Shown here: positions 1-64,000 of the stretch, piece by piece
Layout: every line of letters begins with the position of its first letter
Numbering within the stretch: position 1 is the first letter of the stretch
Origin: an uncultured Chlamydiae bacterium
GTDB taxonomy: Bacteria; Chlamydiota; Chlamydiia; Chlamydiales; Parachlamydiaceae
Reading direction: 5' to 3'
Assembly (NCBI GenBank): GCA_963754655.1
Contig: CAVWGN010000001.1
Coordinates: 288,001-352,000, forward strand
Length of the DNA: 64,000 bases
Program-made: the position numbers and the translations under genes
The notes under the pieces: generated by a model
The model's database searches: none
Seen by the model: the letters and a program-made list of their open reading frames with translations, nothing else
Told to the model about the DNA's origin: nothing

Positions 1-1484
1 ATAAGCATAGACTGAGTGTCTTTAACAGAGGATTGTTTGATCAGCTTTTCATAGTAGATGCGAGAATAAGCCGCCCGTTGATCTAAAATTGCTAACCCTC
101 CTTCTCGCTTATTTGCAGAAGATCCCATCAACTGACTAGTTAAATGAAAAGGTTCTAGAATACAATAGCCTAGCAAAGTGGCCAAAACGCGAGGAGCAGA
201 CGGTGGCGGATAGAGTGAGGGTGTTTGAATAGGCTGGGGCTTAACAGGCGAAGAAGCAATGGACTCTAAATAGCGTGTGGGAGTGCTGGGAATCGAGGTG
301 TCCATGACGGAAGGAGAATAAGCCGTAGCATTGGATTGAAATTCCCATTTTTCTTCTACCATTGAAGGCTTTTTAGAGTTAGGCGACAAAAGCGAGGCAT
401 AAGGACCCCAAAAAGGAGGAATTGGGGATGTTTCTTCGGATGAGGGTAGGCTCAAATGCTTTTGTTCTTGGCGTAAGACTGTTTGAATGGCTTGGATGAT
501 CGCTTCTTTTAATTGAAATTCCTGTCTTAAGCGTACCTCTCTCTTTTGAGGATGAACGTTGACATCCAAAAGAGAGCCGGGTATGCGGAGATGCAGCACG
601 AAAATAGGATAGCGTTGATTGGGTAGCATGGTCCCATACCCTTCACGTACAGCAGAAGCAATTAACGGAGAAAAAACAAGACGTTGATTGATAAAAAGAT
701 GTTGTCCCGTGCGATTGGGTTTATGAGAAGAGGGAGAGCCAATGTAGCCTTCTAACTCATAAGGGGACTGTTGAAATTTTAAGGGAAGAAGGGTTGAAGC
801 GTATTCTTTGCCAAGAACGCATTCCAAGCGCCTTTCTAGTAATTCATGAAAGGAAAGGCCAGAAGGATTCAAGGGTGTTTTCAATAAAGATTTTTGATTA
901 CTAATCAATTCAAATTGAACCGTTGGATAGGCCAAAGCCAAAAGGCCTAGCATTTTTAATATGTCTTGAGTATCAAAAGTGGGAGATTTCTGAAATTTGC
1001 GTCGTACAGGAACATTAAAAAAAAGAGCTTTCACTTCAATCGTTGTGCCGGGAGAGCGTGCCGCAGAAGAACAAGAGATAAGGCGTCCCCCTTCAACTAC
1101 TACTAAAGTTCCCTGTTCTTTTTTTTCACCTTCACGAGGACTAGTCAATAAAGTTAACTTAGAAATTGCAGCAATAGAAGGGATGGCTTCTCCGCGAAAC
1201 CCCATTGTCAACAGATCTTGTATATCTTCGACTTCACGGATTTTTGAAGTCGCGTGCCGTTCTAAGCAAAGCAATGCATCATCAGGAGACATGCCACATC
1301 CATCATCAGAAATACGAATGAGTTGACGCCCTCCTTCTTGAATTTCTACACAAATGCTTTTCGCTCCAGCGTCCAAAGCATTCTCCACTAATTCTTTTAC
1401 TACTGAGGCAGGATTTTCAATAACCTCGCCGGCAGCAATTTTATTAATGGTTTGATCATTTAGAACGCGAATTCTTGAAGTCAT
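1..1484 (-). CDS. mutL: DNA mismatch repair protein MutL (3' end runs off the window; not in the ORF track)
   Basis: Manual translation from ATG at 1484 gives MTSRIRVLNDQTINKIAAGEVIENPASVVKELVENALDAG, followed by the GHKL motif GFRGEAIPSI. Confidence 0.97.
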   Translation of the reverse strand, partial: MTSRIRVLNDQTINKIAAGEVIENPASVVKELVENALDAGAKSICVEIQEGGRQLIRISDDGCGMSPDDALLCLERHATSKIREVEDIQDLLTMGFRGEAIPSIAAISKLTLLTSPREGEKKEQGTLVVVEGGRLISCSSAARSPGTTIEVKALFFNVPVRRKFQKSPTFDTQDILKMLGLLALAYPTVQFELISNQKSLLKTPLNPSGLSFHELLERRLECVLGKEYASTLLPLKFQQSPYELEGYIGSPSSHKPNRTGQHLFINQRLVFSPLIASAVREGYGTMLPNQRYPIFVLHLRIPGSLLDVNVHPQKREVRLRQEFQLKEAIIQAIQTVLRQEQKHLSLPSSEETSPIPPFWGPYASLLSPNSKKPSMVEEKWEFQSNATAYSPSVMDTSIPSTPTRYLESIASSPVKPQPIQTPSLYPPPSAPRVLATLLGYCILEPFHLTSQLMGSSANKREGGLAILDQRAAYSRIYYEKLIKQSSVKDTQSML

Positions 1485-1825
1485 AGCCTTGAATCATCAC
1501 AGTATAAAGCTGAAACAAAAATCTCTTAATTGAAGGTAGTCTATCAGAGAAATCAATTTTTGATGACTCAATTGATTTCTATTACACTGGAATTAGGTTA
1601 AATTTTGCCTATTGAATTTTGAATAGACTTTCTCTATCTCAGCAAACAAGAATAAGGCGAGTCTTAAAAATTGCAATTGTCTTGGATAATTACAAGCTCC
1701 CTCTTGATGAAAGAGTGGTAAAAACTTATAATAAGAAAAGACAGTTATTTTCTCAGGTGTCAATTTATTAAAACTTAATTTTTAAAATTAATGAATACAT
1801 CAACTATTAAATTTCATTTCCTATT

Positions 1826-3073
1826 ATGACAGATGTCTTTACTCACGCCAAAGCCATTGTTGCTAAATTAGCGCGCGCTGGTTATATAGCCTACTTTGCA
1901 GGCGGCTGGGTACGCGATTATATGATGGGACATCCCTCTGAAGATATCGACATTGCCACCAATGCTTCGCCAGTTGAAATCATGGATCTTTTTCCTCAAA
2001 CTATTTTAGTGGGACTGGCTTTTGGTATCGTCATCGTCGTCATAGAAGGGCATCACTTTGAAGTGGCGACTTTTCGTAAAGATTTACCTTATCTCGATGG
2101 CAGGCATCCGCAGGGGATTGAAAAGTCTACTCCACACGAAGATGCTTTGCGACGCGATTTTACCATTAATGGCATGTTTTATGATCCATTAGAAGGTATT
2201 ATTCATGATTTTGTTCATGGACAAGAGGACATTCGCAGAGGAATCATTCGCACCATTGGCGATCCCCACGAGCGTTTTTTTGAAGATCGTTTGCGTATGT
2301 TGCGTGCCTTTCGCTTTTCAGCTCGTTTTGCTTTTGCCATTGATCCTGAAACCCAAGCGGCTATCCATGAACACGCCGATAAATTGTTTCCTGCAGTTGC
2401 CATGGAAAGAGTGTGGCAAGAATTTAATAAAATGGTGACTTATCCCCGTTTTGATCAAGCAATTATTGAAATGCATCGCTTGACTTTGCTCGATGTTATT
2501 TTTCCTGAAATTGTTGGCCTGCATATTAAAGAATTGCGTCAGCGTGTCAAACACTTCTCCCATTTTCCTCCTTCTTGTCCAACTATTCTTTATCTCATGG
2601 AAATCTTGGGATATCTTCCTTTAGCGCAAAAACTGGAAATTGCCAAACGACTGAAGGTTCCTAATAAAGATTTTAAACTGCTTGAATTTATGGAATTCCT
2701 TGATCAAGCAGTGATTCTAGAGCAGCAGAGCCAAATCATCGATTTGCATCGCTGGGCGACTTTATTTGCCCATGCAGATTGGGAACTGGGAATTAAATTG
2801 CTGGCGATACGTTATGCCGATGAAAAACGTGATTCTTTTTTTCAAAAATATCTCGATCGTTTTCGACATCTTGAGCCTCATATTTTACGGTTAAGAACGG
2901 GCAAGCCTTTGATTACAGCTGCTTTGCTTCAACAACAAGGCATTCAGCCAGGCAAGCGCATGGGATTATTACTCAAAGAAGCCGAACGCATTGCGATTAA
3001 TGAGAATTATCATGATCCTGCTCCTGTTCTTGCCGTCCTATCCCAGCTAACTTTATGGAAACAGGAAGTATGA
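1826..3073 (+). CDS. tRNA nucleotidyltransferase (CCA-adding enzyme / poly(A) polymerase family)
   Basis: GGWVRD, DIDIAT, RRDFTIN and EDRLRMLRAFRF motifs; lacks the GRRF-type poly(A) polymerase signature, so CCA-type is favoured. Confidence 0.88.
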   Translation: MTDVFTHAKAIVAKLARAGYIAYFAGGWVRDYMMGHPSEDIDIATNASPVEIMDLFPQTILVGLAFGIVIVVIEGHHFEVATFRKDLPYLDGRHPQGIEKSTPHEDALRRDFTINGMFYDPLEGIIHDFVHGQEDIRRGIIRTIGDPHERFFEDRLRMLRAFRFSARFAFAIDPETQAAIHEHADKLFPAVAMERVWQEFNKMVTYPRFDQAIIEMHRLTLLDVIFPEIVGLHIKELRQRVKHFSHFPPSCPTILYLMEILGYLPLAQKLEIAKRLKVPNKDFKLLEFMEFLDQAVILEQQSQIIDLHRWATLFAHADWELGIKLLAIRYADEKRDSFFQKYLDRFRHLEPHILRLRTGKPLITAALLQQQGIQPGKRMGLLLKEAERIAINENYHDPAPVLAVLSQLTLWKQEV

Positions 3074-3825
3074 AAGAGCCACGTTCGGTGACAAGTTTAC
3101 AACATCCTTTAGTCAAGCATTTAGTTAAGCTTCGCACTGATAGTGCTTATCGCTATGCCTCTCAAGTCATTGTGTTAGAAGGATTGAAACCGATTCAAGA
3201 GGTTTCAACACAGATTACTAAGCTTTTGTATACGCCTCTTTGTGCCTCTTTTGCGGCCTCCATTCCATGCGAAAAGTGGCAGGTGACGGAAGCGGTTTTA
3301 CACAAAATATCGGGAATGACATCGCCTGAAGGTATTCTTGCTGAAATTCGCATGCCTCCTTTTGTTTTACTTGACAAAGCCAAGCAAGTCTTGGCATTGG
3401 ATGGAATCAATGATCCAGGAAATGTTGGAACCCTTTTGCGCACAGCCCTTGCTTTGGGATGGGAAGCTGTTTACTTTTTGCCTGGCAGTTGTGATCCCTT
3501 CAATGAAAAAGCTTTGCGCGCAGCACGAGGAGCACATTTTAAGCTCGCCCTTGCAAAAGGAAGTGCTGAACAGCTGCATCAATGGGTTCTGGCGCAAGGA
3601 GTTCAGCCTTTAGTAGCGGGTCTTAATGGAAGCATCCCAGAAGAGGTGGCTCATGCTGCAAAGCGCCTCTTGGTTGTGGGCAATGAAGCTCATGGTGCTT
3701 CAAACTCGGTTCGGCAATTTTGCCAGCCTTTGACCATTCCTATGCCGGGAGAAATGGAGTCGCTCAATGTGGCAGTGGCAGGTGGCATCCTGCTTTATTT
3801 GTTATCTAATTTTAAGAAAGTGTAG
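3070..3825 (+). CDS. TrmH/SpoU family RNA methyltransferase
   Basis: DPGNVGTLLRTA, GNEAHG and IPMPGEMESLNVAVAGGI SPOUT motifs; ATG at 3070 overlaps the upstream TGA. Confidence 0.92.
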   Translation: MKEPRSVTSLQHPLVKHLVKLRTDSAYRYASQVIVLEGLKPIQEVSTQITKLLYTPLCASFAASIPCEKWQVTEAVLHKISGMTSPEGILAEIRMPPFVLLDKAKQVLALDGINDPGNVGTLLRTALALGWEAVYFLPGSCDPFNEKALRAARGAHFKLALAKGSAEQLHQWVLAQGVQPLVAGLNGSIPEEVAHAAKRLLVVGNEAHGASNSVRQFCQPLTIPMPGEMESLNVAVAGGILLYLLSNFKKV

Positions 3826-3833
3826 GTGTCTTT

Positions 3834-4991
3834 ATGAAAGAGCAAGATCATTCTCATTCTCGCCGTTGGATGGGTTGTCCAGTCGAAGAGGAATACTTGG
3901 GGCAGAATCGTAAAGAAGGCAAGATGAAGCGGAAAATGGCAATAGCTAAAGATCGCTCGAAGTACAAAAAAACTGATCAAGAAAAATACTTGAAAAGTGT
4001 GGAAAAGGATCAAGCAGCGAAATTAAGCAAGCAAGATTGGTTAGAAGGGCGCGTTTTATCTATTATGCCCCAGGGAATTATTGTTGATTGGCAAGGAGAA
4101 AGGATTAGCTGTGTACTCAAAGGTTTGTTAAAAAAGGAAAAAACGCAAGCTAAAAATCTGGTTGCTGTAGGCGATTTTGTCTTGTTTGAGAAAACGGCTG
4201 AAAGAGAAGGAATCATTGGCCATGTCAAACCTCGCCGCACGATTCTTTCGCGGGCAGATAACTTATCGCGCCGCAAAGAACAACTCATTGCTGTCAATAT
4301 TGATCAAGTCATCATTACCGCTTCAATGGTCAATCCTCCTTTAAAATCTTCGATCATTGATCGCTATATTATTGCTACACAAAAAGGAGGAATGCAGCCC
4401 ATTATTGTCATTAATAAAACTGATCTTCTCGATAACGAAGAGAATTATGATCCCATTCTTTTAGAAATAGAAAGAGAATTATATGCAGAGGCGGTCAAAG
4501 CCTATGCGGCTGCGGGCATTCCTCTTATTTCTTTGAGTACAGTTCAAGGAACGGGAATTGAAGAGCTAAAAGAAGCGATGCGTGATAAAGCCTCAGTTTT
4601 TTCGGGACAATCGGGTGTGGGAAAATCTTCGCTGATCAATGTTATTACAGGTTTAGATTTGCGTGTTGGGGAAGTGGTAGAAAAAACTAAAAAGGGATCA
4701 CATACGACAACAACGACCCAGCTGATTCCCCTTAAATTTGGCGGATGGTGCGTGGATACGCCAGGAATTAAAAGCTTTGGCATATGGAATCTCGATCGCG
4801 AAGAAGTAGAAGGTTATTTTTCAGAAATTCACGAATATGGTTTGCAATGCAAATTTACCGATTGCACGCATGCGCATGAAGAACAGTGCGCTGTACAAAA
4901 AGCATTAGAAGAAGAAAAATTATCGCCTCTGCGCTATGAATCTTATCAAGCGCTTAGGCACAGCGTGAGTGAAGAACATGTACGGCGTTAG
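3834..4991 (+). CDS. rsgA: Ribosome small subunit-dependent GTPase A
   Basis: NKTD, GQSGVGKSS, GSHTTT, DTPG and C-terminal Zn knuckle CKFTDCTHAHEEQC. Confidence 0.96.
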   Translation: MKEQDHSHSRRWMGCPVEEEYLGQNRKEGKMKRKMAIAKDRSKYKKTDQEKYLKSVEKDQAAKLSKQDWLEGRVLSIMPQGIIVDWQGERISCVLKGLLKKEKTQAKNLVAVGDFVLFEKTAEREGIIGHVKPRRTILSRADNLSRRKEQLIAVNIDQVIITASMVNPPLKSSIIDRYIIATQKGGMQPIIVINKTDLLDNEENYDPILLEIERELYAEAVKAYAAAGIPLISLSTVQGTGIEELKEAMRDKASVFSGQSGVGKSSLINVITGLDLRVGEVVEKTKKGSHTTTTTQLIPLKFGGWCVDTPGIKSFGIWNLDREEVEGYFSEIHEYGLQCKFTDCTHAHEEQCAVQKALEEEKLSPLRYESYQALRHSVSEEHVRR

Positions 4992-5191
4992 CTCAAGCGA
5001 TGAGGTGTATGGCAGTAGGAGATCGGCTCCTTGAGCCAAAAATTTCAGATTTTTAAATCATCGCTAATTTCACCCATGCTAAGACCCAGCCATTGACTAT
5101 TAATTCAATGGAATAGAACAGTAAGGGATGCGGGCGTTTTTTAAGAAGCCGAAAAGCAAAGAAGAAAAATATTTGTACATAAAACTTATGA

Positions 5192-6565
<1,374 letters not shown>

Positions 6566-6970
6566 ATGATAAAAATGATTTATACAATTGCATTTTTTGG
6601 AGAAGCTGAAAGAGGCGAGTTTAACACGGCTTATTTTTGTCAAAATTTAGCACAACTCGATGAGTTTTTTGGGAATCCTCCCCCTAATAGTAAAGGACTT
6701 TACTATGCTGTACAGGCCTTGCTTTTTAAGCGCAATTTAATTTTTTTTCGCGTCATGGAAGAAGGCTTTAGCACTCAGGATTATTTAACTGGAGTCCGAT
6801 TGTTAGAGAAACAGCAGCTCATTCCTCAGCTTGATGCCATTTGCATTCCAGGTGTTGGGGATCCGACAGTACTGAATGCTTTGCAACCCGTTTGCCAACA
6901 ATATCATAGTATCTTAATTTCAAGTGAGGCTGATTTTTATGACTATTTAACTTCAAAAAGCTCATCCTGA
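6566..6970 (+). CDS. Hypothetical protein, possible phage tail-sheath-like fragment
   Basis: Directly follows eno; IAFFGEAERG...LDEFFG...LYYAVQA...FFRV...AICIPGV pattern. Confidence 0.7.
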   Translation: MIKMIYTIAFFGEAERGEFNTAYFCQNLAQLDEFFGNPPPNSKGLYYAVQALLFKRNLIFFRVMEEGFSTQDYLTGVRLLEKQQLIPQLDAICIPGVGDPTVLNALQPVCQQYHSILISSEADFYDYLTSKSSS

Positions 6971-7058
6971 GTTGTCTATATCCCTTTCATCCTTCCGATT
7001 TTTTTCATCTACCCACGCCTTACGTCATGGGTAAATGAGGGATTTGTATTCTTTCCTC

Positions 7059-7808
7059 TTATCTACGATCATTAATTTTGGCCAATAAGCGCAAGATTTC
7101 AATGTAGAGCCAAATAAGAGTAACCATTAAAGCAAAAGCGCCATACCATTCCATGTATTTAGGTACTCCGCCACGTGAACCTTGTTCAATGAAATCAAAA
7201 TCAAGAATAAAATTCAAAGCTGCGATGCCCACAACAAAGACGCTGAAGAGAATGCTGAAAATGCTACTTCCAGTGATAAAAGGAACATTGACATGGAAAA
7301 ATCCTAAAATCATAGAAACAAAATAAACCAGGGCGATTGCACCCGTCGCTGCCACGACTCCCCATTTAAAACGCTCCGTTGGACGAATCCATCCAGCCTG
7401 ATAGGCAACCAGCATGACAAGCAAAGTAGCAATAGATAAACTTACCGCTTGCAATACGATTCCAGGATAGCTTTTCTCAAATATTCCCGAAATACCACCG
7501 AGAAAAAGCCCTTCTGCTACGGCATATAACGGGGCTGTCATAGGAGCCCAATTTTTCTTGAAAATCGTAGCAAGGGATAAAACAAAGCCGGCAATTAATC
7601 CTACCCACATCCAGGTTTGCACAGCTGCCGGATTTTGTCCTGCAAGATAAAATTTTTTCCAAACCCAGGCGGCGGGAAGAAGAACAAGCAAAAGAAGAAT
7701 AGCCGTTTTATTGATTGTTCCTCGAATAGTCATAGCTTTGGATTCAGACACCATTCCAAATCCACCTGAAAATGGATTAGTGATTAAGGCCGGATTAGAC
7801 GATCGCAT
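7059..7808 (-). CDS. Bax inhibitor-1/YccA family membrane protein
   Basis: MRSSNP start with GGAG upstream; about 7 TM segments; C-terminal LDFDFIE...PKYMEWYGAFALMVTLIWLYIEILRLL. Confidence 0.92.
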   Translation of the reverse strand: MRSSNPALITNPFSGGFGMVSESKAMTIRGTINKTAILLLLVLLPAAWVWKKFYLAGQNPAAVQTWMWVGLIAGFVLSLATIFKKNWAPMTAPLYAVAEGLFLGGISGIFEKSYPGIVLQAVSLSIATLLVMLVAYQAGWIRPTERFKWGVVAATGAIALVYFVSMILGFFHVNVPFITGSSIFSILFSVFVVGIAALNFILDFDFIEQGSRGGVPKYMEWYGAFALMVTLIWLYIEILRLLAKINDRR

Positions 7809-8258
7809 AAAATATTCTCCTAATTTAAATTTAAGATTAATTATGAGTTTACCTTGTGAAAGCCTTTTTTTCAAGCTTAACAATAACTTGAGATCGTTGT
7901 AAAAGAGGGGTTTACAGATTTTTCCTGTTTTGAGATAATAATTATAAGTTTCAGAGGTTAAATAAGTTAAGGATAAAGGGTTCAATTTCCTCTCCTTATC
8001 ATAATAGCATCTTTTATGCTTCGATTATCGGTCAATTTCAGGAGGGTAAGGAATCCTAAAAAGATTGTTTTTCTTTGTTTTTAATTCCTTAGGTTTTTTA
8101 TGCCCCTTATTTAGCTAACACTTCTGATTGCACCTTTTTTAGCAAAAAGACTTAAATCTTTTGAAAGAAAAGAGTTATTATTTTAATATTTAACATTACG
8201 TTAATTGAAGTTTATCATAAACTTCCTCTAAAATAACGCTCATTAAGAGAGAATAAAT

Positions 8259-11200
8259 ATGTTTGGATTTCTCAAGAAGATCTTTGGTAGTGCGCATGAT
8301 CGCCTTTTGAATAGGTATCGCAAAATTGTTCAGGAGGTGAATCGTTGGGATCAGCAATTGACGACCTTAACGGATGACCAATTACGCGCAAAGACGGAAG
8401 AATTTCGTCAACGCCATCAAAAGGGAGAATCATTAGATCAGCTTTTACCTGAAGCCTATGCAGTTGTTAAGAATGTTTGCCGTCGTTTAAGTGGAGTAGA
8501 AGTTCACGTATCGGGCTATAATCAGAAATGGGATATGGTTCCTTATGACGTGCAAATGATTGGTGCGATTGCCATGCACTATGGAGCTATAGCTGAAATG
8601 CAAACGGGTGAAGGAAAAACACTTACAGCGGTTATGCCGCTGTATTTAAATGCTCTTTCGGGTAAGCCTGTTCACTTGGTCACTGTTAACGATTATCTTG
8701 CTCAGCGCGACTGCGAATGGGTAGGGACAATTTTGCGCTGGCTGGGATTGAAAACAGGCGCTTTGACCAATAGCGTTCCCATTGAAAATCGTAAGCAAAT
8801 TTATACTTGTGATGTGGTTTATGGGACCTCTTCTGAATTTGGCTTTGACTATTTGCGTGACAATTCCATGGCTATGACCAAACACGACCAGGTGCAAAGG
8901 GGATATTACTTTGCCATTATTGATGAGGTAGATTCCATCTTAATTGATGAAGCGCGCACGCCTTTGATCATTTCGGGTCCCGTTCCAGACAGCCGTCAAA
9001 TGTATGATGAATTAAAAACGGGGGTGGCTGAACTAGTGCGTCACCAGCGCGATTTATGTAATCGATTCGCTACTGATGCCCGCAAAATGTTAGATCAACT
9101 TGCTGCCAATCCCAATCCTAATGCGAAGAAGGATAAAAAGCAGGAAGAGGCAGAACAAGAAGCTTATCGCAAGTTATGGCTGGTAGGGAAGGGGACTCCT
9201 CAGAATAAAGTGTTGAAGCGAGCAAAGGAAAATCCAGATATTCGCGCTGCCATCGATAGTTGGGATCTTTATTATCATTCCGATCAAAATAAAGAAGATC
9301 GTCTTAAGACTTTGGCTGAGCTTTACATGATTGTCGATGAAAAGAGCAACGAATATGAATTGACGGATAAGGGAATCGGAGCTTGGCAAACCTACACAGG
9401 GGGCGTAGGGAGTCCAGAAGATTTCATTATGATGGACATCAGTCATGAGTACATCAAGGTAGATGAGAATCGCGAATTAGATGATGAGGCCAAGATGGCA
9501 CGCAAATTGGGCATTCGTGAAGAAGATGCCAAGCGTAAAGAGCGCGCTCACAACTTGCGGCAGCTGCTGCGTGCCCATCTTTTGATGGAAAAAGATATTG
9601 ATTACATCGTGCATGAAAATAAAATCATCATTATTGACGAAAACACAGGGCGCCCACAGCCGGGAAGACGTTTTTCCGACGGTTTGCATCAGGCTATTGA
9701 AGCAAAAGAAGGGGTAGAAATTCAAAAAGAGACGCAAACTTATGCGACTATTACCCTTCAAAATTTCTTCCGGATGTATGAAAAACTATCGGGTATGACA
9801 GGAACCGCTTCAACAGAAGCGCAGGAATTCAAAGAAATTTACAAATTAGATGTTTTAGAAATCCCGACTCATCGTTCTTGCTGTCGTCACGATTACAATG
9901 ATGAGATCTATATGACTGAGCGCGAAAAATATAACGCGATTCTCAAAGAAGTGAGAACGGCCCATGAGCAGGGGCGTCCCGTGCTCATTGGAACTGAATC
10001 AGTGGAAGTGTCGGAAAAACTGTCGCGTATTTTTAAGCAAAACCATTTAACCCATACTGTTTTGAATGCTAAGCAAAACGAACGTGAAGCCGAAGTTGTT
10101 GCGCAAGCAGGAAAAAGAGGATCCATTACTATTGCCACCAACATGGCGGGTCGTGGAACAGATATTAAATTAGAAGCAGGAATTGCTGAATTAGGGGGAT
10201 TGTATGTAGTGGGAACAACGCGCCACCAATCCCGTCGCACCGATCGTCAGTTAAGAGGGCGTTGTGCCCGTCAAGGAGATCCTGGAACATCCAAATTCTA
10301 TATTTCCTTTGAAGATTCTCTTTTGCGTCTTTTTGCTTCGCCTCGGATTACGGGAATTTTCCAAAGATTCCGTCCGCCAGAGGGCGAGCCCATTTCTGCA
10401 GGGATGTTGAATAAATCAATTGAAACTGCACAAAAGCGAGTAGAGCAGCGCAATTACATGATGCGTAAGCATACGCTTGAATATGATGATGTCATGAACA
10501 AACAAAGGAAGGAAATCTATGCTTTCCGTAATGAAGTTCTTCAAGTGAATGATATTGAGCCTCTCGCTATTGAAGTCATTGAAAGCGTTTGCACATTGGG
10601 AGCCGAGCGTTTTATGCAAAACCGTTCGGAGGAGGGAGCATGGAATCCTGAAGGTTATCGCCAATGGTTAATGTCCCTTTTCCCGGTGACTTTTGATCCC
10701 CAAGAATTTGATCAGGACTACTTAGATGTGGAACAGATTGATACCTTGGCTGTAGAAAAAGTCGTTCAGGCTTTTAAAGATAAACTGAAAAGAGAAAATC
10801 TCAAAGTTCCGGCCGATCTCCTAATTGAGGGTGAACCTCCTCATCCAGCTCATAATGCCGTTCGCAATCTCATGATTCGCAAAACAGATCAACTATGGCA
10901 AGAGCACTTGCTCCGTATGGATCACTTGCGCTCGGACGTGACATTGCGTGCTGTAGGACAGCGCGATCCATTAACAGAATTCAAGCATGAAGCTTTTGCT
11001 TTATTTGACGAGTTAAGTCGTAATCTACGTACGGAAATTGCCCGTTCTATTTTCCGCTTTGAAATCATTGCACCGCAGCAAACACTTCAACAACTTTTGA
11101 TGAATACTGGTTTACGCATGGAGAGGAACCGATCGCTTTTTGATGACTTGGAAAAGGGCCAACAAGAATCTGATGGCTCCCTCCCACAAAGTCAACAAAA

Positions 11201-11354
11201 TAGAGAACAACCAAATGAAGAAGAGGCAGAATCTGAAGAGAATGAGCGTTCCGAGCCCTTTACGGCTGGGACGCGTGTAGGGCGTAATGATCAGTGTCCT
11301 TGTGGCAGCGGCAAGAAATACAAAAAATGCTGTTATCAAGCAGAAATTGTTTAA
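8259..11354 (+). CDS. secA: Preprotein translocase ATPase SecA
   Basis: MQTGEGKT, DEVDSILIDEARTPLIISG, ATNMAGRGTDI and C-terminal SEC-C CPCGSGKKYKKCC. Confidence 0.99.
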   Translation: MFGFLKKIFGSAHDRLLNRYRKIVQEVNRWDQQLTTLTDDQLRAKTEEFRQRHQKGESLDQLLPEAYAVVKNVCRRLSGVEVHVSGYNQKWDMVPYDVQMIGAIAMHYGAIAEMQTGEGKTLTAVMPLYLNALSGKPVHLVTVNDYLAQRDCEWVGTILRWLGLKTGALTNSVPIENRKQIYTCDVVYGTSSEFGFDYLRDNSMAMTKHDQVQRGYYFAIIDEVDSILIDEARTPLIISGPVPDSRQMYDELKTGVAELVRHQRDLCNRFATDARKMLDQLAANPNPNAKKDKKQEEAEQEAYRKLWLVGKGTPQNKVLKRAKENPDIRAAIDSWDLYYHSDQNKEDRLKTLAELYMIVDEKSNEYELTDKGIGAWQTYTGGVGSPEDFIMMDISHEYIKVDENRELDDEAKMARKLGIREEDAKRKERAHNLRQLLRAHLLMEKDIDYIVHENKIIIIDENTGRPQPGRRFSDGLHQAIEAKEGVEIQKETQTYATITLQNFFRMYEKLSGMTGTASTEAQEFKEIYKLDVLEIPTHRSCCRHDYNDEIYMTEREKYNAILKEVRTAHEQGRPVLIGTESVEVSEKLSRIFKQNHLTHTVLNAKQNEREAEVVAQAGKRGSITIATNMAGRGTDIKLEAGIAELGGLYVVGTTRHQSRRTDRQLRGRCARQGDPGTSKFYISFEDSLLRLFASPRITGIFQRFRPPEGEPISAGMLNKSIETAQKRVEQRNYMMRKHTLEYDDVMNKQRKEIYAFRNEVLQVNDIEPLAIEVIESVCTLGAERFMQNRSEEGAWNPEGYRQWLMSLFPVTFDPQEFDQDYLDVEQIDTLAVEKVVQAFKDKLKRENLKVPADLLIEGEPPHPAHNAVRNLMIRKTDQLWQEHLLRMDHLRSDVTLRAVGQRDPLTEFKHEAFALFDELSRNLRTEIARSIFRFEIIAPQQTLQQLLMNTGLRMERNRSLFDDLEKGQQESDGSLPQSQQNREQPNEEEAESEENERSEPFTAGTRVGRNDQCPCGSGKKYKKCCYQAEIV

Positions 11355-11385
11355 ATTAAATGATTAATAAGCTGTTGCAGGAGCA

Positions 11386-11461
11386 AAGAAGGGGCGTCAA
11401 ATCAATAGAACGGATGTCCCCCTCCGGGGACATCCGTTCTATTGATTTGACGCCCCTTCTT
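11386..11461. repeat. Perfect 36-bp inverted repeat with 4-nt loop; possible terminator or minimal MITE
   Basis: AAGAAGGGGCGTCAAATCAATAGAACGGATGTCCCC-ctcc-GGGGACATCCGTTCTATTGATTTGACGCCCCTTCTT, about 30 bp after the secA stop. Confidence 0.9.
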
Positions 11462-11549
11462 AACTTAATGCTGAAGTTTTGCAAAATTAATTAATTCAAG
11501 TTGAGACAAGTCTTAAAGCGTTCATTATATCTGAATTTTAACGTGGTTC

Positions 11550-11811
11550 AATTGAAGGTCGCATGTTTATGCCGTCCTTTCAGGACTCGATGTCTTTTTG
11601 ATAGAACCCAGGCCTCCGCTTCGCTGCGACCTGGGCTGTAACATGACGGCCCTTCAGGCCTTAACAAGAGATGTTTAAATCCCTCTTCTATAGTCCCTAA
11701 ATCATCTTTTTGTTAAGGCCTGAAGGGCCGTCATGTTACAGCCCAGGTCGCAGCGAAGCGGAGGCCTGGGTTCTATCAAAAAGACATCGAGTCCTGAAAG
11801 GACGGCATAAA
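11550..11811. repeat. Family A palindromic REPIN/MITE-like element, core copy
   Basis: Long inverted arms containing GTCCTTTCAGGAC, CCCAGGCC...GACCTGGG and GGCCCTTCAGGCC hairpins; near-identical to 16147-16470 and 33382-33770. Confidence 0.93.
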
Positions 11812-11959
11812 TAAGTGATTTTTTCCTTGGCTAAACTTCTTCAAGACATAGGACATCACAAATCTTTACATTTTTAAGTTTTTTTTCTTATCGTTTGCCT
11901 AAGTTTTTACGTATGAGAAGTAATGGGTGAGGTTAGAAACGGTTAGAGAGTAATTTTCT

Positions 11960-12436
11960 TTATTCAGTGGATTCTAGTTGCTGCAGAAACATCCAGCCAA
12001 ATCCAATGAGAGGGAGGGCAAATAGCAAGAAATAAAGACCATCACTTTCTTGCCACTGCAAAGTGAACGTGCCATTTTGGGAAAACAGCATCAAGACAAC
12101 CCCAAAAAGAAAAAAGATCGATCCCATCATTAAAAAGAGAATAGGAAAAATGTCGCGTTTGAGTAAAGCAAATAGGGAAAGCTTCATCGCATGCTTGGGT
12201 TCATCGCTGATAGCCCTGTCTTGTTTTTCTTGGATTTCTTCAACATCTGGCTGGATTTGATAGAGGGGAGAGGGGATGTCTTCTGTTTTAGAGGAATGAT
12301 AGGAGGGATTCCAATTGGAATCTTCTTCTTCTTCCGGAGCGTGCAGGTAAACTCCACAGTAGGGACAGTTGTCAATATCTCTTGCAACATTCCCTTCACA
12401 ATTCCAACATAACTTTTTCTTGGGTACTGCACTCAT
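11960..12436 (-). CDS. Zinc-ribbon membrane protein (chlamydial hypothetical)
   Basis: CWNC...CPYC at the N-terminus and two C-terminal TM segments; divergent from lpdA; start at MSAVP. Confidence 0.8.
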   Translation of the reverse strand: MSAVPKKKLCWNCEGNVARDIDNCPYCGVYLHAPEEEEDSNWNPSYHSSKTEDIPSPLYQIQPDVEEIQEKQDRAISDEPKHAMKLSLFALLKRDIFPILFLMMGSIFFLFGVVLMLFSQNGTFTLQWQESDGLYFLLFALPLIGFGWMFLQQLESTE

Positions 12437-12749
12437 GAACAGCCCTGTTTGCAAGCAAATGAATAACGAAATTATCTATAATGGTGGTCCTCTCTTAAAT
12501 AGAAGTAGCACACATGTCAATATACTATCTTTTTCTTTATCAAAACGCAAGCTTTGTCCATAAAAATTTTCAAATTTTGTCAAGCGCTAATTTTAAATAC
12601 TTAAATTCAGCGATTTATACATAGATAGAAGATCAATTATTTTGCTTGTTCAGGACAATTAGACCTTCTTGGAAGGGGATGGATCACCGAAGTATAGATT
12701 CTGAATTGCAAATATTGTATGCTGGAATTATAGAGCGGAGAACAACAAT

Positions 12750-14180
12750 ATGGAACAGAAAAAATTTGATATCGCAGTATTAGGAGGGGGCCCTGGAGGT
12801 TACCCAGCTGCCATTAGGGCAGCTCAACTTGGAAAATCAGTTGCTCTCATTGAAGCCAAGGAAATGGGGGGGACCTGTCTCAATCGCGGCTGTATTCCAT
12901 CTAAAGCTCTTATAGCAGGCGCAGAGTTTGTGGGACGTTTAAAAAATGCGGCTGAATTTGGAATTCAAATTCCACATATGGAATTTGACTTTGGGCGCTT
13001 AGCTCATCACAAAGATCAAGTCGTAGACAAAATGCGTACTGGTCTTGAAGGACTCATTGCAGCTAATAAAATTACCCTCTTTCGCGGATTTGGAAAACTG
13101 ATTTCTCCCCGCGAACTGAAAGTTAGTGGTCAAGATAACGTTTCCCTTATAGCCGATAAAATAATTATTGCTACAGGTTCTGAACCGCGCAATCTTCCCA
13201 CTTTTCCCTTTGATTATAAGCATATTCACGATTCCACTTCGTTGCTTGCTTTGACAGCCTTGCCTAAAAAAATCCTGATCATAGGAGGGGGAGTCATTGG
13301 ATGCGAATTCGCCTCTCTTTATGCCCATTTAGGAGTCAATGTCACAATTTTAGAACTTTTGCCGCGCCTCATTTCCACTGAAGCTCAAGAAATCAGTCAA
13401 GCTTTGACACGTGCTTTCAGTAAAAAAGGAATTCAGGTGGAAACCAACGTCAAAGTGCAGAAGATCGAGCGCACCGAATCAGGAGTCAAGGCTTTTATTG
13501 AAGGGGGGCGCACTTTTACCGCTGATTGCTGCTTGGTATCGGTTGGACGTTCCTTGAATACAAACGGAATTGGATTGGAAAAGGCAGGCGTCGTTGTCCA
13601 AGATAATGGCTTAATTGCTGTGAATGACAAAATGGAAACAACAGTGGATGGCATTTATGCCGTTGGAGACATTGCCTCTAAATTTTGGCTCGCTCATGTA
13701 GCTTCCCATCAAGGAGTCATTGCAGCGGAGAATGCCTGTGGCAAACAAGCGCGCATGTATTACAATGCCATTCCTTCCGTCATTTTTACCGATCCCGAAA
13801 TCGGTTCGGTTGGCTTATCATTAGAAGAAGCAACGAAACAGGGGTATAAGGCCAAAATTGGCGCCTTTCCTTTTCAAGCGCTTGGCAAATCGCAGGCTAC
13901 TTTACAGACAGAAGGATTTGCTCAAATTGTCGTCGATGAGAAAACTGGACAGATTCTCGGTGCTCAAGTCATCGGCTATGAAGCGGCCACTTTAATTGCT
14001 CAGATGACTCTTGCCATGACCAATGAGTTGACAGTAGAATGTGTCGCTGAAACTATTCATGCCCATCCCACCATTTCAGAAGCTTGGGGAGAAGCTGCTT
14101 TCTTGGCCGAAGGGTTGCCCATTCATTTGCCGCCACGCCCTATGCGTGCAGCTCGCAGCGCTTCTGCTGCTAAAAGTTAA
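12750..14180 (+). CDS. lpdA: Dihydrolipoyl dehydrogenase
   Basis: GGGPGGY, GGTCLNRGCIPSK redox motif and HAHPTISE. Confidence 0.98.
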   Translation: MEQKKFDIAVLGGGPGGYPAAIRAAQLGKSVALIEAKEMGGTCLNRGCIPSKALIAGAEFVGRLKNAAEFGIQIPHMEFDFGRLAHHKDQVVDKMRTGLEGLIAANKITLFRGFGKLISPRELKVSGQDNVSLIADKIIIATGSEPRNLPTFPFDYKHIHDSTSLLALTALPKKILIIGGGVIGCEFASLYAHLGVNVTILELLPRLISTEAQEISQALTRAFSKKGIQVETNVKVQKIERTESGVKAFIEGGRTFTADCCLVSVGRSLNTNGIGLEKAGVVVQDNGLIAVNDKMETTVDGIYAVGDIASKFWLAHVASHQGVIAAENACGKQARMYYNAIPSVIFTDPEIGSVGLSLEEATKQGYKAKIGAFPFQALGKSQATLQTEGFAQIVVDEKTGQILGAQVIGYEAATLIAQMTLAMTNELTVECVAETIHAHPTISEAWGEAAFLAEGLPIHLPPRPMRAARSASAAKS

Positions 14181-14195
14181 TTTTCTGGAGAAGAA

Positions 14196-15191
14196 ATGCT
14201 TGACCATAACCAATTTCAATCTTCACCCAATGCTAAACCCAGGCGTTTAAATGTTTTGCCAGCCAATCCTGAACAAGATTTAGAAGATCGGCCTGTTAGG
14301 CAAGGACGTTTTCCTTCTTGGTTGCACCGTCGGTTGCCTAGAGGCAGCGAGTTGCCGCAAACAGGGCAAATCTTAGCGCAGCATCGTTTGCATACGGTGT
14401 GCGAAGAAGCCAAGTGTCCCAATCTGCTTGAATGCTGGTCGCATAAAATCGCGACGTTTCTTGTGATGGGCAAGGAATGTACGCGTAATTGTGGTTTTTG
14501 CGATATTGATTTTGCCAAAACGCCTAAAGCCTTAGAAGAAGATGAACCGCTGCGTGTTGCAGAATCGGTTAAAGAATTGGGATTGCGGCATGTGGTGATT
14601 ACAATGGTTGCGCGCGATGATTTGCCGGATGGAGGCAGCCAACATCTCGTGCGCGTTATGGAAGAGGTGCGTCGTTACAATCCAGAAGTGACAATTGAAG
14701 TGCTCACGTCTGATTTTGCCGGACAAATAAACGCTTGGCAAAGAATCTTAGATGCTTCTCCGCATATTTTCAATCACAATATTGAGACCGTACGGGATCT
14801 ATCTCCGCGTGTGCGGCACAAAGCCACCTATGATCGCACCCTCGAGTTGCTGCGCTATGTAGCTACTCATCGCCCGCATACGGGATTGAAAGTCAAGTCA
14901 GGCTTGATGGTGGGCCTTGGGGAAACAGAAGAACAAGTGTACCAGACATTAAAAGATCTCAAAGAAGCTGGCTGCGATATTGTGACAATCGGACAATATT
15001 TACAGCCTAATCGCCATAAATTGATGGTGAAATCATTTGTTCCACCTGAATTGTTTAAAAAATATGAGTCTTTTGGCTACGATTTGGGATTGTCCTATTT
15101 GTATTGCGGACCTTTTGTGCGCTCAAGCTATAATGCCCATCTCGTTTTAGAACAGACAGGAAAAGCTCCTTTAATGATTAATAGTAATTAG
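14196..15191 (+). CDS. lipA: Lipoyl synthase
   Basis: CEEAKCPNLLEC, CTRNCGFC and VRSSY. Confidence 0.98.
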   Translation: MLDHNQFQSSPNAKPRRLNVLPANPEQDLEDRPVRQGRFPSWLHRRLPRGSELPQTGQILAQHRLHTVCEEAKCPNLLECWSHKIATFLVMGKECTRNCGFCDIDFAKTPKALEEDEPLRVAESVKELGLRHVVITMVARDDLPDGGSQHLVRVMEEVRRYNPEVTIEVLTSDFAGQINAWQRILDASPHIFNHNIETVRDLSPRVRHKATYDRTLELLRYVATHRPHTGLKVKSGLMVGLGETEEQVYQTLKDLKEAGCDIVTIGQYLQPNRHKLMVKSFVPPELFKKYESFGYDLGLSYLYCGPFVRSSYNAHLVLEQTGKAPLMINSN

Positions 15192-15199
15192 GAAAAGAC

Positions 15200-16138
15200 A
15201 TGGAACCAGAAGCAAATCTTCCTTTTGAACGCTTTCCCATGGTAGATGCCATCGATCATGAAATTTTAATGCATCGCGATGCTCACTTTGGGGGACTATT
15301 TTCTATCATGCTTGACTACTATCGTCAGGAAGGAAAAGGGGTTCAGCCTGAATTTGACATTGCGCGCATTGAGCATTTGGCTCATTTAGAAGAGCAATTG
15401 AAGCAAAATTTAGCTGCCTCATTTTTAGCAGCGAATGAGATGCAAAAAGTAGCTGATGCACGTGAAGCTTATCAAAAGCTTAGGGCTATCTACGAGGTAA
15501 AAAAGTCTAAGACTCCTTATCCGCGCCTAATCGCCGATTTGATTCTTTCTGAGGAGGAAGAGCCAGAAGTAGAAATTGCCGCCATTGCTGCCGAGAAAGA
15601 TAAAATTGTTCCGATGCTCATTGATCTTTTACGCAGCGAAGAGCTCTATGATCCTCTTTTTCCCGGTTATGGACAAGCCCCTTTCTTAGCGGTTCAATGT
15701 TTGGGACGCATAGGTGACAAACGTGCCATTATTTCTTTGTTTGAAGCTCTAGGACAGAGCGATTTTTTTGCTGACGATCAAATTATCAAAGCTCTTAAAG
15801 CGATTGGCAAACCCGCTCGAGATTTTTTGTTGCATGTTTTAAATGGCCGTCCTCTTAATGAAGATAATGAAAAAGCGGCTATTGCCCTCATTGCTTTTAA
15901 AGACGATGAGGAGGTAGCTAATCATTGCTTTGATTTATTGCAGAAATCCGATGTTCAAAAAGATCCTTGCTTACCCACTTATCTGGTACTGGCTTGTGCA
16001 GGGCTTCAAGATCCCTTGAGGCGTCAAGCTTTCAAGGTCATGTTTCATGACTCGCATCTTCCTTCCCTTTTGCGCGAAGATATTAAAGGCATTATGCATG
16101 ATTGGGAAGAGAATGAAGAAAAAGGGCTATTCATGTAA
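15200..16138 (+). CDS. HEAT-repeat-like hypothetical protein
   Basis: 312-aa acidic, helical ORF in operon with lipA; HEAT-like segment LAVQCLGRIGDKRAIISLFEAL. Confidence 0.75.
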   Translation: MEPEANLPFERFPMVDAIDHEILMHRDAHFGGLFSIMLDYYRQEGKGVQPEFDIARIEHLAHLEEQLKQNLAASFLAANEMQKVADAREAYQKLRAIYEVKKSKTPYPRLIADLILSEEEEPEVEIAAIAAEKDKIVPMLIDLLRSEELYDPLFPGYGQAPFLAVQCLGRIGDKRAIISLFEALGQSDFFADDQIIKALKAIGKPARDFLLHVLNGRPLNEDNEKAAIALIAFKDDEEVANHCFDLLQKSDVQKDPCLPTYLVLACAGLQDPLRRQAFKVMFHDSHLPSLLREDIKGIMHDWEENEEKGLFM

Positions 16139-16146
16139 AGGACCCT

Positions 16147-16470
16147 GTCGCATGTTTATGCCGTCCTTTCAGGACTCGATGTCTTTTGATAGAACCCAGG
16201 CCTCCGCTTCGCTGCGACCTGGGCTGTAACATGACGGCCCTTCAGGCCTTAACAAGAGATGTTTAAGGCCCTCTTCTATAGTCCCTAAATCATCTTTTTG
16301 TTAAGGCCTGAAGGGCCGTCATGTTACAGCCCAGGTCGCAGCGAAGCGGAGGCCTGGGTTCTATCAAAAGACATCGAGTCCTGAAAGGACAGCATAAACA
16401 TGCGACCTTCAATTCAACTATGCCAATTATTGTGAAAAATAAAGCTCATTTTTTGCACAAAATTAACACC
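16147..16470. repeat. Family A palindromic element with truncated left outer arm
   Basis: Same core as 11550; right arm extends to ...GCTCATTTTTTGCACAAAATTAACACC, as in the full copy at 33382-33770. Confidence 0.93.
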
Positions 16471-16594
16471 TACCCCTATATGCGCCTGCGACGTCAAACT
16501 AGTTTGATGAAAGTTCAAATCATCAGGAGGCTATAATTTTATGAAGCGAAAGGGGACGATTCGGCAAATGAAATTATTAATGATGCACTGATAG

Positions 16595-16918
16595 TTAACG
16601 AATTTGCAAATTAAACGATTGCGATTCATTGGAGCATTGCTTATCGATGACTTCTCCCTCTCTCACTGTTAAGATATAGGTATTTTGCGAAATGATACCA
16701 GGGCCTGTTTGAATGCGCTCAATGTAGCGATAATGCTGCATACCTGATTGAGAAGAAACGCTATAAGGTGCTCCCACTTGTGTTTCAACTTCAGTAATAG
16801 AAGCGCCAATGGGAATGCGCTCAAAAGCAGGAGCTGTCATTGTTGAACTCGAGAGGCTGCAGGCAGCCAAACTCAAGCTCAATAGTAAAATGAATAAAAT
16901 AACCGTGGCTTTATGCAT
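16595..16918 (-). CDS. Small lipoprotein, possibly SmpA/BamE-like fold
   Basis: Signal peptide with lipobox LAAC; IPIGASITEVETQVGAP pattern. Confidence 0.7.
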   Translation of the reverse strand: MHKATVILFILLLSLSLAACSLSSSTMTAPAFERIPIGASITEVETQVGAPYSVSSQSGMQHYRYIERIQTGPGIISQNTYILTVREGEVIDKQCSNESQSFNLQIR

Positions 16919-16934
16919 ATTTAACTCGATTTAT

Positions 16935-17372
16935 TTATGATCCTTTGCGCCAAATAAGCCCTTCAATGAGGGTGCGATATTGTTCGGCTGATCCATATTC
17001 GGCATGCAGAAAATAATCACCATTTTCTTGCTGTTCATAGACTTCAAATCCTTCGAAAGCAGATTGACTCTGAAATTCCCAGGCAATGATATGCTCGTCG
17101 CAGAGTCCTGATCCTGAAATCATGCCCACAACGCTATTTTCTAATAAAACAGAAAAAGAAGTGGGTTTAATGTCTCTAAAAGTAAATGAGTTCATGACCT
17201 GCTCTTCCACTCCTTGCATTTCGACAATTTGCGTCGCTTTCATCACTCCAGGGCTTTCTTCATGAATCGTCCATTTTGTGTAAAATCTTAAAAATTCAGC
17301 AGAAGCAATAAAAGAAATTTTGCCTTCTCCTAACCAGAGGCCAGAAGTGAAAATAAAATCATTTTTAGGCAT
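16935..17372 (-). CDS. Hypothetical beta-rich protein
   Basis: 145-aa ORF tightly packed behind rodA. Confidence 0.75.
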   Translation of the reverse strand: MPKNDFIFTSGLWLGEGKISFIASAEFLRFYTKWTIHEESPGVMKATQIVEMQGVEEQVMNSFTFRDIKPTSFSVLLENSVVGMISGSGLCDEHIIAWEFQSQSAFEGFEVYEQQENGDYFLHAEYGSAEQYRTLIEGLIWRKGS

Positions 17373-17373
17373 A

Positions 17374-18510
17374 TTAAAACATAAACCTTCTGCTATAAAT
17401 GCTTTGCAAAATTCCCAGCGCCATCATGGTCGATAGAATGGAAGATCCTCCATAAGTGACTAAAATTAACGGAACGCCTGTTATAGGTAAAAAACCGCAC
17501 ATCATGCCAATATTAACCAGAATATGCATGGACAAATAGACGGCCACTCCAGCCGATAAAAGACGTCCAAAAGAATCTTTAGCAACAGCAGTCACCTGAA
17601 AACTAAAATAAATTAAAGCATAATAAAGAACCATGAGGAAAAGCAAGCCTAAGAATCCAAATTCTTCGCCAAAAGCTGGGAAAACAGAATCAGTATAAGG
17701 AGCTGGCAGCCAACCTCTTCCACTAAATTCACTTTTGCGCCATCCTGTTCCTGTGAGTCCGCCAAGGGCTATGGCTGTAGAAGCTGCTTTCTGATGATGG
17801 GTAGCTGGATCTAGGCGATCGAATTGATAATCTTTGAGAACTTTAGTTGCATAAGGACGCAAGGTTTCATGAGGCAAAATACCCAAAAAAATGAAGGCCA
17901 CAAGAATTAAGGTGCATCCTCCCAGAAGGGTCATCCATTTGATAATGGAGGGGCGTAAATCGCCAAAGTAAAACATGACAAGAGTAATGGGAAAGAGAAC
18001 TAAAGCTGTGCCTAAATCAGGCTGTTTCAGAATAAGGAGAAAAGGAATGCCCACAATCACACTAGCATAAAACGCAGTGCTCCAAGCTGAAGCCACGGCT
18101 CGGCGCCTTTCTAAAAACCAACTTAAGGTAATGACCACAATAAATTTGGCACATTCAGAGGGCTGAAAACTGGCATTGAGAAAAGGGAGGCGGTACCAAC
18201 GATGAACGCGCTGAATGGAATCTGTAAAAAATAAACCCACAAGAGATATAATCATTAGAGCGTATAGGATCCATGTCCACTCTCGCAATTTGTTGTAGTC
18301 AAATCCAGCGCATAGTAAGTAAACGACAGAACCAATGGCAAACCATTGAATTTGGGTTCGCAAAATGGGAGTGAAGAAGACTTCGTCAACGTGGTCAGAA
18401 GAAGCATCCATCGTATAAGAGGAAATGACAAGCAAGCTAATGAGCATAAGACTTAAGATCACAGGAATCACTCTAAAGTCAATGCGGGTAAGATAGCGCG
18501 AACTCCACAT
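17374..18510 (-). CDS. rodA: Rod shape-determining protein RodA (FtsW/RodA/SpoVE family)
   Basis: FQPSE, KQPDLGTA, TDSVF, PITGVPL and YGGSS; start at MWSSRY. Confidence 0.93.
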   Translation of the reverse strand: MWSSRYLTRIDFRVIPVILSLMLISLLVISSYTMDASSDHVDEVFFTPILRTQIQWFAIGSVVYLLCAGFDYNKLREWTWILYALMIISLVGLFFTDSIQRVHRWYRLPFLNASFQPSECAKFIVVITLSWFLERRRAVASAWSTAFYASVIVGIPFLLILKQPDLGTALVLFPITLVMFYFGDLRPSIIKWMTLLGGCTLILVAFIFLGILPHETLRPYATKVLKDYQFDRLDPATHHQKAASTAIALGGLTGTGWRKSEFSGRGWLPAPYTDSVFPAFGEEFGFLGLLFLMVLYYALIYFSFQVTAVAKDSFGRLLSAGVAVYLSMHILVNIGMMCGFLPITGVPLILVTYGGSSILSTMMALGILQSIYSRRFMF

Positions 18511-18541
18511 AGAATGCGTCCTATATACTTTCAGGGGAAAA

Positions 18542-19339
18542 ATGACCAAGCAAAAATATCATAACAAGAAGACAGCTGATGCACAAGTCAAAAGAAATCC
18601 GGAGATTTATTTGGCCAAACACATTCACTTTGCGTGTATTGACTCCACCAATACGTGGGCAAAAGCGCATACCGATCAGTGGGATCCAAAAGGAGTGACT
18701 CTCGTAACAGCGTCAGAGCAAACGGCAGGGCGTGGTCGCTTTAATCGGCAATGGGTCTCTCCCCCTCATCTTAATCTTTATGCCACCTTTTGCTTTTGGT
18801 TTGACTTGCAAAGAACCGATAGCGGGCACATTCCTCAACTTTTGGCATTAGCCGCTGTACAAACGTTAGAAAAGGAGGGATTTTTGCCATTGCTTAAGTG
18901 GCCCAACGACGTATTGCTGCAAGGAAAAAAAATTGCAGGTATTCTTTGTGAAACGGTAATGGAAAAAGAAAAGCGTGGCATTGTATGCGGCATTGGCCTT
19001 AACGTCAATATGCCATTAGAAGTGTTAAATCAAATTGATCGTCCCGCCACTTCCCTCATTGTCGAAGGGGGGCGTGCTTTTGAAGTGACAGCCATTTTAG
19101 AAGCTTTGCAACACATTTTTTTACCGGCTCTCAATGTCTTTATTTGCCAAGGATTCGCCTCTTTCTTTCCTCATTTTCAAGAGCGCTCAGTCTTAAAATG
19201 CGGACAAATGGTTCGGTTTCATAATAATCAAATCTTGATAGAAGCTCAATTTGAACGCTTGCATGCCGACGGATCGGTCGAATTGCGTTTGTCCGATGGA
19301 AGATTGAAAACTTTTCATGCCGGAGAATTTATCACTTAA
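18542..19339 (+). CDS. birA: Biotin--[acetyl-CoA-carboxylase] ligase
   Basis: DSTN, QTAGRGR, KWPND, KKIAGIL and GIGLNVN; no HTH domain; exact start uncertain. Confidence 0.95.
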   Translation: MTKQKYHNKKTADAQVKRNPEIYLAKHIHFACIDSTNTWAKAHTDQWDPKGVTLVTASEQTAGRGRFNRQWVSPPHLNLYATFCFWFDLQRTDSGHIPQLLALAAVQTLEKEGFLPLLKWPNDVLLQGKKIAGILCETVMEKEKRGIVCGIGLNVNMPLEVLNQIDRPATSLIVEGGRAFEVTAILEALQHIFLPALNVFICQGFASFFPHFQERSVLKCGQMVRFHNNQILIEAQFERLHADGSVELRLSDGRLKTFHAGEFIT

Positions 19340-19464
19340 ATCAATTTCGCATTTTTTGTTAATATTTGTTAAATTTAATATTAATTTATAACAAATAGTT
19401 TGATTTTTATAATATATTTCTTTATTATGATATTTGTTTTTAAATTTAAAGAGAGGTTAATTAT

Positions 19465-19914
19465 ATGATTCAAAATTTTTTCAACACTGTTCAAAAAGAT
19501 TTAATGCGCCTTGCTGAATATACGGCAATTGAGCATCCTACAAAAGATCAAGAACAAAGAGTGGGTGCAGCTGCTCTGCGTACGATTGCTGTCTGTGGAA
19601 TGGCGTTTGCAGCGATCATTGGTGTGGCGGCATTTACAGCGACTACGCCACTTGGTGCAATCTTGACGCTTGCAACTGCTGTTACGCTCTATGCGATTAG
19701 TCACGATGTTTTTGTCATTGGCCTAAATACTGAAAAAGGCATGGTCGGTCAAGTCATTGGATTAGGCAAAGGACTCATCGAAGATTTTGCAGATATGTGG
19801 AACGGGGATAGAAATATAGATGATGCTCCTCGCCATTTTCTTACTGAAGGCACTTTCTTGAGACCTGTTTGGGATGTTGCTTTTGCAACGTTACATGCAC
19901 AAACACAAGGCTGA
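19465..19914 (+). CDS. Hypothetical protein with bilobed hydrophobic domain (Inc-like)
   Basis: SD GAGAGG; roughly 45-aa two-lobed hydrophobic stretch (IAVCGMAFAAIIGVAAF-TATTP-LGAILTLATAVTLYAI). Confidence 0.65.
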   Translation: MIQNFFNTVQKDLMRLAEYTAIEHPTKDQEQRVGAAALRTIAVCGMAFAAIIGVAAFTATTPLGAILTLATAVTLYAISHDVFVIGLNTEKGMVGQVIGLGKGLIEDFADMWNGDRNIDDAPRHFLTEGTFLRPVWDVAFATLHAQTQG

Positions 19915-19938
19915 AAAGACTTTTTCCAATTTTTGATG

Positions 19939-19970
19939 AAGGCATTTTCCCAAAGGAAAATGCCTTTTTT
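19939..19970 (+). terminator. Intrinsic terminator
   Basis: AAGGCATTTTCC-caaa-GGAAAATGCCTT followed by a T run, between convergent genes. Confidence 0.8.
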
Positions 19971-20003
19971 CTTTGGGTGCGTTTTTAATGACATTTCATC
20001 CAT

Positions 20004-20789
20004 TCAATGAAAAGTGGAAAGGTCGGGGACGACGACTAAGCTCGGATGCACTCTGCCTCGCAAAACCTGTTGGATATAGGAGAGGGTCGTTCCTGTGGCC
20101 GAAAAACAAGACGTGCAAGAACCCTGATAAGCGATGAGGACTTCGTTCCCATTAATTAAATCTAAGACTTGAATCCCTCCGGCATCCAATTCAATATAAG
20201 GGCGAATATCGCGTGCAACGATTTCTTCAATCAAGGCCATTTTTTTCTCTTGTGAAAGGTTTTCCCAGCCTGGATAGCCTCCTTCTAAAATTTCGCCAAT
20301 ATCTAGGGGCGCTGGAGGAGCCACATAATTAGTTGCAAGAGGAATATCCATGCATTGATTGGCAGCGTTGTCCAAAGCACCTAAGATTAAATTAAGGTGA
20401 GGAGACGTTTCTTGAGGAAAAGCGGGCGTGTCAGGACGGTCGCGCACTTGCTTGTCGATGAGCTCAGTGCTAATGCGACGAGCTTGATCATAGTTTTTGC
20501 CAATGACTAATTCGCAGGTAATCTCTGCGGCTCCGATCAATGCCGATTGTCCATAGACTTGAAAGCGAGCATCGACAATGATGCCATCATCTGGATCAAC
20601 AAGCCAATAAAAGCGGATAAGGTTGCCCTCTTCTATGGTCCCTTCTTGTCCTTCTGCCAGGCGCATTCCGCGTGCTTCTGATTGATCCTTTGTAAAAAAT
20701 CCAAAACAGTGCAGACGCTCAATTTTAGCATTGAGTTTTTTGCTGTAGCGTAACCAGGGAAAGGGCTGAGTCAACGTCTTTAAGCTCAT
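20004..20789 (-). CDS. NifU-like protein (degenerate IscU-like N-domain plus C-terminal Nfu domain)
   Basis: IVDARFQVYG IscU-like strand; IRPYIELDAGGI...YQGSCTSC Nfu CxxC. Confidence 0.9.
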   Translation of the reverse strand: MSLKTLTQPFPWLRYSKKLNAKIERLHCFGFFTKDQSEARGMRLAEGQEGTIEEGNLIRFYWLVDPDDGIIVDARFQVYGQSALIGAAEITCELVIGKNYDQARRISTELIDKQVRDRPDTPAFPQETSPHLNLILGALDNAANQCMDIPLATNYVAPPAPLDIGEILEGGYPGWENLSQEKKMALIEEIVARDIRPYIELDAGGIQVLDLINGNEVLIAYQGSCTSCFSATGTTLSYIQQVLRGRVHPSLVVVPDLSTFH

Positions 20790-21970
20790 GTTTTTATCTT
20801 CCCTAATGGTGAAAAGATTTGATGGGATAAACGGGTAAGCATGTGCGCCGATTCCACGATAATGGCAGTGGCTCGATCAATTTCATCTTCGGTGGTATAG
20901 CGGGAAAGGCTAAAAGAAATGGCGCTATGCGCTAACGTTTCCTCTATTCCGGAAAAGGCAAGCAAGAGCCCTAATTGCTGGAAATTTCCTCCTCCTATAC
21001 TAGCGCAGACGCCGCGACGATTCAATGCAAAAAGCAAAGCTTCATTGGCTATACCAGGAAAAAGAATTGTCGTACAATGCGGCAAGCGCTCCTGACCTTT
21101 AAAGGCCACTTGAGCTTGAGGAATGTCCTTTAAAATGCCTTGTTCGAATTGATGACGAAGTCGCGCTGTTTCAGTACACAGCAAATCGCGGTTATCGACT
21201 GCTTCTTTTGCGGCAGCAGCAAGCCCTGCTAGGCCGGGCATATTGAGGCTTCCTGCTCGCATTCCTCCTTGATCGGCGCTGCCAAAAATAAAGGGAGAAC
21301 AATGTATTCCTTGCTTAATATATAATGCTCCTGTTCCTTTGGGGCCATGGAGCTGATCGCCATTAAAGGTCAAGTAATCGGGATTGATTTCTTCGAGTTC
21401 ATAAAAGAGTTTCCCTAAGACATGAGTCGCATCTAAGTGCAAGCGAACACCACGTTGCCGGCATAAATCGGCGATTTCTGAAACAGGTTGAATGACACCT
21501 GTCAGCCCATTGGCCCAAGATAAGGAAACAAGCGCGGTACGTGGCGACAGAACATCGGCTAATGCTTGAGCTGTTACCCTGCCTCGAGAATCGATCTCGA
21601 TCATTTTCCCTACGCAAGCAAAGGGCTCTAAATGGCTGATAGCCATCATGGCTGAAGCTTCATCCGTTTTAGAGGTTAAAAATTGGTTTTTACCTGTTGA
21701 CAGAGTGACATCACGATAAACAGAAGAAATGACATGATTGACGGCTTCTGCGCCGGAAGAAGTCAAAATGACTTGGTCGCCTTCTTTCGCTCCAATAAAG
21801 GCATAAAGCGTTTGATAAAACTCAGAGAGAGAGGAGTAGAGTTCTTGTCCCTTTTGATGGGGAGCGGTGGGAATCCCCCAATACGTTGTCCAATAAGGCA
21901 TCATGGCGTTAATGGCTTTTTCAGAAGGACGTGCAGTCGTGCTGTTATCCAGATAAATAAGAGCAGTCAT
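20786..21970 (-). CDS. Cysteine desulfurase-like (NifS/IscS class V) protein with substituted catalytic residues
   Basis: IYLDNSTT, TSSGAEA, HLDATH, HGPKGTGALY and ISFSLSRYTT motifs. Confidence 0.9.
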   Translation of the reverse strand: MTALIYLDNSTTARPSEKAINAMMPYWTTYWGIPTAPHQKGQELYSSLSEFYQTLYAFIGAKEGDQVILTSSGAEAVNHVISSVYRDVTLSTGKNQFLTSKTDEASAMMAISHLEPFACVGKMIEIDSRGRVTAQALADVLSPRTALVSLSWANGLTGVIQPVSEIADLCRQRGVRLHLDATHVLGKLFYELEEINPDYLTFNGDQLHGPKGTGALYIKQGIHCSPFIFGSADQGGMRAGSLNMPGLAGLAAAAKEAVDNRDLLCTETARLRHQFEQGILKDIPQAQVAFKGQERLPHCTTILFPGIANEALLFALNRRGVCASIGGGNFQQLGLLLAFSGIEETLAHSAISFSLSRYTTEDEIDRATAIIVESAHMLTRLSHQIFSPLGKIKT

Positions 21971-22641
21971 AATTTGGTAAATTGACCCTTTTCATAGTGA
22001 TAGATCACAGGTGATCCTGTTGCCAATTCAAGGTGGACCACCTCCTGTGGACTGAGGCCATCGAGATGCATCATAATCGAACGGAGAGAATTTCCATGCG
22101 CTGCCACAAAAACATTTTGACCGCGCTCTAAGCAAGGCAAAATATTGTCTTTAAAATAAGGGATGGAACGAGCTGCTGTCATCTGCAAGCTTTCGCCACC
22201 GGGAGGAGGAATATCAAAGCTGCGGCGCCAAATTTGTACCTGTTCTGCTCCATATTTATCAGCCAATTCTTTTTTATTGACTCCTTGCAATTCACCATAC
22301 ATACGCTCATTAAGCTCCCAAGCTCGAATCACGGGAATGGTTTGCGATGCTGCAAGAGGACTATGAATGTGAGCCCATTCTTCTAAGCGACCTTCTCCTA
22401 AATGCAGAATGACGGGGACTTTGCCAGAGTGATGAACAGTCATGACAAGCATGGCGGTCATTTGAGCCCGAATCAGCGTGGAAGTAAAAATGAGGTCAAT
22501 GGGTTGAGTTTGAATGCGGCGTCCACCTTCAAGGGATTCTTCTACTCCCGAAGAGGATAAGGGAATATCTACCCAGCCCGTAAATAAATTATAGAAGTTC
22601 CACTGTGATTGACCATGACGCATGAGAATCAATTTAACCAT
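21967..22641 (-). CDS. gpmA: 2,3-BPG-dependent phosphoglycerate mutase
   Basis: RHGQS, FTGWVD, LNERMYG and AHGNSLR. Confidence 0.97.
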   Translation of the reverse strand: MVKLILMRHGQSQWNFYNLFTGWVDIPLSSSGVEESLEGGRRIQTQPIDLIFTSTLIRAQMTAMLVMTVHHSGKVPVILHLGEGRLEEWAHIHSPLAASQTIPVIRAWELNERMYGELQGVNKKELADKYGAEQVQIWRRSFDIPPPGGESLQMTAARSIPYFKDNILPCLERGQNVFVAAHGNSLRSIMMHLDGLSPQEVVHLELATGSPVIYHYEKGQFTKL

Positions 22642-22923
22642 CTTTTTCCTCTCCTAAACACCATCCTCGCCTAGCATAAATGATTTCATCTTTCACAAGA
22701 AGAGATATTCTTTTTCCTTTAAGAATTTCTTTGTGGTGCTTAGTTTTTGCTTTTAGAGGGCTTATACCATTGATTTTTAATTTTTTATGTTATATTATTG
22801 TCAATTATTAGTTCAAAAATCGTAAAATTTAGGAAATTCTCTGCTAGAAGCTCTTTAGATAAAAGTTGTTTTCTTTGCGCGGATACCAATAGGATTTCCC
22901 TAACCCTTAATTTAGGCCAATTT

Positions 22924-23628
22924 GTGAGTAAGCAACGTTTAAGTAAAGTTCTAGCGGCTGCCGGTGTGGCTTCTCGCCGCGCTTGTGAGGAACTCATTTT
23001 CGATGGGTTAGTCAAGATTAATGAGCAAGTTGTCAAAGTTCCTCAAACTTTAGTCGATTTAGCAGTGGATCGTGTCACAGTGCGCAATCAGTCCATTCAA
23101 AAGGTAGAGAATAAAGTTTATTATCTTCTCAATAAACCTGTCGGGTATATTTGCTCTATGCGACGCAGTGGTCAATCCAAACTTGTTTTGGATCTTTTTC
23201 AAGAAGAAGAACATCGCCTTTTTACTGTTGGACGCTTAGATAAAGATACAGGAGGATTATTAATTGTGACCAATGACGGGCATTTTGCCAATCAAGTGAT
23301 CCATCCTTCTGCCAATATTCAAAAAGAATATTTAGTTAAAACAGATCAGGAAGTGACGCACGATCATCTCGTGGCCATTGGGCATGGAACTTTGGTGGAA
23401 GGCACATTTGTTAAACCGATCAGAGTAGAAAAAGTTCGCCGTGGAACATTAAAAATCATCATCGGAGAAGGAAAAAAGCGTGAAGTTCGCTTGTTACTCG
23501 ATGCCGCTGGTTTAAAAATTGAGTGTTTGACGCGCATCCGCTTAGGAGGGTTACTGCTGGGAGCGTTACCAGTAGGATCTTGGCGCCCACTGACCGAGAA
23601 AGAGAGAAAACTCATTTTTATTAAGTAA
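22924..23628 (+). CDS. rRNA pseudouridine synthase (RsuA/RluB family)
   Basis: S4 domain RLSKVLAAAGVASRRACEELI, LNKPVG, GRLDKDT and EGKKREVR; probable GTG start at 22924. Confidence 0.93.
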   Translation: MSKQRLSKVLAAAGVASRRACEELIFDGLVKINEQVVKVPQTLVDLAVDRVTVRNQSIQKVENKVYYLLNKPVGYICSMRRSGQSKLVLDLFQEEEHRLFTVGRLDKDTGGLLIVTNDGHFANQVIHPSANIQKEYLVKTDQEVTHDHLVAIGHGTLVEGTFVKPIRVEKVRRGTLKIIIGEGKKREVRLLLDAAGLKIECLTRIRLGGLLLGALPVGSWRPLTEKERKLIFIK

Positions 23629-23633
23629 GAATC

Positions 23634-24788
23634 ATGAAATCACAAAAAATGCCCCTTTTAGATCTAGAAAACATCATGCCGTTGCTGATAGGCGTTTGGC
23701 GTCGCTTCCAGAAACTTAGTGGTCCTGCCGATGTCTTACAGACGCGCGAATTTCGTGGGGTGGTGAGTGCTGTACAGCACTTGCAGAAGGTACTAGAGAC
23801 GGGAAATGAATGTATTGGCCAAGATTACTTGGCCAAGCCTGAGTTGCTAGGTGCCTATTTACTGTATTACTGGGTATTGCACTATCAACAAGGATTAGCC
23901 TTGATCAATGAACTTCCCCTTGCTCCTAGGCGCGTTCTTGACTTAGGTAGTGGCCCTGGAGCTTTTGCTTTTGCCGCTTTGCGGCACGGGGCTCGCGAAG
24001 TGATTGCTATCGATCGTAATCCAACTGCACTCAAGCTTGCTAGCGAAATATGCGGACGTTATGGGTTTCCTTTAACAATTCGCAGCCACTCTCTGTTGAG
24101 ATTTCCTTACCCCGTTGAGGGAAAATTTGATTTGATTGTAGTGGGGTATTGTTTGGAAGAATTGTTTCCCGACACACAAAAGGGATGGAATCAAACTCAA
24201 AAAGAATGGATTCAACATTTATTGCAATTTCTTTCCCCGGATGGCAAAATTTTATTTGTAGAAAGTTCCTTAGCGCATTCTAATCAACGCGTATTGGCGC
24301 TGCGCGATCAATTAGTAAAAGAGGGATTTCCCGTACAAGCACCTTGTGTTTGGAAAGGAGAGTGTCCTGCCTTGCAAACTAAAAATCTTTGCTATGCACA
24401 GCGTGACTTTGAAAAACCTTATCTCATTAAGGAGATCCAACGGGCAGCACAAATCAATCTCAGCTCATTAAAAATGTCTTATCTTATTTTATGCCACCCA
24501 CAGGCTAGTTGGCCAACGTTGCCTGATCATCCTCTTTACCGCATTATTAGTCCTTCTATTGACACCCATGCGGGCAAACGTTATCATTTATGTGGAACAG
24601 ATGGAAAAAAAGATCTGGGTTCCCATCTTAAAGAACAAGCGACGGAAGCGCGTGCCTTTGACTATTTAAAGCGAGGCGAACTGATTTCGATTGAACATGC
24701 GCTGGTGAATCAGCAGCATTTTGACATTGTATTGGGCACACGTCTGAAAATTGAGGCTGCGCTCAATAAACCCTTGCCTTTTAGTTGA
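23634..24788 (+). CDS. Rsm22/METTL17-like SAM methyltransferase
   Basis: AYLLYY, VLDLGSGPG and APCVWKGECP...C...C pattern characteristic of the Rsm22 family. Confidence 0.75.
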   Translation: MKSQKMPLLDLENIMPLLIGVWRRFQKLSGPADVLQTREFRGVVSAVQHLQKVLETGNECIGQDYLAKPELLGAYLLYYWVLHYQQGLALINELPLAPRRVLDLGSGPGAFAFAALRHGAREVIAIDRNPTALKLASEICGRYGFPLTIRSHSLLRFPYPVEGKFDLIVVGYCLEELFPDTQKGWNQTQKEWIQHLLQFLSPDGKILFVESSLAHSNQRVLALRDQLVKEGFPVQAPCVWKGECPALQTKNLCYAQRDFEKPYLIKEIQRAAQINLSSLKMSYLILCHPQASWPTLPDHPLYRIISPSIDTHAGKRYHLCGTDGKKDLGSHLKEQATEARAFDYLKRGELISIEHALVNQQHFDIVLGTRLKIEAALNKPLPFS

Positions 24789-24812
24789 TTTCTTTTTCTA
24801 TCTAATTGGCAA

Positions 24813-25286
24813 TCAATTAGATAAATTTAAGTTACTCACCAAAATTTTTTCTATTTGATCATAACGATAATTAAAAATCTCTTGAAGAGTTCTTTTTATT
24901 TTAAACAAATGCAAACCCTTTCCTATAAGCCCAAAAGGCATTTTGTAATAAATAATGTCTGTCATTTCTACTCCTTCAGAAATGGACTTAAACCAATGCT
25001 CATGATGCCAAAATTCATAAGGACCGAAACGTTGTTCATCTATAAAATAATAGGGTTCTTTAACATGTGTAATTTCTGTCACCCACTCAATTGGAAAATT
25101 CCAAAAAGGTTTAATAGTATAGGAAATAATTTGACCCGCATAGATTTTGCTGTTTTCCAAAGAGTTAGTTATTTTAAAATCTAAATAATGAGGAGTAAGT
25201 AATTTTAGATTCGAAGGAGAGGAAAAAAAATTCCAAGTACTTTCTAAAGAAAGAGGGAGTTTTTGGACATATTTCATGTAATACAT
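24813..25286 (-). CDS. SRPBCC family protein
   Basis: WNFFSSPSNL, WVTEIT and FIDEQRFGPYEFWHHEHWF. Confidence 0.9.
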   Translation of the reverse strand: MYYMKYVQKLPLSLESTWNFFSSPSNLKLLTPHYLDFKITNSLENSKIYAGQIISYTIKPFWNFPIEWVTEITHVKEPYYFIDEQRFGPYEFWHHEHWFKSISEGVEMTDIIYYKMPFGLIGKGLHLFKIKRTLQEIFNYRYDQIEKILVSNLNLSN

Positions 25287-25654
25287 AATCAGTCGATTTT
25301 AAAATTGATAATGGCATGGATGCGAAAGAAATCTATGAGTTTTTAGCGAATTCTCATTCCCCCGTCTTTTCAATGCAAAGCTTACCTGCCTCAATAAAAT
25401 AGAAGGCATGCTCTATTATTCCGTCATAATAAAATCATAATCAGTTAGCAAGCAAAATTTTAAAATTAATATAACTTAAGATTGTTTATAAATTTTCTTT
25501 TAAACTAAAAATTTCACATAGGATGAGTTATTTAAAATGAATTAAAATACAAGAAAAATTCTCAATTAAAGAAATCTTAATCGAATATTTATCCTTGATT
25601 GATAGAATAGAGATAAAAAAACTATCTTCTTTTAACTGAGTGATAAGTAAGAGT

Positions 25655-27421
25655 ATGTCCGACATGCAAAAGCAATTTTCTCAAGATCCAAAAACAATGT
25701 TGCAGACAGCGATTGAAGATTTGGATATTTTTACTCAATCAGAAGCTTTGCGTCTAGAGGTCAAAGAAGATGGCCGTTTATTTGCGGCAAAAGAGTCTCG
25801 TTTGGAAAGAGTGATGAGTCTGGCGCGTTGTTACATTGGACCTCTTTTTTCTGATCAGGTGAAAAAAAAGCAGGAAAAGAGGCTAAACGAAATCAAAAAA
25901 GCTATTTTACAAGCGCGAGATATTATTCAAAGCCATTCACCACTGCTTGAAAAATTTAAGGAAGGGGATGAATCGCAACGTAAATGGGCTGAGTCTGCTT
26001 TATTGGCTATTCAGCGCTATAATGCGATTGTAGCGCCATCCTCTGAAACAATGAATTCCGATGTCTATAACTATGAACTTCAACAGCTTTTGTTAGACCA
26101 GGAAATTAAAGGCCAGCAGATTGAATTGCCTCATACAATTTCAATTAAGTATGATTCTCATCCTGATGCTCACCCGGCTCATAAAATGTTGAGAGAATTA
26201 AGCCAAGTTTTCCGAGTAGGAGTTTCTAAAACATCCACTCAATCCCTGACTCCCACGTATAAAAAAACCCTTCAATTCATGATTGATACCTTTCAAATGA
26301 AGGCCATTCGCATGATGCAAAAGCATGTGCAATATTCAATGGCTGAAATTGTATCGCTCGTTAAGCAAACTCCTCCAGAGATTGATGAAGAAAGCAGTAC
26401 GGATATCATTACAATGTGGCAGCTCATTGATGCTGGATCTCTTATTTTGGTTACAGGTTGTTTCAAGCGCAATGCACCTTCTTCTAAATTCATGACAATG
26501 CCTATTTTGGACAGTTTTAGGAGTTTTCCCTTGACTCATTCAGGCTTTCCCTATCCTTCTCAACATACAGGATGGGCTTTAGATGATAAATGGATTGAGG
26601 CATCACCTTTACGTTTTGATCAAGTTCCTTTATTTCATCAACTCAACCAAAGAAGAAAGCGTCTTGTTCATCAATTGATTTTTGATAAGACATTTATTCA
26701 GAAAATGCGCCAGCACTTTAAAATCAAAAGAGAAATTTTTGATCAAAATCGCCATCTCTTTTTGCCCTTGCATCGTCAATTGCAACAAGCTTTACATCAG
26801 GAAATCTCCAAAGACTACAATTGTCTTTTGGATATTTTCTATCAAGAATTAGCTTGCGCTCCTTCTGCCTTTGATATTCTCGTTCGGACACAGCAAGAAT
26901 TTTCAGAGTTTTTCATACAACAGCCTATCAAAGCTTTAGAAGAGGAATGGTTGGGAGTTGCAACCACGCCTTTGCGAATTGGATCTCCGCAAGAAAAGTT
27001 GCAAACCGCTCGCCTAAGATTTGAACAACATTATCAAAAGATACAAGAACAATTTGATTCAACTCATGTCCGCCATGCTTATATGATGCAGCAAGGTCTT
27101 GTATTAGGTCAGGCTTTTCGATCTATTGGGCTACAGTATCAATCAGAAAAAATGGGTTTTTCTCCACCCCTTCTAAATGACTTTGAACGCAAACTGCAAG
27201 TATGTGCTTTTCAACAGTTGCTTGCATTTTTAAATGAGTGCGAACATCGCTTAGATATTAAGGATTCTGATCAAATTAAAAGCGATCTCTTAGCTGCATG
27301 GTCACAAGACTTGAATCTTCTTGAAGGGATCAACAAAGAAGAAAATCGTACTTTACCATGGCTTATCGTCAATGAGCTAGAAGTTTATTTTACTTCGCGC
27401 TTTTATTCACGCCGTTCATAA
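25655..27421 (+). CDS. Hypothetical protein (large, helical)
   Basis: About 590-aa uninterrupted ORF; no recognised domain; ATG at 25655 preferred. Confidence 0.75.
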   Translation: MSDMQKQFSQDPKTMLQTAIEDLDIFTQSEALRLEVKEDGRLFAAKESRLERVMSLARCYIGPLFSDQVKKKQEKRLNEIKKAILQARDIIQSHSPLLEKFKEGDESQRKWAESALLAIQRYNAIVAPSSETMNSDVYNYELQQLLLDQEIKGQQIELPHTISIKYDSHPDAHPAHKMLRELSQVFRVGVSKTSTQSLTPTYKKTLQFMIDTFQMKAIRMMQKHVQYSMAEIVSLVKQTPPEIDEESSTDIITMWQLIDAGSLILVTGCFKRNAPSSKFMTMPILDSFRSFPLTHSGFPYPSQHTGWALDDKWIEASPLRFDQVPLFHQLNQRRKRLVHQLIFDKTFIQKMRQHFKIKREIFDQNRHLFLPLHRQLQQALHQEISKDYNCLLDIFYQELACAPSAFDILVRTQQEFSEFFIQQPIKALEEEWLGVATTPLRIGSPQEKLQTARLRFEQHYQKIQEQFDSTHVRHAYMMQQGLVLGQAFRSIGLQYQSEKMGFSPPLLNDFERKLQVCAFQQLLAFLNECEHRLDIKDSDQIKSDLLAAWSQDLNLLEGINKEENRTLPWLIVNELEVYFTSRFYSRRS

Positions 27422-27535
27422 TTGGTCAATGCACCTTAAAATTTTTAATGTGGGACTGTTTGATTTAATACAAGCACTGGACGTGATCACTGAATTTTTG
27501 CAAATAGCACGTTTTTTTTCTAAAGTGGAAAGGCA

Positions 27536-28792
27536 CTAAGTGGTTGAAATGAAATAAGGCCTTTCTTCCTTTTTGCGATTAAGATACATCTGACAAGTCG
27601 CTAAAAGGCAAAAACTACCTCCCATCAAAAGCACCGTAGTAGCATTAGTGAGATTACACAGAAAGCTTCCCAGTGGAGGAGAAATGCAACCGCGCAGTCC
27701 AATAGAAACGACGTTGACTCCTGTGTAAGTCGAACTGTCTTCTTCTTTGGAGAAAATAGGTCCAGATAAATTCCAGCTTAGCTCACTTCCCGCCTGCATA
27801 AGACCATAGAGAAGATAAGCAGCATAAAGCCAAATTAAGTTCCATTGAGCAGCCATTAATCCCAAAGGAAAAAGAGCTGCAATAGCTGTGACTACTGCAC
27901 TAAACACAAAGATATCCATACGATTCATCATTCTTGTCCAAAGAGGAATCGATAAAGTATATCCTACGCTTTTGCACAGTGTCATAGCAATCGTAAGCTC
28001 TTTGTAGTTCAATTGTAATGTATCAAAGAAGAATTGAGGAAGGGCAGGCTGCCAAAGCATTAATCCGCCCCCTCCCAACATGAAGCCAATTTGAAAGCGG
28101 GCAAAATCGGGTCGTTGTTTGATCAGTTCCCAAGCCTCTTTCCAAGGCTTTTGTAAGTGTTCTTTAAAGGAAAAGGAAGGGACCCTATCCTCTTGGGAAG
28201 ATAGAGAGATTTTGATGGGTAAACTTGCTTGAAAAATGATTGCTCCCAAAGAAAAAAGAGCTGTTAGGGGAAACAGCCAGCGCCAAGCTTGAAAATGATT
28301 ATCCAATAACCAACCGATGACAATGGCCAATAGAGCACCGCCAGCATGATAGACCGCGGATCCATAGGCAAACACCATTTTACGTGAATCTTCGGGAACA
28401 TTCACATTGAGCACTTCCATCCAAGCAGGATTCACACCGCGATGAAAGAGCATATAAATGGCCGATGCAAAAATAAAAAACCAGGGATGGCTAATCCATG
28501 GCACCAATAAAAAGGGAGCGTGTCCCAAAATTCCTGCCCATATAATATTCGATATCAAACGATCGCGACGACGTTTGACTTGTGAACTCCAATACAAAGA
28601 AAAAAGCGAAACAATGGGTTTAAGGCTTATAATGCAGGCAATCTGCCAAGGTGTTGCTTGTAAGTCTTTGCACATGATAAAGGGCAAAAGCGTATACAAT
28701 GCCCAAAAAGGCGTATTTAAAATGCGCGTCCAAGTATAGGCGATGCGCGTTCTACTTAAATAAATATCACAAAGAGTGGATTTTATTGCCAT
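27536..28792 (-). CDS. MFS transporter
   Basis: About 12 hydrophobic helices in two bundles. Confidence 0.8.
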   Translation of the reverse strand: MAIKSTLCDIYLSRTRIAYTWTRILNTPFWALYTLLPFIMCKDLQATPWQIACIISLKPIVSLFSLYWSSQVKRRRDRLISNIIWAGILGHAPFLLVPWISHPWFFIFASAIYMLFHRGVNPAWMEVLNVNVPEDSRKMVFAYGSAVYHAGGALLAIVIGWLLDNHFQAWRWLFPLTALFSLGAIIFQASLPIKISLSSQEDRVPSFSFKEHLQKPWKEAWELIKQRPDFARFQIGFMLGGGGLMLWQPALPQFFFDTLQLNYKELTIAMTLCKSVGYTLSIPLWTRMMNRMDIFVFSAVVTAIAALFPLGLMAAQWNLIWLYAAYLLYGLMQAGSELSWNLSGPIFSKEEDSSTYTGVNVVSIGLRGCISPPLGSFLCNLTNATTVLLMGGSFCLLATCQMYLNRKKEERPYFISTT

Positions 28793-29051
28793 TAAACAAA
28801 TTTTATAAAATTACATCAATACAATGCAACAATCTTGTGACTATTCCATTAAAATAAAATAATTATTTTAAAACTCTCTAGCTGAATCAATTTGAACCTA
28901 TGAGTATAATCCAATCTATATACCCAAATTAGTTTATTAAATTGATGTTTAATAACGCAATATAATTAATTTATGATTTAATGTATTGTTTTTTAATAAT
29001 TAAAAAAATATATTAATGTTAGGTATTATTTTTTTAGAGGAGGAATTGTAA

Positions 29052-30992
29052 ATGATAGTTGATTATGTATCTTCTTATCCAGTGTCACCATCTAGAGACG
29101 TCTATTTTACATTAGGGACGCCTTTGGCTTCTGTGGTAACGAAAAAAAAGTCCTCATTAATTTGGAGTTTAGTCGACTTTAAATCTTCAGCAGACAATGA
29201 GGAGAAATTTTATCAATTATTTTCAAGTCGCATACAAGACATTTTTTCTCTTTTGAAGAAAATGGATACTTCTGAAAATTCAAATGCTTTTTTGCAAGGG
29301 TTTTTCTCTTATCTTTTGTCCAATAAAATCAGTATTTGTTTATCTGATTTTTTACAATATGCCGCCAAATATCAATTGAATTTAGAGAGTATGCAAAAAA
29401 TTTATGTTTTAGCGCAAAATTTAAAAAGGCATGAATCGAGTCGCAACGTTTTATGGAATGCCTTACCAAAGGCGCAGCAAGTTTTTTTACATCAGTTTTT
29501 TTTGTGGTCAGAAGATTTAAGAGTATTGAAAGAACCTATTACTTATCAATGGTTAGGCGATGGGAGAGTGGAACGGATTGAACAAACTGGCCCAATAGCG
29601 ACTGATTTTGGAGATGGTCAATTATTTAACGTAGAACCTGCTTCATCCCTAGGCGAGCACTCTGAATTTCCTTTGACACGTTATCCAGATTGCCAGATAG
29701 TTAAGGCTTCTCCTGATCAAAAACAGCTATCCCAGGTGAATTTAATCACTTCTATGATGACCCTAAATCATGCTGCTATCGGCCGAGTAGCTGAAATTTT
29801 TGATGTGCAAGCATTAGAAGTAGAAATAAAAAAAGGAGAGGAAAAATCGACTCTTTCGATTAATCAATTTTTGGATGTTTTCACCTGTTATCGATCAGCC
29901 CTTTGCAGTGTTTTAGATTTGCCTGTTCATTTGCCTTTTGCCATCGGACGTCAAGGAGAGTGGGCAATTTGGAAGAATAAAAAAGAACCATGGAAAGAAC
30001 AATCTCTTTCTTCATCCATGGTCCAGGATCTTCATCGTCTGATGCAGATGGAAAGAGTATGGAGAATCAATGTTTTTAATGATGCATCATCATCATTTAC
30101 TCCTCTATTTGCTATTAGCGACGATCATCTTTGTGTGGATGGAATTTTGCCGCTTCCCACATTTTTAAGCTCAAACATACAAGAACGGCATCAAAGCTTA
30201 TTTAAAAAATTAAAATTAGACGTTGAGAGTCTTGAGCAATTAGGCAAGCTAGAAGAGGCTACGGAAAAAGAAGAAAAAAAAATAAGCTATCTTATTTATT
30301 GTCTTAAAGGATTAATAGAAAGAAAAAGCTTAACTTTCCAAGATTTGACAACACTAGAGCCACAGGTATTGCTTCTTGTTCGCCTCATGCGTTTAATCGA
30401 TAGAACAACTTCATTGCAGTTCCCTTTGTCAGCCCAAAGCTTTTTAGATACGACAGGTCAAATGTTAGAGGGGTTGATACCAAAAGAATTTTCCGTTCCT
30501 TATACTTTTCAAAAAACTCTAGAACATAAAGGAGAGCATTTAACCGATGTGCTTCTTAATTCAAAAAAAGAACTAACGTTTTTAATGATGTTATATGTAA
30601 TTGAAAAATTTGAGAAAAAAGATTCGACAGAGGAGCTGATTCAAAGTTTGTTGGACATCATTCAAGAGAAATGTCAACAAATAGCAGAGGGGCTCCATTC
30701 TACCTTGTCTCCCACTTGGCCTTTTAAGGAAAGTATAGAAGAGCACTTGATGCTTTTATTTGGAGATGAATTATTAGAGGAATGTAATCAGATTTTGCGA
30801 CAACCTTGCGATGACCACACACATTTATATGACAAATTATTCCTTTTAAGAGTAGCACTCGAGTATCCGAAAGCGGAGATAAAAAATCTTAATCATGGCT
30901 TACAATCAATTTTACACGATGCGATGGTGCAGAAATATTCTCAAGCATTCCTTGTAGATATGCAACAACATATTGGTAAACTCAATTTATAA
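29052..30992 (+). CDS. Hypothetical protein (orphan, candidate effector)
   Basis: 646 aa; SD GAGGAGG; Ser/Pro-rich N-terminus; AT-rich. Confidence 0.75.
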   Translation: MIVDYVSSYPVSPSRDVYFTLGTPLASVVTKKKSSLIWSLVDFKSSADNEEKFYQLFSSRIQDIFSLLKKMDTSENSNAFLQGFFSYLLSNKISICLSDFLQYAAKYQLNLESMQKIYVLAQNLKRHESSRNVLWNALPKAQQVFLHQFFLWSEDLRVLKEPITYQWLGDGRVERIEQTGPIATDFGDGQLFNVEPASSLGEHSEFPLTRYPDCQIVKASPDQKQLSQVNLITSMMTLNHAAIGRVAEIFDVQALEVEIKKGEEKSTLSINQFLDVFTCYRSALCSVLDLPVHLPFAIGRQGEWAIWKNKKEPWKEQSLSSSMVQDLHRLMQMERVWRINVFNDASSSFTPLFAISDDHLCVDGILPLPTFLSSNIQERHQSLFKKLKLDVESLEQLGKLEEATEKEEKKISYLIYCLKGLIERKSLTFQDLTTLEPQVLLLVRLMRLIDRTTSLQFPLSAQSFLDTTGQMLEGLIPKEFSVPYTFQKTLEHKGEHLTDVLLNSKKELTFLMMLYVIEKFEKKDSTEELIQSLLDIIQEKCQQIAEGLHSTLSPTWPFKESIEEHLMLLFGDELLEECNQILRQPCDDHTHLYDKLFLLRVALEYPKAEIKNLNHGLQSILHDAMVQKYSQAFLVDMQQHIGKLNL

Positions 30993-32411
30993 ATTCAATA
31001 AATCATTAGCAAGATGATAATTGACTTCAAAAGTGAAGCGCAAAGCTTCGCTAATAAGAGCTCTTAGTTGAGATTCGGAGAGAGTCTTTAAATGAGAAAA
31101 TTTATCATTGGTAAATGACTCTAAAGCGTTTGCGATGCTTTGGGGAAGTGTAAAATGTTCTTCCCATGCCTTGACCATAGTTGGATCTTTTAGCACTTCT
31201 AAATCGCATATTTCTAAAAACTGACTAAGGGATAATCGCTCATCAATAGAAAGTTGGAGGTGATTTTCCCCTAATGCTTTTGTGAAATCGAGAAGAGTAG
31301 AAGATTCATTTTTCTGTCCTTCTTTACTTGCAAATCCAATAGTTCGTATAACAGGTTTAATAGGATCTTCAGGCCCAATAAGAGGCATCCAAATAGATGT
31401 TTCATAGATAAACCCTCCTGATCTTGAACGATAGTTTTCAAGACGTTTCCAATGCTCGATCTCTGTTGTAACTTTTTTTTGATCCAAAGCAGGATTATGT
31501 TCAGCTTCTTGAAGTTGCGTTAGGATCCGCTCGTAATTTTCTTTACCTTTAGCGATCGAAGTCTTTGTACGATAAGATAAAGTATCATCTGCCAGATAGT
31601 TAAAAGCCAATCTCAAACCATCCTTATGAACTTGCGTATTGGTAATTAACGATCGATTATTAAAAAGATCATCTATTAAAGCTTTAAAATTTTTAAAATC
31701 TTTTTCTTCTAATTCACCTGTTGCTTGTTGAATAAGTTGTGCATACAGCATCAACAAATCTTCATTATGCTTATCCTCTATTAAGGGAAGCTCGCCGTCT
31801 CGCAAGCTATTTAAATTGGCTTGACGCGCCTGATGGGCAGCGGTAAGAAAATTCCTTAAAAGAGAATAAACTTGTGGGTTAATACAAACTTGTATGAGGG
31901 ACTGAACGATTGGAATTTCTATTTTACGTTTTCGGCCATATAGCAAAGCTAAATCATTAAAGCCTTGAATAAAAGTAGGATTGTCAATGATTTTTGCGTT
32001 TAGTTGTGGTTTAGTCTTAAGGGCCTCTTTGAGGAGAAAAATATTTTCGATTTGATTTTTATACTGACTGATAGCAATGAGCTCATCTTTAATCCCACTT
32101 TGCTCTAATGGGTTGGTTTCATTTTTGAGTAAAATATTTAAACCCCTAATTGCCCCATCAATTTCTTTTTGAGCATTAGAAAAAGAGTCCATTTTCACTA
32201 CATCACGCATTAAAATTTTGACGGAATTAAAAATTTCTTTATGAGGATTAAAAGACCAAGATTTTAAATATCCTATTCCCAGGCATTTTTTCGCGAGTTC
32301 GGTGATAGTTTCTGGGGTTCCTTTTCCTGAAAAATGATTAAGTTCCATTAAAAATTTATGGGTAGGCTGAGTGTTCGGGTCAGGATAATGTGAATAATGA
32401 CTAGAGTCCAT
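30987..32411 (-). CDS. Hypothetical protein (orphan, candidate effector)
   Basis: SD AGGAG 5 nt before the ATG at 32411; N-terminus MDSSHYSHYPDP; preceded by a sigma54 site. Confidence 0.75.
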   Translation of the reverse strand: MDSSHYSHYPDPNTQPTHKFLMELNHFSGKGTPETITELAKKCLGIGYLKSWSFNPHKEIFNSVKILMRDVVKMDSFSNAQKEIDGAIRGLNILLKNETNPLEQSGIKDELIAISQYKNQIENIFLLKEALKTKPQLNAKIIDNPTFIQGFNDLALLYGRKRKIEIPIVQSLIQVCINPQVYSLLRNFLTAAHQARQANLNSLRDGELPLIEDKHNEDLLMLYAQLIQQATGELEEKDFKNFKALIDDLFNNRSLITNTQVHKDGLRLAFNYLADDTLSYRTKTSIAKGKENYERILTQLQEAEHNPALDQKKVTTEIEHWKRLENYRSRSGGFIYETSIWMPLIGPEDPIKPVIRTIGFASKEGQKNESSTLLDFTKALGENHLQLSIDERLSLSQFLEICDLEVLKDPTMVKAWEEHFTLPQSIANALESFTNDKFSHLKTLSESQLRALISEALRFTFEVNYHLANDLLNL

Positions 32412-32476
32412 AGCCACTCCTTTGCTTTTTTAAAGACTGATAAAGCAACCATCCTTTGAGAGTTTGCTTGGGATTA

Positions 32477-32492
32477 TGCAAGAACTGTGCCA
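32477..32492 (-). promoter_or_regulatory. Sigma54 (-24/-12) promoter
   Basis: Minus strand reads TGGCACAGTTCTTGCA, matching TGGCAC-N5-TTGC, about 65 bp upstream of the ATG at 32411. Confidence 0.8.
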
Positions 32493-32710
32493 GAAAAGAC
32501 GAAAATTCAATTTTTTGAATTCCTTTAATAGTCTAAGAGAGATTGGAAAGGGGAGACAGATAGGTGGAAAATTTTAAATAAAATCAAATGTCTTTAGTAC
32601 TCGTTTACATGAGTTTTTGCCTATTGGCACTGCTTCAAAGCCCGGGGTTGGGATGAGATGATTTTCTTGTAGTCCTTCAGACTACATGACGAGGGCTGAT
32701 CTAACCCAGG

Positions 32711-33371
32711 GCCGGGACTTAACAAAGAACTGTTTTTGGGCTTGATATTCGTCGATTCAATTTAACAATACCCCGCCTGTAACAGGCTTTAGAGGCCTAT
32801 TTCTCGGAAATGACACGAAAAACATCAAGCCCAAAACAGTTCTTTGTTAAGTCCCGGCCATAGGCTAGGAACGAAATGCTTCTAGCAAACTCCAGAAGCT
32901 AAAATTGTCGCTCAAGCGGCGTTAGCCGCGCATGGATAGTAGCCGTGGGTGTAGGCGAAGCCGGAACCCACGGTGTATGGTAAAAAAAATGAAGCCACGT
33001 TAGTGGCGTAGGAAATGTGATTGTGGAGCAATGTTTATTTAAACGAATGCTACGCCACTAACGTGGCTCAAATTTGTTTTTTTTGTAACCGTGGGTTTCG
33101 GCTTGCGCCTACACCCACGGCTACTATCCATGCGCGGCTAACGCCGCTCGTCGCTGAGGGAAAGGATATGGATCAAGCAACATTGAAAAAACAAAGATAA
33201 AAATTCCGATTACCTAGCCATATGCCGGGACTTAACAAAGAACTGTTTTGGGCTTGATGTTTTTCGTGTCATTTTCGAGAAATATGCCTTTAAAGCCTGT
33301 TACAGCCGTGGTGTTGTTAAATTGACACGAAGAATATCAAGCCCAAAAACAGTTCTTTGTTAAGTCCCGAC
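32711..33371. mobile_element. About 660-bp composite MITE (B-C-B module) with 5-bp TSD CCAGG
   Basis: Ends GCCGGGACTTAACAAAGAACTG...CAGTTCTTTGTTAAGTCCCGAC; CCAGG at 32706-32710 and 33372-33376; inverted near-copy at 57292-57950. Confidence 0.9.
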
Positions 33372-33381
33372 CCAGGGCTAG

Positions 33382-33770
33382 GGTGTTCATTTTGTGCAAA
33401 AAATGAGCTTTATTTTTCACAATAATTGGCATAGTTGAATAGAAGGTCGCATGTTTATGCCGTCCTTTCAGGACTCGATGTCTTTTTGATAGAACCCAGG
33501 CCTCCGCTTCGCTGCGACCTGGGCTGTAGCATGACGGCCCTTCAGGCCTAACAAGAGATGTTTAAGTCCCTCTTCTATAGTCCCTAAATCATCTTTTTGT
33601 TAAGGCCTGAAGGGCCGTCATGTTACAGCCCAGGTCGCAGCGAAGCGGAGGCCTGGGTTCTATCAAAAAGACATCGAGTCCTGAAAGGACGGCATAAACA
33701 TGCGACCTTCTATTCAACTATGCCAATTATTGTGAAAAATAAAGCTCATTTTTTGCACAAAATGAACACC
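33382..33770. mobile_element. Family A full-length palindromic MITE (389 bp, arms about 180 bp)
   Basis: Ends GGTGTTCATTTTGTGCAAAAAATGAGC...GCTCATTTTTTGCACAAAATGAACACC; flanks CTAG/CTAA. Confidence 0.9.
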
Positions 33771-33824
33771 CTAACCCCGGGCTTTGAAGCAGTTCCAATG
33801 GGCAAAAACTAATGTGGTTGAGTA

Positions 33825-34727
33825 CTAGAGTTCCTTAGAGGAAGGATAAAGAGCCTTCAAAAAGCGCCATCGAAAAGATTGAGTGGCAGCCTGGTCTATG
33901 AATGCCTGAATAGCCAAAGGTGAAAGATGGCTAAATTGTTTAATCTCACTATCAAGTAAACGATAGAGAACGTGCCGGGCCTGTTGAGAAGAGTAAAGAG
34001 CCTCCAGATGTTGCAGGCAGTGTTGGAGAAGGCGATGCCGATAAATGAGTCGGCTCAAACCCAGAACAATCAATACAACGGGAAGAAGCTTCATCCACCA
34101 AGCGAGGATGATCATTTGAGGTCCCAAAGATAGAAGGGCAAAATCGGTCATGATAATGACTCCTAAAAGAAGGATAAAGAACAAGCTCTCTTTTGAAGAT
34201 TGCACGATGGGACCTAGCCAGCAACGCCAACTCGAAGAGGAGGATTGATAAGCGAGAATTTCTTCGAATTTGGGCTCTTGATAAAGCATGCGTCCCACAT
34301 GCGCTAATTCATGCGCAATGAGTTCATGCCGCTGGTAGAGGCCTAAAAAAGTTAGAGAGTTCCGAAAACGAGCACGTAGCTGCAAAAAAGCAGCAGTGGG
34401 AGTTTGAGCATTTAATTGAAAAATCCAAGCACAACCCCCATGCCAAGGAGATAGGTGGTAATTACTGAAAAAAAGTGGAACCCATTGCGGTTGGATACCG
34501 TATAGCTTTTGCGTAAATGGCAAAACCTCTTCTAATACCTTTTGTGAGTGTTGATCACTCACGTCAAATGGCAGATTTGCTCCAACGATTTGCACTAAAT
34601 GTTGTTCAAGATTCTGGCAAAAGGCAACGCGTTCTTGAAAGGCCTCTTGAGATTCTTCTGGGCCCGGAAGAAAACCTTGCTTGTTCCACTCTTGCCATTG
34701 GTTTAACTCCTTGGTTTCTTCGTTCAT
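33825..34727 (-). CDS. Hypothetical membrane protein with HExxH (possible zinc peptidase)
   Basis: AHELAH motif and two TM segments; start at MNEETK; its stop codon lies in the CTAG flanking element E. Confidence 0.75.
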   Translation of the reverse strand: MNEETKELNQWQEWNKQGFLPGPEESQEAFQERVAFCQNLEQHLVQIVGANLPFDVSDQHSQKVLEEVLPFTQKLYGIQPQWVPLFFSNYHLSPWHGGCAWIFQLNAQTPTAAFLQLRARFRNSLTFLGLYQRHELIAHELAHVGRMLYQEPKFEEILAYQSSSSSWRCWLGPIVQSSKESLFFILLLGVIIMTDFALLSLGPQMIILAWWMKLLPVVLIVLGLSRLIYRHRLLQHCLQHLEALYSSQQARHVLYRLLDSEIKQFSHLSPLAIQAFIDQAATQSFRWRFLKALYPSSKEL

Positions 34728-34929
34728 ATTCTTCCTTTTTTTGAGAAAAGATAAAGAATAAAAGAGTAAAGGCAAAGGAGAAAGTGCATTTCCTCGCAGA
34801 ATTTGACTTAATAACATGAATTTTAAATATCTAGACTTATAATATTAAATATTGTAAATTATTGAATTACTAAATTAACAAAACAATTAATTTATATATT
34901 ATAATAATTTTTTAAAAGTAATAACAATT

Positions 34930-35177
34930 ATGCAAATTAATTTTTTAATGCATTTGATGTGCCAAACACTTCAAAGGAAACTTTGTTAGATAGTTTACTT
35001 CCTAATGAGATATTGAAAATTGTTTTTGATCAGGTTGTCAATCAAAGCCAACCTTTACGTGATATTTCTTCTATTTTACTTACCTGTCAAAAATGGAAAG
35101 ATATTCTTGAGGAAAATCCTGCATCTGTTCCTAAAAACGTGTTAAAACGTGTTTATTTTGTTTCGCTCTCTGGTTGA
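34930..35177 (+). pseudogene. F-box protein remnant (apparently frameshifted and truncated)
   Basis: LLPNEILKIVFDQV...ISSILLTCQKWKDIL F-box pattern; the ATG at 34930 joins this frame if one T is added to the T6 run at 34941-34946. Confidence 0.6.
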
Positions 35178-35529
35178 CCGCCCGGTTTGCGAAATCATTT
35201 CTGCCGGCTGTGATATTTTTCTTATCTCGAAAGGCATGTGTGAACTCATGCCTTATGCGGTTTCTAGAGTCCTGCCCGGAACAGTCGCCGGTTGCCCGGC
35301 TTCCAATCGGCGATGGAACCGATCTAGAAGAATGCTTTTTACTTGGCTAAAAGGCATGATTCGCCCGATGGTGTCATCGCCAACTCTTATGTAAAAGGAG
35401 TTGTCCATTCATGCAATAGAGGATGAGCATATATTTTGCTTGAAAGGTGACGGGGTTTGTGGCACGCTGGATCTGTTTCTATTTAAAAAATTGAGTTAAA
35501 GCTTGTTTGGAAGGGGAAGGGAACTTGTT

Positions 35530-37182
35530 ATGTTAGTAGACGACTATGAAGAATTTACGGAAAGTCAAATTAAGTTATTAAAACGCTATGTTACAAATTC
35601 TTCTAGCCACATTTTTGTTTTGCGCAATTTGCCGGAAGTCATTAAAGGGGCTCTTTTTTCGCGTTATTCACGCTCAAATCTGGGATTGCGTACGCTTTTG
35701 CTTAAAGAATTTATCACCAATAATGATGAAGCTGCTTTTGAGTCAATTGTAGGGAAAGTTGCAGCCGATGATGAAGAGCGGCAAGCTCACGAACAGATAG
35801 ATTCCATTAAAAAAGCCCAAGCTTTTTATGATCGCATTTTGGATGGATATGGGGATGATTCAATTGGCGAGTTAGGGGGCGCACATTTAGCCATTGAAAA
35901 TATTTCGATGATTGCAGCTAAGCTATTAGAAGATAGCCGCATTGGTGGTTCTCCTTTAGAGAAATCGACACGTTATATTTATTTCGATCAGAAAGTCAAG
36001 GGTGAATATCTCTTTTATCGAGAACCTATTCTTATGACATCGGCTTATCGCGACAAATATGTCGATACCTGCAATATGTTGTTTGAAACTTATAGTCGTT
36101 TAATTCCTCCTATGACAACAGTGATGGAACAATGTTTTCCTAAAGATCCTTTGATTTCTAAAACTGCCTATACAGCAGCTTTGCGAGCAAAAGTGCTGGA
36201 TTGCCTGCGTGGTTTATTGCCAGCTGGGACATTGACTAATATGGGTATTTATGGCAATGGCCGTTTCTTTGAGCAGCTAATTCACAAATTGCACTGCCAA
36301 AATCTTGCTGAATTGCAAGAAATTGGCAAACGAAGCTATGAAGAGCTTGCCAAGGTCATTCCTTCTTTTGTGCGGCGTGCAAATCCAACTCATCGCTCAC
36401 ATCAAAACTATGCTCAATTTTATGAGACGATGCAATCCGAGCTCAAGCTCATTGGGGAGCAACATTTACCTGATTGCCAGCGTTCCTTGCAAACTGGAGT
36501 CAAATTGATTTCTTATGACTCCGATGCAGTCTCTCATGTCGCTGCTGCTCTTTTATTCGCCATTAGCAATAAAGGATTGCCGGAACTTAGACAATATTGC
36601 AAAAAATTGTCTGATGAAGAGATTGCGCGTATTCTTGACGCCGGTTGCAATGCGCGTGAAAATCGTCGTCATAAATCTCCTAGGGCCTTGGAACATGCTA
36701 ACTTCACTTTTGAGATTGTCACCGATTTTGGTGTCTATCGTGATTTGCATCGTCATCGAATGTTAACACAGGAGCGCCAATTCTTGTGTTGTGATTATGG
36801 ATTTTATATTCCGCCTGAAATCAAAGAGACGTCTTATGAAGAAGAATATCGTGATGCTCTTCAACAAGCAAAAGAAGTCTATGATTTGATCGCAGCTGAA
36901 TTGCCAGAAGAAGCTCAATATGTGGTTCCAATGGCGTATCATATTCGCTGGTATTTCCATGTTAATTTGCGGGCTTTACAATGGCTATGTGAATTACGCT
37001 CTTCGCCTGCTGGTCATCCAAGCTATCGATATATCGCTCAGATCATGGCTCGGCAAGTCTGCGATCTCTTCCCGGCATTTGAACGTTTCTTTAAGTTTTT
37101 GGATTATGAAGGCTATGAACTAGGTCGTTTGGAACAAGAACAGCGCAAATTCAATAAGCAGCAGCAGTCTTTATCCCTTTAA
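35530..37182 (+). CDS. thyX: Flavin-dependent thymidylate synthase, long tandem-domain chlamydial type
   Basis: YGDDSIGELG, EKSTRY, RDLHRHR and QERQ; about 550 aa with two ThyX-like halves. Confidence 0.93.
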   Translation: MLVDDYEEFTESQIKLLKRYVTNSSSHIFVLRNLPEVIKGALFSRYSRSNLGLRTLLLKEFITNNDEAAFESIVGKVAADDEERQAHEQIDSIKKAQAFYDRILDGYGDDSIGELGGAHLAIENISMIAAKLLEDSRIGGSPLEKSTRYIYFDQKVKGEYLFYREPILMTSAYRDKYVDTCNMLFETYSRLIPPMTTVMEQCFPKDPLISKTAYTAALRAKVLDCLRGLLPAGTLTNMGIYGNGRFFEQLIHKLHCQNLAELQEIGKRSYEELAKVIPSFVRRANPTHRSHQNYAQFYETMQSELKLIGEQHLPDCQRSLQTGVKLISYDSDAVSHVAAALLFAISNKGLPELRQYCKKLSDEEIARILDAGCNARENRRHKSPRALEHANFTFEIVTDFGVYRDLHRHRMLTQERQFLCCDYGFYIPPEIKETSYEEEYRDALQQAKEVYDLIAAELPEEAQYVVPMAYHIRWYFHVNLRALQWLCELRSSPAGHPSYRYIAQIMARQVCDLFPAFERFFKFLDYEGYELGRLEQEQRKFNKQQQSLSL

Positions 37183-37444
37183 CTTTATCCCTTTAAATTG
37201 CTTCCTTTGTTAGCTTAAATTAGGATGTTGTTTATAAATCCAACTATGCTTAATGCGTATGCAGCCAGCGTCGCTAAGTAGCAAAAAAAACTCAACTATA
37301 GGGGTCTGAAACACTATAAGAGAGCAATTTTGTTTAAAGTCTAGCCTACGACTTGAGGTGAGCTATTTTATGCCATCTGTGAGCCATTTTGAGCCATCTT
37401 TTCGCAAACTGAAAAATTTTGAGAGAAAAGCATTTTTTTATTTA

Positions 37445-37473
37445 TTGACATCTTAAAATCGGTTAATTATGCT
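37445..37473 (+). promoter_or_regulatory. Sigma70-type (sigma66) promoter
   Basis: TTGACA-17 nt-TATGCT upstream of the ORF at 37566. Confidence 0.65.
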
Positions 37474-37565
37474 CTTATTCTTTAAGCACAACCAAAAAGG
37501 AGGCAAGATCCCAAAAATCAATTGTTGAATCATTTTTTCACACCACTTAACTAAGGATTTACAAA

Positions 37566-38108
37566 ATGAAAAAACTACAAAAGAAATTATTTAATATATT
37601 TGCTGCATCTGCATTAATGTTTCTTGTTAACCCTTTAGTTCAAGCAGTAGATTGTTCTAAATCTACGGAAGCTCACCCTTATTCTTACTTGCAGGAATAC
37701 CCTTGGTTGGGACTCATTATGAATGAAGTCACCTATGGTCCAATTACGTTATCTGATATCCGCCTTAATGAAGGAAGTTCGCTCGCAATTGTAAAACCTG
37801 GTGAAATTGTTAATGGAGAATTAAAATACCGGGTCGATTCTAGTCATCAAGAAGCGTTCCATCGATATCACTTAGTTGTGGGTCTCAAAGGATTTGGAGC
37901 ACAAGATTGTGTCACCCATACATGGGGTATTTGGGACAGCAGTGGCAAGGGGAGTTTTACCCTTAAAGCGCCTCTAGAACCAGGATTATACGAAGTGCGT
38001 TTTGTTTATCATGAGGCTCCAACTTGTGAAGAAGCACGCAGCGTATGGAATAGTGAAAGTGGAGAACCTTCAAGTTTTGCTACAATTGGAGCAATCATTG
38101 TTGAATAA
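37566..38108 (+). CDS. Secreted hypothetical protein (beta-rich, Ig-like)
   Basis: Signal peptide ending in VQA; C-terminal GSFTLKAPLEPGLYEVRFVY. Confidence 0.75.
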   Translation: MKKLQKKLFNIFAASALMFLVNPLVQAVDCSKSTEAHPYSYLQEYPWLGLIMNEVTYGPITLSDIRLNEGSSLAIVKPGEIVNGELKYRVDSSHQEAFHRYHLVVGLKGFGAQDCVTHTWGIWDSSGKGSFTLKAPLEPGLYEVRFVYHEAPTCEEARSVWNSESGEPSSFATIGAIIVE

Positions 38109-38249
38109 TCGCGTTCTCCGCCCAGTGGATAGTCCATACGGGCTATCCCTTCTCCTCTCTTCTTGCCACATTCCCTTTGTTCGATTGAAAAAAAAGTCGA
38201 CTAAAAAAATTAAATTGCTTAATATATGTTTATTAAAAGATGTTATCGT

Positions 38250-38306
38250 ATGATAAGTGCAATTTTTTTTCATCCTAGCTTTTTTTTCTTTTTTTGGTGG
38301 CGCTAG
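38250..38306 (+). promoter_or_regulatory. Putative Phe/Trp-sensing leader peptide MISAIFFHPSFFFFFWWR*
   Basis: ATG at 38250; 7 Phe codons (5 consecutive), then TGG TGG CGC TAG; ends 100 bp upstream of tyrP-tyrP-trpS. Confidence 0.7.
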
Positions 38307-38406
38307 CCACTAACTATTCTTTTGCGTTTATATTTTTCTTTAAATTTCATTCTTAATCGGCGGCTCGAAAGGCTGGCTCAAACCAAATTTTTATCGTAGG
38401 ATCATC

Positions 38407-39597
38407 ATGAATGTTCAGTCCATTCGTAAGGGAAGCTTATTAGGTGGCACTTTGCTAGTGGCAGGCTGCTGCATTGGGGCCGGGATGCTTGGCTTACCCG
38501 TTTTAAGTGCTCAAGCAGGTTTTCAACCTTCTATTGTCATGTTTTTTCTTTGCTGGCTTTTTATGGTTTGCACGGGATTGCTGCTGTTAGAAGTCAATCT
38601 TTGGTATGGTGAAGAAATTAGCATCATTACAATGGCGGGGCGTACCTTGGGAAGGGGAGGGAAAGTGGTCAGTTGGTTGGTCTTTCTTTTTCTTTTTTAT
38701 TCTTTGATGATTGCCTATGTGGCAGCCAGTGGATCGCTGATCACTGATTTTATTGGAGAAATGACGGGCCATTATTGGCATCAGGCTTTCGGTGGTTTGC
38801 TGTTTTGTGTGCTTTTTGGAATTTTGCTCTATTTAGGTACGGGAGCGGTGGATTGGTTTAATCGACTGCTTATGTTGGGGCTTGTGTTGTCTTATGTGAG
38901 TTTAGTGGTTGTCGGTTCTTCACATGTCAATTCTGAACTTTTGAAGCATCAGGATTGGACAGCTGCTACAATGGTTATTCCTGCGGTGATTGTTTCTTTT
39001 GGCTTTCATAATTTAGTTCCTAGCTTGACAACTTATTTTCACTGTCAGATTAAGCCATTAAAATGGTCTATCATTTTGGGAAGCGCGATTCCTCTTGCCA
39101 TTTATTTGATTTGGGAATGGATCATTTTAGGCATTGTTCCCCTTCAAGAATTCAAAGCAGCTTTGGATCAAGGAGAAATTGCCACCGAAGCACTTAAGAA
39201 TGCTGTGGGGGCTTCTTGGGTTGTCGATGTGGCGCAAGCGTTTGCCTTTTTTGCGATTTTGACTTCCTTTTTAAGCGTGGCCTTAAGTTTTATCGATTTT
39301 TTAGCCGATGGGTTGAATATAAAAAAGACTCCTAAAGGAAAGGTGATATTGACTTTGCTCGTCTTAGGTCCTCCTTTCTTATGTGCATTGCTTTATCCCG
39401 CTATCTTCTTGATTGCATTGAATACGGCTGGAGGATTTGGAGCAGTGATTTTATTTGGAATTTTGCCGGCTCTCATGGTGTGGAAAGGGCGTTATACTCA
39501 GAAATTAGGTCATCCTGAATTAGTGCCTGGAGGCAAGCCCTTGTTGATTCTCATTATTGGATTTGCTGTCGGAGTTATGGCCTTACAATTTGTTTAA
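38407..39597 (+). CDS. tyrP: Aromatic amino acid permease (TyrP/Mtr family), copy 1
   Basis: GGTLLVAGCCIGAGMLGLP, SFGFHNLVPSL and FFAILTSFL. Confidence 0.93.
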   Translation: MNVQSIRKGSLLGGTLLVAGCCIGAGMLGLPVLSAQAGFQPSIVMFFLCWLFMVCTGLLLLEVNLWYGEEISIITMAGRTLGRGGKVVSWLVFLFLFYSLMIAYVAASGSLITDFIGEMTGHYWHQAFGGLLFCVLFGILLYLGTGAVDWFNRLLMLGLVLSYVSLVVVGSSHVNSELLKHQDWTAATMVIPAVIVSFGFHNLVPSLTTYFHCQIKPLKWSIILGSAIPLAIYLIWEWIILGIVPLQEFKAALDQGEIATEALKNAVGASWVVDVAQAFAFFAILTSFLSVALSFIDFLADGLNIKKTPKGKVILTLLVLGPPFLCALLYPAIFLIALNTAGGFGAVILFGILPALMVWKGRYTQKLGHPELVPGGKPLLILIIGFAVGVMALQFV

Positions 39598-39617
39598 TCA
39601 TTAGTATAATAGGAATT

Positions 39618-40862
39618 ATGAAGACAACTCACCGCCTAATAGGAGGCGTTTTATTGGTGTCCGGTACTACGATTGGAGCCGGAATGCTTGCATTACCTAT
39701 TGTCACAGGATTTGCTGGCTTTTGGCCATCCATCGTCCTTTTCATTATTTACTGGTTGTATATGACTTTCACGGCTTTTCTTATGCTAGAAGTCAATTTG
39801 TGGATGGAAGAGCATACTAATCTTATCACAATGGCAAAAAGAACTTTAGGGAGAGGCGGCCAAATTTTCAGTTGGATCATTTACCTTTTCTTGCTCTATA
39901 CGTTGACAACCGCTTATCTGGCTGGCGGCGGTCCCATTTTCATTGAAGCAATTGAAGCATTCACTGGTTGGCAATTTCCCGCTTGGGTCAATCCTTTTCC
40001 CTTGTTGATTATTTTTGGATTTTTTGTCTATCAGGGCGCTCAGTCAGTCGATGTTGTGAATCGTTTGCTCATGCTAGGTTTAGCCATTTCTTATGTCTTG
40101 ATGGTTGTTTTTTTGACTCCTCATGTTCAAGGATCATTATTGACGCATGCGAACTGGCCAGCGGTTTGGATGGCTGTATCCATTGTCTCGACATCCTTTG
40201 GCTTTCACATCATCATCCCCACGCTGACTGACTATTTACATCGCGATGTTAAACAACTGAGGTTGGTTTTAATCATTGGAAGTTTAATTCCCCTGTTTGT
40301 CTATATCAGCTGGGAATTGTTAACATTAGGAATTATTCCTTTGCAAGGTTCGACAGGGCTTGCAGAAGGCTATCAAAAAGGGATTGATGGAGCGACTTTG
40401 CTAGGGATCTACTTGGGGCAAACTGAACTGAGCTTACTTGCTCGCCTTTTTTCTCTCTTTGCCATTGTGACTTCCTTTTTAGGTGTTTCTTTGAGCTTGC
40501 GCGACTTCTTAGCTGATGGATTGAGAATTCAAAAGACCCAAAAAGGGCGTTTAGTGCTCTATTTATTGACATTTGTTCCTCCTTTGGCCATTACGTTGAT
40601 TGATCCCCGTGCCTTTTTAAATGCGCTTGAATATGCAGGAGCATTTGGTGTGGTGACGCTACTCGGATTGTTTCCCGTTCTCATGGTTTGGAGAGGACGC
40701 TATGTGCAGCAACGAACAGGAGAATTTCGCACTCCTGGAGGACAATGGACATTGGCTATTGCTCTTGTGATTTCCCTTGCTGTTATTGGACTAGAAATTG
40801 CCAGCAAAACTAATTATTTAACCTTTTTTTCTTCTAATTTAGAAAAAGTGAGTCAACCATGA
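39618..40862 (+). CDS. tyrP: Aromatic amino acid permease (TyrP/Mtr family), copy 2
   Basis: [30 protein letters not shown] and [10 protein letters not shown]. Confidence 0.93.
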
Positions 40863-41911
40863 CAGAAAAAAAACGCATCCTGACTGGAGATCGTCCCACA
40901 GGAAATTTGCATCTGGGTCACTGGGTAGGTTCGATTAAAAATCGAGTGGCTCTACAAGATCAGTACGACTGTTACTTTATTATTGCTGATTTACATACGT
41001 TGACGACAAAACCACAAAAAGAAAACATCTTGCAACTTAGGGATTTTGCCCGTAGCATGGTTCTTGATTACTTAGCTTGTGGTATTGATCCCAAGAAATC
41101 CACTATTTATTTGCAATCAGCAACACCAGCTGTTTACGAAATGAATCTTATCTTTGAAATGCTTATTTCATTCAATCGCCTATCAGGTTTACCTAGCATC
41201 AAAGAAATGGCGCGCAACGCCCATTTGGATAGCGATCATGTTCCTTTTGGATTGATTGGTTATCCCGTTTTGCAAACAGCTGATATTTTGATGCCCCGTG
41301 CTCATTTGGTTCCCGTTGGCAAGGATAATGAAGCTCATATTGAATTGGCACGCGATATTGCGCGTCGCTTTAACCAGTATTATGGTGAAGTCTTCCCTTT
41401 ACCTGATGCCATGTTAAGCGAAACACCTACTTTGATTGGTACAGATGCTAAAGGGAAAATGAGCAAATCAGCGCAAAATGCAATTTTCCTTTCCGATGAT
41501 GCCCATACAGTGGAAAAAAAGGTTAAGGGAATGTATACCGATCCCAATCGCATCCACGCCCATCTGCCTGGAACAGTTGAAGGAAATCCCGTTTTTATTT
41601 ACCACGATATTTTCAATCCACGGCGAGAAGAGATCGAAGATCTCAAGAGGCGTTATCGTGAAGGAAAAGTGGGCGATGTAGAAGTCAAAGCAAAGCTCAT
41701 CGTTGCCCTTAATGAATTCCTTGATCCTATCCGTGAACGTCGTAAAATCTTTGAAAATGAAAAGGGATTAGTAGAAGAAATCATCTACAATGGAACAGAA
41801 AAGATGAATGAAATTTCGCAAGCTACTCTCAAAGAAATGCGCAGTGCGATGGGATTGGGAGGAGCCTGGAATAAAATTTCACGCATGGCACGGGAACGGA
41901 AGAAAAATTGA
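40859..41911 (+). CDS. trpS: Tryptophan--tRNA ligase
   Basis: [29 protein letters not shown] and KMSKS; ATGA overlap with the second permease. Confidence 0.98.
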
Positions 41912-42096
41912 GTATGTAAGCAATATCTATAAATAATTGATTTAAAAATAGAATTTGTAGTATATTAATTGTTAACTATTTTCTTATTTAGATCAAAAAT
42001 AAGGATTTTAATTCTAATTAAATTTTTGATTTGTGAATGATTTAATAAAGAGATTAAAATTAGGGGAAATATCCAATTTTTAGAGGAAAGATTTGA

Positions 42097-43392
42097 ATGC
42101 AAAATCAAGAAGAAAAGAAATTAGAAGATTTTAGCCTTCCGCAACTTAATATTTTACTTAAACATTTGCGCATGGGGCAAGATCATTTGAAACTTCTGTT
42201 AACTCCTAAGCAGCTTAAAGATTTATTTCACTGGTGTGATTTAGAGAAAGAAGAAAAAAAGCAAATTTCTGCTGATAGGATTGAAAAGCTGGGCAATATG
42301 TCTTTGATTATTAATACCATCTTAACGAGTACTTTTGGAGCTTGGATGGGATTGTCTGGATGTATAGGATGTACAATAGGTTCTTATAAAATGTTAGCAT
42401 TTATTTCTATGATTGCTTTCTGTGTCAGCACCTTGATTGGGTATATGAGTTTGAAAATGACAAAGAAACAAGCGTGGAATGCCATTCAAAATCAAGTGAT
42501 CCATCAATTTCAATTACGTGTTCTCAAAATGATCAATCAAAAAATGAAAGAAAAAGAAAATTCTGTCGTTTTTTACCTTCATACTGCAATTTGTATTTTG
42601 GAAAATAACAACACAAATAATAATGAGCAAAATCGTTTGAATTTATTTGAGAATAGTTCTCAGGCTTATCAATGGTATGAGAAATTGATGAGTGTGTTAA
42701 ATGATCGCTTAAAAGAAATGAAAGATACTATCTCAACTGAAATTTATCAAAAACAAATCCAACGGGTGAATTTTCTTATTAAAAAAACGCTAGCTAAGCA
42801 TACCCATTTTTTGGAAAGCTTAGCCATGGCTAAGCAACAAGAAAAAAAACGACAACAAATGATGCCTGCTCTTTCATTTTTCAAAATTTTAACTAATCCC
42901 TCTTTTGGTATTCCTAAATACAGATCTTTAACTCCCACCTCTGGCTCTGGGATCAAAAAACATTTCAATCAATTATTGTTAGGAATCATTCCCACTATTT
43001 GGGGAGGATTTGCTTCTATGTTTGTATTTGTTGGAGGGATTCCCAATCTTGCAGGTGAGCTCAAATTTTTATGGTTACACTCTCTTTTGATCTCTCCCTT
43101 TGCTCGCGCGATTGAAATTTCTTTGGCAGGTCTTATGACGTGTTATTTTGCTTTTGCCTTTTTTTACTCCTCTAGAAAAAATTGGCAAAGGCAGCAATTA
43201 CTAGAACAAATTAAAAAAGAAATTGCCAATGAAGAGGCACGTTTATTAGAAAATAATCATAAACTTGATATGTTATTTAAATTAAAAATGCATACACAGA
43301 AATTAATTTCTAATTTCACTGTTGTAAAAAAAATGGATCAAAAATTCATGAGTCAAGATCGTTCTTTAGTCTCTGAAAACTATTTAAACTAA
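42097..43392 (+). CDS. Hypothetical protein with two paired hydrophobic regions and coiled coils (Inc-like)
   Basis: Two bilobed hydrophobic segments separated by K/Q/N-rich helices; AT-rich. Confidence 0.7.
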   Translation: MQNQEEKKLEDFSLPQLNILLKHLRMGQDHLKLLLTPKQLKDLFHWCDLEKEEKKQISADRIEKLGNMSLIINTILTSTFGAWMGLSGCIGCTIGSYKMLAFISMIAFCVSTLIGYMSLKMTKKQAWNAIQNQVIHQFQLRVLKMINQKMKEKENSVVFYLHTAICILENNNTNNNEQNRLNLFENSSQAYQWYEKLMSVLNDRLKEMKDTISTEIYQKQIQRVNFLIKKTLAKHTHFLESLAMAKQQEKKRQQMMPALSFFKILTNPSFGIPKYRSLTPTSGSGIKKHFNQLLLGIIPTIWGGFASMFVFVGGIPNLAGELKFLWLHSLLISPFARAIEISLAGLMTCYFAFAFFYSSRKNWQRQQLLEQIKKEIANEEARLLENNHKLDMLFKLKMHTQKLISNFTVVKKMDQKFMSQDRSLVSENYLN

Positions 43393-43536
43393 ACACCTAT
43401 TTTGATGGAATGTGATACACAAATGAGTGTCCATAAATCCTTGATTCATCTGATTTAAAGTGGTATTCTATTAGAAATAATTCAGCATGGTTCAAAAAGA
43501 GCGAATTTTCTGATTTGATTGATAAATAAGGTGAAC

Positions 43537-45558
43537 ATGGCTAAGGCAAATTTATTTAAATTACATACAGAATTTGAACCAAAGGGTGATCAACCCGAAG
43601 CTATTGAGAAGCTTTCTACTGGAATATTGCAAAATAAACGCGCGCAGGTTTTATTGGGCATTACGGGTTCAGGTAAAACTTTTACAATGGCCAATGTCAT
43701 TGCTAAGGTGCAACGACCGACTTTGATTTTAGCCCATAATAAAACGTTGGCTGCCCAGCTTTATCAAGAGTTCAAGACTTTTTTCCCTGAAAATGCCGTT
43801 GAATACTTTGTCTCTTACTATGACTATTATCAGCCAGAAGCTTATGTGCCACGCACTGATACTTACATTGAAAAAGATATGGCGATCAATGACAAGATCG
43901 ATAAGATGCGCTTAAGTGCGACGCGTTCGTTACTTGAGCGCTCGGATGTCATTATTGTCTCTTCTGTTTCTTGTATCTATGGTTTGGGCTCGCCTGAATA
44001 TTATCGTGGCATGAATTTAACTTTATCTGTGGGGCAAGAAAGACGACGCGATGATCTTTTATTACATCTTGTCGAAATGCAGTATAAGCGTAATGACTTT
44101 GAATTTGTGCGTGCGACTTTTCGCGTACGGGGGGATAGTCTGGATATCTTTCCCGCTTATGAAGAAGACCTTGCTATTCGCGTCGAAATGTTTGGCGATG
44201 AAATTGAGCAAATCAGCGAAATTGATCCTCTAACTGGAAAACTCAAAAGGCGTATCCCCTCTATCACCATTTATCCTAGTTCACACCACGTGACTCCCGA
44301 AGAAGTGCGCTTGCATGCTCTTCAGACGATTCAGGCTGAATTAGAAGAACGGAAGCTTTTTTACGAAAAAGAGAAACAACACTTAGAGTTAGAGCGCATT
44401 CAACAGCGGACAATGTACGATTTAGAAATGTTGCGTGAAGTGGGCACATGCAAAGGCGTGGAGAACTATTCGCGACACTTTAGTATGCGACAACCAGGTC
44501 AACCTCCTCCTTGTTTATTGGACTATTTTCCGTCAGATTACCTATTGGTCATCGATGAATCACATCAAACGCTTCCTCAATTACATGCCATGTTTAATGG
44601 AGACAGAGCGCGCAAACAAACTCTTGTTGACTTTGGTTTTCGTTTGCCTTCCGCTTTCGATAATCGTCCTCTGCGCTTTGAAGAAGTTTATGGACGTATG
44701 CATCAAGTCGTTTATGTGTCAGCAACTCCTGGGTCTTGGGAGGTTCTTGAAGCACAAGGAGAAATTGTCGAGCAAGTGATTCGTCCTACCGGACTATTGG
44801 ATCCCATTATCGAAGTGAGGCCCGCCTCTGGGCAGGTGGATGATTGCTTGGCTGAAATTCGTGCACATGTTAGTAAAGGGGGACGAGTTTTAGTGACGAC
44901 GCTGACTAAAAAAATCTCTGAGGAGTTAACAGCCTATCTTAATGATCTCAATGTTAAAGCCAAGTATTTACACTCCGATATTGATACAATTGAACGGGTG
45001 CAAATTATCCGTGATCTACGCTTTGGCGAATTTGATGTACTTGTTGGAATTAACCTCTTAAGAGAAGGGTTGGATATTCCTGAAGTCTCGCTTGTCGCTA
45101 TTTTGGATGCAGATAAAGAGGGTTTTTTGCGTAGTGAAACTTCTTTGATTCAGACTTGCGGTCGTGCAGCACGCAATGCCGAAGGACGCGTCATCATGTA
45201 TGCCGATAAAATCACTAAATCTATTCAGCGGACATTAGATATTACGCAGACACGTCGTATTCATCAAGAAGAATATAATCGCTTGCATAGCATTACGCCA
45301 CGGACTGTAAAACGGGAAATTTCAGTACTCGTAGAGCCTGATGAAGATCAAGTTGCTTATCCTTCCGCATTTGAGGACAAACTGTTGCGGGCAGCCGAAG
45401 CTCAACATCATTATTTGACTCTCGATGAAGTGCGGCAAAAAATCAAGGAATGCGACATTGAAATGCGTAAAGCAGCCAAAGAAATGCGTTTTGAAGATGC
45501 TGCTGAATGGCGCGATAAAATGCGTCACTTCCAACAAATTGAGTTGACATTGGCTTAG
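43537..45558 (+). CDS. uvrB: Excinuclease ABC subunit B
   Basis: [26 protein letters not shown] and GRAARN; C-terminal UVR domain. Confidence 0.99.
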
Positions 45559-45659
45559 TCCTATCATTTTTAATACCGCCCAAAGCTGGTCTTAAAATTG
45601 CTTTTCTTAGACTGCTTGTATGATAGGCACATGTTGTGAATGACTTTCTGATCTATCCT

Positions 45660-46697
45660 TTACTGAATGGACTTCAAGACTTCATAAGTGTTATATCCCG
45701 CTTGCATACTTGCTGTGCTGGGTTGCAATTGATTGATAAAACGGTTCCATTCAGTTAAGGGCTTTTCAGAAATCACCACCACATCGCCAGGCATAAGCAA
45801 TAAAGAGGGATTAGGTACATGGATAATGTCTTTCCAAGCTAAACAATAAATTTTGGGTCGCGTCATGTCTCCTCGAATCACCTGAATGTAGTTTTTGTTT
45901 CCCGTGAAGGGAATACCACCCGCCATGACCAACGCTTCATTGAGAGGAATAAAACCATAAGGAATAGGAATAACCGTTGGACGAAATATCTCACCAGTCA
46001 CCATGACGATGGCATCTGTTGTATGGGCGATAAAAATTTGATCTCCTCCCCGCATAACGATATTTTGGTTTATATCTCCTTGGTGAATAAGCTTGTAGAG
46101 ATCTACTGATAATTGTTGTCCATTGCGCATGACATAACTTTTAAATAAATTGGCATAGGGGGGAATCTTTGCGATGGCCAATACTTCAGATAAACGCGTT
46201 CGTCCATCAACGCTGACCATCGATTGGTTTGCTCCGATGATTTGTACCTGTCGTTCGCGTCGTTTTTTAAAATTGACAAACACTTGTGTATTTGGAAGTT
46301 GCTCGCAATAAGCTGTCTGTATCTTTTCTCGTCCTTCATTTAACGTTAATCCTTCGACTTCCAAGGTGGAAAGATGAGGTAAGCAAACGTTGCCATTGCA
46401 GACTCGAAATCCTGTTTGCTTGTTAATCTCTTCAAGCGCTGCTACGCGATCTGGACGTTGGGGACAATAAAGTGCAATAGCTAATTCATCGCCATCGTTA
46501 ATCGTATCTTCATAAAATTGATGATTTTCCACAACATCAGCACTGCTTTGTTCTTCCAAAGCAAGAATAGCAAATTTGCCTTGGGCAATTTGCCGAGAAT
46601 CAGCTATAAACTCTTCGATATCAAAAGTTGTATGTTGATAAATAGGAGAAGTACAACCAGCTAAAAATAAAAGGATAGTCAAACTTAACAAGTGCAT
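45660..46697 (-). CDS. Polysaccharide export lipoprotein (Wza/OPX family, SLBB repeats)
   Basis: Lipobox LAGC, INDGDELAI, GNVCLPHL..VEGLT, LMPGDVVVI and WNRFINQLQP C-terminal helix. Confidence 0.85.
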   Translation of the reverse strand: MHLLSLTILLFLAGCTSPIYQHTTFDIEEFIADSRQIAQGKFAILALEEQSSADVVENHQFYEDTINDGDELAIALYCPQRPDRVAALEEINKQTGFRVCNGNVCLPHLSTLEVEGLTLNEGREKIQTAYCEQLPNTQVFVNFKKRRERQVQIIGANQSMVSVDGRTRLSEVLAIAKIPPYANLFKSYVMRNGQQLSVDLYKLIHQGDINQNIVMRGGDQIFIAHTTDAIVMVTGEIFRPTVIPIPYGFIPLNEALVMAGGIPFTGNKNYIQVIRGDMTRPKIYCLAWKDIIHVPNPSLLLMPGDVVVISEKPLTEWNRFINQLQPSTASMQAGYNTYEVLKSIQ

Positions 46698-46851
46698 AAT
46701 AAGTTATTTAAATTACAATTAAATTAAATTTTAATTAAAATCAAAAAAAAGCTAAAATATAATTAAGAGGTTCTTTTAAAATTTCAAGACTCCAAGCGTG
46801 GAAAAGGAGTTCAGGATATTGCTTTAGAACCTTTTAAACAAGGAGATTTTT

Positions 46852-46938
46852 ATGGGATTGGGAAGAATGGCATTACTATGGATTCTGGGTGTCCCCATAG
46901 GGGTCATCGTCATCCTTAAGTTACTAGGAATTATTTAA
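46852..46938 (+). CDS. 28-aa small membrane protein MGLGRMALLWILGVPIGVIVILKLLGII (not in the ORF track)
   Basis: Strong SD AAGGAG 6 nt upstream; a single hydrophobic helix with LLWxLGVP. Confidence 0.75.
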   Translation: MGLGRMALLWILGVPIGVIVILKLLGII

Positions 46939-46989
46939 ATAATAGTAAAATAATTTTTAGATATGTTTCCAAATGGCCAAAGGCGCTAA

Positions 46990-47064
46990 TACTCGTTTAC
47001 ATGAGTTTTTGCCTATTGGGGCTGCTTGAAAGCGCCAATAGGCAAAAACTCATGTAAACGAGTA
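46990..47064. repeat. Family E minimal (empty) element, 75-bp palindrome
   Basis: TACTCGTTTACATGAGTTTTTGCCTATTGG...CCAATAGGCAAAAACTCATGTAAACGAGTA, the same termini as 32598 and 57042-58070. Confidence 0.88.
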
Positions 47065-47167
47065 TGAGTACTCGGTCACATTCGTTTTGAGGTTTTTAAA
47101 GTGGTCGAATAGCCACAATGAATGTGATACTATCCTATTAGTCTTATTTTTTCTTGCTCACTTTATT

Positions 47168-47467
47168 TTATTCTATAGCAATATCTTGTTCTAGAGGAGC
47201 GGGAAAGGGGTGTGAATGGCGTCGGCGTAGAATAGAGATGAAGAGTAAGACGATTAATGAAAAGCAGCTAATTAAAGCAAATGCTTTCAAGTTATTTTCA
47301 CTGGAAGGCTTATTGAAAGAATGAAAAAATTCGTAAATTCTTGAAAAAACAGCAAGTACAACCTCTTTAATACGTTGGATAGGTTCGGAAACTAGTGAAT
47401 TTAAAGCAGGTTGTTGAGTGAAAAGAGCAAAAGAGGATAACGAATTAAATTGAATGGATGTAAACAT
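47168..47467 (-). CDS. Small hypothetical protein with one C-terminal TM segment
   Basis: 99 aa; Ser-rich N-terminus; TM segment followed by RRRH. Confidence 0.6.
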   Translation of the reverse strand: MFTSIQFNSLSSFALFTQQPALNSLVSEPIQRIKEVVLAVFSRIYEFFHSFNKPSSENNLKAFALISCFSLIVLLFISILRRRHSHPFPAPLEQDIAIE

Positions 47468-47532
47468 AAGAGAATCCTTTAACTAAAAAAATATAGCATT
47501 CTATTCGATTTTATATCAAATAATTTTTCCGT

Positions 47533-48333
47533 TCAATTGATAGAATCATTTGTCAAATAAAAAGCCAGCCATTCCATTTCTTCTTCTTCTTTTTGCAAAG
47601 ACCAGCCCCAACGGGCCATTTGATCAAGATAAATCTCCCGTTCTTCTATGCGAATGCCAGAAGTCAGTAGCTCTCCAGATTGCGATTGTAAGACGGTTAA
47701 AGAGGAACAGGCCGTTTGTTGTTCAGTTCGAATCATATTCATCAGCATGAGAACAGGTTGTGTAGTCGGTTGCCAACTAAATTCTGAGGGGGAACAAAAG
47801 AAACACTGCTTTTCTAAATGATTGAGTAAGGCATTTTGTCGGGAATGTTTAAGAGCTTGTTGATCAATATCGATGCCATAAGCTATTGAGGCACCCATGG
47901 CAGCTGCAGCTAGAGTTAGAATGCCGCTTCCACATCCAATATCAATGACAATGTGATGACGAAGATAATGGACTAACAACTGCAACATGAGGCGTGTCGT
48001 AGGATGGGAAAGATCGCCAAAACCAGAGCCAGGTTGTAGGCGCAAAGGGGAAGCGGCTTTCTTTAGGTCGACATGGACATAGCCTTCATGAAAATGATGA
48101 CCATGGGCTGTCCATTGGGCTTGCCAGTCAATAGAGGGTAAGGTATAGGGTTCACATGCCATGATCCAGTTAAAAGCAGTTAAGGATGCAATAGAAGGAA
48201 GATAGGCAAAAATCTCTACTCGACCTTCTTCTTCTGAACCATAAAGAATTTCAATTCCTGCTGCATGGAGAGCCTGCCAAGCTTGTTCGAGAGAATGAGA
48301 GGGATGAATAGATAGATGATAGAGCTGATTCAT
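47533..48333 (-). CDS. prmA: Ribosomal protein L11 methyltransferase-like
   Basis: PGSGFGDLSHPTT, DIGCGSGIL, GIDID and SGI; start overlaps the trkH stop. Confidence 0.85.
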   Translation of the reverse strand: MNQLYHLSIHPSHSLEQAWQALHAAGIEILYGSEEEGRVEIFAYLPSIASLTAFNWIMACEPYTLPSIDWQAQWTAHGHHFHEGYVHVDLKKAASPLRLQPGSGFGDLSHPTTRLMLQLLVHYLRHHIVIDIGCGSGILTLAAAAMGASIAYGIDIDQQALKHSRQNALLNHLEKQCFFCSPSEFSWQPTTQPVLMLMNMIRTEQQTACSSLTVLQSQSGELLTSGIRIEEREIYLDQMARWGWSLQKEEEEMEWLAFYLTNDSIN

Positions 48334-49982
48334 TAACGTTTCTCCCAAAAAGCTGGAAATAATAGGGCTAAAATTGCATAAAATTCTAGACGTCCTAAAA
48401 TCATCAAAAACGAAGATAAGTAGGTAGAAAAAGGAGATAAAAAGGCCATAGTGTTAGCAGATCCTGCGGCTTTAAAGGCAATTCCTGTATTATTGACCAT
48501 GCAAGCTGTCAATCCCAAAGCTGTTTCCGGATCTATTTTATCCAAAACGTAGCAAAATGTGCTAATGACCGAAAGGGTAATGATAATTAAGAAAAAACAG
48601 AGGACAGAAAGTGCTGTGGAATGGTCAATGTCTCTATTTCCTATGCGCGTGATTTTAACAGTTCTGGGACTAAAAATGGATTCAATTTTTATTTTTGCAA
48701 TTTGGAACAAAATCAATAGACGAATCATTTTAATTCCTCCGGCCGAAGATCCGGACATTCCTCCTAAATACATGGCAACGAGAAGGACGACTTGTATCGG
48801 ATAAGGCCAAGTGTCGTAAGGATCTACAAAAAATCCTGTTGAGGTTTGTGCCGATACCAACTGAAAAAGGCCAATGCGCAGCGCTTGAGCATAAGTATAG
48901 TCGCCTAGATTTTTTCCAGTTAACGAAAGTTGAGGGATTCCCCCTAATTGCCAAACGACAAAGGAACCGAGAATCGCTAAGGTGAGAAAAAAACTCATTA
49001 ATTCAGGTTCAAATAGGCGATAGAATTTTCCTTTTAATAGATAATAGTAAAGAGAAAAATTTAAACTTCCTAAGATCATGAAAGTAAGAATAACCCATTC
49101 GATACTGGTATGCTGATAGTAGCCAATATTTTCATTATGTACGCTAAAACCACCAGTGGATACGGTTGAGAAAGCGATTGTGATAGCATCGAAAAGGGAA
49201 ATCAAAGGGTTCACAATGAATAAAAGAATAATTTCTGCTAGTGTCAAGACTAAATAGATGAGCCACAGCTGTAAGGCTGTCTCTTTGATGCGTGGCTTAA
49301 AACCTTCCTTAAGAGGACCCGGCGTTTCTGTTTGAAATAAGATTTTGCCTTGGACCCCTAATTCGGGTAGGAAAGCGACGAATAGCACGATGATTCCCAT
49401 ACCTCCAATCCATTGCATTAGGCTGCGCCAAAAAAGAATTGCTCGGCTGACGGCTTCGAGTCCTTTCAAATGCTCGCCAGTGACAGGATCTTTTATAGGC
49501 TTTACAGTTCCATAAAAAGTGTAAGTAAAGGTTTGGGTATTGTGATAGGTATGTTGAATGGAGATCTCTTGGCCTGTCTGTAAATCATATTTCTTACTTT
49601 CTAAAACGGTGGCTCCGGTAGTTGTAAATCCGGAGACCGCTTCAAAATAGGCCTGATCAAATCTCTCTAATGTTCCTGAAAAAAGAAAAGGCAAAGCTCC
49701 AATAGCAGGCGTTAAGAACCAAATGATGACAACTGCCGCCAGCGATTCACGCTGCCGATAAATGATAGCTGAAGTTTTGCCCTTTCTTTTGCCCAAAAGC
49801 CAACCGAATCCCAAACAAATGCAAATGGTATAGACAAAAGCTGTAGTAGCATGAGGCTGAGGATGGGTCATTGCTTCAATTCTAAATTGATAATAAATAG
49901 CTAAAAGAAGAGGCAAGCATAAGATGGCTGCATATAAATAGAGATAAGAGCTAATGATCCGCAAAATCTCTCGATAAGACAT
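48333..49982 (-). CDS. trkH: Trk potassium uptake permease
   Basis: FEAVSGFTTTGA, QWIGGMG, STGGF, GGMSGSSAGGIK and GRLE. Confidence 0.96.
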   Translation of the reverse strand: MSYREILRIISSYLYLYAAILCLPLLLAIYYQFRIEAMTHPQPHATTAFVYTICICLGFGWLLGKRKGKTSAIIYRQRESLAAVVIIWFLTPAIGALPFLFSGTLERFDQAYFEAVSGFTTTGATVLESKKYDLQTGQEISIQHTYHNTQTFTYTFYGTVKPIKDPVTGEHLKGLEAVSRAILFWRSLMQWIGGMGIIVLFVAFLPELGVQGKILFQTETPGPLKEGFKPRIKETALQLWLIYLVLTLAEIILLFIVNPLISLFDAITIAFSTVSTGGFSVHNENIGYYQHTSIEWVILTFMILGSLNFSLYYYLLKGKFYRLFEPELMSFFLTLAILGSFVVWQLGGIPQLSLTGKNLGDYTYAQALRIGLFQLVSAQTSTGFFVDPYDTWPYPIQVVLLVAMYLGGMSGSSAGGIKMIRLLILFQIAKIKIESIFSPRTVKITRIGNRDIDHSTALSVLCFFLIIITLSVISTFCYVLDKIDPETALGLTACMVNNTGIAFKAAGSANTMAFLSPFSTYLSSFLMILGRLEFYAILALLFPAFWEKR

Positions 49983-51335
49983 CTAAAAGATATTCCCCAA
50001 TTCTTGAAAGTACTTTGGATTACAAATGACAATGACCATGTCTCCCGGACATATCACGCTATCACCTTTAGCAATTGAAATGCTGCCGCGATTTTGAATC
50101 ATGACGATCAAAAAATCTTTTGGTAGGCGAGGTCCTATTTCGGCTAATGGAATGCCAATAATTTGGGAATTGAGAGAGACGTTAATTTCTAAAATTTCAG
50201 CTTCATTTTCATAAAGAGAAACTAAAGAAGTGATCGATTTAGAAGTGGCTAAGGCAATAATTTGATTGGCTATTGCGAGCTTAGGAGAGACAACGTGGAC
50301 AATACCTAGATGATGCATGAGGGAAAGAAAACGGTTATTGGATAGGGGAATGATGACATTTTTACAACCTGTTTCTTTTGCCAATAGAGCACCTAATATA
50401 TTCAGCTCATCATGGGAGGTGCACATGATGTAGTAATCGGTCGGTCGGAGGTTTTCTGATAAAAGAAAATCTAAATTTGTTCCATCTTGTTGGATGATAT
50501 GGCAGTGAGGCAGCTCTTTAGCAAGTTTTTGACAATGAGAAAAATCCTTTTCAATAATTGAGACATGAATGCGATGTTCTTGCAAGATTTTGGCCAAATT
50601 AATGCCTACTAAAGAGCCCCCTATAATTAGAACTCTGTCTACTTTTTGAATGGTTAATCCCAAAAAATGATGAATATGAGAGATTTGCTGACGCTTGCCA
50701 ATAAATGTCAATTCATCACCTGGAAGAATGCAATCTGATCCATGAGGAAAAATAAGTTGAGATTTTTCATTGGGTAGATGGCGATAAATGAGTCCTAGGA
50801 TGATTCCTTTGGGCAACTGAAGTTGAGCAAGGGGTGTGTTTTGGCGATTCCAAGTCGAGGGAACTTGCAATGTACGCATTTGCACTTCGCCATGAGCAAA
50901 GTTTTCAAAAGCTAAGGATCCCGGACTAATCATGTATTTATAAATGTCATAGGCCACTAATAACTCAGGACTAATAAAATAATCGACATTAAATACGCGT
51001 GCAAAGTCTAGGCGCGTGCGATTAAGAAAAAGGTTGTCTTTTACACGTGCGATTGTTTTAGGGTAGCCTAAATGCTTGGCTATAGAACATGCCACTAAGT
51101 TGACTTCATCTTGATTTGTCAAAGCCAAAAAAAGATCAGGTTGGATTTCCAATAGATGATCGAGAAGCTGCCAATCTGTTCCAGAACCTTGCTGAATGGC
51201 TACATCCATTTGCCAAGAAACTTCTTCGAGTTTGGCGCCATTTTTATCAATGAGGATGACATTATGCTTTTGTTTAGAAAGCAAAGTCGCAATGTAAAGT
51301 CCAATGTCGCCAGCTCCAATAATGACAATATTCAT
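49983..51335 (-). CDS. trkA: Trk potassium uptake NAD-binding subunit
   Basis: MNIVIIGAGDIG; two RCK units. Confidence 0.96.
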   Translation of the reverse strand: MNIVIIGAGDIGLYIATLLSKQKHNVILIDKNGAKLEEVSWQMDVAIQQGSGTDWQLLDHLLEIQPDLFLALTNQDEVNLVACSIAKHLGYPKTIARVKDNLFLNRTRLDFARVFNVDYFISPELLVAYDIYKYMISPGSLAFENFAHGEVQMRTLQVPSTWNRQNTPLAQLQLPKGIILGLIYRHLPNEKSQLIFPHGSDCILPGDELTFIGKRQQISHIHHFLGLTIQKVDRVLIIGGSLVGINLAKILQEHRIHVSIIEKDFSHCQKLAKELPHCHIIQQDGTNLDFLLSENLRPTDYYIMCTSHDELNILGALLAKETGCKNVIIPLSNNRFLSLMHHLGIVHVVSPKLAIANQIIALATSKSITSLVSLYENEAEILEINVSLNSQIIGIPLAEIGPRLPKDFLIVMIQNRGSISIAKGDSVICPGDMVIVICNPKYFQELGNIF

Positions 51336-51543
51336 GCAAACAAATCCTTTACCCAGGGGGATGTCAACATATCCTAAATTTCTCAAAATTGAAATTTGAA
51401 GTTTCCCTAAATTGCAATTTTTGAGTCCTTCAGTATAGAGTTATTGTGAAATCATTTTTTCTTAAAAGTCTAAGAGTTGCAAGACAAATTCATTCTCTTT
51501 ATAATTCAATGCTTTATCATTTGTTTTATTTTAGGATGACTTT

Positions 51544-53112
51544 ATGCATCAATTTTTTTTCCTCATTTATCTGTTTATCATTCCTTGTCTGACAGGATAC
51601 GCTACTTTATCTGCTTTGCCATGCTCCTTTACACCGTCTCTTCTGATTGGAGAAACCCCTGGAATAATAGATCAGAAAGATGAATTGAAATTGACACAAG
51701 CTGATGATGAGCAAAGAAAAGGGGTGAATAGCTTAGAAGTGAATAGAGCGATTGATGGTGATTCTGAAGAGCCCGAGCTTCTGTTGACTCATATTGAAGA
51801 GAATGGGGGGGTCACTTCTTATCAATATGATTCTTTGAGTAAACAATGTACGGTGATGCTGTGTAGTGACCAGGATCATCTGCTTTTTCGCTGTTTTTAT
51901 CGCTATGATGATCAAGGTTTTTTAGAACAGGCCGTTTGTGATGATGGACAAGGTCAAGAAGTCAATGATTTAAGAGGCGCCACACGGCGGCATACGATTT
52001 GCTTACAAGTAGGAAGTGAAAGCCCACTCCTTGGCAAACCTTTAAAGATCGAAAATTATGTTTGGGAGCCTAATTGTTCTGATAGCACAGGAACATTAGT
52101 GCATGAAATGCATTTTCAGTATGATCAACAAGGACAATTGGTGTCGACTATCGATAGTCAAGGAGAAATGACTTTTTTTAAGAATTTCAATCCGTTCACT
52201 CATGTCCAATGCGAGTATGTCAATGTAGATAATCTTTATGAGCAAATGTCCATTGGTCATATTTGGGATAGTGTTGTCAATGCTTTTTTTTCCGGCTTTC
52301 ATTACCTACAACTTTCAGCTCATCAAGCAAGAATGAAATGGAATGCAGAGTTAAATCTTCCCACTCCTATTGGTAAAGCCTTAGAAAAAATTGCCAAAGC
52401 TTTATTTGGCGAAGCGACTTACCTGTTAATGGGCCCTCATTTCGAAGAAACATATGTTGATTGCTATGGTCGGCGAGAAATTAGCGATAAAGTGCGCTTG
52501 ACATTTATCAATGGTATTTTAAATACACGCAGCATCTTGCTGCAGTCATTAGACTTTATTTCAGAATCGCATGGAGGGATTAAGGTCCATTATGTCTTTC
52601 GTCCAACCGAAGGGTGGACGGGAGATATTTCGCGGGCAGTCTTCATTAGAACGGCCTTTACACTTGGTTTTCGCTCGCAGCACGCTTACCTATTAGCGCA
52701 GCAGTGGCGAGAGCTTATTCAAGAAATGGGCGGCATTGAAGGAGGAGGAGTCATCGTGCATTATGCTCATAGTTTAGGAGGATCGGACACGGATCGAGCC
52801 CGTGAGCTTTTATCTCTGGAAGAGCAAAAAATGATTCGGGTTGTGACCTTCGGTTCCGCTACTCTTATACGCAACGTAGGCTTTCAAAGCGTGATCAATA
52901 TCGTTAGTGTGAATGATGGAGTCAGCAGTTTCTTTTTAGAACCTTTGGGGCATATCCGCAATTACTTTGATCCTGAAACCAATGTCCATTTTTATGGATC
53001 TTTTTTAAACGCACCTTATTGGCCGACTGATCATTTGTTAAATGGTCCCACTTATGGACCGCTTTTGAAAAGTTTGGGCGACAAGTTTTTGTTAGAGTTT
53101 ATGTCGAAATAA
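51544..53112 (+). CDS. Secreted protein with a few YD/RHS-like repeats and a C-terminal alpha/beta-hydrolase-like domain
   Basis: Hydrophobic N-terminus; TSYQYDS, YRYDDQG and FQYDQQGQLVSTIDSQG; FINGI...HYAHSLGG...VVTFGS...ND...DH. Confidence 0.65.
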   Translation: MHQFFFLIYLFIIPCLTGYATLSALPCSFTPSLLIGETPGIIDQKDELKLTQADDEQRKGVNSLEVNRAIDGDSEEPELLLTHIEENGGVTSYQYDSLSKQCTVMLCSDQDHLLFRCFYRYDDQGFLEQAVCDDGQGQEVNDLRGATRRHTICLQVGSESPLLGKPLKIENYVWEPNCSDSTGTLVHEMHFQYDQQGQLVSTIDSQGEMTFFKNFNPFTHVQCEYVNVDNLYEQMSIGHIWDSVVNAFFSGFHYLQLSAHQARMKWNAELNLPTPIGKALEKIAKALFGEATYLLMGPHFEETYVDCYGRREISDKVRLTFINGILNTRSILLQSLDFISESHGGIKVHYVFRPTEGWTGDISRAVFIRTAFTLGFRSQHAYLLAQQWRELIQEMGGIEGGGVIVHYAHSLGGSDTDRARELLSLEEQKMIRVVTFGSATLIRNVGFQSVINIVSVNDGVSSFFLEPLGHIRNYFDPETNVHFYGSFLNAPYWPTDHLLNGPTYGPLLKSLGDKFLLEFMSK

Positions 53113-53129
53113 ATGCGAATGAAAAGAAC

Positions 53130-53158
53130 TTGCAAAAAAGAATCTTTAGAGATACAAT
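53130..53158 (+). promoter_or_regulatory. Sigma70-type promoter for the tRNA-Arg transcript
   Basis: TTGCAA-17 nt-TACAAT, ending 15 nt before the tRNA. Confidence 0.7.
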
Positions 53159-53173
53159 CTACGTATCTTATTT

Positions 53174-53247
53174 GCACTGGTAGCTCAATTGGATAGAGTA
53201 CCCGGCTACGAACCGGGCGGTTGGAGGTTCGAATCCTCTCCGGTGCG
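53174..53247 (+). tRNA. tRNA-Arg(ACG), CCA not encoded
   Basis: Acceptor GCACTGG/CCGGTGC, D arm AGCTCAATTGGATAGAGT, anticodon arm CCCGG-CTACGAA-CCGGG, T loop GGTTCGAATCC. Confidence 0.97.
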
Positions 53248-53886
53248 ATGTTTATTCAAGTTTTTCCATCTGGACCTTTTTCCACTAATGCTTATGTCGT
53301 CGCTTGTCCGAATAAGCGTGAAGCGGCTATTCTCGACCCCGCCCCTAATTCTTTTACGGATATTCAAACCTTTTTAACTAATCAAAATTTAAAAATTCAA
53401 AAAATTTTATTGACCCACTCGCATTGGGATCATATTGCAGATGTCACCTCATTCAAGGAAAAATATGCCATTCCTGTTTATATTCATTCCTTAGATGCTC
53501 CTAATCTTCAACAACCAGGAGTAGATGGTTTGCCTTGCTGGCTGTCTATTCCAGCTGTTCAACCCGACGTTTTATTGGAAGAAGGCATGCAAGTAGCAGT
53601 GGGAGAGTTGACATTTCAGGTGATGCATACCCCCGGCCACTCGCCAGGCAGTGTTTGTTTCTATGAGCCTCAGCAGCAGGTGTTATTTTCAGGTGATACT
53701 TTATTTAAGGGAACGATTGGCAATCTTTCCTTTCCTACCAGCCAGCCCTCTCTAATGTGGCCTTCTTTAGCCAAACTCGCTCAATTGCCTCCTCAGACCC
53801 GTGTCTTTCCAGGTCATGGGCCTGCAACGACAATCGAGTCAGAATCTGCTTGGCTGCTCGATGCCAAAAAGTTATTTGACTATTAA
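53248..53886 (+). CDS. MBL-fold metallohydrolase (glyoxalase II-like)
   Basis: THSHWDH, HTPGHSPG, SGDTLF and PGHG; the family-typical N-terminus begins at ATG 53248. Confidence 0.93.
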   Translation: MFIQVFPSGPFSTNAYVVACPNKREAAILDPAPNSFTDIQTFLTNQNLKIQKILLTHSHWDHIADVTSFKEKYAIPVYIHSLDAPNLQQPGVDGLPCWLSIPAVQPDVLLEEGMQVAVGELTFQVMHTPGHSPGSVCFYEPQQQVLFSGDTLFKGTIGNLSFPTSQPSLMWPSLAKLAQLPPQTRVFPGHGPATTIESESAWLLDAKKLFDY

Positions 53887-53949
53887 CAAGAAAAACTTTA
53901 TTCTAAGTAGTTTATTCTAAAAAATTACCGTTTGTAAGGAGGAATATCC

Positions 53950-54552
53950 ATGGGTGTGCTTGTCGGAAAACCTGCCCCAGATTTTAAAGCTAAAGCTGTA
54001 GTAAATGGAAAGATTATCAATGATTTTTCATTGCAAAATTATCGTGGGAAAAATGTGATTTTCTTTTTTTATCCCCTTGATTTCACATTTGTCTGTCCAA
54101 CGGAGCTGCATGCTTTTCAAGAATGTCTAGAAGAATTTGAAAAACGGCAAACACAGGTGATTGGTTGTTCTGTTGATAGTTGTTATTCTCATCTTGCTTG
54201 GCTCAATACTCCTAGAAGCAAGGGGGGAATTGAGGGAGTCGATTATCCTTTAGTTTCCGATCTCAATAAAACGATTGCGCGCGATTATGATGTGTTGATG
54301 ATGCATGAAGGCATTGCGTATCGCGGTCTCTTTCTCATCGACAAAGAGGGAATCGTACGCCATCAAATTGTGAATGATCTTCCATTGGGACGATCAGTTG
54401 ATGAAGCTTTGCGTATCTTAGATGCTCTTCTTTACTTCGAAAAAAATGGAGAGGTGTGCCCTGCCAATTGGCAACACGGCAAAAAAACTTTTCAACCTTC
54501 TTATGAAGGATTAGAAAAGTATTTTGCAGTGATAGATCAGCAGCAATCTTAA
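53950..54552 (+). CDS. ahpC: 2-Cys peroxiredoxin (AhpC/TSA)
   Basis: FYPLDFTFVCPTE and GEVCPANW; SD AGGAGG. Confidence 0.96.
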   Translation: MGVLVGKPAPDFKAKAVVNGKIINDFSLQNYRGKNVIFFFYPLDFTFVCPTELHAFQECLEEFEKRQTQVIGCSVDSCYSHLAWLNTPRSKGGIEGVDYPLVSDLNKTIARDYDVLMMHEGIAYRGLFLIDKEGIVRHQIVNDLPLGRSVDEALRILDALLYFEKNGEVCPANWQHGKKTFQPSYEGLEKYFAVIDQQQS

Positions 54553-54686
54553 AGAGAAATAGCCTCTTTCAGCTCTGACGATTTAGAAGGACAAAAAGGA
54601 CATAGGGACATAAAAGACGACATTTTTTTCTTGCGTCCTTTATGATGTCCCTTCCGTCCTTTTTTTCTGCCTAAATTTTTTGAATT

Positions 54687-55307
54687 TTATGCTAATTTTG
54701 AATAGGGTGGCGCAGATTGGTGGAAAGGATAAAGTTTTTGTTCAGGATAATATTCTATCAGATATTGCATTTGACCTGCACTTTCTTCTCCTGCCACATG
54801 AGAAATAAAGGCAAGTATCAAATCGATGCCACTTGAGACACCTGCCGAGGTCCAAATCTTCCCATCTTGATGATAGCGAGCATTGATGATATGAACATCG
54901 GCCCACTTTTTCAATTCTTCTTTAAGCAAATGATAGAGTGTGACCTGCTTTCCTTTTAATAATCCCGTTTCATACAAAATGAGGGTGCCTGTGCAAATAG
55001 AGAGAAGGAAATCTCCATATTTAAAAAATTCGCGAATAAATTCAATTGTTGCCGCATTATAGCGCTCGGTACGTGCGCCTTTACCGCCAGGGACAAGCAA
55101 GTAATCTAGCGAGGGACAATTGAAGTAATCATACTGCGTGTTGATATGCAAGCCTCGCCCACATGTTACGAAGCCTGCTTTGGGCCCAACCGTCACAATT
55201 TCTGGGCCAGAAGCAAAATCACGCCAAATCCCTACCATTTCCCAAGGGCCAGTTAATTCTAGCTCTTCCATGCCCTCAAATGATAGAAATCCAAAGCGCT
55301 TATCCAT
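54687..55307 (-). CDS. DJ-1/PfpI family protein (isonitrile hydratase-like clade)
   Basis: EELELTGPWEM, LLVPGG, SICTG nucleophile, TSAGVSSGID and C-terminal IEYYP. Confidence 0.85.
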   Translation of the reverse strand: MDKRFGFLSFEGMEELELTGPWEMVGIWRDFASGPEIVTVGPKAGFVTCGRGLHINTQYDYFNCPSLDYLLVPGGKGARTERYNAATIEFIREFFKYGDFLLSICTGTLILYETGLLKGKQVTLYHLLKEELKKWADVHIINARYHQDGKIWTSAGVSSGIDLILAFISHVAGEESAGQMQYLIEYYPEQKLYPFHQSAPPYSKLA

Positions 55308-55465
55308 TTTTCCTCGTTTTCTTCAACTTTTATCGTATCAATAAACTGAAGGATTAAATTTTCACTTTTAATTTGTTTTATAACTTTATAATAAACTATA
55401 ATATCGAAATTATCAATTATTATTTGAATTAATCTTTTTTGATTGAAAATAAATTTACGAAAACG

Positions 55466-56194
55466 ATGGCATTTAATTTATCTCAACATGAAATTGCTGT
55501 TTGGACGATTGATTTACCTAAATTTTATGATCTTGCTGACTCTTATATTCTGCTATTGAGTCAAATAGAAAAAGAAATTGCGAATCGTTTCCTATTTCCG
55601 CATTTGAGAAACCATTATCTCATTTCTCATGGAATTATGCGAAAGCTCATTGCCTCTTATCTTGATCAAGATCCTACTCAAATTGAAATAAAGAAAACTT
55701 CTTTTGGAAAACCTTTTATCGCAAATCAATCTTTATCATTTAATCTTTCACATTCTCAAGACTATGCAATGATTGCCTTTGCTTTTGAGCGGGAAGTTGG
55801 CATTGACATTGAATATAAGCGGAAGGAAATTGTAGAGGATGATCTAGCAAGAAGCATTTTATCATTTAGCGAGTTTAAGAAATATCAGGAGCTCTCTTTG
55901 CTACAAAAAATTGATTATTTTTTTATTCAATGGACGCGTAAGGAAGCCTTTCTTAAAGCATTAGGGATTGGACTAAAGGGGGATTTAACACAAATTGACA
56001 TGCCAACTCAATTCAATGATGAATTCAATAATAAATTCTTTGAGATTGCCCCTTATGCTTCTCTCAGTCATTTAAATTGGTTATTAAATAATTTCTTTCC
56101 TTCTTCAAATTATGTCGCTTCCCTGGTTTGTCAATGCAATTCTTTTTTACCTAAAGTAAAATTTTATCATTATACCGAAAATTTGTTTCAGTAA
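55466..56194 (+). CDS. Sfp-type 4'-phosphopantetheinyl transferase
   Basis: FGKP, FNLSHS, VGIDIE and WTRKEAFLKALGIGL. Confidence 0.95.
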   Translation: MAFNLSQHEIAVWTIDLPKFYDLADSYILLLSQIEKEIANRFLFPHLRNHYLISHGIMRKLIASYLDQDPTQIEIKKTSFGKPFIANQSLSFNLSHSQDYAMIAFAFEREVGIDIEYKRKEIVEDDLARSILSFSEFKKYQELSLLQKIDYFFIQWTRKEAFLKALGIGLKGDLTQIDMPTQFNDEFNNKFFEIAPYASLSHLNWLLNNFFPSSNYVASLVCQCNSFLPKVKFYHYTENLFQ

Positions 56195-56199
56195 GCTAG

Positions 56200-57037
56200 G
56201 GAGCGTACCTAAAAGATTAACCATTGTATAATACAAGCGATCGTCAACATTCCTGCATAATTTTGAGCTTTCATTTCGTATCTTATTCCAATACGCCTAA
56301 ATCGTTTTATAAACTGAAAAAAATTTTCTACCAAGCAACGCTCTCTGTAGATATGTTTATCATGTTCAATTAGTTCAGCTCTTGATACTTTGCTGGGTAT
56401 GACTGCTTGACTTCCCATCTTTTCTATAAAATTTCTGATTTCATTTGAGTCGTAAGCTTTATCAGCTATAACATTTTTTGGATTTTTTCCACTGAGTAAA
56501 AGCTTCATTTGAGTGCTCTCGTGTACTTGACCTTCTGTCAAGATAAAATCAATACAACGACCTAATCCATCTGTTACTGCATGAATTTTTGTGGTTGTTC
56601 CGGCCCTTGATTTTCCCATGGCTTCTTCGGCTTTTTTTTTATCCTACAAGCATCTTGATGCGCTTCAACAATTGAGCTGTCTACAGAGTAATTTTCTTCG
56701 TCAATTTCATCTTTTAAAGCTTGCCAAATCGTTTGCCAGATTCCAGCCTTTGTCCATCGATTAAAGCGATTATAACATGTGCTCCAAGGACCATACTTGG
56801 GTGGTAGATCCCTCCAAGCGGCTCCTGTTCTTAAAATCCAAATAATGCCTTCTAAAATCTTACGATGAGGCCGACTTGGTCTGCCCCAATATCCTCGTTC
56901 TTTTGGCAATAAAGGTTTTATTTTTATCCATCTTTCATTAGTTAATACTATCCTACTCATTCAAATTTCCCCCTTGTTTTATCAGAGAAAATTATAAATC
57001 ATAAGAGTTATTATTTTAAATCTTTTAGGTACGTTCC
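56200..57037 (-). mobile_element. IS5-family insertion sequence (IS427-like group), apparently intact
   Basis: Terminal IRs GGAGCGTACCTAAAAGATT / AATCTTTTAGGTACGTTCC; CTAG on both sides (56196-56199, 57038-57041); two overlapping transposase ORFs. Confidence 0.93.
56209..56960 (-). CDS. IS5-family transposase, orfA (56574-56960) + orfB (56209-56619) joined by a -1 shift at A9G
   Basis: WILRTGAAWRDLP, VDSS, TTKIHAVTD, ADKAYDS and RCLVENFF; slippery run seen as T9 at 56632-56640. Confidence 0.9.
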
Positions 57038-57099
57038 CTAGTACTCCATTACATGAGTTTTTCGCTCTGGGTTCTAGGTGAGGGGATATGGACCCACCG

Positions 57100-57981
57100 T
57101 TCGGTCGCCCTCCGGGCTCGGTCACGGTGGGCTAGGAACAGTCGTCCTCCGGACTCTAGCGGCATTATCAAAATGCCTTGACTAGCATTCTAGCAGCATT
57201 AACAAACATCTTATTACCAAACACCTTACCTAACATTCAATGGCTTCTACATTGCTGCTAGAGTCCGGAGGACGACTGTTATTAGCCCACCGTCGGGACT
57301 TAACAAAGAACTGTTTTGGACTTGATATTCGTCGCATCAATTTAACAACACCACGCCTGTAATAGACTTTAGAGGCATATTTCCCGAAAATGACGCGAAA
57401 AACATCAAGCCCAAAACAGTTCTTTGTTAAGTGCCGGCATATGGCTAGGTAATCGGAATTTTTATCTTTGTTTTTGCAATGTTGCTTGATCCATATCTTT
57501 TCCCTCAGCGACGAGCGGCGTTAGCCGCGCATGGATAGTAGCCGTGGGTGTAGGCGGAGCCGGAACCCACGGTTACCCAAAAAACAAATTTGAGCCACGT
57601 TAGTGGCGTAGCATTCGTTTAAATAAACATTGCTCCACAATCACATTTCCTACGCCACTAACGTGGCTTCATTTTTTTTACCATACACCGTGGGTTCCGG
57701 CTTCGCCTACACCCACGGCTACTATCCATGCGCGGCTAACGCCGCTTGAGCGACAAATTTAGCTTCTGGAGTTTGCCAGAAGCATTTCGTTCCTAGCCTA
57801 TGGCCGGGACTTAACAAAGAACTGTTTTGGGCTTGATGTTTTTCGTGTCAATTTTCGGGAAATATGCCTCTAAAGTCTATTACAGGCGGGGTGTTGTTAA
57901 ATTGACGGGACGAATATCAAGCCCAAAACAGTTCTTTGTTAAGTCCCGGCCCACCGTGACCGAGCCCGGCGGGCGACTGAA
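57100..57981. repeat. Palindrome D, interrupted by the 660-bp module
   Basis: The left arm TTCGGTCGCCCTCCGGGCTCGGTCACGGTGGGCT...GACTCTAGC pairs with the right arm only after removing 57292-57955. Confidence 0.85.
57292..57950. mobile_element. About 660-bp composite MITE (B-C-B module), inverted copy, 5-bp TSD CCACC
   Basis: Near reverse complement of 32711-33371; CCACC at 57287-57291 and 57951-57955. Confidence 0.9.
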
Positions 57982-58135
57982 TGTTTCGCGTAGCCTACGC
58001 TTATCTCTTACCTTAACGCATAGGAATTTAAAACCATCCCAATAGGCAAAAAAACTCATGTAATGGAGTACTAGCGCCCAGAGACAATGTCATGCGTCGG
58101 TTCCATGAGGTCAATTAAAGTGCAAAGATTAACAA

Positions 58136-60496
58136 TTATTGATTCATTAAAATGAGGGTCTGCTGAGTAGGCCCTGAAAGAAGGGAAGTTGCACGGCCTT
58201 CTACCCAATCTTGATGCTGATCTCGATAATGAGGAGAGAGCGGATGACCGCTTTGGCCACAAGGCATTTGTAAAATGCCCTCCTTCTCATTTCCTGGAGC
58301 TACAACGAGTCTTTGTGAAGCCCCCTCCGTAGAGCTTATAACGCGCGGAACCCAATAATCTCCCGAAATAGAATCGGGTTTCATATTCAAAAAAACATCT
58401 GCTCCCGGAATCGCTCCGCTCAATGGATGAGAAATTGCCATTGTATTTCTTTTGCCCCATGTCTGTTCCTTTATTTTACCAGGAGGGGTTTTCTCTATCA
58501 TTTCATCTATAAAACTTAAAAGTTCCTTTTGCCAACTTCCATATTTCGGATTCGCAAGATAGTCCGGTTGTTGAGAGGCAATCAACCAAACAGGTTCTTC
58601 AAAGTCAAAGTGAGAAGCATGAAAAGAGGGATAAGCTAAAAAACAGGGTTTGAGAATTCTTTTAAGAACCTGTTGATAAACTTGTGCGCGAAATGAACGT
58701 ATCCAATAATAAGCAGCGGATTGAGCGGAAGCATGACCCTCCCAAGTGGAAATAACTTCTAAAAGTTCTTTTCTTTTTCCTTCCAAAAAGGGTGTCTTTT
58801 GAAGCGTTTGCATGAAAAGTTGATGCCACCTTTGAAAGAAAAAAGCTTCATCATCTAATTGAATAGATAACATCTTTTGTAATGTAAAATTAGAGGTTTC
58901 ATTCAAGCGACGTTGAATTTGATAGGCCCTTATTCCATTAATAAAATAGCTGCTGGACATCAGAGGATTTTTAGCAATATCTAGAGTGCGATTATTTGCT
59001 GTCCATAAAATCCCGTCTTTAGGATTCACAATTTTAGGATAGGAGCTCGGATCCATTTTTCCCAGCCATTGACAAGAAGGATCTTGCAACAAGATAGGAA
59101 GAGTGCCATCGAATCCCTGTCTCTCTGGCAGAGTTCCCACTAAAGTCCAGCCAATGTTCCCTTCACGATCGGCTAATAAACAATTTAAAATAGGCATTTT
59201 TATTTGCGGAATCTTGGCTAATGCCTCCTCAACTGAAGAAGCATTCTCTAGTTCCATGAGCTTTAAATTTAAACATTCAGGATCGTGGGCAATCCATTTT
59301 AGAGCAATGGGTTGATCAAAAAAATGATTGGCAAGCAAGGGTCCCCATTCTGTATCTGAAAATTCAATAATGTCAGGACTTTCTCCTTTAATGAAAATCA
59401 CTTCCTTGCGCTTGATCAGGGGTTTCCAACCTTCTACCGTCAAATAGTTCTCTTGATTTTCTGGATGAAGAGTGACCATGGCAATGTCTGCTGTATCCAG
59501 ATAAGCATTGGTAAATCCCCAAGCAATTTGGCCATTGCTTCCACAAATCATTAACGGCATGCCAGGAAGTGTCAATCCACAAATATCAACTTTATGAGAA
59601 TTTAAATTAAGGAAACGCGCCCTATACCAAATGGTTGGAACTGATAGACCAAGATGCATGTCACACGCAAGGATAGCTTTGCCATCTTTTGTCTTTTTTC
59701 CACTGACTGCCCAGTGATTGCTTCCTCCTAAGTGAGGCGCGTCTGCTTGAATTGGAATTTCCTCCATTGAGTGAACATCAAAGGAGTTCAAATAAGAGAA
59801 ATCTTCAGGAGGAGGAATAGGCACATAGGGGATTTTGCTTCCATCCAAAGGAGCGTCCCAAGGAGATCCCTGATGCAGAAAAAAATGACTAACGGAAGAA
59901 GGAAGCAGTCGATGCAAATATCCCTTCATTAAATCTTTTTCTCCTTCCGCATCTTGCAATTCGAAAAACAGATTTAATCCGACTAGTAAACTATCTTCTG
60001 GCTTCCAAGGTTGTGGAGAAGTGAAGAGCAGAAAATACTCAAATGGCTTTGCTTGTAAATGGGATAATCCCTGGTTGACTCCATGAGAATAAGCCTGCAA
60101 AATCTCTTGTTCTTCATGTGTTAATTGAGACCACATTTGTTTTGCGACCCGTCGAAGAGCATGGTATCGCCTTTTCTTATCAAATTCTAATGCAACTCTT
60201 CCCACTAACTCTGCTAGCTCTCCACTTGAGGCTCTTCGCAAGAGATCCATTTGAAAGAATCTTTCTTGAGCATGTAAAAATCCCAAAGCTTGCGCGATAT
60301 CTTCTCGATGGGAGGCCTGAATGGTAGGAATTCCTAATTGATCTCTATCAATGATCACTTGTTGTTTTAATCGGTCTAATGACAGATGACCTGTATGCAA
60401 GGGAAGGCTAGCGCGAAAGAGAAGGAGGATTCCTATTAAGCAGGCCAGCATGATTGCTGTGAAGATCATTAAGGCTTTCAACACATATTTTTTCAT
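58136..60496 (-). CDS. Penicillin acylase family (Ntn-hydrolase, peptidase S45) with N-terminal membrane anchor
   Basis: GFLHAQERFFQMDLLRR, beta-chain start GGSNHWAVSG, ACDMHL, TANN and GQSGHPLSPHYRDQ. Confidence 0.95.
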   Translation of the reverse strand: MKKYVLKALMIFTAIMLACLIGILLLFRASLPLHTGHLSLDRLKQQVIIDRDQLGIPTIQASHREDIAQALGFLHAQERFFQMDLLRRASSGELAELVGRVALEFDKKRRYHALRRVAKQMWSQLTHEEQEILQAYSHGVNQGLSHLQAKPFEYFLLFTSPQPWKPEDSLLVGLNLFFELQDAEGEKDLMKGYLHRLLPSSVSHFFLHQGSPWDAPLDGSKIPYVPIPPPEDFSYLNSFDVHSMEEIPIQADAPHLGGSNHWAVSGKKTKDGKAILACDMHLGLSVPTIWYRARFLNLNSHKVDICGLTLPGMPLMICGSNGQIAWGFTNAYLDTADIAMVTLHPENQENYLTVEGWKPLIKRKEVIFIKGESPDIIEFSDTEWGPLLANHFFDQPIALKWIAHDPECLNLKLMELENASSVEEALAKIPQIKMPILNCLLADREGNIGWTLVGTLPERQGFDGTLPILLQDPSCQWLGKMDPSSYPKIVNPKDGILWTANNRTLDIAKNPLMSSSYFINGIRAYQIQRRLNETSNFTLQKMLSIQLDDEAFFFQRWHQLFMQTLQKTPFLEGKRKELLEVISTWEGHASAQSAAYYWIRSFRAQVYQQVLKRILKPCFLAYPSFHASHFDFEEPVWLIASQQPDYLANPKYGSWQKELLSFIDEMIEKTPPGKIKEQTWGKRNTMAISHPLSGAIPGADVFLNMKPDSISGDYWVPRVISSTEGASQRLVVAPGNEKEGILQMPCGQSGHPLSPHYRDQHQDWVEGRATSLLSGPTQQTLILMNQ

Positions 60497-60500
60497 TCAA

Positions 60501-61919
60501 TCATTTTCCTTGAGATAAGACTAGGATATCAATTTTGGTCGAGAACTTTTTGCATGGTTTTCTTTCTCCCTGACATTGCATTTCATCTCTATAAATGAGT
60601 TCAATTAGAGGAGCTAAAGAAAGCCGCTTATACAGATCAGGCGTGATTTGCATCACTAAATGGGGATTAAATTGATAAAATTGGATCCAGGGTAATCCAA
60701 GATCGGATTGATCTTCAACAATTTGATAGTGCTTATACCCTTTCGGTAACAAAGAGCGATTTATTAAAAAAATGATGCTATTGGCAGGAATTGGAATGTC
60801 TAAATCTTTTAATAAAGTGAAGCCGCCATCTCTCTTAGTGACGCGAAAATAATGGATTGCATTGTAATCGGAGCTCATTTTAAATTTTTGTTGTAAATGA
60901 GAGGCAAAAATCGTCAAACTATCATGAAAAGGAATTTCAAAAATTTCCACATTCTGCCTTTCTGGCCATACATTAATATTTTTTAAAGGAAAATCAGGAA
61001 GGCTCTTTTCACCCAATGGCTTCAATTTGATCCCATTAGAATAGGCAATATCTTCTTCCTTTAAATCAGGTCGCATCAGGGAAAGTTCTTTTGCCTGTTG
61101 ATCGAGATTGTCTTCCTCTTTTTTATCAATTAAGCCCCGCAAAACCATGCTGATGCGCTGTCCTTTAGAGGATCCAGCTTGTTCTGTTCCATTCACATCC
61201 TCCGGAGATAAAACAGTGTGATAAGGAAGAAGAGCTGCGCCAGGATCTGTAGGACAATTGGATTCTTGATAGGTGATAGGTTCAACAGAAAACATGTTGA
61301 CTTCATCTTTGGGAAGCAAGGAAATTAAAAAGCGATCGTGACCAATAGGATCATGAAAAAGTGTTCCCGAAATTGTGAAATCAGCCATGTCCCAGTCAAT
61401 TAACGCTAAGTCGTGAACGAGAGCATAGTGTTGCTCTGGATGGAAATGCTCTTGTATATATTTAAACTGCCGAGGAAAGCTATCGCGATGAAAGGAGTGT
61501 GCATCATGGCTGACAATGAAATTAATTTCTCTAGTGACTCCCATGAGATGAATATTGAAGATTTTTTCAACAATCTCTTTGGCTTTTTGCGCATATTCAT
61601 TGAGAACTTTTTGTCCTGTTGGATCTTGAATTTCTGAGGATAGTTGAGATCCCTCTCCCCCTTCAGGCAAAATAGAAGCAATCGCAGACATTTCTGTTGT
61701 TCTTGGATTAAAATAGGTATCGGGCACTAATTTAATTTGCCTTGCATTAATTTGTTTAATTAATTGTTGTCCGATCTCATGCTTTTCGGGTGTCATATAA
61801 AAATAAGTCTTTGTTTGACCAAATTTAATCACCCAGATGTCTTGATTGTTAAGATGACCTGGTAAGCTTGGAAAATAAGAGGTGATAGGTAAAGAGGAAG
61901 AAGAAAGGAGGGGGTTCAT
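60501..61919 (-). CDS. Hypothetical protein, putative 2OG-Fe(II) oxygenase
   Basis: ATG at 61919 overlaps the upstream TGA; FHRD (HxD), distal YHTV and RIS (RxS). Confidence 0.55.
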   Translation of the reverse strand: MNPLLSSSSLPITSYFPSLPGHLNNQDIWVIKFGQTKTYFYMTPEKHEIGQQLIKQINARQIKLVPDTYFNPRTTEMSAIASILPEGGEGSQLSSEIQDPTGQKVLNEYAQKAKEIVEKIFNIHLMGVTREINFIVSHDAHSFHRDSFPRQFKYIQEHFHPEQHYALVHDLALIDWDMADFTISGTLFHDPIGHDRFLISLLPKDEVNMFSVEPITYQESNCPTDPGAALLPYHTVLSPEDVNGTEQAGSSKGQRISMVLRGLIDKKEEDNLDQQAKELSLMRPDLKEEDIAYSNGIKLKPLGEKSLPDFPLKNINVWPERQNVEIFEIPFHDSLTIFASHLQQKFKMSSDYNAIHYFRVTKRDGGFTLLKDLDIPIPANSIIFLINRSLLPKGYKHYQIVEDQSDLGLPWIQFYQFNPHLVMQITPDLYKRLSLAPLIELIYRDEMQCQGERKPCKKFSTKIDILVLSQGK

Positions 61920-62974
61920 AACTCTCCCGAAATTTTTGAAGGCTTTTGGCACACGAAAGTAAACTCAACGTCCTCGGGAGAGGCAATTTCATCTGTATAT
62001 CCTTTTAAGACTTTAATGGCGCTAAATCCCACCTCTTTTAGCAGACGATGAAATTGTTCTTGAGTATACCAGCGCATTTTCAACGTTTCATGTTCAGTAG
62101 AAATGATTGTTCCTTGATCCAAAATATCATAACGATATTCGGAATATTCAAGTTGTTGATGACGATCAAATTTCGCCTTTTCCCAACATTGAATGGTCAT
62201 GCCATCCGATCTTATTCCTTCTCTACGCAAACGCCATTCATCTTGAATAGGTGCACTGACATAAATATCATGGTCTGTAAGAATAAAGAGAGAAATGAGG
62301 AGAGACCCTTCGGGCTTTAAATGAAGATAAAAACGTCTTAATGCTTCTAGCGCTTCTTTTTCATCATGAATCAACATAAAGGAACCAAAAGGAATAAATA
62401 GTGTGCCATACTGTTTTGGAATGTTTAGCTGCTGCATTGCTTGTTGATAGAGATTTAATTTTAAACCATGCTTTTCAGCTTTCATTCGACATCTCTCAAG
62501 CATATGGGGAGATAAATCAACTCCTTCCACTTGTAAACCTTTTTTAGCATAGGGAATCAACAGTCTCCCATCTCCACAACCTAGCTCTAAAGCAGGTTGA
62601 CTCTGGTTTTTTAAGATGTATTTTTCATATAACTTTGCATCTTCATACTCTTGATTTTCTGGAAACCAAACTCCATAAGACTCCGAGCTCACTCTTCCAT
62701 AGCCTTGCATTTTTCTTTCCCTCCTTTCTAATAGTGATAATTCTCTATCTTTATGTAGACAATGCTTTGCAAAAAGATCCACAATCAGCTCTTCTTGTTG
62801 TCTGTAAACCTTGCTTTGTTGCAATTTATCCAACTTTTTATCTTTCGGATGTGGAGTAGAAAAAAAATGCTGGGTAGGAAGGATGAGCTGCTTTTGATTT
62901 TTTCTAAAAGACATTCTTCTGAATCGCTGAAATTCATGCAACGGTTGTGAGAAATGAATTCTGGATATTCTCAT
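61916..62974 (-). CDS. Class I SAM-dependent methyltransferase with N-terminal extension
   Basis: ALELGCGDGRL, GVDLSPHML and HLKPEG; ATGA overlap with the NRPS stop. Confidence 0.92.
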   Translation of the reverse strand: MRISRIHFSQPLHEFQRFRRMSFRKNQKQLILPTQHFFSTPHPKDKKLDKLQQSKVYRQQEELIVDLFAKHCLHKDRELSLLERRERKMQGYGRVSSESYGVWFPENQEYEDAKLYEKYILKNQSQPALELGCGDGRLLIPYAKKGLQVEGVDLSPHMLERCRMKAEKHGLKLNLYQQAMQQLNIPKQYGTLFIPFGSFMLIHDEKEALEALRRFYLHLKPEGSLLISLFILTDHDIYVSAPIQDEWRLRREGIRSDGMTIQCWEKAKFDRHQQLEYSEYRYDILDQGTIISTEHETLKMRWYTQEQFHRLLKEVGFSAIKVLKGYTDEIASPEDVEFTFVCQKPSKISGEL

Positions 62975-64000
62975 AAGTGTTGAGCCTCCAAAGAATGATT
63001 TGTTCGACTTTCAAGCTCATGAACAATTTGCTTAATTGCCAATAAGTAATGTTTTTGCCATTCGTGCATCGTTGCTTCTTCAAAAGAGTGCGTATCATAA
63101 CAAATGGAAAGGGTTAATCGATCTTCCATAATGATGGCATTGACCTCAATAAGATGAGGAACTGGATTACGCGGATCGGTTAGATTGGCAAATGTTTCTC
63201 GACAGTTTGACAAGAGACTCTGCGATCCTTGAAGCAAATCGGATCCTACACGGCCGAAATAATTAAATAAAATTTCAGGAGCTAAGGCTTGAAGTTGTGG
63301 GTGTTGATGATGATATTTAGCTACACCAAAATGAAAGTCATTTGGAGCAATCTGCCGTAAATGCTGACGAATGGATAATAATGTCTCCATTAGGCTCGGT
63401 GCTTCTTCTATTGAGAAAGGAAAGAGTGTGGTCAACCAACCCACCGTGCGGCCTACATCAACATGTGGAATGTTTTCTCGCCCATGTCCCTCCAAATCTA
63501 AGAGTAATCGACTCATTTTAAATTGTTGTTTTAAAGAGCTAAATAAAGCAGTGAGGAGAAGATCATTGACATTGGTATCAAACACTTGATGCACCGACAT
63601 CAACTGACGTGTAAATTCCGCATCAAAATGCAACGACACTTCTTTATAATATTGAGACTGATTGCAAGGGCGTTGTTTCTCCGCAATGGAGGGATGATCT
63701 TTTAGCTGCAAGGCTAGCCAATAATCAATGTTTAATTGTTGAGGCTTCAATTCATGAAGAGTCAATGCATAATTAACCCAAGAATCGGTTGTGAGAAGTG
63801 GAGGTGGATTTAAGTGATGCTGGTAGAGCAACTCAATGTCTTCGACAAGATAACGCCAAGAAACTCCATCAATGAGAAGATGATGAACAGCAATAAATAA
63901 ACGCTGTTCCTGATGATTGAGTTGAAAAATCACCGCAGCAAAAAGAGGTCCTGTAAAAAGATTAAAACTTTCTTGTCGTTTTTGTGTGATCTGCAAAATC
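62971..64000 (-). CDS. NRPS C-terminus: epimerization domain (5' part lies outside the window)
   Basis: E-domain core motifs HHLLIDGVSW, DLLLTAL, LEGHGRE, RTVGWLTTLFP and FNYFG; frame open to the window edge; no TE or reductase domain before the stop. Confidence 0.9.
   Translation of the reverse strand, partial: ILQITQKRQESFNLFTGPLFAAVIFQLNHQEQRLFIAVHHLLIDGVSWRYLVEDIELLYQHHLNPPPLLTTDSWVNYALTLHELKPQQLNIDYWLALQLKDHPSIAEKQRPCNQSQYYKEVSLHFDAEFTRQLMSVHQVFDTNVNDLLLTALFSSLKQQFKMSRLLLDLEGHGRENIPHVDVGRTVGWLTTLFPFSIEEAPSLMETLLSIRQHLRQIAPNDFHFGVAKYHHQHPQLQALAPEILFNYFGRVGSDLLQGSQSLLSNCRETFANLTDPRNPVPHLIEVNAIIMEDRLTLSICYDTHSFEEATMHEWQKHYLLAIKQIVHELESRTNHSLEAQHL

Follow-up and report, generated by a model that had tools for sequence, protein, structure and literature searches.

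What governs a chlamydial operon for aromatic amino acid permeases and tryptophanyl-tRNA synthetase (TrpRS), and could the answer lie in a very short open reading frame (ORF) in front of it that runs through a series of Phe codons and closes on two Trp codons? The ORF is found in a 64,000-nt stretch of DNA from an uncultured member of the Parachlamydiaceae, called the window here. An earlier note had read it as a leader peptide with regulatory Trp codons controlling tyrP-tyrP-trpS, and this reading gains support, at the level of sequence, from the cross-family conservation of the ORF, its ATG, its W codon and a hairpin. In our view the element is probably a ribosome-mediated attenuator, that is, a leader peptide gene that would report the supply of charged tRNA-Trp and so set the transcription of tyrP1-tyrP2-trpS.

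The leader ORF and its operon

The short, Phe-rich ORF with a WWR end described before the operon was confirmed letter by letter. From the ATG at 38250 to the TAG at 38304-38306 it reads ATG ATA AGT GCA ATT TTT TTT CAT CCT AGC TTT TTT TTC TTT TTT TGG TGG CGC TAG, and 100 nt separate the stop from the ATG of tyrP1 at 38407 (Table 1). Phe accounts for 7 of its 18 residues, with two codons at 38265-38270 in addition to the run of five that adjoins the Trp codons.

Table 1. Coordinates, in the window, of the leader, its proposed control elements and the operon
Feature	Position	Strand	Description
Putative promoter	38188..38225	+	A8 tract 38188-38195; -35-like TCGACT 38197-38202; 17-nt spacer; -10-like TAATAT 38220-38225
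Leader ORF	38250..38306	+	18 codons and stop; product MISAIFFHPSFFFFFWWR, then stop; relatives have orthologous ATG ORFs with W or WW at the end
Phe codon run	38280..38294	+	Five Phe codons immediately 5' of the Trp codons
Tandem Trp codons TGG TGG	38295..38300	+	Codons 16-17; proposed sensing codons
Attenuator hairpin (proposed)	38294..38313	+	5' arm TTGGTGGC 38294-38301; loop GCTA 38302-38305; 3' arm GCCACTAA 38306-38313
Untranslated spacer	38314..38397	+	T-rich, G-poor; T-rich tail CTATTCTTTT 38314-38323, then further T runs
AGGA, likely tyrP1 ribosome-binding site	38398..38401	+	5 nt 5' of the tyrP1 ATG; read from sequence
tyrP1	38407..39597	+	396-aa aromatic amino acid permease, Trp_Tyr_perm; PF03222, 362 bits; TIGR00837, 334 bits, under its cut-off of 350
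tyrP2	39618..40862	+	414-aa permease, Trp_Tyr_perm; paralogue with 45% identity to tyrP1
trpS	40859..41911	+	350-aa tryptophan--tRNA ligase; TIGR00233, 319 bits, cut-off 177

The genes downstream were identified with Pfam and NCBIfam profiles, which bore out the earlier assignment of two aromatic amino acid permeases and a TrpRS. The ATG of trpS overlaps the stop codon of tyrP2, and trpS follows either tyrP1 or tyrP1-tyrP2 in nearly all of the Parachlamydiaceae genomes examined. A search of the source genome (96.7% complete) did not find trpB, nor did it find a prephenate dehydratase, the latter result implying that Phe import is also required. As part of the explanation that best fits the locus, the organism is a Trp auxotroph living inside host cells, and the operon provides for Trp uptake and tRNA charging. 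The source genome has two other tyrP paralogues, in front of which no leader was seen.

The 3.16-Mb genome contains 56,649 ATG ORFs of 8-40 codons; WW occurs in 157 of them, and WW together with at least four Phe in 9 (at 7 places). The leader is a feature beyond chance, and the decisive evidence for this is its conservation in relatives.

Conservation among relatives

We examined 73 genomes of the family, 52 of which gave a best TyrP1 match; one upstream region was lost at a contig end, leaving 51 that were readable. In 24 of the 51, belonging to 16 genera, the tyrP1 orthologue has in front of it an ATG ORF of 15-30 codons whose terminal W or WW lies on a hairpin. Decayed copies are present in two more (G001 and G048), both of which keep the T-run and the hairpin, the first with an in-frame TAA and the second lacking a start and carrying a double stop. 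The same operon occurs without a leader in about half of the family, often with thyX abutting tyrP1, and the element is therefore dispensable.

A covariance model trained on the family leaders located four more elements in four other families, all of them directly upstream of a tyrP homologue and with an intact ATG...W...stop ORF, three having WW. Two further leaders (L052 and L054) lie on metagenome contigs. Scans for TyrP1 in genome contigs and in metagenomes returned 26 and 23 loci, respectively, mostly distant paralogues or genomes that had already been counted. The leader set used below comprises these 30 sequences (24 from the family, 4 from other families and 2 from metagenomes).

Two lines of evidence speak to specificity. 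The covariance model has one match place per genome, and 22 of its 24 matches in the family are at tyrP1. A strict detector was positive at 21 of 57 loci, and its controls came to 2-3.5%: 148 of 6000 random windows from the same genome (WW being present in 4), 2 of the 57 loci when reverse-complemented, and 23 of 1140 shuffles. Several model matches were discarded: L131, L133, L134 and G077:C1:1241839 are not leaders or are unclear, and in L132 a T-run and hairpin of similar kind, with TGT for TGG, stand before an unrelated 413-aa ORF.

The earlier note suggested that the regions upstream of tyrP be compared for a conserved short ORF; the ORF, its ATG, the terminal W codon or codons and the overlapping hairpin are kept across the 16 genera and the four other families. 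An ATG-started ORF with TGG in frame, and a stop 1-10 codons after it, is present in 30 of 32 elements. Every one of the 30 leaders has a W codon at the terminal site, tandem in 18, and Trp amounts to 8.2% of the 623 leader residues vs 1% expected from base composition. Otherwise only the F before the W and the hairpin are kept, and the remaining peptide drifts; the leaders of two genomes of one genus, G000 and G002, differ at 7 of 18 residues, with no indel.

A hairpin on the Trp codons

The hairpin that had been reported to overlap the WWR-stop codons proved to be real, and longer than described. In the window it has eight pairs, one of them G-T, with the Trp codons inside its 5' arm; the stop TAG lies partly in the loop and extends one base into the 3' arm. 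None of 200 dinucleotide shuffles equals its predicted energy of -11.9 kcal/mol. Over the leader set the mean energy is -8.5 kcal/mol, vs -4.65 for shuffles and -3.0 for neighbouring windows, and in 17 of the 30 leaders at most 10 of 200 shuffles reach the native stability; four leaders (L085, L100, L103 and L118) have weak hairpins.

In most relatives the hairpin starts on the W codon, and the stem differs by lineage (GGTGGC/GCCAC, TGGCC/GGCCA, TTGGCG/CGCTAA or GGTGCC/GCACC), as does the loop, which is 3-6 nt long (13 in a decayed copy). That both stem sequence and loop length vary argues for RNA pairing and against a palindrome bound by protein. RNAalifold returned no consensus structure for 26 W-anchored leaders, and a fixed eight-pair register on the alignment made by the model was 46.8% paired, no better than shuffles or slid partners. 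Stem offsets and loop lengths differ between leaders. The support for the hairpin is per-sequence stability, not column-wise covariation.

The pattern GGTGGC-N2-8-GCCAC occurs once in the source genome, and we rejected the idea that the hairpin is a repeated element or general motif, as it is unique in the genome and the covariance model matches a single place in each. The string TTTTGGTGGC by itself is uninformative, with 22 occurrences in the genome, 12 of them in a dispersed repeat.

We looked for further structure with which the hairpin might compete. Constrained folding of 25 leaders gave no consistent alternative hairpin, the same-genus pair G000/G002 has no second hairpin in common, and a second conserved structure in the spacer between hairpin and tyrP1 was looked for and not found. 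When the W region was masked, the predicted accessibility of the tyrP1 ribosome-binding site shifted from 0.46 to 0.45, and none of 25 leaders moved by more than 0.15; a classical antiterminator or sequestration of the ribosome-binding site was rejected. An Rfam cmscan of 37000-44000, taken to E=10, gave only four chance snoRNA/SmY matches, with neither a Trp_leader nor a T-box.

The spacer and the question of a terminator

The G-poor tract noted after the hairpin was borne out by a count by eye, with 2 G in 38314-38358. The companion claim, that there is no clear intrinsic terminator, stood in part: a simple terminator rule (hairpin plus U tract) does flag the window hairpin with CTATTCTTTT, and the T-rich tail is not convincing as a terminator tract. 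The rule is satisfied in the window and in 10 of 26 leaders, a share close to that which, by our estimate, a spacer of 41% T would produce. Applied to 20 kb of the window, it finds 23 sites vs 18.4 +/- 4.3, which is no enrichment. Leaders that lack a T tract beside the stem have C-rich, G-poor sequence at that place.

A promoter-like site and the 5' end

A hexamer search found a promoter-like site upstream of the ATG that matches 8 of 12 positions and has a predicted start near 38232. The block AAAAA-(G/T)TCG(A/C)CT-AAAAA, together with a -10-like hexamer, recurs in the relatives G002, G020 and G048. From these features we infer that transcription starts at or shortly 5' of the ATG, at about 38232 in the window; a start downstream of 38250, which the earlier note had named as evidence against a leader, is not what the sequence suggests. 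Leaderless translation, also proposed there, is supported in part. In the window the predicted 5' UTR is about 17 nt long, without a Shine-Dalgarno sequence; in several relatives only 6-9 nt separate the end of the -10-like hexamer from the ATG, such that their leader mRNA is probably leaderless.

Proposed mechanism

The hairpin on the sensing codons is the sole structure that the leaders share, and a ribosome stalled at TGG should therefore block it directly. When Trp-tRNA is ample, the ribosome would pass TGG TGG, reach the stop in or just past the hairpin and depart; the hairpin would then form behind a polymerase slowed in the T-rich tail, and most transcripts would end as a leader RNA of about 75-90 nt. 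When Trp-tRNA is scarce, the ribosome would stall with TGG in the A site, its footprint would cover the 5' arm and block the hairpin, and polymerase would continue into tyrP1-tyrP2-trpS, giving more Trp import and charging capacity. Stalling at the Phe codons just upstream could act likewise, and would not be required.

No separate antiterminator would be needed in this scheme, because the sensing codons form part of the terminator stem. With a single hairpin, Trp could matter only if polymerase dwelt close to that hairpin, and the pause itself is hypothetical. We infer both the type of termination (intrinsic vs Rho-dependent) and the sign of the regulation. An experimental precedent from the phylum is described in a study of Chlamydia trachomatis ytgCR, in which ribosome stalling at tandem Trp codons was coupled to transcription termination (PMC7755916).

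Alternative readings

The leader was first put forward as a dual Phe/Trp leader, and we regard it as possible, if somewhat doubtful, that it reports the charging of both Phe-tRNA and Trp-tRNA, the Phe codons lying within a ribosome footprint of the 5' arm. Leaders that respond to several amino acids are familiar from thrL and ilvL. Phe makes up 21.8% of the 623 leader residues vs 11% expected from base composition, TTY codons number 136 in frame vs 100 and 96 in the other two frames, and in 24 of 30 leaders, by our reading, the W directly follows a Phe. Five of the Phe codons in the window are at most 15 nt from the stem, and the permease family carries aromatic amino acids, Phe import being needed if, as the gene searches indicate, prephenate dehydratase is missing. 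However, the number of Phe codons ranges from 1 to 7 per leader, and intact leaders with only one or two (G047, mgL054) show that the element's persistence does not hinge on Phe codons. The Us before TGG pair in the stem (TTGG.../...CTAA), T-richness raises Phe in every frame, and the frame bias is weak since the relatives are not independent; moreover, the last gene of the operon is trpS and not pheS/T. The Phe half of the original claim is left with an enrichment that T-richness and stem pairing may explain in part.

It is unlikely that the same leader works through Rho-dependent termination, the possibility raised in the earlier note. In that case Rho would load, once the ribosome has left the stop codon, on 60-130 nt of untranslated, T-rich RNA having more C than G, and would halt polymerase ahead of tyrP1 translation, a ribosome stalled at TGG masking the start of the loading site as in tnaC/speFL. 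Over 26 leaders the spacer has 438 C to 289 G and is 41% T, the leaders without a T tract offer their C-rich, G-poor tails, and a rho gene is present in the source genome. Yet the bias of C over G is modest (18% vs 12%), and in this assembly the rho gene is split over two frames, perhaps through an assembly error. A ribosome with a codon in its A site covers about 13 nt downstream, a footprint that would leave nearly all of the putative loading site free, and Rho loading leaves the one conserved structure, the W-codon hairpin, without a function. For Chlamydia, PMC7755916 reports Rho-dependent polarity after stalling at Trp codons.

The sign of the response could also be the opposite, stalling at TGG opening the hairpin and uncoupling translation from transcription, such that Trp starvation would lower tyrP-trpS and the operon would be on only with Trp; we consider this improbable. 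Stalling at Trp codons in C. trachomatis terminates downstream transcription (PMC7755916), and Bonner et al. make the case that transporters rich in Trp are tuned for synthesis when Trp is plentiful (PMC3937554). Against this, the stop is 1-10 codons past the W, so the RNA downstream is untranslated whether a ribosome has stalled or not. Trp import and TrpRS would, moreover, be shut down in Trp shortage, which to our knowledge contradicts every characterised amino acid leader (the trp, his, leu, thr and pheST attenuators).

Very improbable is the reading in which an untranslated RNA or DNA element is conserved and the ORF is incidental, the T-run and hairpin being bound by a protein or tRNA or serving as an operator palindrome. 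It can point to G001 and G048, which retain T-run and hairpin without an intact ORF, and to the lack of synonymous variants of TGG, as a result of which codon drift cannot reveal coding. But those two copies look decayed, with stops in the frame of their ORF remnants, and the share of elements having an ATG ORF with in-frame TGG (30 of 32) is to be set against the 2-3.5% of the controls. Neither the variable stem sequence nor the variable loop length suits a fixed operator, and no Rfam family matches, T-box included.

Hardly credible is a product that functions as a small hydrophobic protein, for instance an accessory permease subunit, and not as a sensor. The peptides do have a hydrophobic, aromatic character, Glu being absent from all 623 residues, and are always encoded beside a membrane transporter gene. 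They are, however, 15-30 residues long with a floating stop, only F-W(W) is conserved, their C-terminal residues are set by the stem sequence (e.g. ...GC CAC read as x-His), and none is long or conserved enough to suggest a membrane helix.

Comparison with known leaders

The preferred reading, a Trp-codon attenuator, can be placed among several known systems. In E. coli, TrpL contains WWR and PheL is Phe-rich, and both act by ribosome stalling. The chlamydial element resembles the trp attenuators of Enterobacteria and alpha-proteobacteria in that the 5' leader of an operon related to Trp holds an ORF of 14-30 codons with tandem Trp codons near the stop; these codons are in the 5' strand of a hairpin, stalling in Trp-tRNA shortage is what we propose here, and the window peptide ends in WWR like E. 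coli TrpL. It differs in that it has no match to the Rfam Trp_leader, no antiterminator/terminator pair and a weak or absent U tract, its genes encode permeases and TrpRS rather than biosynthesis, which this organism lacks, and its mRNA is probably leaderless in several relatives. The genes that would mark a PheL-type leader, for Phe biosynthesis or PheRS, are not the ones found downstream.

In the E. coli pyrBI leader a single terminator hairpin stands in or at the end of the leader ORF, and a close ribosome prevents it from forming with no antiterminator involved. The chlamydial leader shares with it a single hairpin that would be blocked physically by the ribosome and a U-rich tract upstream of the hairpin, whereas the pyrBI signal is UTP-dependent pausing of the polymerase, not tRNA charging, and its stem has no regulatory codons. 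TnaC and SpeFL likewise combine a ribosome stalled near the end of a short ORF with a long stretch of G-poor, untranslated RNA ahead of the first gene. Those leaders, however, respond to a free small molecule by way of a nascent peptide that is conserved, whereas here it is codon and hairpin that are conserved and not the peptide; with only F-W(W) kept, we saw no conserved arrest residues of the TnaC type. In Firmicutes, trpS and genes for Trp transporters have T-box leaders with the same logic and regulon, uncharged tRNA-Trp raising TrpRS and Trp uptake, but there the tRNA binds an RNA of about 200 nt, whereas the leader from hairpin to tyrP1 is only about 90 nt, unstructured, and without a T-box match to E=10.

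A leader with a similar ending has been proposed within the phylum. Bonner, Byrne and Jensen 2014 (PMC3937554), citing Merino and Yanofsky 2005, describe a putative, unproven trpL of 40-59 residues between trpR and trpB in Chlamydia felis and C. trachomatis. The C. felis peptide as printed there ends in a Phe-rich stretch and then WW, which is the pattern of the tyrP leader (PMC3937554); the Chlamydia trpL differs in being longer and inside the trpRBA operon. Pokorzynski et al. suggest that the C. trachomatis trpL may be degenerate (PMC7755916). The covariance model had no match in 27 genomes (1.0-1.2 Mb) of family f35. Among the papers found in a literature search, none describes a leader in front of tyrP.

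Meaning for chlamydial biology

The link to the putative trpL of animal-pathogenic Chlamydia, likewise Phe-rich and ending in WW, suggests that both derive from one ancestral type of leader. Tentatively, we picture the tyrP leader as a minimal and ancestral chlamydial attenuator, borne by a transcript that is probably leaderless. Its sensing codons would themselves make up the 5' arm of the sole regulatory hairpin, and stalling for want of Trp-tRNA (perhaps also Phe-tRNA) would occlude termination without an antiterminator. So small a design, consisting of a promoter, about 20 codons and one hairpin, could show attenuation at work with no antiterminator.

Among nutrients, Trp supply is the one central to the biology of chlamydiae, by way of Trp depletion in the host and of persistence, and how shortage of amino acids is sensed is only partly understood. 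In the source organism, an amoeba-associated chlamydia, the leader most likely serves to sense Trp shortage by means of a stalling ribosome. The conserved Trp-codon leader offers a concrete, testable candidate sensor in environmental lineages, and provides regulatory evidence that ties the tyrP pair to tryptophan. If the reading is true, it would be the first direct sensor of amino acid starvation described for environmental chlamydiae, and would mark TyrP1 and TyrP2 as the Trp importers of these organisms.

The leader ORF and its operon

The leader ORF opens with ATG ATA AGT, carries its Phe codons as TTT and one TTC, closes with TGG TGG CGC TAG and encodes MISAIFFHPSFFFFFWWR*; its stop lies 100 nt before the tyrP1 ORF in a genome of 3.16 Mb (38.8% G+C, 2 contigs, 96.7% complete). 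TyrP1 and TyrP2 are aromatic amino acid transporters by NCBIfam, with scores under every substrate-specific cut-off. The ATG of trpS overlaps the tyrP2 stop as ATGA (40859-40862), which suggests that permease and TrpRS are translationally coupled.

Features of the leader locus and related genes elsewhere in the genome
Feature	Position	Strand	Description
thyX	35503-37182		559 aa; upstream of leader
ORF without family	37566-38108		180 aa; no Pfam or NCBIfam match; between thyX and leader
Hairpin 3' of 180-aa ORF	~38120-38143		C/T-rich tail
Promoter-like TCGACT	38197-38202		preceded by A8
Promoter-like TAATAT	38220-38225		17 nt after TCGACT
Leader ORF	38250-38306	+	proposed sensing codons TGG TGG, 38295-38300
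Hairpin TTGGTGGC-GCTA-GCCACTAA	38294-38313		both TGG codons in 5' arm
tyrP1	38407-39597	+	396 aa; Pfam Trp_Tyr_perm
tyrP2	39618-40862	+	414 aa; Pfam Trp_Tyr_perm
trpS	40859-41911	+	350 aa; Pfam tRNA-synt_1b; NCBIfam TrpRS TIGR00233, 319 bits (cut-off 177)
tyrP paralogue	C1:2690103-2691236		outside window
tyrP paralogue	C1:2471908-2473092		outside window
rho homologue	G000:C1:3108174-3109325		TIGR00767; outside window

The 191-position Thy1 profile matches the thyX ORF in two stretches, so its product is a ThyX that is doubled or extended. In relatives the gene stands immediately 5' of the leader or of tyrP1; the 180-aa ORF at this junction is present in the window's genome only, and the region from 37566 to 38143 looks like an insertion.

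All promoter and start assignments here are inferences from consensus matches. From the best promoter-like site the RNA would start near 38232, 17-18 nt before the leader ATG and with no Shine-Dalgarno (SD) sequence, and the same block occurs in G002 (same genus) and in the relatives G020 and G048. The earlier note had seen no SD and proposed leaderless translation. The first point stands; the second fits several relatives (G047, G046, G077, G058, G013, G088 and, by eye, G020), in which 6-9 nt separate the end of a -10-like hexamer from the ATG, a distance that would give a leaderless mRNA, while the window has its predicted 17-18 nt 5' end.

Conservation of the leader

The best TyrP1 match was found in 72 of the 73 family genomes, and its upstream region was read in 52, one of them cut by a contig end. 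Conservation of a short ORF with its Trp codon in these regions, the check that the earlier note had proposed, was borne out far above controls: 24 of the 51 readable regions, from 16 genera by genome labels, hold an ATG ORF of 15-30 codons with W or WW 1-10 codons before the stop and a hairpin that begins at the W codon. Two (G001, same genus, and G048) retain both T-run and hairpin, yet their ORF lacks a start or is broken by in-frame stops, and 25 hold no trace of a leader, thyX running right up to tyrP1 in several. Two further leaders lie on two metagenome contigs. The decayed G001 copy (locus L080, 1401-1480) retains TTTTTTTGGTGGC and a wobble-rich stem, with an in-frame TAA three codons 5' of the TGGs; the copy upstream of tyrP1 in G048 (L076) has a single TGG, an in-frame double stop further 5' and an altered stem, TTGGCGC-13 nt-GCGCCAA.

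A strict detector, which called for an ATG, 14-32 codons, two or more Phe, a W among the 12 C-terminal residues and a hairpin that includes the W codon and reaches -6 kcal/mol or lower, was positive in 21 of 57 loci. In the controls it picked out 148 of 6000 403-nt windows drawn at random from the same genome (WW in 4 of these), 2 of 57 reverse-complemented loci and 23 of 1140 shuffled sequences; the contrast is large, although these rates are not probabilities, the relatives not being independent and kinship inflating all counts. Within the window's genome, WW occurs in 157 of 56,649 ATG ORFs of 8-40 codons (nested ones included), together with at least 4 Phe in 9 (7 places), and GGTGGC-N2-8-GCCAC occurs once. 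Conservation is a stronger argument against chance than these in-genome counts.

A covariance model trained on 26 leaders was used to search a 151-genome sample of the order that included just 6 family members. It gave hits in four other families (G032, G171, G214, G204), each immediately 5' of a tyrP homologue; two of them come just after thyX. Because the model is blind to reading frames these hits are a fair test of ORF conservation, and all four contain an intact ATG...W...stop ORF, with WW in three. Among the 73 family genomes, the model hit 23, 22 of them at tyrP1, never twice at the tyrP genes of one genome; it added no genome and missed two weak true leaders (G047, G083). There was no hit in 27 genomes of 1.0-1.2 Mb (family f35, class-level sample). 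Hits at loci L131-L134 were false or unclear and were not counted as leaders. L132 (G151, from another family; locus positions 1501-1580, minus strand) has a similar T-run and hairpin TTTTGTGCC-CACA-GGCACAAAA, with TGT in place of TGG, 5' of a 413-aa ORF without homology to TyrP; it may be a related element that uses a different codon, or the model may have hit it by chance.

Composition of the peptide

Over 30 leaders (623 residues), Trp makes up 8.2% of residues and Phe 21.8%, against 1% and 11% expected from base composition, and Glu is absent. The peptide drifts, 7 of 18 residues differing between the window's genome and G002 with no indel. Residues after WW track the stem sequence (...GC CAC, for example, is read as x-His) and thus reflect the RNA rather than the peptide.

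The earlier note had described a dual Phe/Trp leader. The Trp part holds, W being found in all 30 leaders and in tandem in 18; the Phe part is possible only. Phe directly precedes W in 24 of 30 (read by eye), Phe codons lie within the ribosome footprint of the stem, they number 136 in frame against 100 and 96 in the other frames, and the organism apparently lacks Phe synthesis. However, some leaders have only 1-2 Phe, in some the Us take part in stem pairing, and T-richness by itself yields Phe codons. Sensing of both amino acids is possible, though less likely than not.

The hairpin

The hairpin that the earlier note placed over the Trp codons and stop was found, the TAG running from the loop into the first base of the 3' arm; its view that there is no clear terminator needs qualifying, as a simple terminator rule flags the hairpin plus CTATTCTTTT. 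Stems vary by lineage (GGTGGC/GCCAC, TGGCC/GGCCA, TTGGCG/CGCTAA, GGTGCC/GCACC), with loops of 3-6 nt; the loop of the decayed copy in G048 has 13 nt. Per sequence, mean energy over the 30 leaders is -8.5 kcal/mol, against -4.65 for dinucleotide shuffles and -3.0 for neighbouring windows (mean z = -2.0); at most 10 of 200 shuffles were as stable in 17 of 30 leaders, and 4 leaders are weak. Against the hairpin, pairs counted in a fixed register on the model-made alignment (46.8% paired) did not exceed controls, and RNAalifold found no consensus structure among the aligned leaders. The stems sit at different offsets, so the support is per sequence rather than by column-wise covariation.

A dispersed repeat, probably an insertion sequence, contains an identical 70-nt stretch around ...GATCTTTTGGTGGCCTTCC... 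and occurs in 12 copies on both contigs of the window's genome (for example C1:554997, C1:2392750 and, on the 35-kb second contig, C2:34445).

Proposed mechanism

No second hairpin common to the leaders was found, even between the window's genome and G002, and the tyrP1 ribosome-binding site was predicted to be as accessible without masking of the stalled-ribosome region as with it (0.46 vs 0.45), with a shift above 0.15 in none of 25 leaders. The sole remaining attenuator part is one hairpin with the sensing codons as its 5' arm. A ribosome paused at TGG covers this arm, by established footprint sizes, and the simplest reading is direct occlusion of the hairpin. When Trp-tRNA is scarce, the ribosome waiting at TGG would cover the 5' arm, the hairpin could not form and transcription would go on; when it is plentiful, the ribosome would terminate 1-10 codons past W and leave, and the hairpin would form and end or stall the transcript.

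This scheme requires polymerase to linger, by assumption, in the T-rich tail. Of 26 leaders, 10 have a tail that satisfies the simple terminator rule, and in 15 some 8-nt window within 12 nt contains 6 T or more; by our estimate these counts are hardly above expectation for a spacer of 41% T. Rule sites are not enriched in the 20 kb around the locus (23 vs 18.4 +/- 4.3), and the leader site ranks first among them. The assembly may carry homopolymer errors (compare rho, below), a concern for T-runs, although the leader ORFs of the window's genome and G002 are equal in length.

Rho-dependent termination behind the same leader, which the earlier note had raised as a possibility, is a less likely variant: the spacer has more C than G (438:289) and a rho gene is present, but the conserved hairpin would be left without a role. 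The rho homologue matches TIGR00767 at model positions 58-167 in one frame and 141-411 in another, with no single match over the cut-off; either the gene is frameshifted or the assembly is wrong at a homopolymer. The inverse logic, in which Trp starvation lowers operon expression, has a parallel in the Trp-codon-dependent termination described for C. trachomatis (PMC7755916), but is unlikely, being ill-suited to an operon for uptake and charging.

Known systems and the tryptophan link

Neither an antiterminator nor a match to the Rfam model, two features of the TrpL family, was found for the tyrP-trpS leader; where a TrpL-type leader has its terminator, it shows a hairpin and a T tail that satisfies the terminator rule hardly more often than expected. 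In the accessible passages of Bonner, Byrne and Jensen (PMC3937554), a tandem 'Group C' tyrP pair adjoins a synthetase gene, written tyrS, and leader peptides are mentioned for C. felis and C. trachomatis only, in the spacer between trpR and trpB; the C. felis peptide, like the leader here, has a stretch rich in Phe and then WW at its end. These authors also describe a conserved glmS-tyrP neighbourhood, and one of the two extra tyrP paralogues directly follows the end of a glmS-like gene; neither paralogue has a W-rich short ORF upstream. Our search of the non-subscription literature found no description of a leader 5' of chlamydial tyrP or trpS. The tyrP-trpS leader probably works like a leader-peptide attenuator.

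In nearly every family genome with both on one contig, trpS follows tyrP1 or tyrP1-tyrP2. The order thyX - leader - tyrP1 - tyrP2 - trpS is likely ancestral, with repeated loss of the leader. Neither trpB nor prephenate dehydratase was found in the window's genome, each family being detected in 14 of 14 control genomes; judged by this gene content, the organism must import Trp, and probably Phe too.

Follow-up and report, generated by a model that had tools for sequence, protein, structure and literature searches.

How does an assembly line release its chain when its last domain is an epimerization (E) domain and no thioesterase (TE) gene follows? The locus that raises this question lies at one edge of a 64,000-nucleotide stretch of DNA (the window) from a host-dependent environmental chlamydia, where a first-pass annotation had described an NRPS operon. 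A chlamydial origin is borne out by four nucleotide-translocase matches in the query genome (G000) and by the shared gene content of locus L023 (Parachlamydiaceae) and locus L019 of genome G026, from the same family. The window holds only the 3′ end of a 24-kb operon, with all genes on the minus strand, in the order KamA-like aminomutase, AT-TE, FAAL-ACP-C-A-T, KS-KR-ACP, KS-ACP-C-A(N-MT)-T-E, methyltransferase (MT), oxygenase and Ntn acylase. From its upstream domains, what had been called a plain NRPS is instead a hybrid FAAL/trans-AT PKS/NRPS. No NRPS or TE gene lies downstream, as annotated, but the operon does include a type II TE, further upstream and beyond the window edge.

Outside the window, on contig C1 of the query genome:
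370481-369303, minus strand: KamA-family aminomutase, 392 aa
369276-367405, minus strand: acyltransferase fused to type II thioesterase, 623 aa
367448-362187, minus strand: FAAL-ACP-C-A-T, 1753 aa
362179-358406, minus strand: trans-AT KS-KR-ACP, 1257 aa
358398-350971, minus strand: whole hybrid gene KS-ACP-C-A(N-MT)-T-E, 2475 aa, with an N-methyltransferase between a2 and a3
In window coordinates:
62971..64000 (63999->62971), minus strand: terminal E-type domain, end of the NRPS, open at the window edge
61916..62974, minus strand: PF13649 methyltransferase (class I SAM type) of 352 aa, or of 264 aa if Met89 at 62710 is the start
60501..61919 (alternative start 61952), minus strand: 472-aa protein of two double-stranded beta-helices in tandem, without Pfam match, likely an Fe(II)/2-oxoglutarate oxygenase
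58136..60496, minus strand: 786-aa acylase of the Ntn-hydrolase type, penicillin amidase family (PF01804 E 1e-148)
56190..58135, no strand assigned: transposase element present in multiple copies, with palindromic repeats of high copy number, between acylase and PPTase, outside the pathway
55439..56194, plus strand: Sfp/HetI-type phosphopantetheinyl transferase (PPTase), 251 aa, near the operon

Every reading frame of the operon is intact, and the PPTase gene adjoins the cluster in relatives too. Both annotated ATGA overlaps (62971-62974 and 61916-61919) are present, as is the 4-nt gap (60497-60500) between the acylase and the preceding stop. The MT may, however, begin at Met89 (62710) instead: this codon has its own AGGAGG ribosome site, and two orthologues begin at the matching position, so that the first overlap may not mark the start in use. 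Third-position GC of the eight operon genes (0.295-0.33) lies near the genome sample mean (0.328, sd 0.043, 576 ORFs) and gives no compositional sign of recent horizontal acquisition, although none of three same-genus genomes has an acylase match; GC3 of the PPTase gene is lower, at 0.254. A promoter and terminator scan returned counts near chance (32 vs 22.8 and 9 vs 7.9).

The hybrid NRPS does end directly after its E motifs, although the set is not full as had been annotated. HHLLIDG (63885), EGHGRE (63492), RTVGW (63450) and FNYFG (63267) supply the HHxxxD histidine, the E4 glutamate, E5 and E7 behind a GGDSI-type carrier, while E6 (PxxGxGY) is degenerate. BacC, PvdL, GrsA, TycA and TycB are among the ten best solved matches (E 1e-53 to 1e-44). 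A single-sequence fold of the domain reached a pLDDT of 39.6 and was set aside. The same terminal-E ending is shared by 17 orthologues, whose E domains keep the catalytic His and Glu, with HHxxxDG intact in all aligned. E6 is absent from all 18 hybrids, query included, and present in 28 of 32 other terminal-E NRPSs. The domain probably epimerises the last residue.

From these genes and domains we infer, tentatively (probability about 0.45), an acyl-beta-Lys(/Arg)-ketide-ketide-N-methyl-Asn chain released by Dieckmann closure as a tetramic acid. FAAL would load a fatty acid, the aminomutase would provide beta-lysine (beta-arginine as second choice), and module 1 would acylate this beta-amino acid. 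The KamA-like enzyme keeps CxxxCxxC together with what we take to be its substrate-binding Arg, two Asp and PLP Lys (alignment to 2a5h); its model scores fall below the cut-offs for TIGR03820 (456 vs 525), arginine (392 vs 600) and glutamate (420 vs 650). Read by motif position, the A1 pocket is D-T-E-N-I-G-T-S-I and the A2 pocket D-L-T-K-I-G-E-V-G, the latter of Asn type and invariant across 22 aligned orthologue rows except for one V-to-I change.

Two trans-AT KS modules would then add two malonyl units. In the first, the KR has Cys in place of the catalytic Tyr and is perhaps non-reducing. With no KR in the second, the final module would receive its chain in beta-keto acyl form. The nearest named non-chlamydial PKS relatives by full-length identity, KS-KR-ACP proteins of Paenibacillaceae (38-39%), carry the same Tyr-to-Cys change in Brevibacillus borstelensis, B. 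dissolubilis, Paenibacillus curdlanolyticus and P. amylolyticus, and we know of no product for them. Every one of the 19 orthologue rows spanning the last KS (one of them a duplicate) keeps its Cys and both His, and this KS should therefore elongate. The last module would add Asn and methylate the backbone nitrogen: the inserted MT fits type V backbone N-methylation motifs, with TtbB the reference for a2-a3 insertions (PMC8341866). The terminal E-type domain, probably after epimerising, would promote or merely permit closure of the beta-ketoamide onto the thioester, giving an N-methyl 3-acyl tetramic acid. Asn-derived tetramates are known, as in bripiodionen (PMC10956176). A free lysine side-chain amine would be a competing nucleophile, which counts against the tetramate route.

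The closest characterised layout that we found is the epifadin cluster efi of Staphylococcus epidermidis pIVK83, for which Dieckmann release by the terminal C-like domain of EfiE has been proposed (PMC11310079). Both lines run from NRPS through trans-AT PKS to a final KS-ACP-C-A-PCP (Asx-type A) with an E-related end and no TE, share a similar short N-terminal docking segment, and come with stand-alone AT, TE and PPTase. As in tetramate lines of the epifadin/malonomycin type, the chlamydial line closes with KS-ACP-C-A-PCP followed by a C-family domain; the KS there should elongate, and this last protein has neither KR nor TE. By blastp, the hybrid protein matches EfiE at 31% over residues 8-1378 and 24% over 1589-2465. 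The EfiE terminal domain keeps E5/E6-type motifs, is placed, without firm resolution, on a long branch among E domains in a quick tree, and looks E-derived. The catalytic His and Glu, both kept in the chlamydial domain, are gone from it, and the two domains do not fall together in the quick tree. In contrast to epifadin, the chlamydial line has a FAAL and aminomutase starter, an inserted N-MT, an oxygenase and an acylase, a Glu where the A-domain code of EfiE has His, a lost E6 and a KR without Tyr; it lacks the long polyene modules, and its operon has no ABC exporter.

Among other routes, the E-type domain could act as a cyclising condensation domain, with the beta-lysine side-chain amine or a free polyamine attacking the Asn thioester, yielding a ~14-membered macrolactam or an amide. 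The A1 pocket has the D-x-E of diamine-activating domains (PMC10522769), as that route would suggest. The intact HHxxxDG of every aligned orthologue is also consistent with it, as is an arginase-family gene in the variant cluster of genome G226. We nevertheless consider it unlikely: the beta-ketoamide made by a last module without KR is the standard tetramate precursor, EfiE gives a tetramate, and E6 loss and the missing C-terminal tail are uninformative about the nucleophile.

Bacterial Dieckmann release is normally the work of TE-like enzymes, a point against the tetramate model, and the TrdC/NcmC type is described as a free-standing TE-like protein with a Cys-Asp-His triad. The upstream TE does not qualify as such a cyclase: it is a type II enzyme with Ser and His motifs, Ser is the nucleophile in all five TEs aligned, and no Cys-nucleophile cyclase was found in the cluster. 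It could instead hydrolyse the chain in trans, or water could do so, with the E domain only epimerising and a linear acyl-peptide-ketide with an N-methyl-D-Asn end as product. Co-encoded TEs in G000, G062, G063, G226, G387 and L028, the intact E catalytic residues and a best solved acylase match named D-succinylase agree with hydrolysis. Its solved relatives, however, are editing TEs, and G026 and G061, two of the seven line-carrying genomes, have no PF00975 match over cut-off, though both are fragmented MAGs whose TE may be missing from the assembly. In G061 a single contig carries the whole line, and a different MT occupies the TE position; in G026 that position is empty and KamA is directly followed by the FAAL-NRPS. 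These two genomes disfavour the TE as a required release enzyme. We judge hydrolytic release rather improbable and assign the TE an editing role; with good confidence, the line appears complete and able to release without it.

The Asn side-chain amide might also attack its own thioester, forming an aminosuccinimide. This would need no release domain and fits the invariant Asn-type code, yet we found no precedent in the literature searched and the Asp-specific EfiE manages without such a route, which makes it very unlikely.

The acylase adds a further candidate and bears on the fate of the product. It has a PF01804 match over cut-off, a beta-chain N-terminal Ser (Ser259) as nucleophile, as in penicillin amidases, and an N-terminal hydrophobic anchor (KD19 2.3-2.9 in 10/10 clade members scored with their N-terminus), and is probably exported. 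It lies in the cluster in six of the seven line genomes, close behind the line in five. It was not found in G061, and five chlamydiae that lack the line have close orthologues as solitary genes. Proximity to the line would allow the acylase itself to be the off-loading enzyme or a transacylase, but its anchor points away from the cytoplasm and its distribution is uncoupled from the line in these genomes; we regard this as highly improbable. It is no PvdQ orthologue (31.8 bits on NF051460, cut-off 950) and lies nearer the penicillin/cephalosporin acylase group. Because orthologues stand alone in chlamydiae without the line, detoxification is as plausible as prodrug activation; the acylase-based maturation first proposed is one candidate of the two. 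We give even odds to inactivation or self-protection, a lesser though appreciable chance to activation or maturation, and little to an unrelated role.

Two further ideas, a truncated remnant and a GrsA/TycA-like transfer of a D-residue to a partner NRPS, are barely credible. Hand-off is usual for terminal E domains, the copy in G226 carries a frameshift and only fragments survive in Ca. Megaera, but 15 full-length orthologues (2429-2488 aa, 46-52% identity) stop at one common point, the frames of the query operon are intact, the TPSD/COM donor tail of 22/32 other terminal-E NRPSs occurs in 0/18 hybrids (query counted), and the query genome (2 contigs, 96.7% complete) has by tblastn no C/E domains beyond the cluster's two C and one E. 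The upstream search called for earlier recovered the FAAL acyl ligase and the AT-fused type II TE, and no partner NRPS. The reading of the line as intact, conserved and non-canonical in its release is supported.

For the tetramate reading, the MT and oxygenase would be optional tailoring enzymes, and the membrane-anchored acylase would remove the fatty acid outside the cytoplasm. The MT call is upheld by its class I SAM fold family (PF13649); its best NCBIfam match, a daptide-type MTase, is below cut-off. The oxygenase ORF has no Pfam match. Its N-terminal domain carries H144-x-D146...H234...R255-x-S257, five residues each conserved in 35-39 of the 51 members of the family, and its predicted structure (pLDDT 68) aligns with 6n1f (Z 9.6, rmsd 4.1, 177 aligned), 2OG oxygenases making up most of the 50 matches listed; the annotated oxygenase is accordingly upheld as a likely Fe(II)/2-oxoglutarate enzyme. 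Foldseek placed seed cupins on top with poor TM-scores, an ESM Atlas search gave no usable match, and a scan of viral contigs was empty.

Several known systems share parts of this scheme. The reutericyclin/mutanocyclin (muc) cluster likewise encodes an acylase that strips the lipid from an acylated tetramic acid; it differs in module order (that of MucD/MucE) and in the ring-forming step, and MucF is an HXXEE acylase, whereas the chlamydial enzyme is an Ntn hydrolase. Deacylation in muc lowers toxicity to the producer (PMC9112991). PvdQ, PdnM and Tem25 are periplasmic Ntn acylases that mature lipopeptides (PMC13592322). Their systems also combine a fatty-acyl starter with an exported Ntn acylase in the cluster, but no siderophore receptor is evident here. 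Colibactin, xenocoumacin, amicoumacin and zwittermicin are made as N-acyl-D-Asn prodrugs by hybrid NRPS/PKS lines with an Asn module bearing an E domain, a type II TE and a membrane-anchored hydrolase. Their Asn-E module comes first rather than last and their hydrolase is a ClbP-type peptidase rather than Ntn-fold; no ClbP-type peptidase Pfam was found among the cluster proteins. Thalassospiramide, whose cluster includes TtbB, heads the MIBiG matches (0.69) given for an NRPS region in the MAG after which L024 is titled (PMC9666466), a row that we take to be the chlamydial cluster, the match being an automatic nearest hit and not an assignment. Loci in Brevibacillus laterosporus, Bacillus thuringiensis and a Clostridium plasmid are different clusters.

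The cluster family spans at least three chlamydial families, with natural variants lacking the TE, the acylase or the AT, or carrying a different starter. Its product is probably a fatty-acylated, antibiotic-like molecule trimmed by the exported acylase. More speculatively, and on balance improbably, the E domain with intact catalytic residues would be the release enzyme, both epimerase and Dieckmann cyclase, in chlamydial-endosymbiont lines; the acylase would switch a lipid-tetramate off or on, and non-producing symbionts, one of them rickettsial, would keep it against co-infecting producers. Chlamydial clusters have been counted by antiSMASH; in the literature searched we found none tied to a product, and no compound or expression data for this family. 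A small, intact, conserved family with natural variants makes a chlamydial natural product tractable. It offers a direct test of chain release by E-derived terminal domains, only proposed for epifadin and malonomycin, and brings chemical defence or competition between endosymbionts within reach of experiment.

The window sequence bears out the annotated layout of four minus-strand ORFs, two ATGA overlaps and a 4-nt gap. The window (G000:C1:288001-352000) lies in a genome of two contigs, 96.7% complete. Five closely packed genes follow on the same strand, extending upstream across the window edge, where the first-pass annotation had pointed for modules, a starter and a TE; FAAL-ACP-C-A-T, PKS modules and AT-TE were found there.

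Genes of the assembly line
Upstream of the window, same strand: KamA-family enzyme, 392 aa
Upstream of the window, same strand: AT-TE, 623 aa
Upstream of the window, same strand: FAAL-ACP-C-A-T, 1753 aa
Upstream of the window, same strand: KS-KR-ACP, 1257 aa
Running across the window edge, same strand: KS-ACP-C-A(MT)-T-E hybrid, 2475 aa
Window 55439-56194: HetI-like PPTase, separated from the cluster by transposase and repeats

The two-ORF transposase element (window 56190-57040; 24 near-identical chromosome matches over 500 bp, its own copy counted) parts acylase from PPTase; in genome G026 the two genes overlap. A palindromic repeat nest fills window 56960-58135, with 27-205 blastn matches per 100-bp bin genome-wide.

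The NRPS does end in an E-type domain, whose best solved matches are BacC, PvdL, GrsA, TycA and TycB (E 1e-53 to 1e-44); thereafter matches drop to 1e-13 or weaker. The reported lack of a thioesterase holds for the NRPS itself and fails for the cluster, which carries a TE upstream, fused to the AT. The nucleophile of this TE is a Ser. Among the enzyme's solved relatives are the surfactin TE subunit, YbtT and RifR, which we take to be type II editing thioesterases; judged by sequence, this TE is of that kind.

Searching with the hybrid's last 1326 residues, we found 17 orthologues besides the query among the best 120 of 7989 matches, 46-52% identical and covering 96% or more of that region; two of them are partial, the other 15 being full-length proteins of 2429-2488 aa. 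All those aligned terminate in the E domain and retain both the His and the Glu motif. Among the same best 120 of 7989 matches, none of the 18 hybrids (query included) shows a TPSD-type tail, E6 or TE motif close to its terminus, while other NRPSs ending in E carry the tail in 22 of 32 cases and E6 in 28. The 16 hybrid termini included in a quick tree form a single clade (support 98) nested in E domains. Because the orthologues share this end, without tail, E6 or TE motif, we read the terminal E domain as a fixed design, neither damage nor hand-off. A GrsA/TycA-type transfer to a partner NRPS, as raised earlier, is contradicted by the missing tail and by the genome, in which a search for further C or E domains found none besides this cluster's. 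A broken remnant is largely ruled out by 17 orthologues that end alike with catalytic motifs intact. Separately, same-family genome G017 encodes a stand-alone C-A-T-E NRPS (L040:8331-13115) with an Asn-like pocket and no cluster around it.

Adenylation codes were taken from motif position. Of the 22 orthologue rows aligned, one of them a duplicate, 21 give D-L-T-K-I-G-E-V-G for the second A domain and the remaining one has I for V. We take the Glu to mark Asn rather than Asp; EfiE, the final epifadin protein, predicted for Asp, carries His there. The available text of PMC12283262 mentions the code within its Asp/Asn section. The inserted MT, between a2 and a3, fits the motifs of type V backbone N-methylation. 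The first A domain reads D-T-E-N-I-G-T-S-I in 5/6 and D-T-E-D-I-G-T-S-I in 1/6, and among solved single domains it best matches ApnA A1, which presumably prefers Arg. In PosA-type domains the D-x-E pair serves diamine binding (PMC10522769, available portion). Because the aminomutase retains lysine-aminomutase residues, beta-Lys is favoured over beta-Arg as predicted module-1 substrate. Both KS domains have complete catalytic triads. The KR has its cofactor motif; in 45 of the 47 proteins aligned, chosen from the best 120 listed, Cys stands in place of the catalytic Tyr, named Paenibacillaceae proteins at 38-39% among them.

The epifadin plasmid was among seven records in a plasmid search that covered at least 80% of the hybrid. 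EfiE has the hybrid's layout but lacks the MT. Its authors propose Dieckmann release by a terminal condensation-like domain, citing malonomycin (PMC11310079 and supplement, as available). In our own alignment that domain (L050:19974-26366) has E5-/E6-type motifs and has lost His and Glu; the hybrid's keeps His and Glu and has lost E6, and the quick tree does not join the two. EfiE's domain looks like a degenerate E domain.

An elongating KS without KR, followed by an amino-acid module, would give a beta-ketoamide able to close to a tetramic acid. We therefore rank first an acyl-beta-Lys-ketide N-methyl-Asn tetramate, at a probability near 0.45. A macrolactam ranks second and is unlikely; hydrolytic release, third, is somewhat more doubtful, and a succinimide, fourth, is improbable.

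The acylase lies nearer to the penicillin/cephalosporin acylase group than to PvdQ (grouping per the available text of PMC13592322). With its hydrophobic N-terminus the acylase probably lies outside the cytoplasm, where it would trim the product and not release the chain. Acylases 44-53% identical to the query also occur amid unrelated genes in five chlamydiae (G301, G024, G022, G048, G130), and a search of these five found no PKS orthologue. A quick tree places the window's acylase as sister to the stand-alone one of G301 (support 97), and the G026 acylase as sister to the stand-alone one of G022 (support 99). An acylase kept without the line would fit protection or a general function and counts against a dedicated cluster role. 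In the muc (reutericyclin/mutanocyclin) system, removal of the acyl group reduces toxicity to the producer (PMC9112991, available text). G301 also has very large multi-module PKS ORFs (contigs C405, C203, C125; maximum 8560 aa), and in same-family genome G012 a FAAL-NRPS cluster of another kind includes a distantly related penicillin-amidase gene, 26-29% (L021, G012:C2 about 1.95-1.98 Mb).

The ORF between MT and acylase encodes a protein of two beta-helix domains in tandem, the first of which bears an iron/2-oxoglutarate motif. Its family has 64 representatives and occurs beyond the cluster too. The family (entries P0253-P0313) is without Pfam, and a signal-like N-terminus is present in 27 of its 51 long members. 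An extra 280-aa domain occurs in several members, the metal motif is missing from several, and one named member belongs to Glycomyces. The N-terminal extensions of three cluster MTs (window 62711-62974; L031:6248-6400; L033:8526-8650) are mutually unrelated, Arg/Ser/Thr-rich and poor in acidic residues; to us they recall signals for secretion or for mitochondrial targeting, and they may be upstream frame left unused.

Among 401 genomes drawn from the phylum (thresholds 1e-60 for the E domain, 1e-40 for the acylase), five match the E domain and 13 the acylase, all five within the 13; because genomes are related and often fragmented, such counts are not independent and absence means "not found". 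In a sixth, G387, the E domain breaks off at a contig end, then come MT, MT and acylase. Co-conservation of acylase and NRPS stands: the acylase lies within the cluster in six of seven genomes. The exception, G061, has the line on one contig, and a search for PF01804 there found no match. Titled Verrucomicrobia, it carries tandem chlamydia-like nucleotide translocases, from which we infer that it is chlamydial. Neither G026 nor G061 gave a TE match over cut-off, the gene slot being empty or occupied by another MT. The AT-TE fusion was seen in G000 alone; in the five other genomes searched, the AT matches are all of FabD size and sit on other contigs. An oxygenase gene within the cluster or next to it is present in G000, G026, G061, G062, G063 and locus L028. 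G226 carries a P450 and has no close KamA; the front end of its NRPS is longer and its hybrid is frameshifted. It retains the same PKS together with an MT, a TE, a PPTase and an acylase. Its variant cluster (L041-L043, G226:C10) also has arginase-family, MATE and MFS genes, the frameshift falling after the KS.

Gene clusters are widespread in chlamydiae (PMC9666466, available text), and that paper's supplement records an NRPS region, nearest MIBiG match thalassospiramide, in the MAG named in the title of locus L024; its available text has no further analysis of that region. PMC13229535, as available, lists other cluster types. Our literature search, whose coverage mostly excluded subscription journals, found no description of this chlamydial family.

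The oxygenase is kept in Ca. Megaera venefica (G064; L026/L057, L036), along with an acylase, an MFS gene and a KamA stub of 149 aa; a search there for the hybrid found none. These remnants suggest transfer between endosymbiont phyla. The annotated feature is genuine, and it is both intact and conserved. The line would work like the epifadin type with lipopeptide-style acylase processing, and by sequence it falls outside every characterised family tested.
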